A stretch of DNA of 64,000 bases from contig OX597821.1 in assembly GCA_951406725.2 (NCBI GenBank), positions 27,838,001 through 27,902,000 on the forward strand. The letters are read 5' to 3'. This stretch comes from Octopus vulgaris. Taxonomy: Eukaryota. Positions 1 to 64,000 of the stretch are shown piece by piece. Below the pieces are notes generated by a model. That model ran no database searches. It was not told the DNA's origin and saw nothing but the letters and a program-made list of their open reading frames with translations. Numbering within the stretch: position 1 is the first letter of the stretch; the number at the start of each line of letters is the position of its first letter. The translations under genes and the position numbers were made by a program.

Positions 1-449
1 ATAATTTAGCTCTCTGTCCTCTATTCATATGCCACTTTCGGTTTGAGTTGAGTAATACGCAACACATGCAATACTAAATTAATGGCAATATTTTGGCACG
101 AGACGGTTCGATATTACAACATGCAATAACTGCCATATACGTATAACTGCATATAAGTATAAGAATGATATTAATTCAATGTAAGAGATGTTATAGAAAT
201 CTAAGCCCTGTATATACATGTATATATAGACGTGTATATATGTATATATAACCGTGTATATATGTATATCTAGATATTCAGCTGCCTGCTGACTTACCTA
301 CGACATTTCCAACCTACCTATCTTCCTCCCTTTTCCTACCTACCTACTCTCGTTCTTGTCCTTCTATCTATGTATTTATGTATGTATGTACGTATGTATG
401 CATATATGTATGTATATATCTATTTGTCTCTCTCTGTTTGTCTGACCCG

Positions 450-519
<70 letters not shown>

Positions 520-522
<3 letters not shown>

Positions 523-677
523 TGTAAAATAATATGTGACAGTTATTCGGTAGCCAAGATAAAACTCTGAGTTTCGGATGCCGGGGTGGAAATCCACACC
601 ACCATCTGTTCAGTTATCTGGCCAACTCAGAGTTTTATCTTGGCTACCGAATAATTGTCACATATTATTTTACAGAT
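520..677. repeat. Fold-back inverted repeat (arms 520-573 / 624-677) next to (TA)n; degenerate hammerhead on minus strand
   Basis: atctgtaaaataatatgtgacagttattcggtagccaagataaaactctgagtt is the reverse complement of 624-677 with 1 mismatch; minus strand reads gataa-CTGAACA-gatg...catc-c-GAAACTCAGAGTT-ttatc. Confidence 0.85.
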
Positions 678-739
678 AAATTTCCTCTTTTTACATAATA
701 CTGAGGTCTCTTTCTTTCTTTTGCCTAAGGTCTTATTAA

Positions 740-800
740 TCCTAGTACTTATTCTAATGGCCTCTTTTGCAGAACCGCTACGTTACGGGAACGTAGACAC
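740..800 (-). mobile_element. Fragment of SINE family C
   Basis: ctagtacttattct...cttttgcagaaccgctacgttacggg matches the internal part of the copies at 35165 and 58155. Confidence 0.6.
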
Positions 801-1141
801 ACAAATCTCTTCCCAGACACAACAGAAAAAGAGGAGAGCAACAAAATACTAGACAATTTCTTAAACGAAGTCCATCACAATGAAACCCAATATGTGCTTT
901 TCAACAATTATAACACATATATAAAAGAAGCTGATAAGCGAAATGCTGTAGTTCTTATAAATATAGAACAACATAATTATATTTTGATAAGAGAAGACCT
1001 GTAGTCATTATGAATATGGAACAATACAAAATGCCGCATTCGCTCTCTCTAGCTCTCCTCTTATAATTACACACACACACACACACATGTATATATATAT
1101 ATATATTTACACACACACACATACACACATATATATATATA

Positions 1142-1429
1142 TATGAATAAATGAAAGAATGGAGTCGAACGACGATTTTAACAAAATTCCTTTACTCTCG
1201 ACATATGTTTCGAAGACTGCATATTCTTAATTCCGAAGGAATTTTGTTAAAATCGTCGTTCGACTCCATTCTTTCATTTATTCATAGTTAAAAAAAACAC
1301 ACAAATTCCCACACGAGAATACGGGATTTCTGCCCTTGGCATGTAGCTTCAACCGTGTTTTCTGACTTGAATTTGCTACCCGGGTATCGGTCAACCGAAT
1401 TATCCATACTAGGATAATTCATTCACCTA

Positions 1430-1432
<3 letters not shown>
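1142..1432. mobile_element. Fold-back PLE-like terminal remnant (arms 1142-1192 / 1236-1286) between (TA)n tracts
   Basis: 51-bp inverted arms; the spacer on the minus strand contains the hammerhead 3' half gtcttc-GAAAC-ATAT-GTC. Confidence 0.8.
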
Positions 1433-1478
<46 letters not shown>

Positions 1479-1559
1479 CAATGTGTGTGCATAAATGTGT
1501 GTGCATAAATGTGTGAATCATCATCCATTAGGAAATTGTGAACAACTAACAAAGTGAAC

Positions 1560-2010
1560 AAAGAACGGTGCTTAAAATTAACATTCTCATAGTGCATCAC
1601 GGAAAGGGCTTAACTAAGGCAGAAATCTATTATCTAGATTATCTACCAAACATTATATTCAAGACCAGTTTTTCCTGCGGACTTCCCAAAATGCACAAAA
1701 ATAAAGTAATGAAAGCTGTCCTGCAAAGAATCATACTCAGTCTACATAAACATGCCAGTTTTGAAGTTCCTCAAAGTAAGAACAATTGAGGCAGCCCCAG
1801 CTTGTGATACTCACAGACAACAAATCCATTCACACATTGTTAAAGTCGTTTTACAAATTAAAGCCGTCTCCCGAAAAAACTTAACTGGAATAGCATAATC
1901 GCTTCATTTGATGTAGTAACTCTAAATAGTACTACCCCACACAAGTACGGTGTAGAGGAGATGGACTTTTGGCTAAGAAAATTTCCTCAAAAAATTTCAA
2001 ACCAAATTTA
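1560..2010 (+). pseudogene. Penelope-like retroelement reverse transcriptase fragment, degraded
   Basis: ORF 1568-1789 contains KTSFSCGLPKMHK (PLE FYGLPKIHK motif); downstream ASFDVVTL (RT motif A) at about 1901-1924; frameshifted. Confidence 0.75.
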
Positions 2011-2017
2011 TCAGGAC

Positions 2018-2170
2018 GAAGGCCTGGCTGTGAAGTAAGAATTATTTACCCCAGCCACAAGGCGTCTGGTTCAATTCCGCACTTTGGCAAATGTTTTTCG
2101 CTATAACCTCGGGCCATCAGCAGCTTTCAAGATATATTTAGTTGACGGAGCTGAAAGGAGCTCATCATAT
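2018..2170 (+). mobile_element. Degraded 5' part of SINE family C
   Basis: ggctgtgaagtaaga...ggttcaattcc...ctttggcaaatgtttttcgctataacctcgggcc matches the reverse complement of the 35430-35586 head. Confidence 0.6.
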
Positions 2171-2464
2171 TCCATTGGACACATGAGCATAAATAATTCT
2201 CCCAAATTTGTTCTCTTCTAACTCTATCAGTATGCAGTCTATGCCTCAAGCCAAACAAGAATTAAATTCCTATCCTTGAAGGAAACGAAATCGTCCATGA
2301 ATATCCCCACCTCCACTCTTGGATAAATCACGAATCGGAACAAGTGATAATCCGAGTGGGATATTTTCCCGCAAGGATAACGTGCATAAGCAGTGGTGAT
2401 GCATGACTATCAGAAACTGTGGCCAAACATGGGCGTTTCGGACACAGGATAATTCCATGCGCTG

Positions 2465-2926
2465 CTAGGATTATGAGGTAATAATTCAGCGCAAGTTCGT
2501 TCCAGTCGGTCAAACCATCTATGCGAATGTGTACCCCCAAAGAACTTGAGCAGATGTACAAAAGATACAAAAGATAGGCTCGTCTACAGCATGACAGCAC
2601 AAGAACTCGAACAGACGGAACGACCCTGAATAAACTCCAAGAACTTTAGAGAATGGAACTGATGTTACCAGCAACATGTAGTTCGGATCTAGCTACCCCG
2701 TATTATTACTTATTTCGGTCTACACTCGCGACGATGTATCAACCGAAAGGAGTTGGCAGCTTCAGTGAATGAAATGTTCACCATGGAAGGCAAGTCCTGG
2801 CATGAGCGTGGGATTCAGACGATGCCATACGGTGGCCTCAACTAGAAATGGTTCGCTGCTTTTGTTGTAACTCAACGAATAAAGCAAATAATTTACCAAC
2901 ATATTGCAAGGCTTTTGATACACCAC
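2465..2926 (+). mobile_element. Degraded mariner fragment
   Basis: gattatgaggtaataattcagcgcaagttcgttccagtcggtcaaaccatc translates to DYEVIIQRKFVPVGQTI (mariner EFVPxGQTVN region); TIR-like end before (TA)n. Confidence 0.45.
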
Positions 2927-2927
2927 C

Positions 2928-3008
<81 letters not shown>

Positions 3009-3271
3009 TAATAATGAAGAAATAAATAGTATAGTTATCCACTTTATACAGCCCAACAAATTAGAGCTCCAATGGAGCTTCAGGAGTATATAAAAATTAG
3101 AAGGTTAGGAATAATTTCAAAGGTCTCTGAAAATATTCAAATTATCGAAATTCTCCACAGTATACAATATAAAATATACATATAATTAAGATTTTAATTA
3201 CATCATCAGCATGAAGTATATGATTAAACTAAATTGTTTTTTTTTAATTCTCAAACCTCTCATATCGATTT

Positions 3272-3370
3272 AAATCTTAACTCTGATAAGTGAAGTATAC
3301 ATAATTGCTATGGTTGGATTTAGCTCGCCCATATCAACCTATATCTTCTCGAAACGGCAGTAAGGATTCG
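3272..3370 (+). ncRNA. Degenerate type-I hammerhead-like motif with long stem II
   Basis: CTGATAA (3283-3289), gtgaagtata...tatatcttctc, GAAAC-GGCA-GTA (3351-3362); core has a G-to-A change and stem I is weak. Confidence 0.45.
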
Positions 3371-3730
3371 TCACGAATCATTTTATACTAATTTTCTTAT
3401 CTATCCTCCACCGTGATTCTAATACGCACATTCGGACTTAGCAAGTATATCTATGTACTTATATTTATGTGTTTATATATTTATGAATTTTTATTTGTTT
3501 GTAACTTTTTATAATTTTATGAATGTTTATATGTGTTTATAAATTCCCATAACTTTTATCGCATCTCATATATATGAACGCATGTATGTATGTTGTTTAA
3601 TGTGGACGATTTCGATAGTTTGAAACTGATTGAATTATATATATATATACATATACACACACGCGCGCACACATACATGCACACAAGCACACACACATAC
3701 GCGCACACACACACACACACACACACATAC

Positions 3731-3775
<45 letters not shown>

Positions 3776-4841
3776 TCTGTAATTTATAGCTAATATTTAT
3801 AATCACCTAAATATGGGAGTTCTGCTAGAATATAGGCTAGTGCTATATTTATCATCAGGGATTCTCGCAAATGCCTAGAAGCACTCGTGTTTATATGACT
3901 AGTCTGTAATCGATGCTGAGTCTGAAAATCACGTGACTTCAATCTTCTGTGGCCTTGTCAACGGCTGCAGCCCGCGTATAGTGATAACAGCGACCTCCAG
4001 TAATCTCCCGTAATAGAATGTCAGTGTCTGTTGATGCACTGGTGGCCCGAATAACCAGTGGACATATTAAATTCAATTGCACGAGATGCAGTGTTAATAC
4101 CAAAGAATAATATTTATATCTACACAAATAAAACATATACATGTACAGTAAATATACGAATATAATAAATATAATATATTAAAGAATAACAATGAAATAT
4201 TTCATATTTTTATAATTATCTGCTGATTGATACTTCTCATAGTTTAACCATTAAATGGAACTGTGACACTTCTGAAGCTTGAATATGCGAATAAAGAGTG
4301 TAGAATATTTTCCTTCAAGGTAGTTAACAAACTAAATGTTTAAATGTATATAAACTAAATAACTGGAGACGAAGAAGAACATTGGAGTTAGAACCGCGGG
4401 TTAAAATTATTGTTACGGGGAAGAGGCAAAAACAGACTATTGAATATCAAAATGAAATAATTTAGACGGCAAATTGTATACAGGTCATCCAAGATTAGAT
4501 TCGACATAAATAGATGTGGCAAACTCAAAGTATATTGAAAATGGACTGATGTATAGAATAATTAAATTCTAAAGAAGGAAGTGACATAGATTTATGTGAC
4601 GAACCATCTTCACATACCGTAAAGGTTATGTGTGTGTTCGTGCTGCAGCTGACATATTAAATGTATAGTTCTGCTAGTGTATATGTTGAGCAGGGAAGGA
4701 CTAGCTCTACTATTTCTCTCCCTGCTCCTCTCTCGACTTCTCTTTGTGTGTGTGTGTATATATATCAGTTGAATATGGTACTTAAGTTAAAGGCATCAGA
4801 ATTTCGTATGGTATTATCCATATAATTCAAAATGGGGTGAT

Positions 4842-4891
4842 TATAATCAAAATAAGCAACAAGGAAATCCTTGTTGCTTATTTTGATTATA
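4842..4891. repeat. Perfect 24-bp-arm hairpin with 2-nt loop
   Basis: tataatcaaaataagcaacaagga AA tccttgttgcttattttgattata. Confidence 0.9.
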
Positions 4892-4894
4892 TAA

Positions 4895-4930
<36 letters not shown>

Positions 4931-4931
<1 letters not shown>

Positions 4932-5227
4932 GCGGCGCAATGGCCCAGTAGTTAGAGCAGCGGACTCGTGGTTGTAGGATCGCGGTTTCGATTCTCAGAC
5001 CGGGAGTTGTGTGTGTTTATTGAGCGAAAACACCTAAAGCTCCACAAGGCTCCAGCAGGGGGTGGTGGAGATCCCTGCTGTACCCTTTCACCCCAACTTT
5101 CCCTCACTCTTTCTTCTGTTGGCCTGCTCACTTAGCCAGCGGGGTGGCGTCATTTGAAGGCTAAAACAATGCGAAGCGCATTGTGACCAGCGATGTGTAG
5201 CAACATCTGATGACCTGGTCGGTCACG
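4931..5227 (+). mobile_element. tRNA-derived SINE, family A, full length
   Basis: A-box-like tggcccagtag and B-box-like ggtttcgattc head; homologous copies at 29623, 53290 and 62316; lies between (TG)n and (TA)n. Confidence 0.85.
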
Positions 5228-5272
<45 letters not shown>

Positions 5273-5577
5273 ATATGATTTACCTTATTAAACAGAGTTC
5301 TTCAAATTCATTCATTCCTATTTATGTAAGTGGAGGAGATTAGATGTTAAACTAGATTATAGTTTTTATTAATCATGTTGCTATACAATTCGTTTCATAC
5401 AGAAAGACAGAGATAATCATAATTGAATATCTGAGTTGTCAGAAAGTACTCGTCGGTAGCTTGGATAAAAACTAAAAAAAAACGTTAGAAGTACATAGGT
5501 TTGGTGTTATTAATCACGTTATAACGTGTTTTTATTCTTGGAGTCGTGTATATTTTAAACATGACTAAGAAATATAA

Positions 5578-6166
5578 TGATAAATCTCAGAGCGAGATTT
5601 ACCTATCATCAGCGTGTGACAATCATAGTTGTCGACGAGAATTCAGTTTCCCTCACAAATACATATACTTTTTCCAGTGTCGATTGACACTGATATTGAA
5701 AAAGTGAAATCAAACAATGATAAATCTCAGAGCGAGTTATAAACAGTAGCGGTAACACATCGTGACGCATATTTGCAATTTGAATATGGCTAACCCCTAA
5801 GGGTGGATGCTACTGTAGTTTGTAGCCCCAGGAAGATATCTCCTCCAGCTGGCTATAGACACACTATCTGTGCCCTATCAGTATTTGTGAAGGGAAGTCA
5901 TCCTTCCCGTCTTCAACTTATGATTCACACGGACTCGAGTTTCAACTATGATTGTCACACGCTGATGATAGGTAAACACCTTGAAACTCGAGTCCGTGTG
6001 TATCATAAGTTGAAGACGGGAAGGATGACTTCCCTTCACAAATACTGATAGGGCACAGATAGTGTGTCTATAGCCAGCTGGAGGAGATATCTTCCTGGGG
6101 CTACAAACTACAGTAGCATCCACCCTTAGGGGTTAGCCATATTCAAATGGCAAATATGCGTCACGA
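5578..6166. mobile_element. Non-autonomous PLE-like fold-back insertion with 12-bp TSD and 187-bp inverted arms
   Basis: TSD taagaaatataa at 5566-5577 and 6167-6178; arms 5759-5945 / 5981-6167 with 2 mismatches. Confidence 0.85.
5956..6000 (+). ncRNA. Minimal type-I hammerhead ribozyme
   Basis: stem I cacacg/cgtgtg; core CTGATGA 5962-5968; stem II aggt-aaac-acct; GAAA 5983-5986; stem III with palindromic TCGA loop; GTC triplet, predicted cut after 5994. Confidence 0.85.
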
Positions 6167-7399
6167 TAAGAAATATAAATTGGGTGCTAATATATATAAT
6201 GATATTGAAATATTAAACGCTGACATTCTCTCTATGGGTTCCTGTATATGTGCTTATCTAAACTTATGTAAAAGAAGTAAAATAACTGGTGAGCCTGTAT
6301 TATGTTAGGATAGGAAATACATATAAAGAAGTACAGAATTTTCAAATGCAAAAAAATGTCATTACGACTTAATAAATAATTAGAAAAAATGCTTGATAGT
6401 AATCACTAATAATTTCAGGCTTATAAAATTTATAATTAAATTATTTATTGTAAATAATAGATCTTCTATTCATAGAAAAAATGCGTATAATATTTCGCAA
6501 TTTATTATCTAGTCAGAGTATAGAAAAGTTATAAGAAGGTTTTGGAGTAGATACTAAAGGTTAAAAGTAAAATTGAAGATGAGTGGGAATTTAATTACGT
6601 TAGCAGCAGCTAAACGTATATAATTCTAGAGAGCGGTATAAAAAAGTTTTTGTTTTTAGTAAATATCAAAAAAATTATTATTTATATTATTAATATAATT
6701 GTAGAGAAATTTATCACACAAAACTGGTGTAGGAGAGATAATGATGAATTGGAAAAAAAAACGATCGTACATATGTTTTTTTTAAAATAAGAAATAAATT
6801 GGTTGACATCAGATATACATGAATATGTACAATCAAATTTTTGTTTTACATACATAGGTTTATGTGTATACATACCGGTACAGCCAGATGTACATATCCA
6901 CACGTTTGTTAGTAGATAAAAAAGCGCATACAAATGAATACTTACGTAAATATACATACATATACTAACATATACAAACAACAATATTTACACATACAGA
7001 ACTTAATGTACGTACGAATACATGCATACCTACCAATATCCTGCTATATACCTTTTATACATACAATACGCACACATATTTACACTTATGATGGTAAATT
7101 AAGGCTTATATAGCGGCCTAAGGGCATATATGCCCATGTAAATGTACATACGTACATATAGACATTATAAAAATCCTACAAAAAATATCAAAAAGATTTA
7201 TTTATGTGATTAGTGTATATTGTAACTGGACATTTAAGTATATATTATATGTATACAAAAGAAGTGCGCATTTATCGTTTCATGCGACTACATTTAATTG
7301 AACAATGCAAACATTACATCAATTTAAAATGTAGAGCAACCTTCAGTTACATAAGAATATAGAATTCAGTTAAATTCGAAGGACTCATTGGTGTAATTT

Positions 7400-7705
7400 T
7401 CTTTTTATCCTTTCATCATTTCGGGGTCGATAAATTAAGTACCAGTTACAACTTAATCCCTTTGTCTGTACTTGTTTGTCTCTCTCTATGTTTAGCCCCC
7501 TATGTAGGCAATAAAGAAATAAGAAACGTTAGCACGCCGGGCGAAGTGCTTAGCGGGATTTCTTCTGGCTTTCAGTTCTGAGTTCAAATTTCGCCGATAT
7601 CGACTTTGCCTTTCATCCTTTCGATGTACCAGCTGCGTACTGGATCGATCTAATCGACTTTCCCCCTACCCCAATATTTCGGGCCTTGTACCTAGAGGAG
7701 AAAAG
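7400..7705 (+). mobile_element. SINE family B (Nin-domain-like), composite copy
   Basis: cgactttgcctttcatcctttcggggtcgataaattaagtacc module, present twice; homologous to the copy at 24162. Confidence 0.8.
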
Positions 7706-8733
7706 AATATTTTGAAGGACGAGACAAAATAATCTAGAAAGACCTGACGGTAACACATTTCTTGCAACTTCCTGTATATTCCTGTTCTGTTTTGAAAACG
7801 AGGAAGCTTTCTCTAAATAGCTTACATTGTGAAACCAACTCCAAACGGTAAAGAAATATCTTATCCATTTTCTTTTATATATTCATATTACCTTATAAAT
7901 TTTGCTCAAATAATGTCCCAACCGTTTTTATAGAATATCTGCCTGTTAAGTTTGTTGCAACCACATTTAGAAATCTATTAGAATGTTACTAGATTCCCCA
8001 TGAATTGATTTCCCGTATTGCTTCAATCAATATTTCGTTCATGAAACTTTATATGGAAAGTTCATAAGAGTAACAATTTCTCATTTGGGTCAAATATTTG
8101 GGGGATATGGCAAGACATTTATTGGCATACATACAAAATGACGTTGTTAGCCAGTGACTGGAAAGTTTGTGGTCACTGTCATGTTAAATACAAATATTTC
8201 TTAAATTTTGTTTGCATACTGTGTGCGTTTGCTAATAAAGCTGAGATCTCGAAAGATCTTGTACTGAATTCTTTCAGGCTAAAAGCGCATGTTTTACATC
8301 GCGAATATTTGCGTATAGTAGACAACTGTCAAGCATTAACTAAATTGTAATACTCTAGAAATACTCTAGCTTTCTAATGATGCTCGTCCTACGAATTGCC
8401 AGCACAATGCCACCAATCAAACTATATATAGAAAAGAGGATAATTTATGAAGGCTTACGCTACCGTGACATCATTAGTAATAGCAAAGCAAAGCGTAGAA
8501 TCTAAAGCAGAATAAAATTAAGATATAGACGTCGATTAACAGTCACTTGGAATTTTGGTTAACTACTTAGTTCTATTCAATTATGAAGTGTGTCGCATCT
8601 CTTAAGACATAAATTCATATTTAATAAGATCAAGTAAACGATCTTGTTTAAAATAATCAAGAACCTTTAACACATAAAGGAATTCTTCAAATCCAACTTC
8701 ATTGCTCTACATTTTTTCATGTACGGAAACAAG

Positions 8734-8903
8734 TGCAGTATTTAGCGGACAGGTAACTGGCACCGGTACATCACATTTGATGGGTATTCGTTTAGATTTA
8801 GTGCAAAGTCTTATGTTTGTTTGGCGGGAATTATACTTCAGTTAACAAATATGCGAATGGGCATAACGATTGCTTTTCTGTATGTATCATGAGTATGGCA
8901 AAG
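8734..8903 (+). pseudogene. Possible decayed VWD-domain exon
   Basis: reads GNWHRYITFDGYSFRFSAKSYVCLA, resembling the VWD N-terminal HYxTFDG..F...CSYVLA motif; ends at a strong donor AAG|GTAAGT; an upstream stop and frameshifts are needed. Confidence 0.35.
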
Positions 8904-10379
8904 GTAAGTGCTCTTCTCTATTTCTTCAAACAATCGCATCGTCCATTTAAACCCACAGAGCAGATCCAGTAGGACGTTCGTGGCTCTTTTGTGTAACATA
9001 CTTTTCAATGCATACTTACATATTTTAGTTAGATTCTTTGAGATATAGTTTTATAGTAATCACAAAGCATTACAACCATTAAGAGATCAGCATGATTATT
9101 AAATTTTAAAAAAGCTTGTTGATTAAGAGGCCATTTTCTAAAATACATGAATTATTTAAATACAAAATAATTAGTACCATCTAAAACGTATAACTGCAAA
9201 TGAAAAACGCAAGTTAGATATATGTATTACATGAGACGTTTGGTTCCCCCCGAATCACGTTTGAAGGAAATTCGTCCTGCACCAGTATTGCATTTTATTG
9301 ATTCCGAGAAGATATAATTTCGATTTTTTTCTAGGTGGGAGAGATCTATTAGATATACTCTATTGAAGGAATAGTTTGATTGATTATAATAACTAATATT
9401 GCAGACAACTGGATACATGGATATATCGACGTTAATTTCATATACTCGATCTCGTTACAATCCGTTAATGGTTAAGTTCATTCCGACACCACAAAAATTG
9501 TTAATCTATGTACTTCGTGTCAAAAATTATCCCAGTCGTGTATTGGAAATCTGCCATATTAGGGATTTCAAATTCTACACGTAATATTAGACAAGGAACA
9601 CATCATGTACAAACCTGTCATTTTGTATTTGTGTAATCTCCAAAGCAAATATCCTAATCATTGTGTTAATTAATTTTCCACAGAGGGCGTAAGTACTTTT
9701 ACGTCAAACTACAAATCTCCACGTACCTGAATGATTTCTCGTCAACGTAATGAAGGTGATGAATGAAGTTCTGAAATTGGAGTTCCGTCAAAATGTAATG
9801 TGGAAGAAAGATATCGCAATGAGACATTCTGCATTATATTAGGAATCTCAGCACATGATGGAGCCTCAGTCTATAATTATAAATTTCAGTATACGACATG
9901 ACAATCTAAATTAGCAGTTATATATAGACTATGGTATTAGTATGACTAAAAATTTTAATGGGTATATAACTGACATTAGTGTGGATTTGATATAATTATC
10001 GACATGATATCCATAACTGACTAAGTACAATCTCCGTAATTTAAACAACTTAATCTTTCCATCATATGTCTGGGCTAGCCCTTGAATTTCGCGAGTAGAA
10101 CTTCGGATCATTTACCGTTAACAAAGTATAGTTTCTGCAAAACAATCATAAATTTTCATCTAAATACAAAGTAAAATGACTAATCTTTATCAGGTTTTAC
10201 TGAATTGTCGACAGTATACATAATAAATCATATAATCTAGGAGAAATCAGTGTGTGTAATGGCTGAAATAGAATAAAACCTGAGGTCGGTTTCTGCGACG
10301 GAAATCCTTTAAGGTGGAGTTCCAGAATGTCTAAAGTCCAATGACAAAGACAGATAGGAAAATAAAAGAATACATATTC

Positions 10380-10747
10380 TTTTATTTGTTTCACTCATTC
10401 CACTGCGGGTATGCTAGAACACCGCCTTTAGTCGAACGAATCGATCCCAGAACTTATTCTTTGTAAGCCTATTACTTATTCTATCGATCTATTTTGCCGA
10501 ACCGCTATGTTACGGGTACGCAGACACGCCAACATCGGTTTTCAAGCGATGGTGGGGGAACAAACACAGACACAAGCATATCCACATATACGTATGTATA
10601 AATACACACATTCATATATATACGACAGGATTCTTTCAGTTTCCATCTACCAAATCCTCTCAGAGGACTTCAGTCGGCCCGTGGCTATAGTAGGAGATAC
10701 TCGCCCAAGCTGTCACGCAATGGGACTGAACCTTGAACCATGCGGTT

Positions 10748-10750
<3 letters not shown>
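10380..10750 (-). mobile_element. SINE family C (CORE-like), 5' truncated
   Basis: colinear with 35165-35586 and 58155-58538. Confidence 0.8.
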
Positions 10751-10806
<56 letters not shown>

Positions 10807-11020
10807 GTATATTTCAGATTAACATTGTTAACATTTCATTCATTACCTGATCAATGCAGCTAGCACATACAATGCTGGCATCAGTCTCTAATCTGTAGTT
10901 GTGTGGCATCTTTACGATAAGCGTAGTGTTAAACGATGTGCAAGTTTCGTATTACATATCAATATACCCAACGAGACTCACACTCAAATATATTTATATA
11001 TATGTATATATATATATGTA

Positions 11021-11053
<33 letters not shown>

Positions 11054-11074
11054 GCATATAGATATACATATATA

Positions 11075-11454
11075 TCTCTCTATATATAAACGGCAGTTTG
11101 TCTGTGCGTGTTTCTGTGTGTCTGTTTTCTCGTACCCTCACCCTGACCACGGCTTTCAACCGATTCTGATGAAACTTGACACACACATAGCCCAATGTCA
11201 TAATTCAAAACTAATGCAGCGAAAATTTTGAAAAGTTAACCCCAGTTCTGAAAAAATCGATAAATTCGACATGGGGTCGAGAATAAAAAAAAACACCACA
11301 GACTGTCTAGGGGACGCAACTCAACCTTTTTTTACTCTCAAAAAAAAATTTACCATAATTTTTTTATTTTTTGCTATTTTTTGGCTATAACTCTCTAAAA
11401 ATGCTTTATAGTTATTTCCCTTACAAACCTGAGCAACGCCGGGCGATACTATAG
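11075..11454 (+). mobile_element. Non-autonomous Helitron
   Basis: 5' A|TC...tatatataaa; 3' hairpin cctgagcaacgccggg then ATAG|T (CTAG variant); 3' ~70 bp shared with the 22384 element. Confidence 0.75.
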
Positions 11455-11472
11455 TGTATATATATATGTATA

Positions 11473-11555
<83 letters not shown>

Positions 11556-11636
11556 GCATACATACATACGTACGTACATACATACATGCATACATGCATA
11601 CATACATACATACATACATATATAAATACAAAATTT

Positions 11637-11882
11637 AAAGGACTGACCACTAAAAGTGGACGGTCAACATGCTAGATATAGATGTCAAATCGTTATTTTC
11701 CACAAAGAATATGTTCTCAAATAAATAATCATTTTTATTTCGTATATTTTCATTTGTCTTGCTTATTCTTAATACTTTGGTTCGTGCTGAATTTTTATTT
11801 GAGAACATATTCTTTGTGGAAAATAGCGATTTGACATCTATATCTAGGATGTTGCCCGTCAACTTTTAGTGGTCAGTCCTTT
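11637..11882. repeat. Fold-back inverted repeat (arms 11637-11725 / 11794-11882) next to (TACA)n
   Basis: ~89-bp arms with few mismatches and an AT-rich spacer. Confidence 0.9.
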
Positions 11883-12418
11883 TTTTGTATGTAAAAGTAG
11901 CAATCTTGTTAGATCCTTTCAATGAAGCATAGAGTAACGCATTTTGTATGTAACGCAATTTGTATGTAAAGATATTTTAATCTTCGGATTTTTTTAATAT
12001 GCTAGGCCACTAGTTTTAATTGATTAATATCAATTTCTACCCTTATTCAATTTTACATGTATACATATATGTTGGCAACATTGCGTACGCAACCAGTTGA
12101 ACTTTTGGAGATCCGTTTTTGAGTGCACTATTTTGGAGTAGAAACTGGCACAGAACTCGTTATTGTGAAAGGTTAGCGAATGCTTTGCATTTAACATCTT
12201 CCTTATGACTAAATACACAGAGAAACAAGCTATTATTTTTATATCATCCATAATGCACAATCATAGTCTGTTGTTAAGGAGAAGCTGGTTTTAATGAACC
12301 ACATGGATATGAGTTGAGTTCTACTAGATGAAATATTTGATAAGGAGCTTCTACTCATACCCCGGTACGACCGATGACTTGTGAATTTCGTTGGTGAAAA
12401 ATATGTGGAAGCCAACGC

Positions 12419-12419
<1 letters not shown>

Positions 12420-12449
<30 letters not shown>

Positions 12450-12600
12450 TGTATGTATGTATGTATGTATGTATGTACGTATGTATGTATGTATGTGTGT
12501 ATTATGTATGTATGTATTTATGTATGTTTGTATGTATTATGTATGTATGTTTTATTTATGTATGTATTATGTATGTATGTATATATGTATGCAAACAGAT
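12420..12600. repeat. (TATG)n microsatellite, degenerate
   Basis: read directly; source of the MYVC-repeat ORFs. Confidence 0.95.
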
Positions 12601-14050
12601 ATGTATGCACCTACATGCATGTTTATGTATGTTGCATATGAAGGTGCTTGTGTTTTCTCTGCCCACCACCGCTTGATTACAGGTATTAGTTTGTTTACAC
12701 TCATCATAATTTTGTACTTCACCATAAGGTGTCGATTAAACAATTACCTGACAAAAAATAAAGTTGCAATAAATATCATGGATGTTTTAGCCCACACAGA
12801 AATTATGCGAACTACTCAGAGGTTTTGCAAGCTCTTCTTTTAATCCCATCACGATACAAGAAATCCTATTTCATTTTCGGAAGGTAGCTGAGGTTCATAA
12901 GCATTTCGCCCTTTAGACTGTATGCTTCACCTGATCTGGGCAGCAAGTACTAATTTACTTTTCGCTGCGATTTGTTTACGTATAAGATGCAAGGTGGTAC
13001 TCAAGCATGGTCGTAGCCCAATGAATGAAACACGTAAATGATCAAAATATAATTAAATAATCAACCCCTTACACCCACCTGTATTTTGCATGTATTCTCA
13101 TATCTTCTAACATATTAGTCTAAACTTTCGAAATCATAGTCTCTGAACATCTGTCTCCTGTCAATTACCGATAATGAAATTGGTTTCTGAAACTGACAAA
13201 CGCTGGACAATTTACGTCACATCATATGATGCCGTCAATGAAACGTCGATAATAAATGATTCAGGATAATGCTTCCCTATGTATATTAAGTGACATCTGC
13301 TCTTTCTAATGGCTATATCAAGCGTTAGATACATTTAACAAAGTGAATAACAACATTAACAACACGTTAGAATAACTCAGGAGGAATATATTTTTTGTCA
13401 TTTAGTTTTGCTCGAAATATAATGGGGCAAGTGTATTCATTAATCGTACAAATTACGTTGTGTTCGATTATCAGTTGACGATTATTTAAACATAAATTGT
13501 CTAAATTGTTGTTAGTTATTGCACACTCTATGACTGTGTTGTGCCATATAATCCGATTGTGATATAAAGAAAACCTTTTGGTTAGGCTGTTGTGTTATTT
13601 TATTGGCTGTTAATTGTGTGAAGTATATACAGGTTTCATTTTCTCATAATATTGGAGAGGTAAGGTTGCGAGCCGGCAGAATCGGTAGCTCGTCAGACAA
13701 AATGCTTTGCTGTATTTCATTACAGCTTTCACATCTCGGAATTTGAATAAAACTGATGCGTTACTCTCTGCTTCATTGAAAGGATCTAACAAGATTGCTA
13801 CTTTGTAATTGTTCTATACTTATAAGAAATTCTACTGGCACTCTCTGATCGTTAGTGTGCCTTGCAATTGTTATCCCTATGAGTTCAAATCTCGCTAAAT
13901 TCTTCTTTGACTTTCATCTTTCGTATTCGATAAAATAAGGACCAACTATTAATCCCATTTCCGAATCCTTTGTGCTGAAATTAGTTATAAGTTAATGGTG
14001 TAGAATATGTCTGCGAGTTCTATATATTGAATACTCCGATATTTTAAATA

Positions 14051-14286
14051 TTTATTTCTTTACTACCCACAAGGGGCTAAACACAGAGGGGACAAACACG
14101 GACAGACAAACGGATTAAGTCGATTATATCAACCCCAGTGCGTACATGGTCCTTAATTTATCGACCCCGAAAGGATGAAAGGCAAATTCAACCTCGGCGG
14201 AATTTGAACCCAGAACCTAACGGCAGACGAAGTACGGCTACGCAATTCGTCTGGCGTGCTAACGATTCTGCCAGCTCGCCACCTTA
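14051..14286 (-). mobile_element. SINE family B, full copy
   Basis: reverse complement of 24162-24392; ttaaatattt on both flanks (possible TSD). Confidence 0.85.
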
Positions 14287-14584
14287 AATATTTTAAATAT
14301 TGGTATGAAGCTGCCATGCGTCTGATGTGGAATACGTTAGTTTCCATCTTTTAGATTTCTTCAAATCAGTACATTAGTGTCTGTTTGTGTGATCTAGCGG
14401 TTAATGTGGGGTGATCGTGGTCATGAGGCCAAAACTTCCATTACTGGACAGAACAGTGGGTGGTGGCTATCAACAAGCCACTTAATTTCCTCCCATCTCA
14501 CCCGTAAATGTGTGCCAGCCTATTTCATTTGCAGCTCACTCAATATCCATCTGGTACATTCCACTGTGTCTGGTGTAGGAGGAA

Positions 14585-14585
14585 T

Positions 14586-14682
<97 letters not shown>

Positions 14683-14783
14683 GTCATCAGCATCATCAGC
14701 ATCATCATCATCACCACCACCATCATCATCATCATCATCATCATCATCTTCATCACCCTCACCATCATCATCATCATCATCAT
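14585..14783. repeat. (CAT)n/(CAC)n trinucleotide tract
   Basis: read directly; source of the poly-I, poly-H and poly-M ORFs. Confidence 0.95.
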
Positions 14784-15535
14784 TCTTTTACTTCACAGAA
14801 CGCTCGGCCTTCTTTGTTCTGGTAGATTATGTGACAGCGGACTGCAGCCTGCTGTTAGAGGTCTTACAGTTTCCCTTTCGCACATTATAAGCTTCGACAC
14901 TTGGTTGTTTAATTATCAAGGGAGACATTCAACATGAAAGTACCAATCTCAAAATCCTAGCTGTCTCCGGCAGAGCAGCTTTTTTGGCTTGCTCTGTGCT
15001 CATGCCATTTCTGATTTCTCTGACATATTTCTCGCACTTGGTTCTTAGTGCTCGGAGTGCCCCTACAGCTCCTAGAGTGACAGACACTTTCCTTATAGTC
15101 TGCATTGTTGATATTTCGTCATTTAGTAGTCTATATTTTTCAATCATTTCTAGTTTTGGTCAATTATACGTTCATCCCCAGGTATTGCAATATCTATAAT
15201 ATTGATTTCCTTTTTCCTCTTTATCTACCATGACAATATCTGCTTTCGGAACATAGATTAAGTCACATTGGATTGTAAAATTCTACAGTATATTTTATTC
15301 CTTGTTCTCGGTGACTCCTTCTGGTTCCCATTCGTACTATTTCCGTGCTCTCTTCTGGCCGTACTTTTCACATAGTCTCCAGTGGACAAACTCAGCTGCG
15401 TAATCGTGCCTCCTTTTGTAGTGCTTTTGGGCCAGCTGGCTGCAGTCCCTTACAATATGTGATATTGTTTCGTTTCTGCTGCCACACATCCTACGAAGGA
15501 GTGATTCGCTACACTTATCCATTTGGAGCTTGAGC
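14784..15535 (-). mobile_element. 3' end of a restriction-like-endonuclease non-LTR retrotransposon (R4/Dong-like)
   Basis: zinc knuckle RMCGSRNETISHIVRDCSQLAQKHYKRRHD, then KADIVMVDK..IIDIAIP..EKY..GAVG..LRLVL; 3' UTR runs into (TGA)n; stops and frameshifts. Confidence 0.85.
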
Positions 15536-15544
15536 GCTGCTTAA

Positions 15545-15940
15545 CTCAGGGCATCCTTTCAGATCACTACGCCATATGCCCGTGGGCAATTATGGAATGA
15601 ATTTTAGGGCTTATGAATATCTAATATTATCCTGGCCTTCCTGAATACGGGTTCCAATATGCCACTCATATAAGCACTCGGTCTGCTTAGGAGGTTGCTG
15701 TGTCCTAGTATATGTGTTGCTTCTTTTAGTTTTCGAATTTTCCAATTGTGTTCTCTGTCACTAATTTTAACTTCATCACACATGAGGAGGTGATCTCCAT
15801 TTCTCCACGTTTGATCAGCTATACCCGATTTATCAATATCTCCTCGTGTCACAGCTTTGCTCTGTTCATCTATCCTTGTTTTGAGGGTGGCAACATTTTC
15901 ACCTTTGTATAACCTACCACAGCTGCATGGTATCAGCAAG
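15545..15940 (-). mobile_element. Penelope-like element 3' fragment: GIY-YIG endonuclease plus start of terminal repeat
   Basis: LIPCSCGRLYKGE..LKTRIDEQ..SGIAD..RKLKEA; sequence atatgcccgtgggcaattatgga shared with 18045-18067. Confidence 0.85.
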
Positions 15941-16015
15941 TATAAAAGAAAAAATATCTTGCATCTTTTAGTCCAGTATCAGCAAGTATAAAAGAAAAAA
16001 TATCTTGCATCTTTT
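15930..16015. repeat. 40-bp tandem duplication at the PLE junction
   Basis: gtatcagcaagtataaaagaaaaaatatcttgcatctttt at 15930-15969 and 15976-16015. Confidence 0.9.
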
Positions 16016-16532
16016 GGCTTTTTTTGTTAGCATAAAGTTGGCTTCAGTGTTGCTTAGTTATTTATCTTAACTTTTTAGTATTATGGATAAAATATTTATG
16101 AAATCACAAACGAGATATTTTTAATATAAGACGTCTAACACCTTGAATTCATTGTAAACATAATGTCTCTGTGTAAAATTCTGTTATCATTAATCTTATT
16201 GCAAATGAAACATATCGTCTTTTTCCAAGTACCAATAAAAATGAAAGTGAATGTACATAAATAAATGCTCTACGGAAGTAAATATATCAAAATTTAGTCG
16301 AGTGTGGAGAAAAATCGTGAGAGTGGATGGTCGTATTCCAAATATGCATCTCGTTATAGAATAACCAATACATGCATCGCGCAATAAATTTCTATATTCT
16401 CATCTGTACATATTCGTAGGTGTTTCACTACTGTGCATACTTAAATTTACAAGACATTAATACTATTTTCTTCACAAAGATGTGTAAGTTTCTGAATATA
16501 GTGCAATATATATATATATATATATATGAATA

Positions 16533-17785
16533 CTTAGGTTGGACAAGTATTCATGTAATGGAAACGCCTTAAAATTTCAAACAATTTTATTTTAATATGC
16601 GGTAGAACCGCCTTTGGCAGTAATTACAGCTCGCATTCTACGAGGTATGGACTCGTATAAAGTCTGAATTGTTTCCAAGGGAATTTTTGTCGATCCTTCA
16701 GCTAAAACAGTCCCCAGTTGTAGTGATTATGGCGAGGATATCGACTCCTTGTTTTTCTAAAATGTAAGTATAAATTTTCAACAATATTGAGATCTGGGGA
16801 CTGTGGTCGCTAGATAAGATGTTCAACTTCACTAGAATATTCCTTGTGCCATTCAGTAACAACTTTAGCTGTGTGAATTGGTGCATTATCATCCTGAAGG
16901 ATTGCGTTTCCCTCCGAAAATAGTCCCGCAACCAAAGGAAGAATTTGATCAGATAAAATGCTTAAATAGTCTTGACCATTAATTCTGCCATGAAGGTCCG
17001 GCGGATTTCCAGCTATAGCCCCCACCCCGATCATCACAGATCCTCCTCCATGTTTAACAGCTGGAAGAAGGCAATCTGGGTCATATGCTTTTTGGGCTGT
17101 TTCCACACATGTATATTTGGTCCGTAGTAGGAAATAAAGTAAAGGATGACTCATCCGAGAAAATAACATTCTTCCACTGCTTAGAGATCAATTCTATAGG
17201 TTTTTACTCCACTCTAAATGCTTTGCAACGTTTGTTTTTGAAAGTAGTGGGTTTCTGATTGCAGACCTCCCGTAAAATCCAGCTTCGTGTAACTCCCGGC
17301 GAACATTTTTTTGTGGAAACTCGGTTCTTGAGGTGGTGATTAAGCTCTGCAGTAATTTTCAGAGCTGTACTTTTGTGAGCCTTTCTAACAATTTGCGTAA
17401 GAGTCCGATGGTCCATATGTGAAAGTTTTGGTTTTGCATCTAGAATTTTGCTTCGACGAGATTTTCCCTCTCTCTCAGAAACTGTCATTACTTTCGAGAC
17501 AATACTTCTTGATACACCAAGTATTTCGGCTGCTTTCATTACGCTAGCATCTGCCATACGAGCCCCAACAATTTGACATCTTTGAAAGTCCGATATATTT
17601 GTTATTTTAATGAAGTCTAATTACCTTCTTCTGGTGATATCTGAAAAGAAACGGAAATTTTAGCAAAACATCTTACGCAACACTAATAATGAATAAAAAC
17701 AACCATAAAAAATAAACTTTTGACGGTTTTATAGATATTTCAAAATCATGATGCTGGGTGTTTCCATTATTTTGTCCAAACTCTG
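16533..17785 (-). mobile_element. Tc1-family DNA transposon, near full length, inactive
   Basis: TIR cagagtttggacaaaataatggaaacac matches the left end; TA flanks; encodes a frameshifted transposase. Confidence 0.9.
16592..17607 (-). pseudogene. Tc1 transposase pseudogene
   Basis: FQRCQIVGARMAD..AAEILGVSRSIV (HTH), VKHGGGSVMI, LQDDNAPIHTA, C-terminal PRRMRAVITAKGGSTAY*; several frameshifts. Confidence 0.9.
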
Positions 17786-17799
17786 TATATATATATATT

Positions 17800-17890
17800 A
17801 TTTACACTTGACGGATATTTGTCCTCATCTTGTCTATTGGTAACACAAGGTTTCGGCTGATGTACCTGTTGTTGTTGTTGTTATTGTTGC

Positions 17891-17953
<63 letters not shown>

Positions 17954-18090
17954 TATTATTATTATTAATATTATTATTATTATTCAGGTCACTGCCTGGA
18001 AACGAACTCGGAATTTGGGGGTTAGTAGCCCGCGATCTGCTCTATATGCCCGTGGGCAATTATGGAGTGAATTGTAGGGGTGCTATAAAT
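17800..18090 (-). mobile_element. PLE terminal-repeat remnant with tRNA-like cassette, (AAT)n tract and hammerhead 3' half
   Basis: minus strand: cccacgggcatat..cgcgggctactaaccccc..ccgagttcgtttccaggcagtgacctg-(AAT)n-(AAC)n-cagccGAAAC; shares sequence with 15545-15615. Confidence 0.6.
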
Positions 18091-18258
18091 TTCTCACTCT
18101 CTCCCTCTCTCTCTCTCTCTCTCCCTCTAAATATATATATTATATAAAAAATACAAAATGGGACAAGAACGCAAAACATCCAGACATGTGATACAAAAAA
18201 GGGATAACAAAACATCCAGAAAGACGATACAAAGAAAAAGAGGACGGGCCATTCGGAA

Positions 18259-18340
18259 AATGGTGGTGGTGGTGATAATGATAATGATGATGATGATAAT
18301 GATGATGATGATTATGATGATGGTGATGATGATTATGATT

Positions 18341-18373
<33 letters not shown>

Positions 18374-18400
18374 ATGTTAGAATATTATCGTTATCATCAT
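18259..18400. repeat. (GAT)n/(GGT)n tract
   Basis: read directly. Confidence 0.9.
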
Positions 18401-19082
18401 CAATAACTAGAACAGCAACAACAGCAGCATAAACATCCTCTTCTTGCACCTCAATTTCATCATCATCATATCAATGGGCGCAACAACAAGACATTTAATC
18501 CTCCTCATCAATGTCATGATTATGACAATGTTCATCAATATGATAGGCAACATCGACACTAACAGCATCTTCAACGACGTGGTGAATTGAAATATCAGCA
18601 GCTATGATATTTCTGCTGCCTACAATTTATGTCTCAGTAAAACGATTACATACCTCAAGTACACACATATACACACACGAACAAATACGTACAGACATAC
18701 ATTTATTCATAACATTCACATTTCACAAACACACATACACACTTGTATGGTATGAAAGCTTAGTCTAAAGTAGAAAGACACACTCTATCCAAATCAATTG
18801 CGTTACAATTTAATTTCCTTGCGTCGTAACGTCCGACCATCTTCAATGCAGAATCGGCGAAATGGTTATTAATAAAACCAGTGAATCCAACTTCTCTATC
18901 GAAATTCTTACTCTTCAATGGTTGCCAATTTGGCATGCTTTCAAAGGACGAAAATAAAAAAAGAGAGGAATATGAAAGAAAAAAGAGAAACAAAGATAAA
19001 AGAAGCCGTCTAATAAAAGAAATATATACATATATATCATATACATATATGCGTGCGTGTATATGCGTTTACACATATATGT

Positions 19083-19126
<44 letters not shown>

Positions 19127-19167
19127 TGTATCAAATACATATGTGTGCGCGTCTGTGTTTCTATATA

Positions 19168-19257
<90 letters not shown>

Positions 19258-19270
19258 CATACACACAGAG

Positions 19271-19332
<62 letters not shown>

Positions 19333-19865
19333 TCCCAAAGCGATTTCCTAGTGTACGACGTCACGAAACAATTTTCTTTCAAAGAAGGACCTGACGAATC
19401 CGAGAACTTTTAGATCTTACTTATTAGAAAAGGCGGCCCTTTGTTATAAGACCTAGCACTATGACCTATTACACTACATACAATAGTTTGGCCCACATCT
19501 TAATGCTACTTCCACGTGGAATTATTTGCAACTTCAATAGATTTGGTGTACCATAAAAATGTGATGAAGAGACGGGGTTACAACGTAGCATCCCGATAAC
19601 ACTGAAACACACATATGTGTGTATGTGCGTCTGTGTGAGTATGTGGGAGTGTGGATATGCCTGTATATATGTATTGCATATATATGTGAGTGTGTGCGTG
19701 TTACTTTATATAAATACATGTTCATACATGCTTTTACACACACGTACACACAGACATATATATATAAATATTCATATGCACATGTATATATATACATATA
19801 CAAAGACAAACACACACGCACACACACACACACACGCATACACACACACATATATATATATATAT

Positions 19866-19984
19866 GAAGAGTCGTTCTTTATGTTGTTTGTCTTGTTTTG
19901 TTGTTCAAAAAATTAGTTCATTTTCCATGTACATGTACTTCGAAAACTTTTTGTTGTACACGCTTCGAGACGTGCCGTGCCCAC

Positions 19985-20034
<50 letters not shown>

Positions 20035-20060
20035 GTATAGATGTAAGTATGTACGTATGC

Positions 20061-20102
<42 letters not shown>

Positions 20103-20750
20103 TATGTATATTTTTATATGATTAAACGCTACGCATCCTCTACTAAGTAAGTTCCATCTTAATAATTCTGGTGCGCACACTATACGGTCTTTTCACTCTT
20201 TCGTTTTTCTTTCTTTCTCTCTGTTATTCATTTACCTCATCTCCTCCCACTATTCTATCCTATTACGCTGTCACTCTCTCCCTCACTTCTCCTCCCTTGC
20301 TCACGTGACTCCAACGTGACCATCAGCCATCTTTCTTCTATCTTGTGTTTTTTCTTTCTGTTGTAGCTGGAACAAGGAAGATATGTTCTTGTTTGTCTCT
20401 TGTCCAAGCTTGATTTACGTGTTCGCAACCACAACTTCGTTTAGGGTTAGAAGCCCTTTCTGTTTGTTTTCACTGTCCTGTTTGTGGTACGGTTTTGACC
20501 ATCTGCAAAATCCCAAATCTTATTTAATTTGCTGCGCAGGAGCAAGTGTTTTATCGAAAGCGTATATTGTTGTTAAATGCTCGAAATACGAGAGTAGACA
20601 AACAGCCAACAGCCGATGAATGGTCGTTCTTAATGTTGATTGTCTTGTTTTCTATCTGTGATTTCGTTGTCCGAAAAAATAGTTCATTTTCCATGTACTT
20701 CCTAATTTTAAATGGAACACGTTTCGTGACGTTCTGTGCCCACATATGCT

Positions 20751-20794
<44 letters not shown>

Positions 20795-20920
20795 CATATA
20801 TATATATATATACACTATAGATGTAGGTATGTACATATACGCATGTGTATGTGCATATTTGCGTATATATTACTTATATTAAATATAATTCAACGCCACG
20901 TACCGTCTTCTAAGTAAGTT
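19866..20920 (+). mobile_element. Dispersed repeat with ~300-bp imperfect direct repeat (19866-20152 vs 20620-20920); PLE-terminal-repeat-like
   Basis: gtcgttct..atgttg..gtcttgtttt..aaaaa..agttcattttccatgtac...gtgcccacatatg...ctaagtaagtt occurs twice; 20540-20630 is homologous to the reverse complement of 36850-36942. Confidence 0.65.
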
Positions 20921-21548
20921 ATATATATATATATATATGTTCAAAGTACTCTATGTAATTCCTTCTTGTTTAGCTATTGTATAAAATTTTAAAAGAAAAC
21001 GCACAATGAATGACTTCTGTGAGTTATTTCCGTAGCAAACATCCTCTTGGTCAGTTTTATAAATATGTTTAATACTGAGAGCTACCGAGTAGTAGATAGG
21101 ATATTCTGCCAGATTTATTCATTTGCAAGGGAAGTATTAATAATGGAGACATTTTTGAAAGACAAAGCTAATAAAAGAAAAGAAAAACAATGTTACTTGA
21201 TGCATAATTGTCCTTTTCAAATATTGAGTACTTTATTTGCATATAATTCTTCATAGTGACATATAGATGTTGTTATCGCAATATTTCTATTTTCATTCCA
21301 CTGGACGTAAAGTAGATGAAAATTAAATCGAGTCATACTTTTGGGATGTACATAATGTTTGAAGATTGAATGCGCATGTATATGTCTGTATATATAAAGA
21401 TATGCATGTGTTTGTGTAACCACTTATGTATGTTTGTTTAACCGCATGTGTGTGTGCGTATGTATACAGAAAGTATAATATCTCATTCAAAAATAGAAGT
21501 ATTTGAAAATGTGAATAATATCAAATAGATTATTTTTGGGCAATAACA

Positions 21549-21760
21549 GTTTACTCAAAGTAGCCTTCCTCAGCTTCCACCAGGTCAACAATATGGCTGG
21601 CTCCAAACCCTGGAGCTTGCGTTTCTCAATGTGTCTCAGGGTAGATCTTGGAACACATCCTTGATGTTTAACAACATCCAAAAGCTACATATAGCCAATT
21701 CAGATTGGGCCTAAGATATGGGACTCTATCACCCTCACTAAAGATATACCAGATTTTCAT
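21549..21760 (-). mobile_element. Tc1/mariner (maT-like) transposase C-terminal fragment
   Basis: minus strand reads IKDVFQDLP*DTLRNASSRVWS then, after a frameshift, DLVEAEEGYFE*, a typical Tc1/mariner C-terminus. Confidence 0.5.
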
Positions 21761-22383
21761 CACAGTGTGTGGAACTTGGTTTTCATGATTTCCATGATAC
21801 GCCTTACAGATTTTAAGATGCTCACAAAATATCAGCAGCAGTCACAACGTCAGCATTTTGATATCCGGTGGGAACCTACATGATACTAGTAAAATTTTCT
21901 AACACTGAGGTGCCGTTTACTCCTGCATATTAGTTAACATTTTCTCAACTACAACTTTACTTTTATGCCCTTCGTCGCTGTTGACTTAAACAATATATCG
22001 AGCTGTTTATGAAAAATGGATTGCTGGAACACACTGTATATTCAGTTTGCATAGATCAACACTTATTTGAAAGGTCTCGAAAGACAAACTGAAAAATATA
22101 AAGGTTCAGAATCATGCTTCTTTTTCACATATTTCCTGTTATGAAATTGTTGTAATTTTGCAAGCTTTATCAATCGTTTTATTGTTGAAAATTGCCTGAA
22201 AATTTATTTTGATTTTTTAAAAAATTCTGAGTTGAAATATCACGGCAGTTAAATCTAATGTCAATTCTCTTTAGCTCGATACATTAACATACAGTCAAGC
22301 ATTAGAGTCACTGGTAACGTCATCGTCACTTCCTTCATAATTTGTTGCTCTTCTGCTCCGTTAAGAAACAAGCATTACATATA

Positions 22384-22897
22384 TCTATATATATAAAACT
22401 GTAGTTGTGTGAGTGTCTGTCCCCTTCGATTTAGATTCCTAACTACTCCCACATTTTGCGGTGCAGTTTAACCAAATTCGGGTATCTTATAGTCGTGATT
22501 CATATCGAGCCCGTCTGAGTATTAGCGCGCGTCTACGATGTGTCTACGATTTTAAAAATAATTTAACATTATTTTTTATTCCATTTTAATGCATCATTTT
22601 TCGTGTGTCGATGGCCGCGGAGTTGGCGTCCATGGTCACACCTGCGCCTGTTTGCTTCTTCCCCCTTCTTCCCTCCCTCGTGAAGCTGTGGGGAAGGGAG
22701 TGTAAGGAAATCAACGTCGTAAAGCGTTGTCAAGGAGACCAGCGTTCTTTTACAACAACGACTTCATGGCTTGAAGACACCAAAACAGAAATGGCTAAGA
22801 AAGCCCGAATTGGCATCTATAAGGGAAGTAACTTTCTAAAAATGCTTATATAGTTATTTCCCTTACAAACCCGAGCAACGCCGGGCGATACTGCTAG
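22384..22897 (+). mobile_element. Non-autonomous Helitron
   Basis: A|TCTATATATATAAA 5' end; cccgagcaacgccggg hairpin followed by CTAG|T 3' end. Confidence 0.85.
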
Positions 22898-23620
22898 TGT
22901 TTGATAAAACTACCATATATATTCCATATAATATTCCTACCTACTATTACTGTAGGCAGGAAAATGATTGGAGAAAATATAATTATAAAAGGAAGATACG
23001 TTTATAAGAGAGACAAAAGTATCATATGATTCAACGATAAGACGTTCGGTCTAATCTTCAGAAATATGTGGTAGAAATGAAAAAAAATTTTGCAAAATAT
23101 TTCTTTGCTTTCTTTACTTTCTTATCTGATTTCAATTTCTACTTTTATTTCCCTCTATTTGTTATCTTCCATTTTTGCTCTATTTCCGTTTCCTTATAAG
23201 CTTTTTGGCTTTTTACCGATATATATCTGCCTTCATCTGATATTGATCAATTATAACATTACCTCTGTTGTCATTAAATTTTGATATATTTCTATTTCCG
23301 GTCATTTCCCGGTAATTTCCTAGTGATTCACTTTTCTACTTATATAAAATTCTATTAACTTCATGTACTCAATCGTTTATTATGTTATTTTAATTAAACA
23401 AGCTTGGGCTTCCTCGCTTATATTTCACCACTTTTCCTTATGCTTCTTTTTGTACGTTCATCAATGTATATCAGTGTGGTTTTAATATCATCTTGTATCG
23501 CAACAATTATTTTAAGATTACGCCGGCTATTTCTTGAAATTATTTAATACTCTTAACATTTCATGTTTTGAAAACCTTTTGTTCTAAATTAATACAATTC
23601 TTTCACAAAGTTTATTTATA

Positions 23621-23710
23621 CAGTAATCCCTGCGATATCGCGTTTCATCTGTCGCGGTTTTTCTATTATTTAAGCTTACGTCGATTCCTCCGTGGTGTTG
23701 TTTTACATTT

Positions 23711-23747
<37 letters not shown>

Positions 23748-23861
23748 AATCATAAAATATTAAAAGAAAATATGCAGTACGCTGCTGATTCTATTTCGTG
23801 GATTTTCTCCTATCGCGGGAGGTTTTGGAACGTAACATTCGCGATAGTCGACGGATTACCG
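23621..23861 (+). mobile_element. pogo/Tigger-type MITE
   Basis: TA-CAGTAATCC...GGATTACCG-TA termini; second copy in opposite orientation at 40501-40724. Confidence 0.75.
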
Positions 23862-24161
23862 TATAATCGTAATCTTTATTTCAATCATTTTCTCGTGGGA
23901 TTTCAGTTTTTATATAGTTTCCAAATACATATTTTGTTTAAAGACAATGTGTTCAGAAATGTCTAATGTGTATCAAACAAAATAACACATTCTATTTAGA
24001 AAATTATTTTACATCGTATTTTTAAATCTGCCAATCATGTTTATCTGATAAAGAGAACAAAAATACCATGGATTACCGTTCGATATAACGGAAATGAACT
24101 TCCTTTATATATGTTGTCGCTGAACAAGTTATAACATTAAGCAATATTGCATCGGTTATAA

Positions 24162-24535
24162 GGCGGCGAGCTGGCAGAAACGTTAGCACGCCGGACGAGA
24201 TGCTTAGCGGAATTTCGTCTGCCGTTACGTACTGAGTTCAAATTCCACCGAGGTCGACTTTGCCTTTCATCCTTTCGCGGTCGATTAAATAAGTACTAGT
24301 TACGCACTGGAGTCGATATAATCGACTTAATCCGTTTGTCTGTCCTTGTTTGTCCTCTTTGCATTTAGCGCCTTGTGGGTAGTAAAGAAATGGGTATTTC
24401 GTCTATTTTTACTTACTGAGTTCAAATTCTGCCGAGGGCGACTTTGCTTTTCATCCTTTCGGGGTTGATAAATTAAGTACCAGTTGCGTACTGAGGTCGA
24501 TCTAATTGAATGGGCCTAGATTAGAAAAGAATATT
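24162..24535 (+). mobile_element. SINE family B (Nin-domain-like), full copy with internal duplication
   Basis: ggcggcgagctggcagaa head, gagttcaaattcc B-box-like site, module gtcgactttgcctttcatcctttcg present twice. Confidence 0.85.
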
Positions 24536-26285
24536 GTACCTGTTACATATATGTGTGTGTGCGTGTGTGTACATGTTATTATCCATATCTGCAATAGGGT
24601 AGGCTTATCAAATGTAAAAACTGTTTCTGCAAGTCCATATTTTTTATCTCAGCGAAGTCCGCACCCTTCCGCATTCGTTCTTGCAGAAGACATATCATAA
24701 GTAGACACGCAAGTATCCATAGTTGAGACGGTGAACAAAAATGTCGTGGTAAAACTTTTAATATATACATACTTTTGCCTAAGAAAACGGATTGTAAATT
24801 GTGATGACAGTTTGTAGCATTTATATTACTATAGACGGTTACAAATCTGTTTTATTTTGCTTAGTGCATTTTGCTTATGATTTATTTTGCTTAGTGCATT
24901 TTATAATTAATTTATTGGCAATCTCTGTAAATTTCTGTTGATAAATTTTACAGGTGTTTTCTTCGAATACAAGCAAATTCATATGTTCATACTTTGTTCG
25001 TACTGTTCGTATAGTCACTTACGTACAAAGCATATAGACATATGAACGGCTTATATTCATTTATTTATTCAGGGAGAATGGTGTCATTTCATTTATAAAG
25101 AAATACAATATAAATCTTTATTGTTATTTTATTGTCGATTATTTATTTGAATGACACTTTTGACATAAATATCACTGAATAATTTCCGAAGTAAAAAATT
25201 AAGGGACATATTGTAAACACGTGATATTGCTTCCTACGCTATAATCTAGTTTGATGAGTTTTAATTTGTTTTCTCTAGTCTTCCGGCGTTTCGCGCTCAT
25301 CAATGTCATTGTATTTTTTAATAAACAATTTGATTTGGCGATTAAAAATAAAGATCATAATGTGAAACCGATATTAATTTACGTTCAGAAAATTTAAATT
25401 TTTAAAAAAAATTTTCTGTTTCTTTTTGTTTTTAATGTTTGCGTTATATTTTTTATGGACTTAAATATCATTATCATTTTTACTTTTTAGCATTATGTAC
25501 TAAATATTCGGTTATCGTCGTAATATGTCATTTTTTTTTTAAATCGAAGATGCCTTAATTCATCTTGTTGTTATATTTCATTTCTTCAAAAATCAATATT
25601 CTATGGAATGATTGACTCTATTCATTCTAATAAATATCATTTATTAAAGGTCTGTTAATGATAAAAGGCGTATATACCACGAAATTCTCCATAATATTAT
25701 CTTCTAGTATTAAACAATGATAATCATGGCATTGTTTTTTGTTCGATACGGGAAATTAGAAAAGGATAAAGGAAGCAGTATATAATAAAATATTCCATAG
25801 CGATGTCAATACACAGTACAATATCCATTTTTAATCATAGGAACAAGCAAATTTACGTTCAAACATATATACACACGCATATGCATACATACAAACAGAT
25901 TGAAACAGAAAAGGAGACGCATGCTCATTATACATATATAAGTGAGAAACGAAGAGGATGTGTGAATGAGTGAAATGACGATGTAGAAATATGCTCTAAA
26001 TTTCATGCGAAAGTGAATAAAATACAACTAATATAAAAGTGTCCATTTATGGAATTACTCAGCCACACATTAAGCGTAAGACCCAAAAACCTCAACGATA
26101 AAATAAACAACGAATCATGGAACAGTTAACTGTCAGAACAAAAATGAATTTCATTCAACAGTAATGGGTTAAGAAACAATTATTCATAAAGAACTTAATG
26201 GTAAACAATAATACGTTGGAATGAAAATAAGGATGTGATTATTATGTCATACATGTACTAATGTTTGATGTATGGTCCTCCCTAA

Positions 26286-26480
26286 TCAACAACTTTCCTT
26301 ACGCGCTGATCCATTGAATTTGTCAATATGATGATATCCTTTGATACATTTTGAGCAGCTTCTACAAAAGCATCCCAGAGGGCTTCTTGAAAACTGCTGT
26401 CTACCTTGGTAAGCGCGCCCCTTCGGGTTCACGATCTGGTTTAAGTCAAGGGAACGAGGTGGCCACCCCACAAAATGACC
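26286..26480 (-). mobile_element. Tc1 transposase C-terminal fragment
   Basis: VGWPPRSLDLNQIVN (WPxxSPDLNPIEN motif). Confidence 0.65.
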
Positions 26481-26667
26481 CCCGAGAAAACTATTTCTGC
26501 AGGTGTTTTGAGATTTGGTTTGCAAGATTCCTCATGTGAATTCGTGTGTTAAAGCATATTCTACTGTGCTTGGGTATAGTCATTCTCTTTTTGCTGTCTT
26601 ATAATTTAAAACACTAACTGCTAAAGTTCTCACTCATTTACTTATTTATTTTTCTAAAATATTCTTC

Positions 26668-26776
26668 TGTCTTGCACCCTTTTCAATAGTCGTTGACTCA
26701 CAAACAAATATTGGAAAGGTTGCAAGACACAAGGAAAATTTATCGCTATAAGCACGCGTGCTTATAGTGATAAATT
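26668..26776. repeat. Two adjacent inverted repeats (21-bp-arm hairpin plus 40-bp palindrome)
   Basis: tgtcttgcacccttttcaata/tattggaaaggttgcaagaca; aatttatcgctataagcacg|cgtgcttatagtgataaatt. Confidence 0.85.
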
Positions 26777-27145
26777 ATATGGTTATTGACGATTAAGTCT
26801 ATTTCCGCATATTTGGTATGGAAATTTTTCTTTTGCCCTTGTTTATAAGTTGTTTATAAATTTAAGCTTTAAAGGTATGTTTTAATATGCTGGCCATTGA
26901 TACATTTTTTTCGAAATGTTTATCCTATATTAGATGTAAATTTTATGTATATATATACACATATATGCTACATAACTAAATCCAAACGATTTTATTATCT
27001 CTGTTTATTTTCTCTTAATCGTTTCTGCTGAAGTGCATAAAGCTCGAAACATTATACACTTTCTCACTTTCCCGAGCCTCAAACTAATACACCTATCATC
27101 GTATTTAGTTTTCCGTAAATTTCATATATATATATATACATATGC

Positions 27146-27220
<75 letters not shown>

Positions 27221-27691
27221 TGTGTGCGTATATTTATATATGCATACAAGTACACAGTCATACATATACTTTATACACTTTATATATATATTTATATATA
27301 TGTATGTGTGTGTATGTGTGTGTGTGTGTGTGTGTGTGTATACAAACGTAGGACAGCCATAGAAGAATCTTGATAATCCATCAATTATCGACTGAAAATA
27401 CTAATACTCGGTTTCGTGCCTTTACCGATAAGACTGAAATATTCGTATATTGGCGGCACCAACAAGATTTGCGTAGAATGAAACCTCGAGCAAACAAGAC
27501 AATACAGGGCGGACATACGAATGTTAACAAATCTAATTTGAAACGATAGACTAAGATACAATGAATAAAGCCATTCGGCCATACACGATATTGGTGTGTA
27601 ACGCCTAGAACAAATGGATATTAAGAAAGGGAAACTGAACGAGAGGAGAAAATGTTGACTGGCAGACTAAGTATCCGGTGGTGAAAAGACA

Positions 27692-27900
27692 GAGATGGCA
27701 GAATTGTTTTCGCGCAGGCGAAATGCTTATAGGCATTTTGCACGTCTATACGTTCTGAGTTCAAATTCCTCCGAGGTCGTCATTGCTTTTGATCCTTTCG
27801 GAATCAATATAGATAATTACCAATTCAGTGCTGGGGTAGTTTTAATCGTCTTACTCCCAAGCCCGAAAATTCTGGTCTTGTGCCAAAATTTGAAACCGCT
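27692..27900 (+). mobile_element. SINE family B, diverged copy
   Basis: ggcagaa..gagttcaaattcctccgaggtcg..cttttgatcctttcgg. Confidence 0.7.
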
Positions 27901-28697
27901 TATTCTATACTAATATATACTTCAGTGATAACAGATATTTTTATTATCGCGGAAACTAAAGGTGAATCATACACAGATGCATTTCTGTTTGAGTGTAACA
28001 ATGTTAAAATGCTTAAAAACACTCGGTGTTTAAATATTTCATATTTATTTAGTGAGAAAGGGAGAAGACTACATTTAGACTCCAATGAATTTGATAAAAT
28101 TTACACTTACATAGAGCAACATCAAAGGATGTAATCTAAAGTCTGCAGATTCCACAGACCAATAATGCTGAAAAAGCGCTGTTAAAAATCTTTCTGGTAA
28201 AATATTCTTACTTCATAATATTAGTGCACAACGACCATAGAAACACAAATCACGACATCATTAATATGAAAATTAGGTGAATTTAGCTAAAGAATCACGG
28301 CCGATATATACTGTTCGGCTGACATCCTTCTGTTAAGGTCATAAGCAAGTAATCATTTGTTAGGAAGGTGTCGGAATCTACAGAATAATTGATGTCTTTT
28401 TAGGTGTGGGTGACTGACATTTTTGACATCGAATCTAACAGAGACTGTTTAAAGTTAAACATTATGCAGACAGTCTTGATTCATCAGGTTTTGAAGGGGA
28501 AAATATTCGTAAAGGGCAAGATTGGATGAATTCCAAAAGGGTTATGATAGAGAAAAGTGGACGTAAGTTTAAATCAACAATATATTATCGACTTTGATAT
28601 ATCTGCAGTTAAATGTATCTCTATAAATTATTATTTCCAAGTACACACTGATATACATTACACACACACACAGACGCACTTATGTATATGTAGATAT

Positions 28698-28747
<50 letters not shown>

Positions 28748-28884
28748 ATATATATTTATATGTATGTATGTATGTATGTTTGTATATATATATATGTATA
28801 TATATATATTATCTATTTAAATTCACACACACAAACACACATACACACAGGTATATAATAAAATAAAAAGAAGTGTGGTATTCA

Positions 28885-28995
28885 GAGCTTTATTATACAT
28901 TCGTTTCAACAAAATGCGGAAATAGTTAAATAACAATAGTAGAAATATTATGCGATCGTGGATTCCACTTCATCAGTGCCTCGTAATAAATTTAT
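28885..28995 (-). ncRNA. Degenerate hammerhead-like motif in a PLE-like terminus
   Basis: minus strand: CTGATGA (28976-28970), agtggaa...ttccgc, GAAAC-GAAT-GTA (28907-28896), followed by taataaa. Confidence 0.45.
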
Positions 28996-29622
28996 TGTTC
29001 GAGTGATTTCAGTAATAAATCTATTACAGGACACAGCTGGGGTGAATTGCATGACTGCATAAAGTTTATGTCATTGTCATGTAATTACGTGTGTATTTTC
29101 TATATAGATTTTACTACAACCCCTGTTTTCTGGTTATCATTTAGTATATATTTTAATTAGCTCGTATCCCGCACACTAGTGTATTACGAGGTTGGAGTCA
29201 CACGTCCGTAATACACAGGATACTGAAGTTGAGTTTGAACCTATTTCTGAGCAGCATATTGGTTGTATGTCCCACTTTTTTAATACTTATAAAATATTTA
29301 AGTTAATCTGATATGTATGCATATCTGAATAGAAGAGTGTGTAGATATAGCTGTATATCTATAACTATAATTGTATATATAGGTTCTACAGCTATAACTG
29401 TAAAAACTTACTTGGAGAAGAGAAATAGAGAAATAACGCGTGCGTTCGGTCATATAAAAAAAGTCATGTTAAAAAAAAGTCCGTTTCCTTGTTTCATTTT
29501 GTTTTCGTTTCTCGTTGCGTTTATTTTTAGTGTCCTGTATTCATATATATATATATATATGCATGTATATATACAGGTAGATGTAAGTATGTACATATAT
29601 GTATGTGATCACATGATCACAT

Positions 29623-29804
29623 CACGTGACCGACCAGACCATCAGATGGTGTTACACATCGCTGGTCACAATGCGTTCGCATTCTTTTTGCCTTCGAATG
29701 ACGCCACCCCGCTGGTTAAGCGAGCAGTCCAACAGAAGAAAGAGTGTGAGAAAGTTGTGGTGAAAGAGTACAGCAGGGATCACCACTGGAGGCCATTGCG
29801 CCTT
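29623..29804 (-). mobile_element. SINE family A, internally deleted copy
   Basis: tail homologous to 5075-5227 joined directly to the ggcgcaatggcc head. Confidence 0.8.
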
Positions 29805-29863
29805 CACTATATGTATGTATATATGCATATATCTTATTTATTTATTATATTGTTATATATATG

Positions 29864-29950
<87 letters not shown>

Positions 29951-31699
29951 TTTATATATATATATATATATATATATTTAATACATATATATAATGCATA
30001 TAGCTACCTGTTTGGATACTTGTGGGTGTGTGTGTTGCTGAATGTCTTTCAACATATAGACAACGCAACACATACTTGAAAAAAAGAATTTCACTATATT
30101 GACAGACCGTTGATGATCTTGAGCGAGAAATACAGTGAGAGAGAGAGAGAGAGAGGAAGAAGCAGAGAACGTGTATGTGTGTGTCTGTCTACCTGTCTGT
30201 GTGTCTGTGTCTGTGTGTCTGTGTCTGTGTGATAGAACTAAATTTTTTGTCAAGGAAAACAAAGGTGGCTGTTGAGCATATCAAGTTGACCATTGCAGTA
30301 GTGAAGGATCAAGTTCATCTTCAGTAGGTGTTTATACAGCAACGGAGCGATAGGTGGTAACTAGTTTCAGTAAAAGACACCACTCAAAATATCGATCGGT
30401 TTTCAGTGTCGCGTCTAAGAAGAATATTTGAGGAATCCGTTAAAGTAGGTTAGTTCTGTTAATCTTTTAAGTTTTCGATATGGTCCCGATATGGTCTCGG
30501 TATGGTAACATAAACTGCATCACATTCTTGGAAACCTACTTCATGCCACATTTATATAGGGATATCACTGATAAAATTCTCCGTTCACTATTCTCTAATA
30601 TTAAATATATTTCTTCACCAATTTTCTCAATTCGAATGATATATTTTTATCTTCTCGAATATTTTCAGATATTTGAATGTACTTCACGGAATGATATCAA
30701 ACGCTATAATTAATTAATATTCCTTTGAGAAAATATGGCTTGAAAATAGAAATAACTCACTTATCCAGAGGCAAGTATAGTAAAGCTCTCTTTCGTAGAA
30801 TCAAAATTTTTGAAATGGCACTAAGATTTTCAGCCAAATATAATGTAAAGAATAACCAGTACCATGGTCAGAAAGCTGAGTTAGCGTTAAAAATATTCAT
30901 TTCAGTGAAATGCATGCAAGCAGCGCAGAACAGTTTAACAGGCCATTGAATGATGAATTCCTGTATAAGTTAAGCTGTTATGACATGTCTTTCTCTTGGA
31001 TTTCGCTTCCATTTGGTTTTGAGTATCAGCATTTATAATTAAGCACCGTATCATTTTGTAGTTTGAAGTGAAAATTACCCCGGCAAAAATAGGAAACAAT
31101 ATTTCAGTGTTTTATATGCCCTGTGAATATTTATATACTTATTCTAATGTAACTGAGGCAAAATGGAAATGCTTGTGCAATTACTTAATATTAAAGGCTA
31201 TTATATATTCTTTGAAAACTCTGAAAGCTGAATATAAGCTGAACTATTTGTAATTATGCACAAGAATCGAATAAATTTTGAAAGCATTCGTTAGCGTTTT
31301 GTGTCAACATTTCAAACAATTTCTTGCTTTTCGCCAAATTATGTCGAATGAGCGCTGAGCTGTTAGCCACACATTCTCTATATTTTCCAGGATTTTACTG
31401 CCTGTCTCCATCGGTGCATTTTAATTACTCAGGCCGATTTATTAATGTTTTCAGGGCTGCTACTTTATTTCCCGGTGATCGTACAAAACACCATTTCTAT
31501 TTCTACTTCTGTACACTCTTTAATTTGCTAATGTGTCTGAGCATCAAATGTTGCTACATGTGTAGCATGATATAACCCGAAGACGCATTATAAATCCACT
31601 ACACGTGCGCACACACAGGCACACGCACATATAAAGATACGCAAACACACACAGACACACGTACACACATATAAGTTCCTGCTTTTTCATGTCTCGCGA

Positions 31700-32060
31700 A
31701 AAGCCTAGCTGGAGGCCCAAACTTCTGAGTTCCTTTACAGGGCATTCAAAGATGAAACCGCTGCAATAATTGTGTGAATTTGAGAGAGGATATTTATTAA
31801 AATCATAATCAACTGATTTTCCTGTATTTTCATTTATCCAAATATATGAGTCGGCACCATTTCAGAATCCATTAGCCAATACGATGGGGTGCTGAAACGT
31901 TTGGTTGGAAGCGCAACCTTCCGAGTACTTTTACAGGGGTTAGAAAAACTGAAGGACTTCTGCAAGAAATGTATGAATCTATGTTGAATAGAATTGAAAT
32001 TAACTGATCCTCCTGTATTTTTTTTTTATCCAAAGCTAGGAACTTTTCAGCACTCCATTG
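31700..32060 (+). mobile_element. Two tandem mariner-derived MITE copies
   Basis: tacgatggggtgctgaaa...ggaacttttcagcactccat TIR-like ends (31881-32059); shared aactgat..tcctgtatttt..atccaaa; third copy at 40003-40207. Confidence 0.65.
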
Positions 32061-32172
32061 GATGTGTATATGTGGAACAAATCACTCATGTGACTCTTAG
32101 AACTCGGTCATAATTTACAACTATGTTTGGTTATTTGGGCAACAAAACGATCCGGCCCCAATAATTACATAT

Positions 32173-32391
32173 TTTTTACTACCCACGATGGGCTATACAC
32201 AGAGGAGACAAACAAGGACAGACAGACGGATTAAGTCGATTACATCGACCCCAGTGCGTAATTGGTACTTAATTTATCGACCCCGAAAGGATGAAAGGCA
32301 AAGTAGACCTCGGCGGAATTTGAACTCAGAACGTAACAGCAGACGCTGTTACTGCCAGATCGCTGTTACTGATGTTTCTGCCAGATCGCCC
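32173..32391 (-). mobile_element. SINE family B
   Basis: colinear with 14051-14286. Confidence 0.85.
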
Positions 32392-33869
32392 CAGTAATTA
32401 CCGTTTACGTATTTGAATACTTAATACAACTCTCTGGATTGATCAGCCTGGATTTGACAGGATTTGACAGTGTGGCAGGATTTGACCTTTGAATTGGTGG
32501 TGCAATCGATCCGAAATAATTCTATCCCTCTACCAAGTATTCTTTTCGTGTTATGAGTTAATCCAAAATTTTAGGAAGTGACACCCAAGATGCCACATGA
32601 CAGATTCGAAACCGAGTTCTCATGATTATGAATAACGCCTTTAACCTATTATCTATCGTTAGCTTACATGCACACATAAAGACACGCACACAGTCAAACA
32701 TATACATAGACACACGCATAATCGCACTCATGTATACATTATAACTATAAATTATTCTATGTTTATGTGAAGTGGAAACCGAAAAGGCTATGAACGAAGA
32801 TAAATAAATTGAAGTATTCGGAATATTAGCCTCCGTTTTAATTCTCTATTTACTTTTGATACACAGAATGCAAAATGAACAGCGTTTAGCATCATTGGAT
32901 GCAAATCTTCCATGCATGAAAATCCATGCATGGCATTATATATCAGCTGCCAGAATATTGATTTTTTTTCTTTTGCGTTCCATTTTGGTTAGTATGCCAC
33001 GATGCAAGATCTATGAATTAAACTGTCTGAATTGATTAACATATAATGGAGTTAGGTATTAAACTTCACAACAATTCTCAAAGGAAGTGATTTATTAAAT
33101 TTACCTGTATACGCCAATATAAGATTAGATATAAATTGAGCAATAATTTGGCGATTATATAACCTACACTGTGCATAAATTGTCTTCATTTGTAGAAGGA
33201 ATATGGATAAAATTGGCATTCTTTTGACAGATATATAAATGCCCTATATTTTAGGGGAACATCTAATGCGCTTGTCACGTTCTTTCTCTCTGAACGTTAT
33301 AGTTGACGTAAGAGTAAAGGAAATGTTTTCAATAGAGAATAAAATCATCTGCCTTGATTTAATAGCTTTGAGTATATTATACATTTCCCTTCGCCCTAAG
33401 TACAAAATTCATCTATATAAGACGCAGAAAACCAAGGAAATGCGACTTTAATGCACTTCCTAACAATAAACTGTAATAATACCATGGTACTGGTGAAATA
33501 TTCATGGTCTGATATGTTCAGATTAAACGTTAAGTTCGTCACAGTGATCCAATAGTATCTGCTATATTTTCTCGTTTTAAGGCTCTTAGTTTACGCGGTA
33601 GGAATTATCAAATACTTGAACGAGAACCTCAGGTGGCGAATTTGTATGTGCAGTATTAGTATATGTGTATGTGCGTGTGTTTGTGCATCAGTTCGATTAT
33701 ATGAGCAAAACATCTACCGATTTAAGATACCGCAACACAGAAAAAATTGTCATTACCATTTGCATACTTCAATTCACATCCATCCCACTTGCATTTTGCA
33801 TGAGGCTCGACTTATGACATACACTGCATAAAAGTTGTTTTCCTAGTCAAAATAAATAAACCTTACCTT

Positions 33870-34800
33870 CACTTCATTAAAGTGGGGCGAACAGCTTGCT
33901 CCCATCATAAAGATTGTAAATACTCATGCATAGCTACTACATACAATCAATCACCCGTTGATTTCTGTGGATGTTACTTAAGAATTGAGAGATGTGAGAA
34001 ACATTTCCGAATAGTGAGTAGCCTACAGATCCTATAGATGCCCATCTTCTTGTCCACACCACTGAAAATTCTCTTGAGAAGTGTATCAACTCCGCACAAT
34101 TAAATTGTAACGACTGGGTAACTTATGATAATGGGCTTAAAAATCAGCAGTCATTCTTTTAATATTTCACCCTACATACTACTTACTATTTTTAATATTT
34201 CACCCTACATTATATTTAACAGAATCACTGGGAAAGAATTCAAATTTATCGTTTCCCTTACCGCACACATACTCATGGAGAATACTGAAGTTGTTACCTT
34301 GTCCGCCATAACTTCAAATCAGAACACACACTTTTCCAAATCATTGATAATACTTGCATAGTGATTTTTTACTACCTCTCATCTTGAATTGGAGGCACTT
34401 GTCTCAAATGAACTCTCTATTGTGTCATTATATGTTACTTCAAAAGACAGAAAGTTGACAGTTATACTCCACCCGTGTCCACAAATGCAGCTAAACGTTA
34501 AACATTGCATCGTGAAGTCAACATTTCCGCTATTTATTATCTTTAGAGTAAGTAACAACCCGAATCCTCACTGTGGATCTTTATCTCCACAGAGTCGCTA
34601 TACCACGAAATTTTAGAGTATTTAATGGCCCTTATCAATGACAATCACAGAAAAATCTTCGGATTTATTTAGAGTATATTCCAGCCTCTATAATCATTTG
34701 GATTAATTCATTTAGATTAATTGCTTGTTGTGAGACACCTTCACTGCTGTATGTGCGACCTGGTCATCCCAGCAATGTTTTTAACAACTGGAATGATCAT
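33870..34800 (-). pseudogene. Possible very old Gypsy pol (RT-RNase H) remnant
   Basis: minus-strand peptides NLNELIQMIIEAGI/TLNKS and FETSASNSR*EVV resemble Gypsy RT C-terminus and RNase H TDAS motifs; heavily decayed. Confidence 0.3.
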
Positions 34801-35164
34801 CAATGTTCTTTCTCACTTATACTCATTTTGCTTCCATATTACAGAGCTTTCGACTGTTACATATAAACACTCGTTTATCTGAGATTCATTATTATACGCC
34901 TGCAATATGTGTTATACATAATACGGATTAAACAAATAAACTTACCAACAAGTGTTGTGTGCCAAAAATGTCTATAACATAAGATTACAATCCTACTGAG
35001 TAAAACTAAACATTATCTTAGCGAATGCTTACGTTTAAAATGATAGGAAGAAACAAACGCACAATAAGGATTCGCTATTTCAAAACGTAACGCTGAAGGT
35101 GTGTTGGTATTATCAAAACACTAGAAGGATAAGATTTAAGTTATAAAAGCATAGCCAGTTAGTA

Positions 35165-35586
35165 ACTCTTTACTCTTTTACTTGTTTCAGTCATTTGGCT
35201 GCGGCCGTGCTGGAGCACCGCCTTTACTCGAGCAAATCAACCCCAGGATTTATTCTTTGTAAGCCAAGTACTTATTCTATCGGTCTCTTTTGCCGAACCG
35301 CTAAGTTACGGGGACGCTAACACACCAGCATCGGTTGTCAAGCGATGTTAGGGGGATAAAGAGATATATATAAAAACACACACACAGGTACACACACACA
35401 CACATATATATATATATACACATATATACGGCGGGCTTCTTTTAGTTTCCGTCTACCAAGTCCACTCACAAGGCTTTGGTCGACCCGAGGCTATAGTAGA
35501 AAACACTTGCCAAAGGTGTCACGCATTGGGGCAGAACCCGGAACCATGTGGTTAGTAAGCAAGCTACTTACCTCAGAGCCACTCCT
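35165..35586 (-). mobile_element. SINE family C (tRNA head plus CORE-like domain), full length
   Basis: minus strand aggagtggct..ggtaagtagcttgct..ggttccgggttc head; gacacctttggcaagtg CORE-like segment; internal (TA/CA)n; aaagagt tail repeats. Confidence 0.85.
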
Positions 35587-36649
35587 ATTATTTCGATATG
35601 AAACAATAATTTAAACGACAAACATCAAAGAAACCCATTAAAATAACATAAAATATATCACATTATAATACATAATGTATAAACGTTTTCTAGATTTTCC
35701 TGGAAGATCGAATCCGTCGATCCAAAGTAGCTTCGTCATGATTAAGCCCAGGTTTCTTCCATAGATTAAAGCTGACGCTAAATTGTTTCACCATTGTTTA
35801 CATGAGTATATATGTCAATATTTAATTGATTGAAAAACAATAGTCTCGTAGTATCTGCTAGGAACAGCAAATATTTCTCTGTTAACGACCGATTTTAGGA
35901 AAGGATACACAGAAGGCATTCTTAGATACTCTATTTCTGAAGATAAAACCGGGTCTTTTGAGCGAGTGAGTTATTTTTAATAGGTATGGTCCATGACATA
36001 TGACAAGGAGCTAAATGACGACCACAACAAACGAAAACAACATACCTCTTATTCATATCTTTCATTCCATTTGTGGTTTAAAATCAATGCAAATAATAAC
36101 TTCCATAATATTACTTTGTAATGAATATATAATTCTAAGATTGTTAACATCAGAGGAAAATTTCATCTCAATTCGTTCTGCTTTCCCAGTCTTGTTGCAC
36201 ATAAACTTTGAAACAATCATATACAACGATAATATTTGTCGTAATTATCATATATTACATTCGTAGATATGAATATATAATTCATACCACATTCGTTTGA
36301 TGTTTGTAAATATGGAGTTGGCAGTGTATTTTTTCATACATATGTGCATAACATATGCATAATTTACTATATGCTAATTATGTAGTAAAATGTTTGTCAT
36401 GTTATATTATACATACATATATGTACATATGTATGTGTGTGTGTATTTGTATATGAATATATACATAATGATTTCCTCTTAAAACGAAATGTGTGGGATT
36501 AAGGCTCAAATGATGCGATTTCAGCATTTACTAATATGTTAAAATACAATCTCTTACGTGTATAAACGCACAAACACAAAAACACACACATACACACATG
36601 TACACAGACATAAACACAAATGCATCCACGTGCGCAAAAATGCACACGC

Positions 36650-36688
<39 letters not shown>

Positions 36689-36849
36689 AAATAATTGATA
36701 CTCAAGATAGAGACTAATGGAAACTTCATTGAGCGCACCGATCGTTTCGGCTTACTTCTGCACAACTCCCTAGTGTCCAGGGTGCGATATAATGGAATCA
36801 AATGTACCTCACAGTACAGAAAAGTTTTTCTCATGTTACATAAGTAAAG

Positions 36850-37180
36850 AGGGAATGACCCTTCATCAGTTGTTGGCTGTCTATCTACTCCTCATTTTGA
36901 GCATTCAACGACAATATGAGTCTTCAAAGACAGTTGCTCCCTTGAATTCCAAACAAAAATTTTGGAATAATGGAGGGTCAAAGTTGGGAACAAAAGCAAG
37001 AGATAGGAGACATACAAGGAAACCGAACGAAAACAAACACGGAGAGTCGTTAGACCAGAACGAGAGGAAAATAGCGAACACTGGGAGAAATGTTTACTTA
37101 GAAAGTGAAAAAGATAGAAAAGAGATAAAGGAAACGTCCAGTCTTTAGAAAGTCGTGCAAGAAAAGGAAGATGGTCATGT
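36850..37180 (-). mobile_element. Second copy of the 20320-20630 repeat, with degenerate tandem hammerhead cores
   Basis: reverse complement reads ctgtct-TTGAAGA..atgctc-AAAA-tgagga-GTA-gatagacag..CTGATGA-agggtcattccct. Confidence 0.6.
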
Positions 37181-37196
37181 ACATATGTGTGCGTGT

Positions 37197-37276
<80 letters not shown>

Positions 37277-37740
37277 ACATATATATGTATATATATATAT
37301 GTATGTATATATATACATATATGCATATACATTTATATATGTATGTATGTGTGCGTATTATTATGCATAGAGTTATTGTGTTTTAATTTATGAATTCTCT
37401 TTTTTTTTTATTTTACTCTTTAATTGATATTTGAATTTCAAGGAATTTTGAAAAAATGACGCTAAAACGTATTCAATCACAGTGTCAATGCATTTTTGTA
37501 TATATGAAGAATATGTGTTATCTATAAACGAGAGTGAACTAATGATACCATTATTGGTTTTATTGTGGTGAACGAATGTAAAAGATATTTTTAATTCTGC
37601 AGTTCCTATAGAACAGTATCACTCCGCATAAGCAAGCTAGTAACTTCAGAAGCATCCAAATACCTGAACGAAGTCTAATAGCGCCTAATAATTCCTTAGA
37701 CACCGTCAAAAAGCAATGGATGAAAAAAAAATTATGAACG

Positions 37741-37891
37741 TCGTCACTTACTCTTTCTCTCTCTCCCTCTCTCACTTTGTCTTTCCCGTGAAACTCTCTG
37801 CCCCTCTTCCACTTGGAAGAAGGAGGCAGAGATTTTCACGGAAAAGACAAAGTGAGAGAGAGAGAGAGAGAGAGAGAGTAAGTGAAGACGA
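37741..37891. repeat. Fold-back element with (CT)n/(GA)n inside the arms
   Basis: 37741-37811 pairs imperfectly with 37814-37891; 2-nt loop. Confidence 0.85.
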
Positions 37892-38510
37892 TCATAAAAA
37901 TAAAATGTAAAATGTTTTGTCTTTTCTTAAACACAAGACATAGTGTTCAAATTCTGGATGATTTTATAATCATAGTATATATATTTTATAATCATAGTAT
38001 ATATACTTTCTCACACAACAATTACAATGTATTTATTTTAAATCATTTACTTATTTCAATTCGTTCATCTTTCTCCCCCTCTCTCTCTCTCTCACACACA
38101 CACATTACTTTGGTGCGAAAAAGTTTTGTTTTAATTTTACGCCGAGTAAAAAACTGTTTTGTTGAGAATCCATGTATTTAACAACAAAGAAACAAAGAGG
38201 TGAGTAACAATTTGTCAGTGAATTACACAATATAAATGGGTACAATTTTCGAGGCTTTCACCACATCCCACCCCGTTCACGGACCACAAAAAGGCTTTTG
38301 TAGCATATTAGGATGCCAGAGTAGTTGATTCAACGCAAAAAATCCGATATTTTTTCTAAGTGAAAATCGTGCGAGTGTTAATCTACAAATTTAACAACAT
38401 TTTTATCATTCATTTCTGCAATAGGTGTACGTACGTGTGTGTATGTGTTTTCGTGTCTGTTGCCCATATATATTTATATTATATTATATATATAATATAT
38501 AGAAAAAATA

Positions 38511-38639
38511 TATATAATATATATAAATATAATATATATAATATATATAATATAAAAATATATATAATATATATAAATATAATATATATAATATATATAA
38601 TATAAAAATATATATAATATATATAAATATAATATATAT
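38511..38639. repeat. Pure A/T minisatellite, 50-bp period, ~2.6 copies
   Basis: 38511-38560 is identical to 38561-38610; a third partial copy follows. Confidence 0.9.
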
Positions 38640-38714
38640 GATATATATATATATATATATAATATATAATATATATAAATATAATATATATAATATATAA
38701 ATATGTATAATATA

Positions 38715-39994
38715 ACCCAATTCAACGGATTTCGCCGCTAAAAGCCACTTGATGCGACCTTCAGGTATCAGTCTGCCGCCCAGAGTTTCGGTGTGGGGTC
38801 GTACAACCACCTGGTACGCCTTTGTTTTGCAGCACTTCTCCCCTGATCGTCGGTTTTTTCGATGGATGAAACGAAGGAACGGCGTGATTCCGTGAAATTC
38901 TGTTTTCTGCTGCGGAAACCGGCGAACGAATGAGTTGTCAAGTTTCAGACAGCGTACAATGATGTTGCCATTAGCAAAACACAAGTTTACAAGTGGTTTT
39001 CGCGCTTTGAAAATGGTTCCTTGTAGCTTGAAGACCAACCTCGTTCAGGATGACTGTCGACCACCAGAACGAATGAAAACATCATGAAAATTCGTGAACT
39101 GATGTTGGAGGACACTCGCCGAAATATTGATGAATTTGTTGATATGGCTGGTGTTATATGGAGCTTCTGCCAATAAATATTGAGCGAGTGAATGAAGAGC
39201 GTTGTGAATGAAAAGTGTTGCAGCATAATTTGAGCATTGTTTGCTCACGGAAGATTAAAACACTCATGACGGAATGCGTATCGCGAACTGAAAGAACAGT
39301 TGGAAGTTGATCCAGATCTTCTTTTGATGGTCATCACTGGTGATGAAAGCTGGTGCTATGTCTACGACTCGGAGACGTAGCAGCAATGAAGTCAATGAAA
39401 GCATTCAAAGTCACCATACCCACCAAAAACGTGTGAAGTGAAGTCAAATGTCATGTACATCCTGGTTTGTTTCAACGATCCGAAAGGAAATGTCCACGCA
39501 CAATTTGTTCCGCCCGGTCAAACACTTAACCATATATTTTACTTGCTAATTCCAAAGTGTTTGCGAGATGCAGTGCGACGAAAACGCCCCGACCAGTGGC
39601 AAAAGGGAGAGTGGTGGTTTTCTCACAGCAATGAGCCTGCGCACACCACCTTGAGTGTGAGACAGGTTTATTGACCAAAAATGGAATGACACCACTTAGT
39701 CACCCTCTCCTTTTCACCTGATCTTGCACCCTGCGACTGTTTTAGTTTCCTCGAAAGAAAAGAGTCCCTAATAGAAAAGGTTTTACAGATATGGAGGAGG
39801 TGAAGAAAAAATGGGTGATATCAAAAGGTATCCCTTCGCAAGAGTTCGAGGACTGCTTCGAACAGTGGGGAACTCCTCTGGACCGGCACATTGCTTGAAA
39901 AGGAGAAGACTTTAAAGGTGATGAAAATGTAAACATATAAAGCTATGTGCATTAAATAATATTGCAAAATTCCGGTTTCTTTTGGGCACCCCTG
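38715..39994 (+). mobile_element. mariner transposon, near full length, inactive
   Basis: transposase remnants as below; right TIR-like end ...ttttgggcacccctg|TA; left end not resolved in the A/T tract. Confidence 0.85.
38862..39940 (+). pseudogene. mariner transposase pseudogene
   Basis: MDETKERRDSVKFCF..SKTQVYKWFSRF..LEDQPRSG, VITGDESWCYVYD, FVPPGQT, LRDAVRRKRPDQW, SPDLAPCD; multiple stops. Confidence 0.9.
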
Positions 39995-39996
39995 TA

Positions 39997-40367
39997 TAGA
40001 CACGTAGGGATACTGAACTGTTCCTGGCTTCAATGGTATCTCGAAAGTATTAGTTGGACGCCCAACCTTCCGAATTCTTTTAAAGAACTTATAAAGGCTG
40101 AAGGACTGTTGCCGCTGCAATAAGTGTTTGAATCCAAGACGGGAATAGCTTGAATAAAATCATAATTAACTGATCTTCCTGTATTTCCTTTTACCCAAAG
40201 CTACGAATTGTACTTGCCAATTCCAAAATGTTTGGGAGATGCAATGAGACGAAAACACCCCGACCAGTGGCAAAATGGAGAGTGGCGGTTTACTCACGGC
40301 AATACGCCTGTGCACACTACATTGAGTGTGAGACAGTTTTTTTGACCAAAAATGGAATGACCCCGCT
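39997..40367 (+). mobile_element. mariner MITE plus second copy of a transposase-internal segment
   Basis: 40003-40207 matches the 31700-32060 family; 40212-40367 is homologous to 39541-39698. Confidence 0.7.
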
Positions 40368-40500
40368 TAATATATACATACATGTGTGTGTGTGTTTCTA
40401 TTACGAACAATAATTAAAATTTTAAGATTTGCTACATACTGATTCATATTATACGCTTGTGTGAATAAAACAAGTCATATTTTAACATAGGAATTAAATA

Positions 40501-40724
40501 AAGTGATCTCTCGACATTCACGGGTGTTACGTTCCATAAAACCCCGCGCTAGGTGAAAATCCACGAAGTAGAAACAGCACTGTTCTGTATATGTTTTTTA
40601 TTACTTTCATAATTTGCATAGATATATATTTTATTATAAATGCAAAACAATACAACGAAGGAATTGACGTAAGCTGAAATAATAAGCTGCGAGAGGTGAA
40701 GCGCCATATGGTGAGGTATTACTG
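40501..40724 (-). mobile_element. pogo/Tigger-type MITE, second copy
   Basis: tgttacgttcca..cccgcg.tagg.gaaaatccacgaa.tagaa.cagca matches the reverse complement of 23775-23861; ends attactg|TA. Confidence 0.75.
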
Positions 40725-40774
40725 TATATCTAACTATCTATATGTATATGTACATGTGTGTGTGTGTGTGCGTG

Positions 40775-40823
<49 letters not shown>

Positions 40824-41755
40824 GCAAATGAAAATACAAAATGATTTTCCCATTACATTTTTATTATAGATATATTGGTGTGTTCTCACAAGATTTCTCA
40901 TCTGCTTAACAAAAAGGAAATAATCACTTATTCTACAAATTTCTAGTATGAAAGCCATTTTAATGAATAAATTTTAGTGTAAGTAATATCCGTATAAAGA
41001 AAGATATTTTACTCCAGATTCACTTAGTACTGGATTGAGTTGAAGTAACTATAAGTTCAGTGAGGTCGAAGTTATAAGAGGTTCGTATGTTTCTGCTTTC
41101 GAATTTTTTTACATCATATTCCACTATGTGAATTTTCTGATCTTAAAATTCTTAAGCCAAACATAGCTTATTCGTCATTTTATCAGAGAGATGGAGTTAT
41201 TTTGGGTATATTTCCGTATGTAGTCAACTATTCTTTATTTATTTTCGTTGGAGCACTATCTCAATATTTTTGCATTGCTAGCGATATGAGATTTATTCAA
41301 TATCTTCTCTTCTTCCGTTGTATATTGTATGGTAAATTCATGAACATTCTACTGCTAAGATGGAATTTTGCTTTACTGATTTCTTTCATTACTTGGAGAA
41401 AATTCTCGCTTAAATTTTTATCTACTTTAAGTGGTTTAGATAGCGTTTTCGGAGATTTGAACATGGGTCGTACTAATAATTGTTTAAAAAATCACGTTAC
41501 GAGTTACGCCTACACACACAAACATATTTTTTGAATAAAAGAAGATTGATACTGTATGGCGTAAATATTTATATTATATATCTATTTATGAAAGTAAAAG
41601 TATAAAAATGATTTCACAAGACAAATGTTCATCTATGAAACTGTTATGGTAAATATATTTGTGTACATTTTCACTTGATTAGTTTTATACACAAATCAAT
41701 GAGAAAGAACCGTATACTATATATATTATAGTATATAAAAATGTATGTAAATATG

Positions 41756-41789
<34 letters not shown>

Positions 41790-41811
41790 AAGTTATATAT
41801 GTGTGTGCATG

Positions 41812-41861
<50 letters not shown>

Positions 41862-41864
<3 letters not shown>

Positions 41865-42147
41865 ATAATATAGGGTGAAATTAATTAATTTGGAATAATC
41901 ATTAATTTCACCAAGTAGATTTCGGCATGTAAAAGCCCCATTCAAGGAAGGTTTAAGTAATACTAGGTAATTAAGGGTTTAGCAACGATTTGCCTCACCA
42001 CACACCGAATTTAGAAATAGCTGCCAAAAAGTTATGGCTATTCTTTCTACTTAAAATTAGAAAGAATAGCCATAACTTTTTGACTGCTATTTCTAAATTT
42101 GGTGTATGGTGAGGCAAATTGTTGCTAAACACTTAATTACTTAGTAT
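41862..42147. mobile_element. (TA)n-bracketed fold-back element (arms 41960-42049 / 42058-42147)
   Basis: ~90-bp imperfect inverted arms, 8-nt loop; extra small hairpin ggtgaaattaat/attaatttcacc upstream. Confidence 0.85.
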
Positions 42148-42711
42148 ATATATATATGCATGTATTGTACGTACGTAGTATGTATGTATATATGTATGAA
42201 CGGCGACTGAGCAAAACTGTTAAGTACATGCTGTTTTTATTTACATATATGTGATTTTTAGTGAATGCGATGTATCGTTCGAAAAGAATAAAATCTAATT
42301 TACACTTCATATAGAAGAATGCAGGTAGGGGGTTTCCATATTGTCTTTACATTTCTACAAATATCCGTTACTGCATCTTTTTTTATCAATATTAATATAT
42401 ACGTTGAAAAATGAAACGGTACATTTGATGTACTAATTCGAATCCGTATACATCTAATAATGAAAGAAATGCTCACGTTTTGTACTGTCCTCGGTTATAG
42501 TACTCTACTATATTTGATCCAACTTAAGGTATAACTGTAATTTTCTATTCAAATTTTCTTCGAACCAACTGTGTTAAAACTAAAAGTTCTTAAATTTACA
42601 TCTTCAGATTCCGCAGCCCATTTTAAATTTTGAATAATGAGCGAAAGATCAATTTATACCACGTTTGCCGTTCCTCATTTTATTTTTTACATTGATTGGT
42701 ACGAATCGATA

Positions 42712-43118
42712 TTCTTTTACGGCAGTTTTTAACATAATTTCTAGGTAACTAAAAAAATTTTAAACTTCGTATACTGGTAGAATGTATTTATAATACATCT
42801 TTTTCTCTTGGCTTTATTAAGATAATTCTATAGTTTGTAAGATATTTGTTGTTTTTATTCTTCAATTTCTGCAATTTCAACCAATCAATGACGTCTAGTG
42901 AGGTAAAAAAAAATCTGTGCCGTATGAATATGTCCCTCGTTTAAGAACAGATTGGGTTTATTTACATTTGTGAAGAAAAAAGCTACCCTTCTCTCCACCC
43001 CTAACCCTAACCCTAAAACAGATTGAAATGCAATAGATCGATACAAGAGTCATAATTATGGATGACAATTTCATATGACACCGCTAGAAAAAACTGCCGT
43101 TCAAACCGAAAAGACCCC
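42712..43118. mobile_element. Non-autonomous element with subterminal inverted repeats and internal (CCCTAA)3
   Basis: acggcagttttt (42719-42730) / aaaaactgccgt (43089-43100); CCCTAA x3 at 42999-43016. Confidence 0.55.
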
Positions 43119-43669
43119 TTTTGCTAAATTTTTTACAAACAAGCGTGTTAAAATATCAAACTCTAATGTTTGTATCTTCAAGATTCGCAACCCACTTGAA
43201 ATTACGAAATTACGTGAAATAAATAGTCTTTGTTTCCTTTATTATTCTTAATACTAGGTCACTGAATATATGTGTTACATGAGGTCTAGATTACACACAC
43301 AGTAGAACAAAATTACATGTAAACGAATTTTTGATTCTTGACACATTTTGGTGATAAAAAATAATTAACAGTTCTAATTTATTCAAAATTGAACCTAAAA
43401 TAATGAAAAAACTAAAATCAACTAAAATTGGAACTAAATTGTAACTAAATAATACGAATTGTTGTAGTGCATTCATTCCTTTTCGTTCAAGTAATAAAGC
43501 CAATTAATTTTTTAGTAGACGAGAATTAGCATCTCACTCTGAAATAAAGAATGGAACAGTCAAAGATTTGTTGCTTTAGAAATTCCTTAAAAGACAAAGT
43601 GCTGATTGTTTTTTTTTTTATTTTTCAAAATAGCTAAAACTAAATAATTCTAATTGATTATTAATGTAT

Positions 43670-46524
43670 TACCATTCAATTTGAATTCCTTTTTTTGTCT
43701 CGAACACCGGAACTTTTTCTCTTGATAAGATTCGATTCCTATTGAAACCGTCTCAACTGTTTTCACCACAAATATTAGATGATGCTTCTGCCACGAGTTC
43801 TACACATCTCTCCACAGCTTGGGTGTGGCACGGTAATTTTTCCATTTGCGTCAAATGCCGCTTTTAAATTAAGGTATCGATTTATTCATCGCGTAAAATG
43901 CTTGTGTTAGAGATGTTTCAGTAACAATAGTGTCTTGCCATTATGTCCATGTAGCTTGAAACAGCAAAGTTTAGGGTAGGTATTTTGAAAGGTTGCACAT
44001 ATTTCCATTTATACTGTCTTCGAACCTGCTTTATGCGCCTCCATGGTAGTTCTCGAATGTGGTTCAGTTCCTCATTTATCATGACCAGGAAAATATTTTG
44101 TAGGTGTGCGAAGAAAGCATTCCGTTGGAAATAAAATGTCTTGTACCGCTTGGTCCATTTCTCACGAAGACTCAATCGTCTTGAACACATTTAGAGCCCA
44201 CTTTTCCGAAGAAAAGTTGCTTTAATTGTGAACCACATTGGCACATAAACTTTTATTGTGTAATCAACAATTAATTTCATAGTGTTAGAAGTATTCTCGG
44301 TGGCAAACTACAACCGTAGCTAAAACTAAGTATGCCATCTTCTAAGGAAGCTATATTTACTGTTTTGCATTCTGCTATGTAGAAATATTTACTTCTTGCT
44401 ACATATTATCCATGAAATCCAAAACTCGACACAAAATAGCGATTTTTAAAATCTTCAATTGCGTTGCGGAGCAGGAAAATAATATTTAACCTCAAAGTCC
44501 TTTATACAGCTTTCTTGTAACTTTAATTTACAACGAAATATCGATTCTTGTTTACCTATTTCGGCAGTTGCATACGATTTGCAGTTGTATGCCATCGGGA
44601 ATGCGTAATTTTAACGGGATTCCTTAATGCACTTTCAGATGACTATTTCCCTTCAGTAACAGACTGGTGGATATCAAGTATGTATTTTTGATCAGTGATG
44701 ATCTGTCTACTGATGGTAAGTCCGTTGGAATCTCATTAAATATCATAACACTTAGTGTTTCACTTCATTCCAGTCTCTTACCAATCGGCAGTTTTTCCGC
44801 GTGATCGTTACTATGATGTCGTAAGGGAAGCACATTTGCGCGGAGCTGACACACAAACCAATGCAATGGCTTCTTCAATGTATCCTCCAAACGTCTAACG
44901 GTGCCTCCTTTAGGTCCTGTATTGACTGCAGTACCATCGCAACCTACAGCTATCATGTGATTGGTTACTATCACATTGGTCTCCAAATAATTCAACAAAC
45001 CATCGGAAATGGCTTTTGCAGAACCCGTTTTAACAGCGAAGTGCCCAAGTTAGCAGGACTCAGGTTCTTCTATCAATGAAATGTATTACGAATTTGTTTC
45101 CATTTCTTCACTTATGAGGGTTGTGTCCCTCCTTCCATCAAAATACACGGCAGTAGACAATGGTTTGTGTGGCCTACATTCCTGCTGCATGGATTTACAT
45201 TTTATGGATCGTTTCCGCCTTACCTTCGATCTGTCTATGATGAAAGATCATTCACCAGATATACTTGCCGTTAAGTTGCTGGTGAACGAACTTGTAAGAA
45301 GAGCAGCAGTACGGTCTGACAAAACGGTGCGGTCAGAGGCAGAAGCTAGTTATGCATATTTTTTCGTTTAATGGTGTTTTGAACCTACGTTTTTGCTGAC
45401 ATCTTTTCGCTTCATGGAAAATGGAATTGGAAAAACTTCATATTCGCCTGCTGATCTATTTCCAGATTCACTCCCTAATGAAAACTCTATCAAATCAGAA
45501 TCCCTTGCTGACATAGAAGGGCGACTGTGTTCTGGCTGATTCTTTCTAATCAACCTCAGAACGTTCTGTTTAGATATTGCTTGCTTTGCCCGTTGATCAT
45601 CTAAAAAATCTTGTTCTTACTGTGGTACATTTTAAAATCTTTAATACAACTGCAGGTTTGAGAGAAGTTGCGTTTGTAACAGGAAATAAATCTTTTGTTC
45701 CATTGCTTTTAAACACATTACTCATAGTTTGAAACGATGGCATATTTTTTCTATTTTTGACAGATTTTAGTAATGCTTGGTACTTTAGATAAATATTTAG
45801 GATTTTAGGTTAAATTGACTCTATTGTAACACAGGGGATGGATGTCTTTTGCCAGAGGGGAATTATCTTTTCTGCTACAATCTTGGTAATTTGTTTAATT
45901 GAAAGATTTTTGTTAACTACATTCTTTTCTTTTCTCGTTGAAATAAAACACATTTTAGCACGTCCTTGTAAGTTGGCAAAACTCGCTCGCTAAGATCACA
46001 TGGAGTACCAAATATTGGGCATTCAGTATCATGGCGCGTTATTAGGCTATGTGTCATCACTAAATGTAAAGAACACAAAATTTAACACGATCATTAATTT
46101 TAATACAACAGCCTAATGTCAAGAGACAAAGTAAAAAACTTCATACATGTACCACGTACGTCCACACGCAACGACCGTTGCAGCGGCACTGGAGAAAAGT
46201 TCATAACCCGTTTTCTTCATATCCAATGCGGAACTTTCAGATTTTAGTCAATTGCATTTAACCTTAGTATGCCATCTTCTAAGGATGCTATATTTACTGT
46301 TTTGCATTCTTCTATGTAGAAATATTTATTTCTTACTAATTATTATCCATGAAATCCTAAACTCGACATAAAATAGCGATTTTTAAAATCTTCAATTGCG
46401 TTGCGGAGCCGGAAAATAGTATTTAACCGCAAATTTCTTTATAGAGCTTTCTTATAACTTTAATTTACAACAAAATATTGATTCTCGTTTATCTATTTCG
46501 AAAGTTGCATGTTTCACTCCACCC
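43670..46524 (-). mobile_element. DNA transposon with decayed DDE transposase, Sola2-like (family call tentative)
   Basis: N-terminal VLPTYKDVL..LWQKTSIP, VYFDGRRDTT, GCDGTAVNTG..WFVCQLRAN.LPLRH, PCHTQAVERCVELVAEAS; probable ATG at 46057; terminus GGGTGGAG at 46524; other terminus not found. Confidence 0.75.
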
Positions 46525-46599
46525 TAGTAATCAGCGTGACATTGAACCAGCAGAACTGATGTTCGCGATGAAGGTGAAATCAATTTTTGATAAACGGTG

Positions 46600-47007
46600 A
46601 CCTGGTGAGGAAAGAAAAGTGCCAGGAAAAGCATGTTAAAATTTTTCAAAATTGGTGATAAAGTGTACATGAGGCCATAAAAAAAAGGAAAACTGTACTG
46701 GAAAGAAGACGAGACTATAACGTACATAGGGAAAATGATGTACGGGGTAAAAAGCAAAAAAGGTATTGAAAAAAGAAACAAAAAAAATAAAGAGATTCAT
46801 TGAAAATGAAGCAGACCGATTGGAAGACATACGGTATGGCTATATGACAGATTCCAGGTACCGGCACCTTGACAAACATAGAGTTCTTAGAATTAAACGC
46901 CAAAAAGAAAAGATATTAAGTTGAAAAAAACACCAAAAAGGGATGGTGGGTGAATAAAGTAAAATAAAATTACTTGCTTTTCAAAGAAGGAACAACTAAA
47001 TGGGGGA
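46600..47007 (+). mobile_element. Gypsy-like integrase C-terminal remnant and polypurine tract
   Basis: IGDKVYMRP*KKGKLYWKEDETITYIGKMMYGVK; ggggga immediately before TGTTGT. Confidence 0.55.
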
Positions 47008-47276
47008 TGTTGTAGTGATATATTACACTCCTTCCCAAGTGATAAGTGGTATAACACAGCCATTCCAAAGCCAGTCTGTCAGCTGTTATTACAAACCTGT
47101 CGGTAGTAGTAAGGTCGTAGTACGAGTACTCAGTTTGGAGTCAGTGTAAGTTACGTGATATATTCGAGCTCGACTACCGTCAAGGTAGACGTTTCAAAGT
47201 CATCGTCATGCGGGGCAATCATCGATAGCACGATATACGAATCAAATATAATAAGACGTGAAATACCCCAACAACA
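47008..47276 (+). mobile_element. LTR (269 bp)
   Basis: TGTTGT...ACAACA terminal inverted repeat preceded by a PPT. Confidence 0.6.
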
Positions 47277-48154
47277 TAATAGAGGCGACAAAAATATTAG
47301 TGCTGACAATAACATGCAAGTAAACAAAGATCAACATCATAACAATTTTCATTGTGAATTAGGTATTACATCAATAGGCCTTAAAAAAGCAATGGTGCTA
47401 AACAGATCTCTTTGATATACATTTCTGCAGTTAATAATCACACTATCTAACACAATTCTAATTTTCTTCTAGCTTTTGTTCAAGTGTCTGTTATTTCCTA
47501 TTGCAAAGAGAAGACTACTGTTCTTTTCAAAATTTATTTTTGTGACCAGGACATCAATATTTCGAAGCTGGACTGTTTTCCCTTACATTTGAAACAAATT
47601 CACCGCTGAGATGCTAAAGAATAAATAATGTTTTAGTCAATATTCTACTCAATACCACAGATTTGCTTGTCGGTTGCTTGACCTTAATGACTTGAGCACG
47701 CCCTTAGTTGTTATACATGAAGAATATCTCTGCTCGTCGGTAGGAGCAGTGGAGGAACATCATAGCTATGTGTCGAGAGCGATTATTTGGAGTTTGAATA
47801 ATTGGAACAAAAGTAAAGTGTGAAGGAAATATTACACAATGCTCATAATTTCTAGCCGTAAGCAAATAGAAAACACCAGTTGCTATCCAAAGACAAAAAT
47901 TGTCTTACACAGTGTTATAATATATTCTACAATGATATACTCATTAAATCCAGATTTGCCTTCCATTTATTTTTCTACAAAACATTTTCCCCGAATCTCT
48001 GAAAAATACATTCCAGAAGTAAATATTCGTTATGAATACATCGCAGCCATATGAATACATTATAAAAATTTACATGATATTGCGAAAATCGGAGAATATG
48101 GGTATCTTTATATCATTATCTTCGGAATTAATGTTCCTGTTTTATCTACAGTCG

Positions 48155-48319
48155 CTGCTGCTGCTCAGAACGCTGTTCCACGTTCTACTGCTGCTGCTGC
48201 TGTAGCTACTGATGATGATAATGCTGCTCATGATGGTCATCATCATCTGTATCATAATCTTGCTCCTCCTCGGTAAAAAGGATAATAATAATAAATAATA
48301 CCAAAAATATTATTATATA

Positions 48320-48371
<52 letters not shown>

Positions 48372-48429
48372 GTATTATCAACATTATTATTATTATTATT
48401 ACTACTATTATTATTATTACTATTACTAA

Positions 48430-48483
<54 letters not shown>

Positions 48484-48530
48484 TGTTACTATTATTATTT
48501 TTTTATTATTATTATTATTATTATTAATAA

Positions 48531-48569
<39 letters not shown>

Positions 48570-48610
48570 CAGTATTGTTATTATTATTTCACATTATTGT
48601 CGCTATTATT
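48155..48610. repeat. Compound trinucleotide tract (GCT/GAT/ATT/AGT)
   Basis: read directly. Confidence 0.9.
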
Positions 48611-49024
48611 GCTAGCTTAGAAAAGGATTACAACATTATAAATTTGATTTTAGTGATTAATACGTGAAAACTGTTTAGAAATTAATGTGTCTACCACCGA
48701 ATTATGATGTACATATAGATATATATGTAGAAATATATTTGCGTATAAAAATTTGATGAATTTTATCAGTAGACGAATAAATCTCATTACTAGCAGATAC
48801 TAAATACACGTATGCGTACAAACATACACTAATAAATATATACATAGATACATACATATACATAGATGAAGGCACGTTTACATTATATATAGCATGTATG
48901 TATGTACGTATGTTTGTATGCATATATGTATTTATACAATACGTATGTACATAATCTATTTACATATATACACATATATATACATATATATATATATATA
49001 TCTTTATACATGTGTGTGTATTTG

Positions 49025-49073
<49 letters not shown>

Positions 49074-51048
49074 CTTTGGTAAATTTGGAACAGGGTGGTA
49101 CAGACATTGTTTATCAAAGCAAGCTGTATAATCGCAAGTATTAGAGGGCGCCTTAAACTGTAGTCGATGCTACGACTTTTTCAGAATGTGAATTCAGCTA
49201 CTATGAGAAATGGAGTTTAATAATACTAAAAAAAATATGATTATAGCATTTCCGCAGCAGAACCCTAAATCGTTCCATTTACTAAATACAACCAAATCTC
49301 TAATCTTTTCACTTTTCCGTATTGGCATGTCCCCTATTTTCGTCTTATATGCTGTATTTTCTCAAGAATGTATAACTTTCAGATTTATAGTTTCCCACCT
49401 ACCTCCGTCAGTCTCAACTTCCACAATGCCCATAGCTAAAATTTACCACACAAATCGCACTTAAGGGACATAAAATGAAAACAGACTTTTGACAAACTTA
49501 CAGCTAGCTCAAATTTATTTGCGTGAAAACTGGATCAAAATTTGGGGTAATTGATATGTCACAGTATCTTTTATTTCTTCTCGGGATTTTCTAAATTATT
49601 CTCGAAGGCTAACATACCTGTACATCAATAATGCATTTAACATATCTACACGTATACACAAATTCACTGATACACTGGAACACCCAACAACCCACAAGCC
49701 CGAACGCACACGCCATATGTAAACGGATCAAAATAATGTATGCTACTCGTATTTGAAACAACAGGGATCCTTTTCCCATCTAAGAACTCTACGGCACTGT
49801 TGAATTCCAAAACTGTAATTTTCAAGTGTTGTAATCATATAGAAAAGTTCCTGTTGATGAATTGGAAACTACCACCTCCTCCGGATTGAGAAAGGGTTCT
49901 TCAGACCCTAGGCCGCTATCCTTTCAACGTTATGACTTTACGGTGAACGGGGATACAACTCTACTTATCCTCCTCTTGTATTTTTCTGTTTTCTTTTTAC
50001 TTTTCCGGTTTTTCAACCTTCCACCTTTTACGTGTACTTTCTCCTCGTCTTTTTTCCCTTTATCCTGTTATACTAACGACCTGTTTTTAGTGTGTTATGC
50101 CATTTGGGCACAGCCTCAGGTTTACGTGTAGACACCAGTCGTGCTAGAAAATGCTGTCAGAGTAGTTCTTCGTTGCATGAAACTAATTGTAAGCTCGTTA
50201 CAAGTCATATTGCGTTTATTAAATAATATTAATGTCTCATCACATGGACTAGTCTTTGGTTGATCCTACCATCACGGAACAGTGTTCATTATTTGTCTGT
50301 TTGTCTGTCTTTCTATATATATACATATATATTGTACTTATGTGTACAAGTTTCTTTTAATTACATTAAGCATATGTGTACTGAGTTATCTTCGGGCGGC
50401 TGTTTTGAGAAATAAATGAATCCCAAGTGTATTCTATATTTCCCTATTTTGTTACTCAAATATTTACTAACAATGCACATTTTATATTAAATTCTCTTTT
50501 GTCACAATTAACCACATATTTCTCATTCTCAGTTCATAACTTATGCTTACCAATAATTTGACGATTTCTTGCAGCATAAATTTGTATATGTTAACATGGT
50601 GATCTTAAATATCGCTCCAGATGATTTCATCATTTATCACTCGACAAATAAATAAAACGGCGATGTTCTGTTAACCGTAATTACAAATCAAGTTTCGAAC
50701 AGTACACCCTACAGTTAAAATGGTTAAAATCTAATATGATCATTTACGCCAGTGGTTGAAACTGTGTACATTTTACTATACAATAGTACATATCTTTGTA
50801 CTGAGCATTATGTGCGGTAAATAATTTACATGATTTTAATTAAATTGCAAATTCAGTTTGAATTGATCTATTTGTGTACATTTCTATATATGACTTTCGT
50901 TTCAACAAACAACGTCAACCCATACAAACATATACAGACGTGTGTGAAGTTTTAAAAGTACAAAAAGATCCATGCAATCAAAGATAATGGAAAATAATCA
51001 ATTTGCATAATTTACGATAGTCATGTTACTCCCCTACCAGAACTTTGT

Positions 51049-51292
<244 letters not shown>

Positions 51293-51867
51293 TTCACCGC
51301 AAGAAGCGGTATATATGTGCTTACATACCGATATAGAAATATACTAAACTACCGATTATGTCGTCGGATCTCAGCCTATCTGAAGCATCAAAAGTAATCA
51401 TTATCGACTTACATATTATCTAGCGTGTTGGTAACGTTCTGTCTGATATTGTAGCCTTAAAAGTGTTTCAAAAGTTGCCTTTACACAAATCTGTATACGA
51501 TTGACTACGTGACTGCGATCTTTGTACTCTTTACTTTTTATCATTCGGCGCAGTCGCTGTTTTACACCCATTTTTTTTGGGGGGGGGGGGACATGCCCTT
51601 AATTTATATCTATTTTGTTTTTCTTATAATTCTTGCTTTGATTTCAAACCAAAGCTTGTTCTGTTCATATTCGCTGGTAACGTGAACACTAAAACTTGCG
51701 AACATTAACATCTGTGTTCATATGTAACAGCTTTTGGTGGTGTTATATCGTGTATTTGTTTCTCATCACTCTCTGAATTAATACATACATGTATATAGAG
51801 AGGGGAAGAAAGAGATAGATAAATATACATATACATATAAATATGTATCAGAATATACTTATCGGTA

Positions 51868-51922
<55 letters not shown>

Positions 51923-52105
51923 ACGTATACACGCAGGCACACACATGTACACAGCCACACAGGTACACACACTCACTTCTAAGTTGTATAATAGGTCTGG
52001 TAATGCGTGTGGTAACCCAATAATGCTTTTAATGTTTTTTTTCTGATATAAGTCGGGAAGTTATTTCGAAAAGCTGATAATCAAATTCATAAGATAGGCA
52101 TATTA

Positions 52106-52136
<31 letters not shown>

Positions 52137-53289
52137 TGTATGTATGTATGTATGTATGTATGTATGTATGTTTGTATGTATGTATGTATGTATGTTTTGA
52201 TGTATGCATGTAAAGATATATATGTGTGTCTGTGCAAGTATGTATATGCATATTTATAATATCTATATAGGTTTATATATACATACGCAAAGCACGCGCG
52301 TACACACACACGCATGCACTCACACAAACATACACACACAAGCACGCAAACATACACACACAAGCACACAAACATACACACCCGCACAAACGCGCGCACA
52401 CACATTTATATATATATCGTGACGATGGTGAGAAATGGAAATATATATTAATTCAGCTCACAGATTTGAATATCAAATTATATCTAATAATTATTATCGA
52501 TATTTCAAGTCATCTTTTAATATTTATTGATTATTTTTAGCTATCCATAAATCGTATGTTTCTTGAGAATTTCATTTATAGCTATTTTAATTATTGTCTT
52601 GTTTTCATTTCTTTTTATGTAATCTGTTTCCTAATTTAAATTCTTAGTAATTCGATATGATAATAAAGAGAGTGAGAGAGTTTAGTTTTATAGAGATATA
52701 TTAAGTCTTCTTATTCAAATATTGATTCCTGTAGACTTAATACGATTCTCTCAGGTTTGATACAGTATTTAATAAACATCATGGTTCTTACAAAGAAAAC
52801 TACTAAATCTTCGTTTTCAGTTTTCAATACATATGTTGCTGATGTTACTTTATTTTGAATCAGTTTAGGACAACATCATAGTATATATAACTAGTATTAA
52901 ATTTTGAGTTGAAATGATTTGAATGTACATGTTGTGCAGTATATAGGATGGATAACGTTATATGAGACTCTACGATATGGTTTCGGATTTTGAAACTCTC
53001 TAATGTAGTGCTGCTCTGATGTTTATATATTAAGGCATCATCATACCACCCTGGGAATCTACAAACATACGTTCTGTGTATTTACTAGTATATAATATAT
53101 TTCACTCCTCTTTAAGTGATTCTCATGTGAAGATACGAGGAAGTTGAATAATGAAACTATTGAATATTTCTATTTTATTTGTCAAACTTGATTTTAACGG
53201 TAATCAGTTTCAAAAGACTGATTATCTTCTTTGGGACATGTCATTTTATTTTACATTTTTTTTTTTTGTTACTGAATACATGACTATAT

Positions 53290-53596
53290 GACCGTGATCA
53301 CCGTGACCGACCAGGCTATCAGATGTTGCTACACATCGCTGGTCACAATGCGCTTTGCATTGTTTTAGCCCTCAAGTGACGCCACCCCGCTGGCTAAGCG
53401 ATCAGGCCAACAGAAGAAAGAGTAAGAGAAATTTGTGGCGAAAGAGTACAGCAGGGATCGCCAAAACTCCCTGCCGGGGCCTCGTGGAGCTTTAGGAGTT
53501 TTTGCTCAATAAACACTCACAACGCTCGGCTGGGAATCGAAACCACGATCCTACAACCACGAGTCCGCTGCCCTAACCATTAGCCATTGCGCCTCC
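53290..53596 (-). mobile_element. SINE family A, full length
   Basis: reverse-complement homologue of 4931-5227. Confidence 0.85.
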
Positions 53597-53929
53597 TACA
53601 TGGATATATGCTTCACTAAAATACATAAATTGCGAAGTATTCCAGCAAATATTAATAGATGATATTTATTCATATTATTTATTAATAGTAGTTGATATAG
53701 TAGAAATATCATCTAATGGTAGATATTAGTATTACAATTGCCTAGTAATAAAACTCTATTAAAGCTATTAAATAGAACTGAATATATAATGTCGAGAAAA
53801 ATAGAAAACTTCCTTGTTGTATCCTAAAAAAGGATGACTCTTCTAATCTCAGTTGTATACGGTAATGAAAACGTATACACCACGACCATATTGCCATCGT
53901 TACATAACTAACACCCGTAAATATCTAAT

Positions 53930-55175
53930 AAATGTGTCTCTGAAACCTTATTGGCTTTCTTGGAGATGATTTTCGGCGACGGTTAGAACAAGTCTGTTGA
54001 GAATTAATCTTGCTAGAACCTTTCCTGCAGTGGAAAACAGGCTGCTGCCCCAGTGTAATAGTGACAGCATCGCGGAGAACTTGTGACAGCTTACCATGTT
54101 CTCGGCATGCAACGAGTATCACGTGGAGTATATTATGTAGGACAGAACCACTATGCTTCGATATCTCTTGTGGTATACCATCAACTCCAGCTGCCTTTCT
54201 AAACTTCAGCATGCCAATGGCAACTGTGGTCTCTTCCGGGGTTGGAGGCTCATCTAGTTCTATTCTGACTGTCTGCTGCCGGAGGTAGAGGATTTTATTT
54301 TCCTGGACAACATGGTTTGCACTTAACAGTGCCTGAAATTCTACAGAAAGCGGATGGGGATGGATGTTGTTTCTGTGAGAATCTCCTCACTGCGGATGGG
54401 ACTGCGGACTTGAAGTGTTGGGCCGTAAACAGCCTTGTGATATTCTCCAGTGTCTACCCATTGATGGATTCTTGGTGGGGTGTTAGTCCACCACTCATTC
54501 TGAACATCACAAAATTTGCGCTGCAGAAATATTCAGGCTTGGCGAAAGGCCGCTTTCTTCTCTGGGCAGGATATTTGTTCCAGGTGTGCTTGGTGGGCAG
54601 AACTCTTCTTCTTTAGTAATTCCTGGATCAGTACCTCGTGTTCGTCAAGCCAATCCTTGTTCTTTTTCTTCGTAAACACAAGTATTTCTGCAGAGATATG
54701 TGCGATGGTGGTTTTCAGTTGTCCCCATAGGATTTCTGGAGAGTGGTCGGAGGGGCAATTGGGGTGATCAAGTTTTGCTTGTAGAACAACCTGAAAGCCT
54801 ACTTTCACTTCGTCTAGTTGCAGACTACTAGTTTTTATTTTCCTGCTGACCGGTCTTCTCTTTTTTGGTTTGGGCTTGAAGTGAGGTTTGAGTTTGCAAC
54901 AGACGAGGCGAGTACCAGTATGGCATTCTGTGCTAGGCATCACTCTGTTGTGCATGACGTCAGATTGGTCTAGTTGACGCACTAGAGGTGCCAGTGTTTT
55001 GATCCGGGATACATCCGGGTTGTTTCAGGTTGCATCCAAGTTGCTGGAATATGGTTCTGGTGATGGCGAGCTGATTTTAAGCGCCCGATATCGTTGCAGT
55101 TCCCAACCCCGTGTTATTCGAAAACTTCTTTCCAGGTCTCCGGATTTCAGCCCAATCTGTTATTGAAAACTCCTA
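53930..55175 (-). mobile_element. RTE-clade LINE fragment (APE C-terminus, tether, RT start)
   Basis: HGVGNCND, TRMYPGSKHWH, MPSTECHTGTRLVC, KKNKDWLDE, KAAGVDGIPQEI..LRDAVTITL; frameshifts. Confidence 0.85.
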
Positions 55176-55413
55176 GATTTATGACCTTATCACCGACGGT
55201 GATTCCCTGGAGGCGTCTGCACAGGTTTGAGTAGAAACAGTTGCTTGTTCCAAGATTGGTGCTGACGTTCCAACAGCACGGGAGTATGTCAGAGAAAAGT
55301 TCGCGGCCTCTAAGCGACGAAAATATGTTGGCAAATTCAATCTAAATGTTGAAGTGAATTTAACGGGTTTTTTTTTAAGCTGAGAAAAAAGTACCCAAAT
55401 ACCAGATGTTGAA

Positions 55414-56268
55414 TAAAAGCTGCAGAAATATAACAAAAGCTGTTACTCAGAGTTTATACAAAACGATTTTTCAAAAAATTGCTGAGTGTATAAAAATAAA
55501 AAATCGGATAAAAGACATGCAAAGTGGAACACCATATATCGAATTATCTATAAATATAACGATTAAATGGGTTTGTAAAATACAATATAATGAAATAAAA
55601 ATAAAAATGAAATCTTAAACATGAAAATAATGTATACAATTAACAGTCGGAGGTTTTCTTGAGAAATGTTTTTTTTTCCTGTAGTTTCAGCTCATAGCTG
55701 TGGTCATGCTGATGCACCACGGTTGTCGAAATATTCACAATATCCTTGCGGTGCAAAATAAACAATGCATTACAAAATACAAATCCCACAGTGGGATCGA
55801 AAACTAGTCCAGGATTCATATATATACCAGTATATCTATGTAACTATGCGCATGCATCAGTATATTTTGTTGAATATATGTATATTATAGATGGTCTAGT
55901 ATGGGTATATACTGTTGTAGAATATTTATGTAATGCAGCGTGAAAAATTTTAATTTTAATTTTAATGTATTAATTTACTTATATTTCGAATATAATTATT
56001 TACAATATGTATTTTGAATCCACTTTGCGATTTAAGGTTTCCTTCGATTTTACAATATGATGAATTTATATTGAATTCCTTTCTCTTGTTCATTTCATGC
56101 TTAAGACCGTTAATTGAAAGGACCAATGAAACAAATCCATTTTCAAAGGTGTATTCTTTAACTAGTTTTCATTATATCGTTATTTCTGTTCCATTTTAAC
56201 AAAATTGTCCGACGAACAGGAACGTGAAACTCTGAGTAACAGCTTTTGTTATATTTCTGCTGCTTTTA
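55414..56268. mobile_element. PLE-like remnant with long-spaced inverted ends (55414-55455 / 56227-56268)
   Basis: taaaagctgcagaaatataacaaaagctgttactcagagttt vs aaactctgagtaacagcttttgttatatttctgctgctttta; right end lies next to (TA)n. Confidence 0.7.
56204..56243 (+). ncRNA. Variant minimal hammerhead (core CCGACGA)
   Basis: ttgt-CCGACGA-acaggaacgt-GAAAC-TCTGA-GTA-acag. Confidence 0.55.
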
Positions 56269-56277
56269 AATAACGGA

Positions 56278-56368
<91 letters not shown>

Positions 56369-56464
56369 GTGTGTGTATACACTCACACATATATATATAT
56401 ATACATATATATACATATATATATAAAAATAAGAAAATGGAGGAACAGATTCATTTCCACTTTG

Positions 56465-56562
<98 letters not shown>

Positions 56563-58154
56563 TGGTACATTATATTCAACTTAGTGTGTCAGTATACTAA
56601 GCCCTTTTGCAAAATAAAATATACCTTAAGTGTCATAGATAAAGCAGAATCCATTCAACCGCGACCAACTCTTTCTTTAATACAATATTCTAGTTATATG
56701 TAATTATAAAGTCGATATTTATTGTCTCTCGGTTACTTTCTCTTATATGCTACATAACATACAATATCTGCACAAGACAATATATATCCGGTTATTCCGG
56801 AAATTTCTATATAACACGTTCAAATCAATTCACGTTCATAATTTCACACATCATATAATTAATATAATCAAGTACTTTTCTGAAATAGTTCGCATGAATG
56901 TGCCTCTCTTTTTCCAGCAGAATACTTAATATCAAATAAATGAGAAACCATTAAAATATGTCTTAGATGTTTCAATCTTAAATTATATATTAGGTAAAGA
57001 AGAAAATGTAGATATTATCCAATCGATGTTTTCATAATTGCCATACTTTTGATGATATATTCAGCTTTAAATTATATCATTCACTTTAGTAAAGAATTAT
57101 ATATTGCTAAAATATGTCTCCTCTTTTAGTTTTCTTTTTAGCGTTTATTACTGGATTGTAATGGGTATTAAAATCCAAACGTTTTTGTGCCAATACTTTC
57201 TGTTTAAAAATTCAATATTACGAATAATATCTTTTTAATACATGCGTGGTTTCATTGATTTCTTACTTAGAAAAATGCCACAAGTATTTAGATGAGAAAA
57301 TTAGATAATGTAAGACGCGTTCAGTTCTCTTGTGTATGATATGTCGTACGTGAATAGAATTGCCTGAAGCAGGAATCAAAAAGCAGCCAGTAGAGTTATA
57401 ACTCTCACTAAGAGAAATTCTATATATCATTTTGGCTCAAAGACGTAAGTATAGAAGTAATTAGTTACTATGATTAATTTTATTTATGATTCATTTCTTG
57501 TTTTTTAGAAAGTAAATAAACATAAATAGCTATGGTTGTTTTATTTCGGCGTAAATAATGACTACAATTGTCTACCAACTGAAAGTTAAAATTTTCTAAT
57601 CATAGAGAAATTGCTGAATAAATTAATTTTTAATCAGGCGCAAAACATCTTACTCTTCTGAAGGTAAGCTCTGGAGACACATCAATTTACACTAACAATA
57701 TTATATTACTCGCAGGAAATAATGTGTAAATGAACAATTTAATAAAATTACCAGACAGCTACAAATTGCTAAAATAAAATTGCAGCCAAAAAAAATGTAT
57801 GTGATACTTTTCTTTGTCCTTTACCTTAAGTGTACCCTGATAAAACGACCAATGATCAAATGCATTGCGGTCGTAACCATACTTTTCTTGGAAGTAGTTA
57901 TGGCTACCTAAAAAAAAGTGTCCTTTCCTTTTTATCGTATGGAGTAATTTGCTGGATATTTCACAGTTAATTTTAAAAGTTGTAGCGATGACGTAACAAG
58001 TACATTGTTTCAGTTGAGCTGGTGTTAGGCGTGTTGGTGTATAAGTGAAAATTATTATGCTGTACTGAAACTGTTAGAATCTATGCACTAGTCCTTTTAT
58101 TATTTCATTTCAGTTTTCTCAGACGTTCATATTTCTATTCATCTATTTCGATAT

Positions 58155-58538
58155 ACTCTTTTAATTGTTTCAGTCATTTGACTGTGGCCATGCTAGAGCA
58201 CCGCCTTTAGTCGAGTAAATCGACCCCAGGACTTATTCTTTGTAAGGCTAGTACTTATTCTATCGGTCTATTTTGCCGAACCGCTAAGTTACGGGGACGT
58301 AAATACACCAACATCGGTTGTCAAGTGATGTTGGGAGGACAAACACAGACACCCAAACACATACACATACATACATATATATACATATATACGACAGGCT
58401 TCTTTCAGTTTCCGTCTACCAAATCCACTCACAAGGCTTTGGTCGACCCGAGGCTATAGTAGAATACACTTGACCAAGGTGCCACGTAGTGGAACTGAAC
58501 CCGGAACCATGTGCTCGGTAAGCAAGCTACTTACCACA
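58155..58538 (-). mobile_element. SINE family C, near full length
   Basis: colinear with 35165-35586. Confidence 0.85.
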
Positions 58539-59459
58539 AAAATATATAATACTATCTGCCAATTCAAGAAAAAACGCAATAAGTTATTAAAATGTAAGTT
58601 TACAATGAATATTCTGTGGCAAGACTTTACATTTGAAGGACTATTAAGCAAGCACTAGGTGGTTTTCATACCAGAGATTCGATCCCTTCTTACGTCTAAC
58701 TAAAACTTTCTTGCTACTAGAATTGCAACACCCCTTCTGAAATAACACAGCTTAAAGTATAACAATTATGTACTAACTGTTGACGTGTGCAAAAGTCATA
58801 AATTTTAACTGCAAACACCATAAGAATATATTTGGTCGAGTATTTTTTTCTAACTCTGGTAAAAGAAAATTTTATTTCTTCACGGTATTATATTAATTTT
58901 AAAATACGTAGAGGTACGAACATCAGCACTCTATTTCCATCATTTCCTGCAGTAATTTGATTGAATAAATCCATTATTTAATTCGAATGGTGGGTTGAAG
59001 AAAAGTTACTACAATAATTCAGATATTGGAGTTACTTTTGAATTCATAATAAGAATCAGGACGATCTGAGAGAAACTGCGATGGCAGACAAAGTATTTTC
59101 AATAGGAGAGTAACAGAGTGTATTACAGTGAATGCACTAAACATAACACCGATATTTTGTGTCCAACAAAACAATTCCGGTGTTAAATGCAACGCGTAAT
59201 CGTCGGGAAAAACAATAATTAACTTATTTCTCAATATTCTAGAGAGTCGGCGTTGCGTTTGCAGAAGCAAATAACATTACGCTATTAAATAGATTACGAT
59301 ATCTACGCCACATCATCCGGAAATCTGAGTTGGCGTCCCAACTGGTGCGCCTTTTCTTTTGTAATCATTTCGCCTTTTAATTCACAATATTACATATTCA
59401 TTGGCAATAACAGTCAGCTTAAGAATAGTCAATAACTACAAAATTTATTTCATATATTG

Positions 59460-59665
59460 GTTTCAAATTTTGACACAAGGTCAGGAATTTCCGTGGGGGG
59501 GTTAAGTCGATTACACCGACCCCAGTGCTTGGCAGGTACTTAATTTATCGAATCGGAAAGGATATAAGGTAAAGTTGACCTCTGTGGAATTTGAACCCAG
59601 AGCGTAAATACGGACGAAATACCGCTAAGTATTTTGCCCCGCGTGCTAAGCTTTTGTCAGCTCAC
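59460..59665 (-). mobile_element. SINE family B, diverged
   Basis: ttaagtcgattacaccgaccccagtg..ggtacttaatttatcga..ggaatttgaacccag. Confidence 0.75.
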
Positions 59666-61366
59666 AGCCTAAACTTATTTCATATTTATAGTGTTTATCA
59701 GTTGTTATATAGAATGTATAACGCTGCTTTACAAACTGAGATATGCACATGTATGAACTTATGGATTCAAGTAGTTTCCTGTGTGTATTGCACAGAAATG
59801 TTACATTGTTGTTTTGTGCTTAGTTGTTTGAATGAAAATAATATCATATAACAAGTATAACTTCATTTCACATGCAGTCCACAGCCAATTTCGCTACTTA
59901 GTAGCAGTACATTTGTACACAAAATCATATATAAAATTTAATTAAAGAAAAAATATCTTCTACTGATATGGGTAAACACCGATATTTGAAAACATATATA
60001 GGTTTTTATCTATTAGCGTGAAACTTCCCATTTCGATTTTTGAGTCATTGACTTTTATTTAATGTAATTATCTGTTGTATAAGAATACACTTGCTTAAAG
60101 GATATACGAATAATTCCGCAAATATATTAAATTTGCAAACATATTATTCGCAGGTTTCACAATATATACGATTAATATGTTTAAAAAGTTATAGAAGGCA
60201 AAATATTTCATTTCGTCCACGATATTTATCAGTCTGGACAGGAAGTATTTAAGTATTTATTGTATTTTGTAGAGGGAATTAGTCTGCTTCTAATATGGCA
60301 GCATGACAATATTGAAAATCTTTTGTATTACCGTGCATTGACACTTGAAATTGAAAGACAGAATAAATTGCTACAATAAGTCAAATGCCGTTGCCTCTTT
60401 TCTTGTGCAATAATATATATATATATACATTTATAGAATACAACAAATGTCACGCCTTCCTCATTAGAAAAGAGTTAAATATTGTTACTTGTAATTTTAA
60501 GTCAGAAAATAAATTTTCAAACTGTTACTCATTTGTGCAGTTTGTAGCTTACAACTGAAACATGATAATAACTTTAAATGGCGTGCATAATTATTTCGTT
60601 GCAGTATTAACATTTAGAGAAGCAGCAGCAAATATACAGTGGAAATCATAGACTTTCATGTATATAATCCTCATAATGATAGTTTGGAGAAGCCGGAATG
60701 GAGGAGCTGGAATGATGAATCTGATAAAAACAGTGTGAAGTGAGGCTTAACTTCTGTGGCAATAAATAAGAAAATCAAAATCAAATTTATGCTATTTTAC
60801 AGAAAATAAATTATTAGTGCGTGAAAGTACACGTGTACAAAAACATAAATTGGTTTAGAGGATATTCTTCATAAGCTTAGATGCACTGTTTTCAAAACTA
60901 CTGTATGTGACGATATCTATGATGTTTCCTGTAGTTCAAAATATCCATCTTGTATTTGTTGTTCATTTGACTGCAGCTATGTTGAGGCATCGCTATCATG
61001 AATATCAGTCGACTAGAAATCGAACCAAGTAAATGTGTCTCTTACCTACTGGTGTTACCGATCGCCTTTTATTTATTGGCTGATTGAATTTTGGAATGCA
61101 AGGAGGTGTATTAATTCATGCACTTTAATATATGTATATATAAACGAAGAAAGACATATAACTCCCGCCTACACTCGCATATATACGTGGGTTTCTACTG
61201 CAAATTCAGTTTCCACTTTGTTTGGGGTATAGTATCCTAAAATTGAATGACTCTAACGATTGTACAAAACGTTGTATGAAATAGATGTTTATCTCTAACT
61301 GTATGGAGTACTTTCTTGTTGATTCTACTTATATCAGATCTCTCTCTCTCTCTCTCTCTCTCTTTC

Positions 61367-61410
<44 letters not shown>

Positions 61411-61759
61411 AGACACCCACACTGACACACGAAAATACATCACACACACACATATATATGTATATAACTGGGTGTATAATTATATATAGATACTTGAATA
61501 TATATATGCTTGTATATGCATATATATTAATTTAGTGATGCTATACAAATGGGTTTCCTCCGCTTTTCATTATAAACAATTTGAACGTCCTTGGGTTAAA
61601 TCGCAGCAATTTTATAACGTTGAAAAGCAAGCGTTTTCATTGAAATCGGACATCGATTCACGACATAAGAATGTAGAGGCGGTAGTTTGGGAGTAAACTC
61701 GCGAACAATTAAATGTATAACGACACACTTGCATTCACAAATCTAGCAATATTAAAGAA

Positions 61760-62170
61760 GCAAGCTGGCAGAATTGACAGCACCCTGGGTAAAATACTTA
61801 GCTGTATTACGTTCGTCTTTCCGTTATGAGTTCAAATGCCGCCAAAGTCGATTTCGCTTTTCCTCTTTTCGGGTCTACAAAATAATTACCAGTTGGACAC
61901 TGGGGATCAACGTACTCGACTTACTCCCATCTCTGAAATTGGTGGACTTGTGTCAAAATTTGAAAAAGGTGTCGAGCTGGCAGAAGCATTAGCACGCTGG
62001 GCGAAATACGTGGTGCTTCGTCTGTCTTTACGTTCTTAGTTCAAATTCCACTGAGGCCGATTTTGCCTTTCATCCTTTAGAAGTCGAAAAGTTAAGTACC
62101 AGTTGTGCACTGCGGTCGATCTAATTAACTGGCCTCCTCTCCCAAAATTTCTCTAGAGTAGAGAGAATAT
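61760..62170 (+). mobile_element. Two tandem SINE family B copies
   Basis: agctggcagaa head at about 61764 and 61976, each followed by a gttcaaat..gattt.gc.ttt module. Confidence 0.8.
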
Positions 62171-62315
62171 CAAAGATGTGTCTCTTTATGAATATGCTTG
62201 CATATTTGACTGCACGTCATTTGGGTACACTTGTGTGTGTAACATTCGTTTGTGCGTATATTTGTATGTATGCTTGTATGCGTGGTCAGTAATTGTCATA
62301 TATACATATATATGT

Positions 62316-62617
62316 GGAGGCACATGGCCTAGTGGTTAGAGCCGCCGACTCACGGTCGAGGCATCGCGGGTTCGAATCTCAGACCGGGTGATGTGTGTGT
62401 TTATGAGCGAAAACACCTAAGCTCCACGCGGCTCGGCAGAAGGTAATAGCGAACTTCTGCAGACTCTTTCGCCACAAATTTCTCTCACTCTTTCCTTCTG
62501 CATCTTGCAGCTCACCTGCGACGGACCGGCGTCCCGTCCAGTTGGGGAACCTATACGCTAAGAAACCGGGAAACCGGCGCTTATAAGCCAGGCATGGCTC
62601 GAGAAGGAACAAACAAA
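62316..62617 (+). mobile_element. SINE with family-A head and a different tail
   Basis: head to ctcactctttc matches 4931-5115; tail cctgcgacggaccggcgtcccgtccag..gaaaccgg..aacaaacaa differs. Confidence 0.8.
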
Positions 62618-62648
<31 letters not shown>

Positions 62649-63369
62649 AGTGTGTGTGTGTGTGTGTGTGTTTATATAGATATATATATATATAGAGAGA
62701 GAGAGAGATAGAGAGAAAGAGAGAGAGAGAGGCAGTGTCATATTCATCTTAAATAACGTCTTGCTAATATATAGAAGGCGTTGTTGTATGAAGTTAGTTA
62801 AAATTAGTTACATCACAGCTTGCTTTCCTTCATTTTCGTTTCCTCTTCAATGATTATTTAAATAAATTGGCCATATGTTAAGAATTCCTGTTCCTTATTG
62901 CGGTTTATAACACACCAAGAAATATTCTGCCGTGATTGTAATCGCGATTCGAAATTTAGATCATCGATTCCCTATACTAGATAATTTGTAGATTTAAATT
63001 ATATTTCATGCAACCAACAATAGATATTTCAGGTTGATATCAACACAAGTTAAGATTAACACTTAACATTTGGTTCGTTTGGCGTCAAAACCATTCCGAT
63101 TTATTCTGGTTATATTTCAAATAACTAAAGGAATTAACTGACAAACAACTTTTTTCTCTCTCTCTGTCTATCTGTCTCTCTCTATCTCTCTGTCTCTGTC
63201 TCTCTCTTTCTCGAATTATCTGTGTGTGATTGTGTACGCGTGTGTGTACGAGTGTGTGTGGACGGGTGTGTGTGTGTAAGTATATATGTAAGCATACATA
63301 GAAACTAATATATATATATAAGTATGTATGTATGTATGTTTATCTATATATACATATATATTCTTCTAT

Positions 63370-63478
63370 TTTTTTCATTCATTTCACTGTGGCCCCGCTA
63401 AGTTACGGTGACGTAAACACACCAACATCGGTTGTAAAGCGATGGTTGGGGAGGGGACAAACACAGACAAACAAAAAT

Positions 63479-63480
<2 letters not shown>
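63370..63480 (-). mobile_element. SINE family C fragment
   Basis: ccgctaagttacggtgacgtaaacacaccaacatcggttg matches 58281-58320. Confidence 0.7.
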
Positions 63481-63539
<59 letters not shown>

Positions 63540-63557
63540 TCTGCATATATATATTAT

Positions 63558-63609
<52 letters not shown>

Positions 63610-64000
63610 CACATACACATACAAACACTCCTGTAATATATGTCCTACTGTGTATAGTTATGCAAGTACGGTTTGCATGCATTTTGGAGGGACCGCATGT
63701 GTTTTTATACACGCCATTGTCTTAAATATTTTTATACGCATCATTATGTTAAACAATTTCTGTTTTAGAGCTTCTCTGGAAACATGGTGTTTCGTAAAGC
63801 CTTTTGAAAACGCTATGTTGAACGAGGAACAAAAACATTTTAAGTCATTTCTTCAATCCGATTAAAAATTTCTACATCCTCTTTTCCATTTCAAAGGGAG
63901 TATTGCAGGACACGGATGAATGTTTCTTTTATTTAGCGATATCATATAGGGTTTAGAGTGGAAATGCCAGTGAAAAAGCTAACTGCCATAGACAAAGATG

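What the first reader, a model, noticed from the sequence alone, without database searches (positions are those of the whole stretch)
5566..6178. Complete hammerhead ribozyme embedded in a young 187-bp fold-back insertion with a 12-bp TSD
Seen: arms 5759-5945 and 5981-6167 differ at only 2 positions. The loop plus the start of the right arm spell a full minimal type-I hammerhead (cacacg CTGATGA t-aggt-aaac-acct-t GAAAC TCGA GTC^cgtgtg), and the cassette is flanked by taagaaatataa on both sides. Established: Penelope-like elements carry minimal type-I hammerheads with short palindromic stem III in their terminal repeats and often insert with inverted ends. Inference: a recent, non-coding, ribozyme-bearing retro-insertion. 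In a read-through transcript the long hairpin would sequester the ribozyme's 3' half, so self-cleavage and dsRNA formation would be mutually exclusive folds.
Basis: partly seen in the sequence, partly recalled or inferred. Interest (0 to 1): 0.8.

Follow-up and report, generated by a model that had tools for sequence, protein, structure and literature searches.

The report
Retrozyme inserted Penelope-style, head to head
This 600-base hairpin-shaped insert is a young-looking copy of a very abundant repeat, likely a 352-base non-coding RNA unit carrying a hammerhead-ribozyme motif (a retrozyme), and its shape suggests it was pasted in by the enzyme of a Penelope-like jumping gene, a known kind of element whose own hairpin is predicted to keep this ribozyme copy switched off.

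Summary
In detail: 187-bp arms with 2 mismatches, an intact type-I hammerhead motif (5956-6000) and a 12-bp duplication at both ends. They hold a second, inverted 5' half of the ribozyme and a 21-nt copy of 5716-5736. Read on the minus strand, 5945->5598 is 348 nt of a circularly permuted, strongly self-paired 352-nt unit (z about -7). Public runs hold thousands of related contigs, with the same ribozyme junction, other fold-backs and copy ends at about 5716 and 5759-5762, where this insert's two ends sit, 43 nt apart. That matches the Penelope-like 'tail' and head-to-head inversion. Best reading: a non-LTR retrozyme (non-autonomous Penelope-like unit), likely copied from uncut multimer or circle by two primed cDNAs joined at a 3-nt microhomology. 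The hairpin outweighs the ribozyme fold by over 30 kcal/mol, so it is an off state, not a switch. Cleavage, circles, the empty site and the mobilising enzyme are untested. This scan noted Penelope fold-backs before in other genomes. New family of a known kind.

The parts
5566..5577 (.). Left copy of target-site duplication (last 2 nt shared with the element end)
   Evidence: Exact 12-mer only here and at 6167; flanks 27% GC against 42% in the cassette
5576..5596 (-). Outer 3' end of the left copy: 21-nt exact copy of 5716-5736, the distal end of the 'tail'
   Evidence: blastn 21 of 21; other copies end before 5716 (X5, 12 contigs, AT-rich mixed flanks) and 5713 (X16, 1 contig)
5581..5601 (+). 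Snap-back junction: 5581-5588 pairs with 5594-5601 (8 Watson-Crick pairs); accounts for the odd A5597 and gives a 4-nt microhomology to ribozyme loop 2; 213 nt of the unit are skipped here
   Evidence: Hairpin listed; junction printed; mechanism inferred
5598..5631 (-). Segment A': 5' half of the hammerhead (stem I 5' strand, CUGAUGA, stem II 5' strand), cut 4 nt short
   Evidence: 34 of 34 identical to 5943-5976 inverted; family depth starts in bin 5588-5611
5632..5715 (-). Segment C-rest (84 nt): part of the unit that lies 5' of the ribozyme and pairs with B to extend stem I into a rod
   Evidence: 23 bp between 5634-5662 and 5881-5911 at mean pair probability 0.87-1.0; covered in 4 of 4 runs
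5716..5758 (-). 43-nt one-sided 'tail' between the two copy ends
   Evidence: Distance 5759-5716; ends seen in other copies at 5713-5716 and 5759-5762
5759..5945 (-). Left arm B': inverted copy that starts in the ribozyme 3' half and runs 14 nt past the scissile bond
5943..5945 (.). CAA microhomology at the head-to-head junction
   Evidence: Belongs both to the left arm end and to the natural start of segment A
5943..6012 (+). Type-I hammerhead motif with extended stem I; core 5956-6000; predicted cut after C5994; U.U mismatch at the base of stem II; palindromic ACUCGAGU helix III
5981..6167 (+). Right arm B: ends at the proximal copy end (equivalent of 5759)
   Evidence: an X4 contig's match also stops at 5759 and 3 X16 contigs run into (TA)n before 5762
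6167..6178 (.). Right copy of target-site duplication (first nt shared with the arm end)

Best explanation
The insert is one head-to-head copy of an abundant repeat whose unit is likely a 352-nt non-coding, hammerhead-bearing RNA (a non-LTR retrozyme, i.e. a non-autonomous Penelope-like unit), and it was likely integrated by a Penelope-like reverse transcriptase/GIY-YIG endonuclease acting in trans. Shown by sequence: unit order A (ribozyme 5' half) - B - tail - C-rest - A; two copy ends 43 nt apart; both copies run across the scissile bond; a 3-nt microhomology at the inversion; a 9-12-bp duplication of AT-rich target. Inferred: the target was nicked on both strands about 12 nt apart; one 3' end primed cDNA at the proximal site (5759/6167) and copied 225 nt to the base of ribozyme stem I; the other primed at the distal site (5716) and copied more than one unit, losing 213 nt at a snap-back junction (during integration or by a later deletion); the two cDNA ends annealed at CAA. 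Because both cDNAs cross the cut site, the template was uncut multimer or a religated circle, not the cleaved linear monomer. In source tandem loci the ribozyme would cut mainly as a dimer through the palindromic helix III. In this copy it is predicted to be inert: no second whole motif in cis, and the long hairpin buries its 3' half.
For: Anatomy. Family: 3296, 2793 and 2867 contigs laid in three DNA or unlabelled runs of three organisms and 485 in a guessed RNA run; summed depth jumps from 4-15 (5564-5587) to over 10,000 in those three runs at 5588-5611. The 4 nt predicted to close the ribozyme were found between 5945 and 5598 in X16, with variants in X2, X5 and X16 (3 of 4 runs in the rows shown). 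One X16 contig covers 5597-5695 at the same depth (366) as the 5943->5597 joint, and another covers 5697-5788 end to end at depth 441. Other fold-back joints occur at many places (for example 5818/5872, 5818/5887, 5823/5914, 5836/5894; 5919->5965 with 5 shared letters). A second subfamily keeps the core and swaps the first stem II pair from A-U to G-C (loose ends behind 5943 in X2 and X4, read by eye). Circular fold -114 kcal/mol, z -6.6, 0 of 100 shuffles as low; linear z -7.2 against -1.95 for B alone, -0.49 for tail plus C-rest, 0.05 and -0.74 for two controls. Unconstrained cofold of two copies forms the 8-bp intermolecular helix III with both cores open (-43.9 against 2 x -17.3). Literature: same architecture in PLE insertions (PMC3846280, PMC8557442), two RT start sites and both-strand cleavage (PMC11167929), a ribozyme of the same build in a 350-bp axolotl retrozyme (PMC7229834).
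Against: No whole tandem array or circle was seen: the runs are short contigs and only 32 of 9554 pieces and 15 of 31 joints were shown. The 'goes back' joints by themselves prove only the A-B link. The tail-to-C-rest link is bridged by 19 letters on the short side, under the tool's 31-letter standard. Two contigs (X4 403 nt, X5 298 nt) match 5597-5705 and then run on in other sequence, which could be a longer element sharing C-rest. The tail is 43 nt, slightly above the published 30-40. Rfam score is below the gathering threshold. No empty site, no read across this locus's own junctions and no partner PLE were found. X16 is only guessed to be RNA.
Confidence: 0.68

Rival explanations
1. The insert is an ordinary 5'-truncated, inverted end piece (pLTR) of an autonomous Penelope-like element; C-rest is its 3' UTR and the apparent 352-nt unit comes from a template jump at this locus.
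For: Same architecture as published PLE insertions (PMC3846280, PMC8557442). C-rest pairing with B would also fit a 3' UTR. X4 and X5 contigs leave the window sequence at 5705. A decayed GIY-YIG-like frame of PLE type lies at 15607-15978.
Against: An X16 contig at depth 441 runs 5697-5788 without gaps across the tail end; coverage is continuous over 5684-5731 in 4 of 4 runs; loose ends before 5716 are mixed AT-rich flank (agreement 0.54), not one ORF consensus. The ATG in the ribozyme core opens only 27 codons and the four frames of the cassette that were scanned hit no Pfam family. No similarity to the 15.6-kb remnant.
Confidence: 0.22
2. The fold-back arose after insertion, by breakage or replication template switching inside a tandem retrozyme copy, not by twin priming.
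For: The left junction looks like snap-back synthesis plus microhomology, a known signature of end-joining repair (recalled). Inverted repeats can homogenise their arms, which would mimic youth.
Against: Both outer ends sit on family copy ends and abut the same duplicated target; a later rearrangement would not be expected to place the right arm's end at 5759-equivalent next to the TSD. Fold-backs recur across the family.
Confidence: 0.06
3. The palindrome is an assembly or library fold-back artefact.
For: No read or contig across this locus's own junctions was visible; no genome is held.
Against: Arms differ at 2 sites, flanks are not mirrored, the palindrome stops at a family copy end, a TSD brackets it, the loop is natural element sequence, and the left side carries 181 extra nt of the same family.
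Confidence: 0.04

Closest known systems
Metazoan non-LTR retrozymes, especially axolotl Rtz_353 with HHR_Amex2 and mussel 350-390-bp repeats (Cervera and de la Pena 2020, PMC7229834; results part 2-3, discussion and passages read)
   Same: Unit about 350 nt, GC 41%, non-coding, strongly self-paired, type-I hammerhead with 2-bp helix III plus tetraloop and a U.U mismatch at the base of helix II, TSD longer than 4 bp, high copy number.
   Different: Here the copy is head-to-head with a one-sided tail rather than a head-to-tail array; no sequence comparison with those families was made; circles and cleavage untested.
Inverted insertion units of endonuclease-bearing Penelope-like elements, e.g. 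Pen2a_Av (Arkhipova 2013, PMC3846280; Craig 2021, PMC8557442; passages read)
   Same: Inverted copy about 37 nt shorter at the head, overlap at the junction, 8-10-bp TSD, tail on one side only, hammerhead in the repeat, AT-rich or (TA)n targets.
   Different: No ORF between or beyond the repeats; the unit closes on itself after 352 nt; tail 43 nt; junction overlap 3 nt rather than 15.
Poseidon PAc of Anolis carolinensis in vitro (Frangieh 2024, PMC11167929; parts 1-2 of 4 read)
   Same: Two internal RT start sites that define the tail, both target strands cut and extended, AT-rich target, uncut RNA as template.
   Different: PAc is autonomous, with its ORF starting at ribozyme stem II; here the frame closes after 27 codons.
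Minimal hammerheads of metazoan PLEs (Cervera and de la Pena 2014, PMC4209133; parts 1-2 of 4 read)
   Same: Type I, palindromic helix III region, dimer dependence; the paper also notes motif pairs 100-700 bp apart on opposite strands.
   Different: This motif has canonical helix sizes (6-bp helix I with extension, 4-bp helix II, 2-bp helix III) and lacks the G10.1-C11.1 pair directly at the core.

Membership tests
Type-I hammerhead ribozyme | Core CUGANGA ... GAAA ... UH with helices I, II, III, helix I open-ended | tested here: met
   RF00163 whole-model match, 21.9 bits
Type-I hammerhead ribozyme | Rfam gathering score (34 bits) | tested here: not met
   21.9 bits; lowers the automatic label, not the structural reading
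Type-I hammerhead ribozyme | Structure kept by compensatory change in relatives | tested here: inconclusive
   One two-sided change in stem II and wobble-keeping changes in stem II and helix III read by eye from loose ends and joints; no alignment-based count possible
Type-I hammerhead ribozyme | Self-cleavage after C17 | not testable with these tools
   needs in vitro assay
Non-LTR retrozyme | Unit of 150-450 nt, GC under 50%, no ORF, one type-I hammerhead | tested here: met
   352 nt, GC 0.41; no Pfam hit in the four cassette frames scanned
Non-LTR retrozyme | Head-to-tail tandem or circular permutation of the unit | tested here: inconclusive
   Permutation seen in the window and each link seen in contigs, but no two whole units in one record; tail/C-rest link has 19 letters on the short side
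Non-LTR retrozyme | Multi-copy; TSD longer than 4 bp | tested here: met
   about 2800-3300 contigs per DNA or unlabelled run; 9-12-bp TSD
Non-LTR retrozyme | Highly self-paired RNA | tested here: met
   z -6.6 circular, -7.2 linear; prediction only
Non-LTR retrozyme | Expressed as linear and circular RNA | tested here: inconclusive
   485 contigs in a run only guessed to be RNA; contigs cannot show strand or circles
Penelope-like element insertion | Head-to-head inverted 5'-truncated copy next to the direct copy | tested here: met
   other fold-back joints
Penelope-like element insertion | One-sided 30-40-bp tail between two RT start sites | tested here: inconclusive
   Two ends found, 42-43 nt apart, slightly over the published range; few supporting contigs shown
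Autonomous Penelope-like element | RT plus GIY-YIG ORF | tested here: not met
   none in the cassette; it is not filed as autonomous
Autonomous Penelope-like element | Partner PLE with a homologous pLTR in the same genome | not testable with these tools
   no genome held; pattern scans of metagenome and viral contigs empty

The most novel reading that the evidence does not exclude
This insert is a DNA footprint of a Penelope-like RT copying a retrozyme circle or multimer from two start sites at once: the family carries the PLE tail and head-to-head signature on a unit with no ORF, which would give direct structural evidence, in an invertebrate lineage where no retrozyme paper was found, for which enzyme moves animal retrozymes, and a ready RNA substrate to test it.
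Probability: 0.45. Interest if true: 0.55.

Novelty: new member of a known kind. Interest (0 to 1): 0.33.

Why it matters
How animal retrozymes get back into DNA is open: Cervera 2020 calls PLEs a strong candidate and the 2026 preprint (10.64898/2026.07.22.740005) argues from co-occurrence and phylogeny, mostly in vertebrates, leaving mobilisation for future work. A high-copy 352-nt family whose copies end at two sites about 43 nt apart and insert head to head would tie the two together by insertion anatomy, and it can be counted genome-wide. The single locus itself is most likely inert debris. Each part (hammerhead repeat, inverted PLE insertion, tail) is already described.

Tried and rejected
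No whole genome is held for the window, so no genome-wide copy count, TSD survey or empty-site search. Sensitive blastn finds no other family copy in the 64 kb. Exact-pattern scans gave 0 hits in metagenome contigs (2 patterns) and viral contigs; these collections are not expected to hold this animal. The look-up of sequencing runs listed 24 runs, 20 holding part of the stretch, none on record as RNA ('no RNA holder listed'); 4 of the 24 were laid. No empty-site joint and no piece spanning the locus junctions appeared in the rows shown, and the guessed RNA run had no cover at 5516-5587; these blanks are not evidence. The right flank was not part of the laid stretch. Rfam 4-kb scan missed the hammerhead; miRNA-family hits there and reflect the perfect hairpin and were rejected. 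Pfam on 153 frames (8, 145; the filtered list of 176 was cut at about 54.8 kb, and frames under 55 aa were not scanned) found no host exon; only transposase-like fragments and two sub-threshold hits. ARAGORN found no tRNA. Bacterial promoter scan is not meaningful here and was used only for the junction hairpin. A split ribozyme on the minus strand (A' plus the start of B') was rejected: the stem II 3' strand is missing. A 'one lap of a circle' argument from the 348-nt left copy was dropped: the left junction can equally be a later deletion, so circle and multimer cannot be told apart. The riboswitch-like reading of the two folds was rejected on energy. Lunse et al. 2017 on dimer-cleaving PLE hammerheads is not held in the library; only its title was seen in a reference list. 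Literature searches for a cephalopod or octopus retrozyme and for retrozyme plus head-to-head insertion found no such report; the library lacks most subscription papers, Repbase and Dfam were not available, and supplements of the cited papers (bioRxiv ones are closed) were not read and may list this family.

Full report
Observation. The window is AT-rich, microsatellite-rich DNA with transposon debris, evidently an animal genome; the 300-nt SINE-like repeat at 4932-5228 (four copies in the window) resembles octopus repeats by recall only, which I did not test. The inverted repeat is as reported: 5759-5945 and 5981-6167, 187 nt, 2 differences, 35-nt loop. The hammerhead is as reported: stem I 6 bp, CUGAUGA, stem II 4 bp with a U.U mismatch at its base, GAAA, helix III 2 bp around UCGA, GUC ending at 5994. 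Stem I extends by 10 more pairs to 5943/6012. Rfam RF00163 matches the whole model at 21.9 bits, below its gathering score of 34, and was missed in a 4-kb scan. A relaxed descriptor finds only this site in 64 kb, while 7 of 100 resampled windows also give a hit. The 12-mer at 5566 and 6167 is unique to these two places, with chance 2.8e-6 to 1.2e-3.

The 181 nt between the left duplication and the left arm are element sequence. 5598-5631 is an exact inverted copy of 5943-5976, the ribozyme's 5' half, and 5576-5596 is an exact copy of 5716-5736. On the minus strand, 5945->5598 therefore begins in the ribozyme's 3' half and ends in its 5' half, 4 nt short of closing a 352-nt permuted unit: A (ribozyme 5' half), B (187 nt), tail (43 nt), C-rest (84 nt), A again. 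The plus strand carries A+B. The two copies meet head to head at a CAA shared by both.

Family evidence. 24 public runs were listed, 20 holding part of the stretch, from four coded organisms and nine studies. Four were laid on 5300-6000 at 85% likeness: 3296, 2793 and 2867 contigs in two guessed DNA runs and one unlabelled run, and 485 in a guessed RNA run. Summed depth is 4-15 at 5564-5587 and over 10,000 in those three from 5588-5611, peaks at 5804-5827 and falls towards the ribozyme, as 5'-truncated retro-copies would; the tool warns this is no copy number. The four letters that I had predicted would close the ribozyme were found between 5945 and 5598 in X16, with variants in X2, X5 and X16; X4 had none in the rows shown. 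These joints prove the A-B link only. One X16 contig covers 5597-5695 at the depth of the 5943->5597 joint (366), which I read as C-rest, A and B on one contig; another covers 5697-5788 at depth 441, crossing the tail end with 19 letters on the short side, under the tool's 31-letter standard. Against a closed unit, an X4 and an X5 contig match 5597-5705 and then continue in other sequence. Copy ends appear before 5716 (X5, 12 contigs, mixed AT-rich letters), 5713 (X16, 1) and 5762 (X16, 3, into (TA)n), and an X4 contig's match stops at 5759. The window's two outer ends sit on these two sites. Opposite-strand joints at many positions show fold-backs in other copies. A second subfamily keeps CUGAUGA and GAAAC and has GGGU/ACCC for stem II; the pair next to the core is a mismatch in every variant seen (read by eye). 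Only 32 of 9554 pieces, 15 of 31 joints and 24 of 731 loose ends were shown. No empty site and no piece across this locus's junctions were among them.

Folding. The unit folded as a circle gives -114 kcal/mol, z -6.6, 0 of 100 shuffles as low. Linear 5945->5598 gives z -7.2; B alone -1.95, tail plus C-rest -0.49, a SINE control 0.05, a flank control -0.74 (60 shuffles each). The gain comes from B pairing with A, C-rest and tail: stem I continues into a rod of 23 more pairs. So the parts belong together as one RNA, although C-rest/B pairing would also fit a PLE 3' UTR. The monomeric ribozyme fold costs 5.1 kcal/mol against the ensemble (nearest-neighbour model, no magnesium or tertiary contacts); with the left arm present it costs 31-36. 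Helix III is a perfect 8-nt palindrome: +2.9 as a hairpin, -10.7 as a duplex, and two copies cofold into the dimer form unprompted.

Age. 2 differences in 242 duplicated nt, and 12 of 12 in the TSD. At 5777 nearly all family depth has the right arm's base, so the left arm changed. The arms share many alleles that are minor in the family (for example 5837, 5888, 5889), so both come from one subfamily and probably one template. Arm homogenisation could make it look younger than it is.

Mechanism. Shown: the anatomy above, and that both copies cross the scissile bond (the left by 14 nt). From the literature: PLE insertions have an inverted truncated copy and a one-sided 30-40-bp tail (PMC8557442, passages); Pen2a_Av has an inverted pLTR 37 bp shorter and a 9-bp TSD (PMC3846280, passages); the PAc protein cuts both strands of AT-rich DNA, extends both, starts at two internal sites that bound the tail and uses uncut RNA (PMC11167929, parts 1-2). 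Inferred: staggered nicks about 12 nt apart; one cDNA from the proximal site through B and A; one from the distal site through more than one unit; joining at CAA. The left copy lacks 213 nt; its junction folds back on itself (5581-5588 with 5594-5601), which explains the stray A5597 and supplies 4 nt of homology to ribozyme loop 2. This may be an RT jump or a later deletion, so circle and multimer cannot be separated. The copy is predicted inert as a ribozyme: one whole motif only, buried by the hairpin in any read-through RNA. No host exon was detected, and transcription of the locus was not shown.

Comparison. It works like a PLE insertion and looks like a non-LTR retrozyme: unit size, GC, self-pairing and ribozyme build match axolotl Rtz_353/HHR_Amex2, which cut 22% as monomer and much better as dimer (PMC7229834, results and discussion read). 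It is not an autonomous PLE: no ORF. Tandem arrays, circles and cleavage are not shown, so membership is likely, not proven. The 2026 preprint (parts 1 and 3 of 5 and passages read) already argues that animal retrozymes are non-autonomous PLE derivatives. Searches found no paper on a cephalopod retrozyme or on PLE-type tails in retrozyme copies; the giant squid genome paper lists 235 hammerhead_1 loci without analysis (PMC6962438, passage). Unread supplements and repeat databases may hold the family. Earlier notes of this scan describe Penelope fold-backs with hammerheads in other genomes and call them ordinary; none matched this sequence and none exists for this genome.

Verdict. Real, not an artefact in all likelihood, a new family of a known kind. 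The added value is the permuted unit with PLE-type ends, a lead on how retrozymes are mobilised. Interest 0.33.

Noticed in passing
window 15607-15978 (-): Decayed frame resembling a PLE-type GIY-YIG endonuclease end (CSCG..Y.GE..L..RI.E...). No Pfam hit; atlas hits at 0.95 are unnamed eukaryotic clusters, nearest named one GIY-YIG in 17% of members at 0.92. A LINE-like fragment follows directly, and no hammerhead or similarity to the 352-nt unit was found.
   Followed up: partly
window 4932-5228; 53302-53593; 29624-29786; 62324-62500: SINE-like repeat in four copies, 80-90% alike; resemblance to octopus SINEs is recalled, not tested.
   Followed up: partly
window 5300-5515: The left flank is itself an older, lower-copy repeat: contigs at about 10% divergence and depths of hundreds to thousands.
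   Followed up: no
window 4836-4898: AT-rich near-perfect short hairpin (about 25-bp arms, 3-nt loop) just before the (TG)n and the SINE; source of several weak Rfam hairpin hits.
   Followed up: no
window 16813-17620 (-); 39399-39671 (+); 53928-55024 (-): Fragments that read like Tc1/mariner transposases (weak HTH/PAX hits, PF01359 at E 0.0003) and a LINE ORF2 (by eye, no Pfam hit).
   Followed up: no
loose ends before 5806 and 5808: Subfamilies replace 5783-5808 with different sequence that each still appears to form a small hairpin (read by eye), just upstream of the proximal copy end; a candidate RT recognition element.
   Followed up: no
records 19 (X4) and 26 (X5): Two organisms share a low-depth contig matching 5597-5705 with 11 differences and then other sequence; an orthologous old insertion or a longer parent element.
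   Followed up: no
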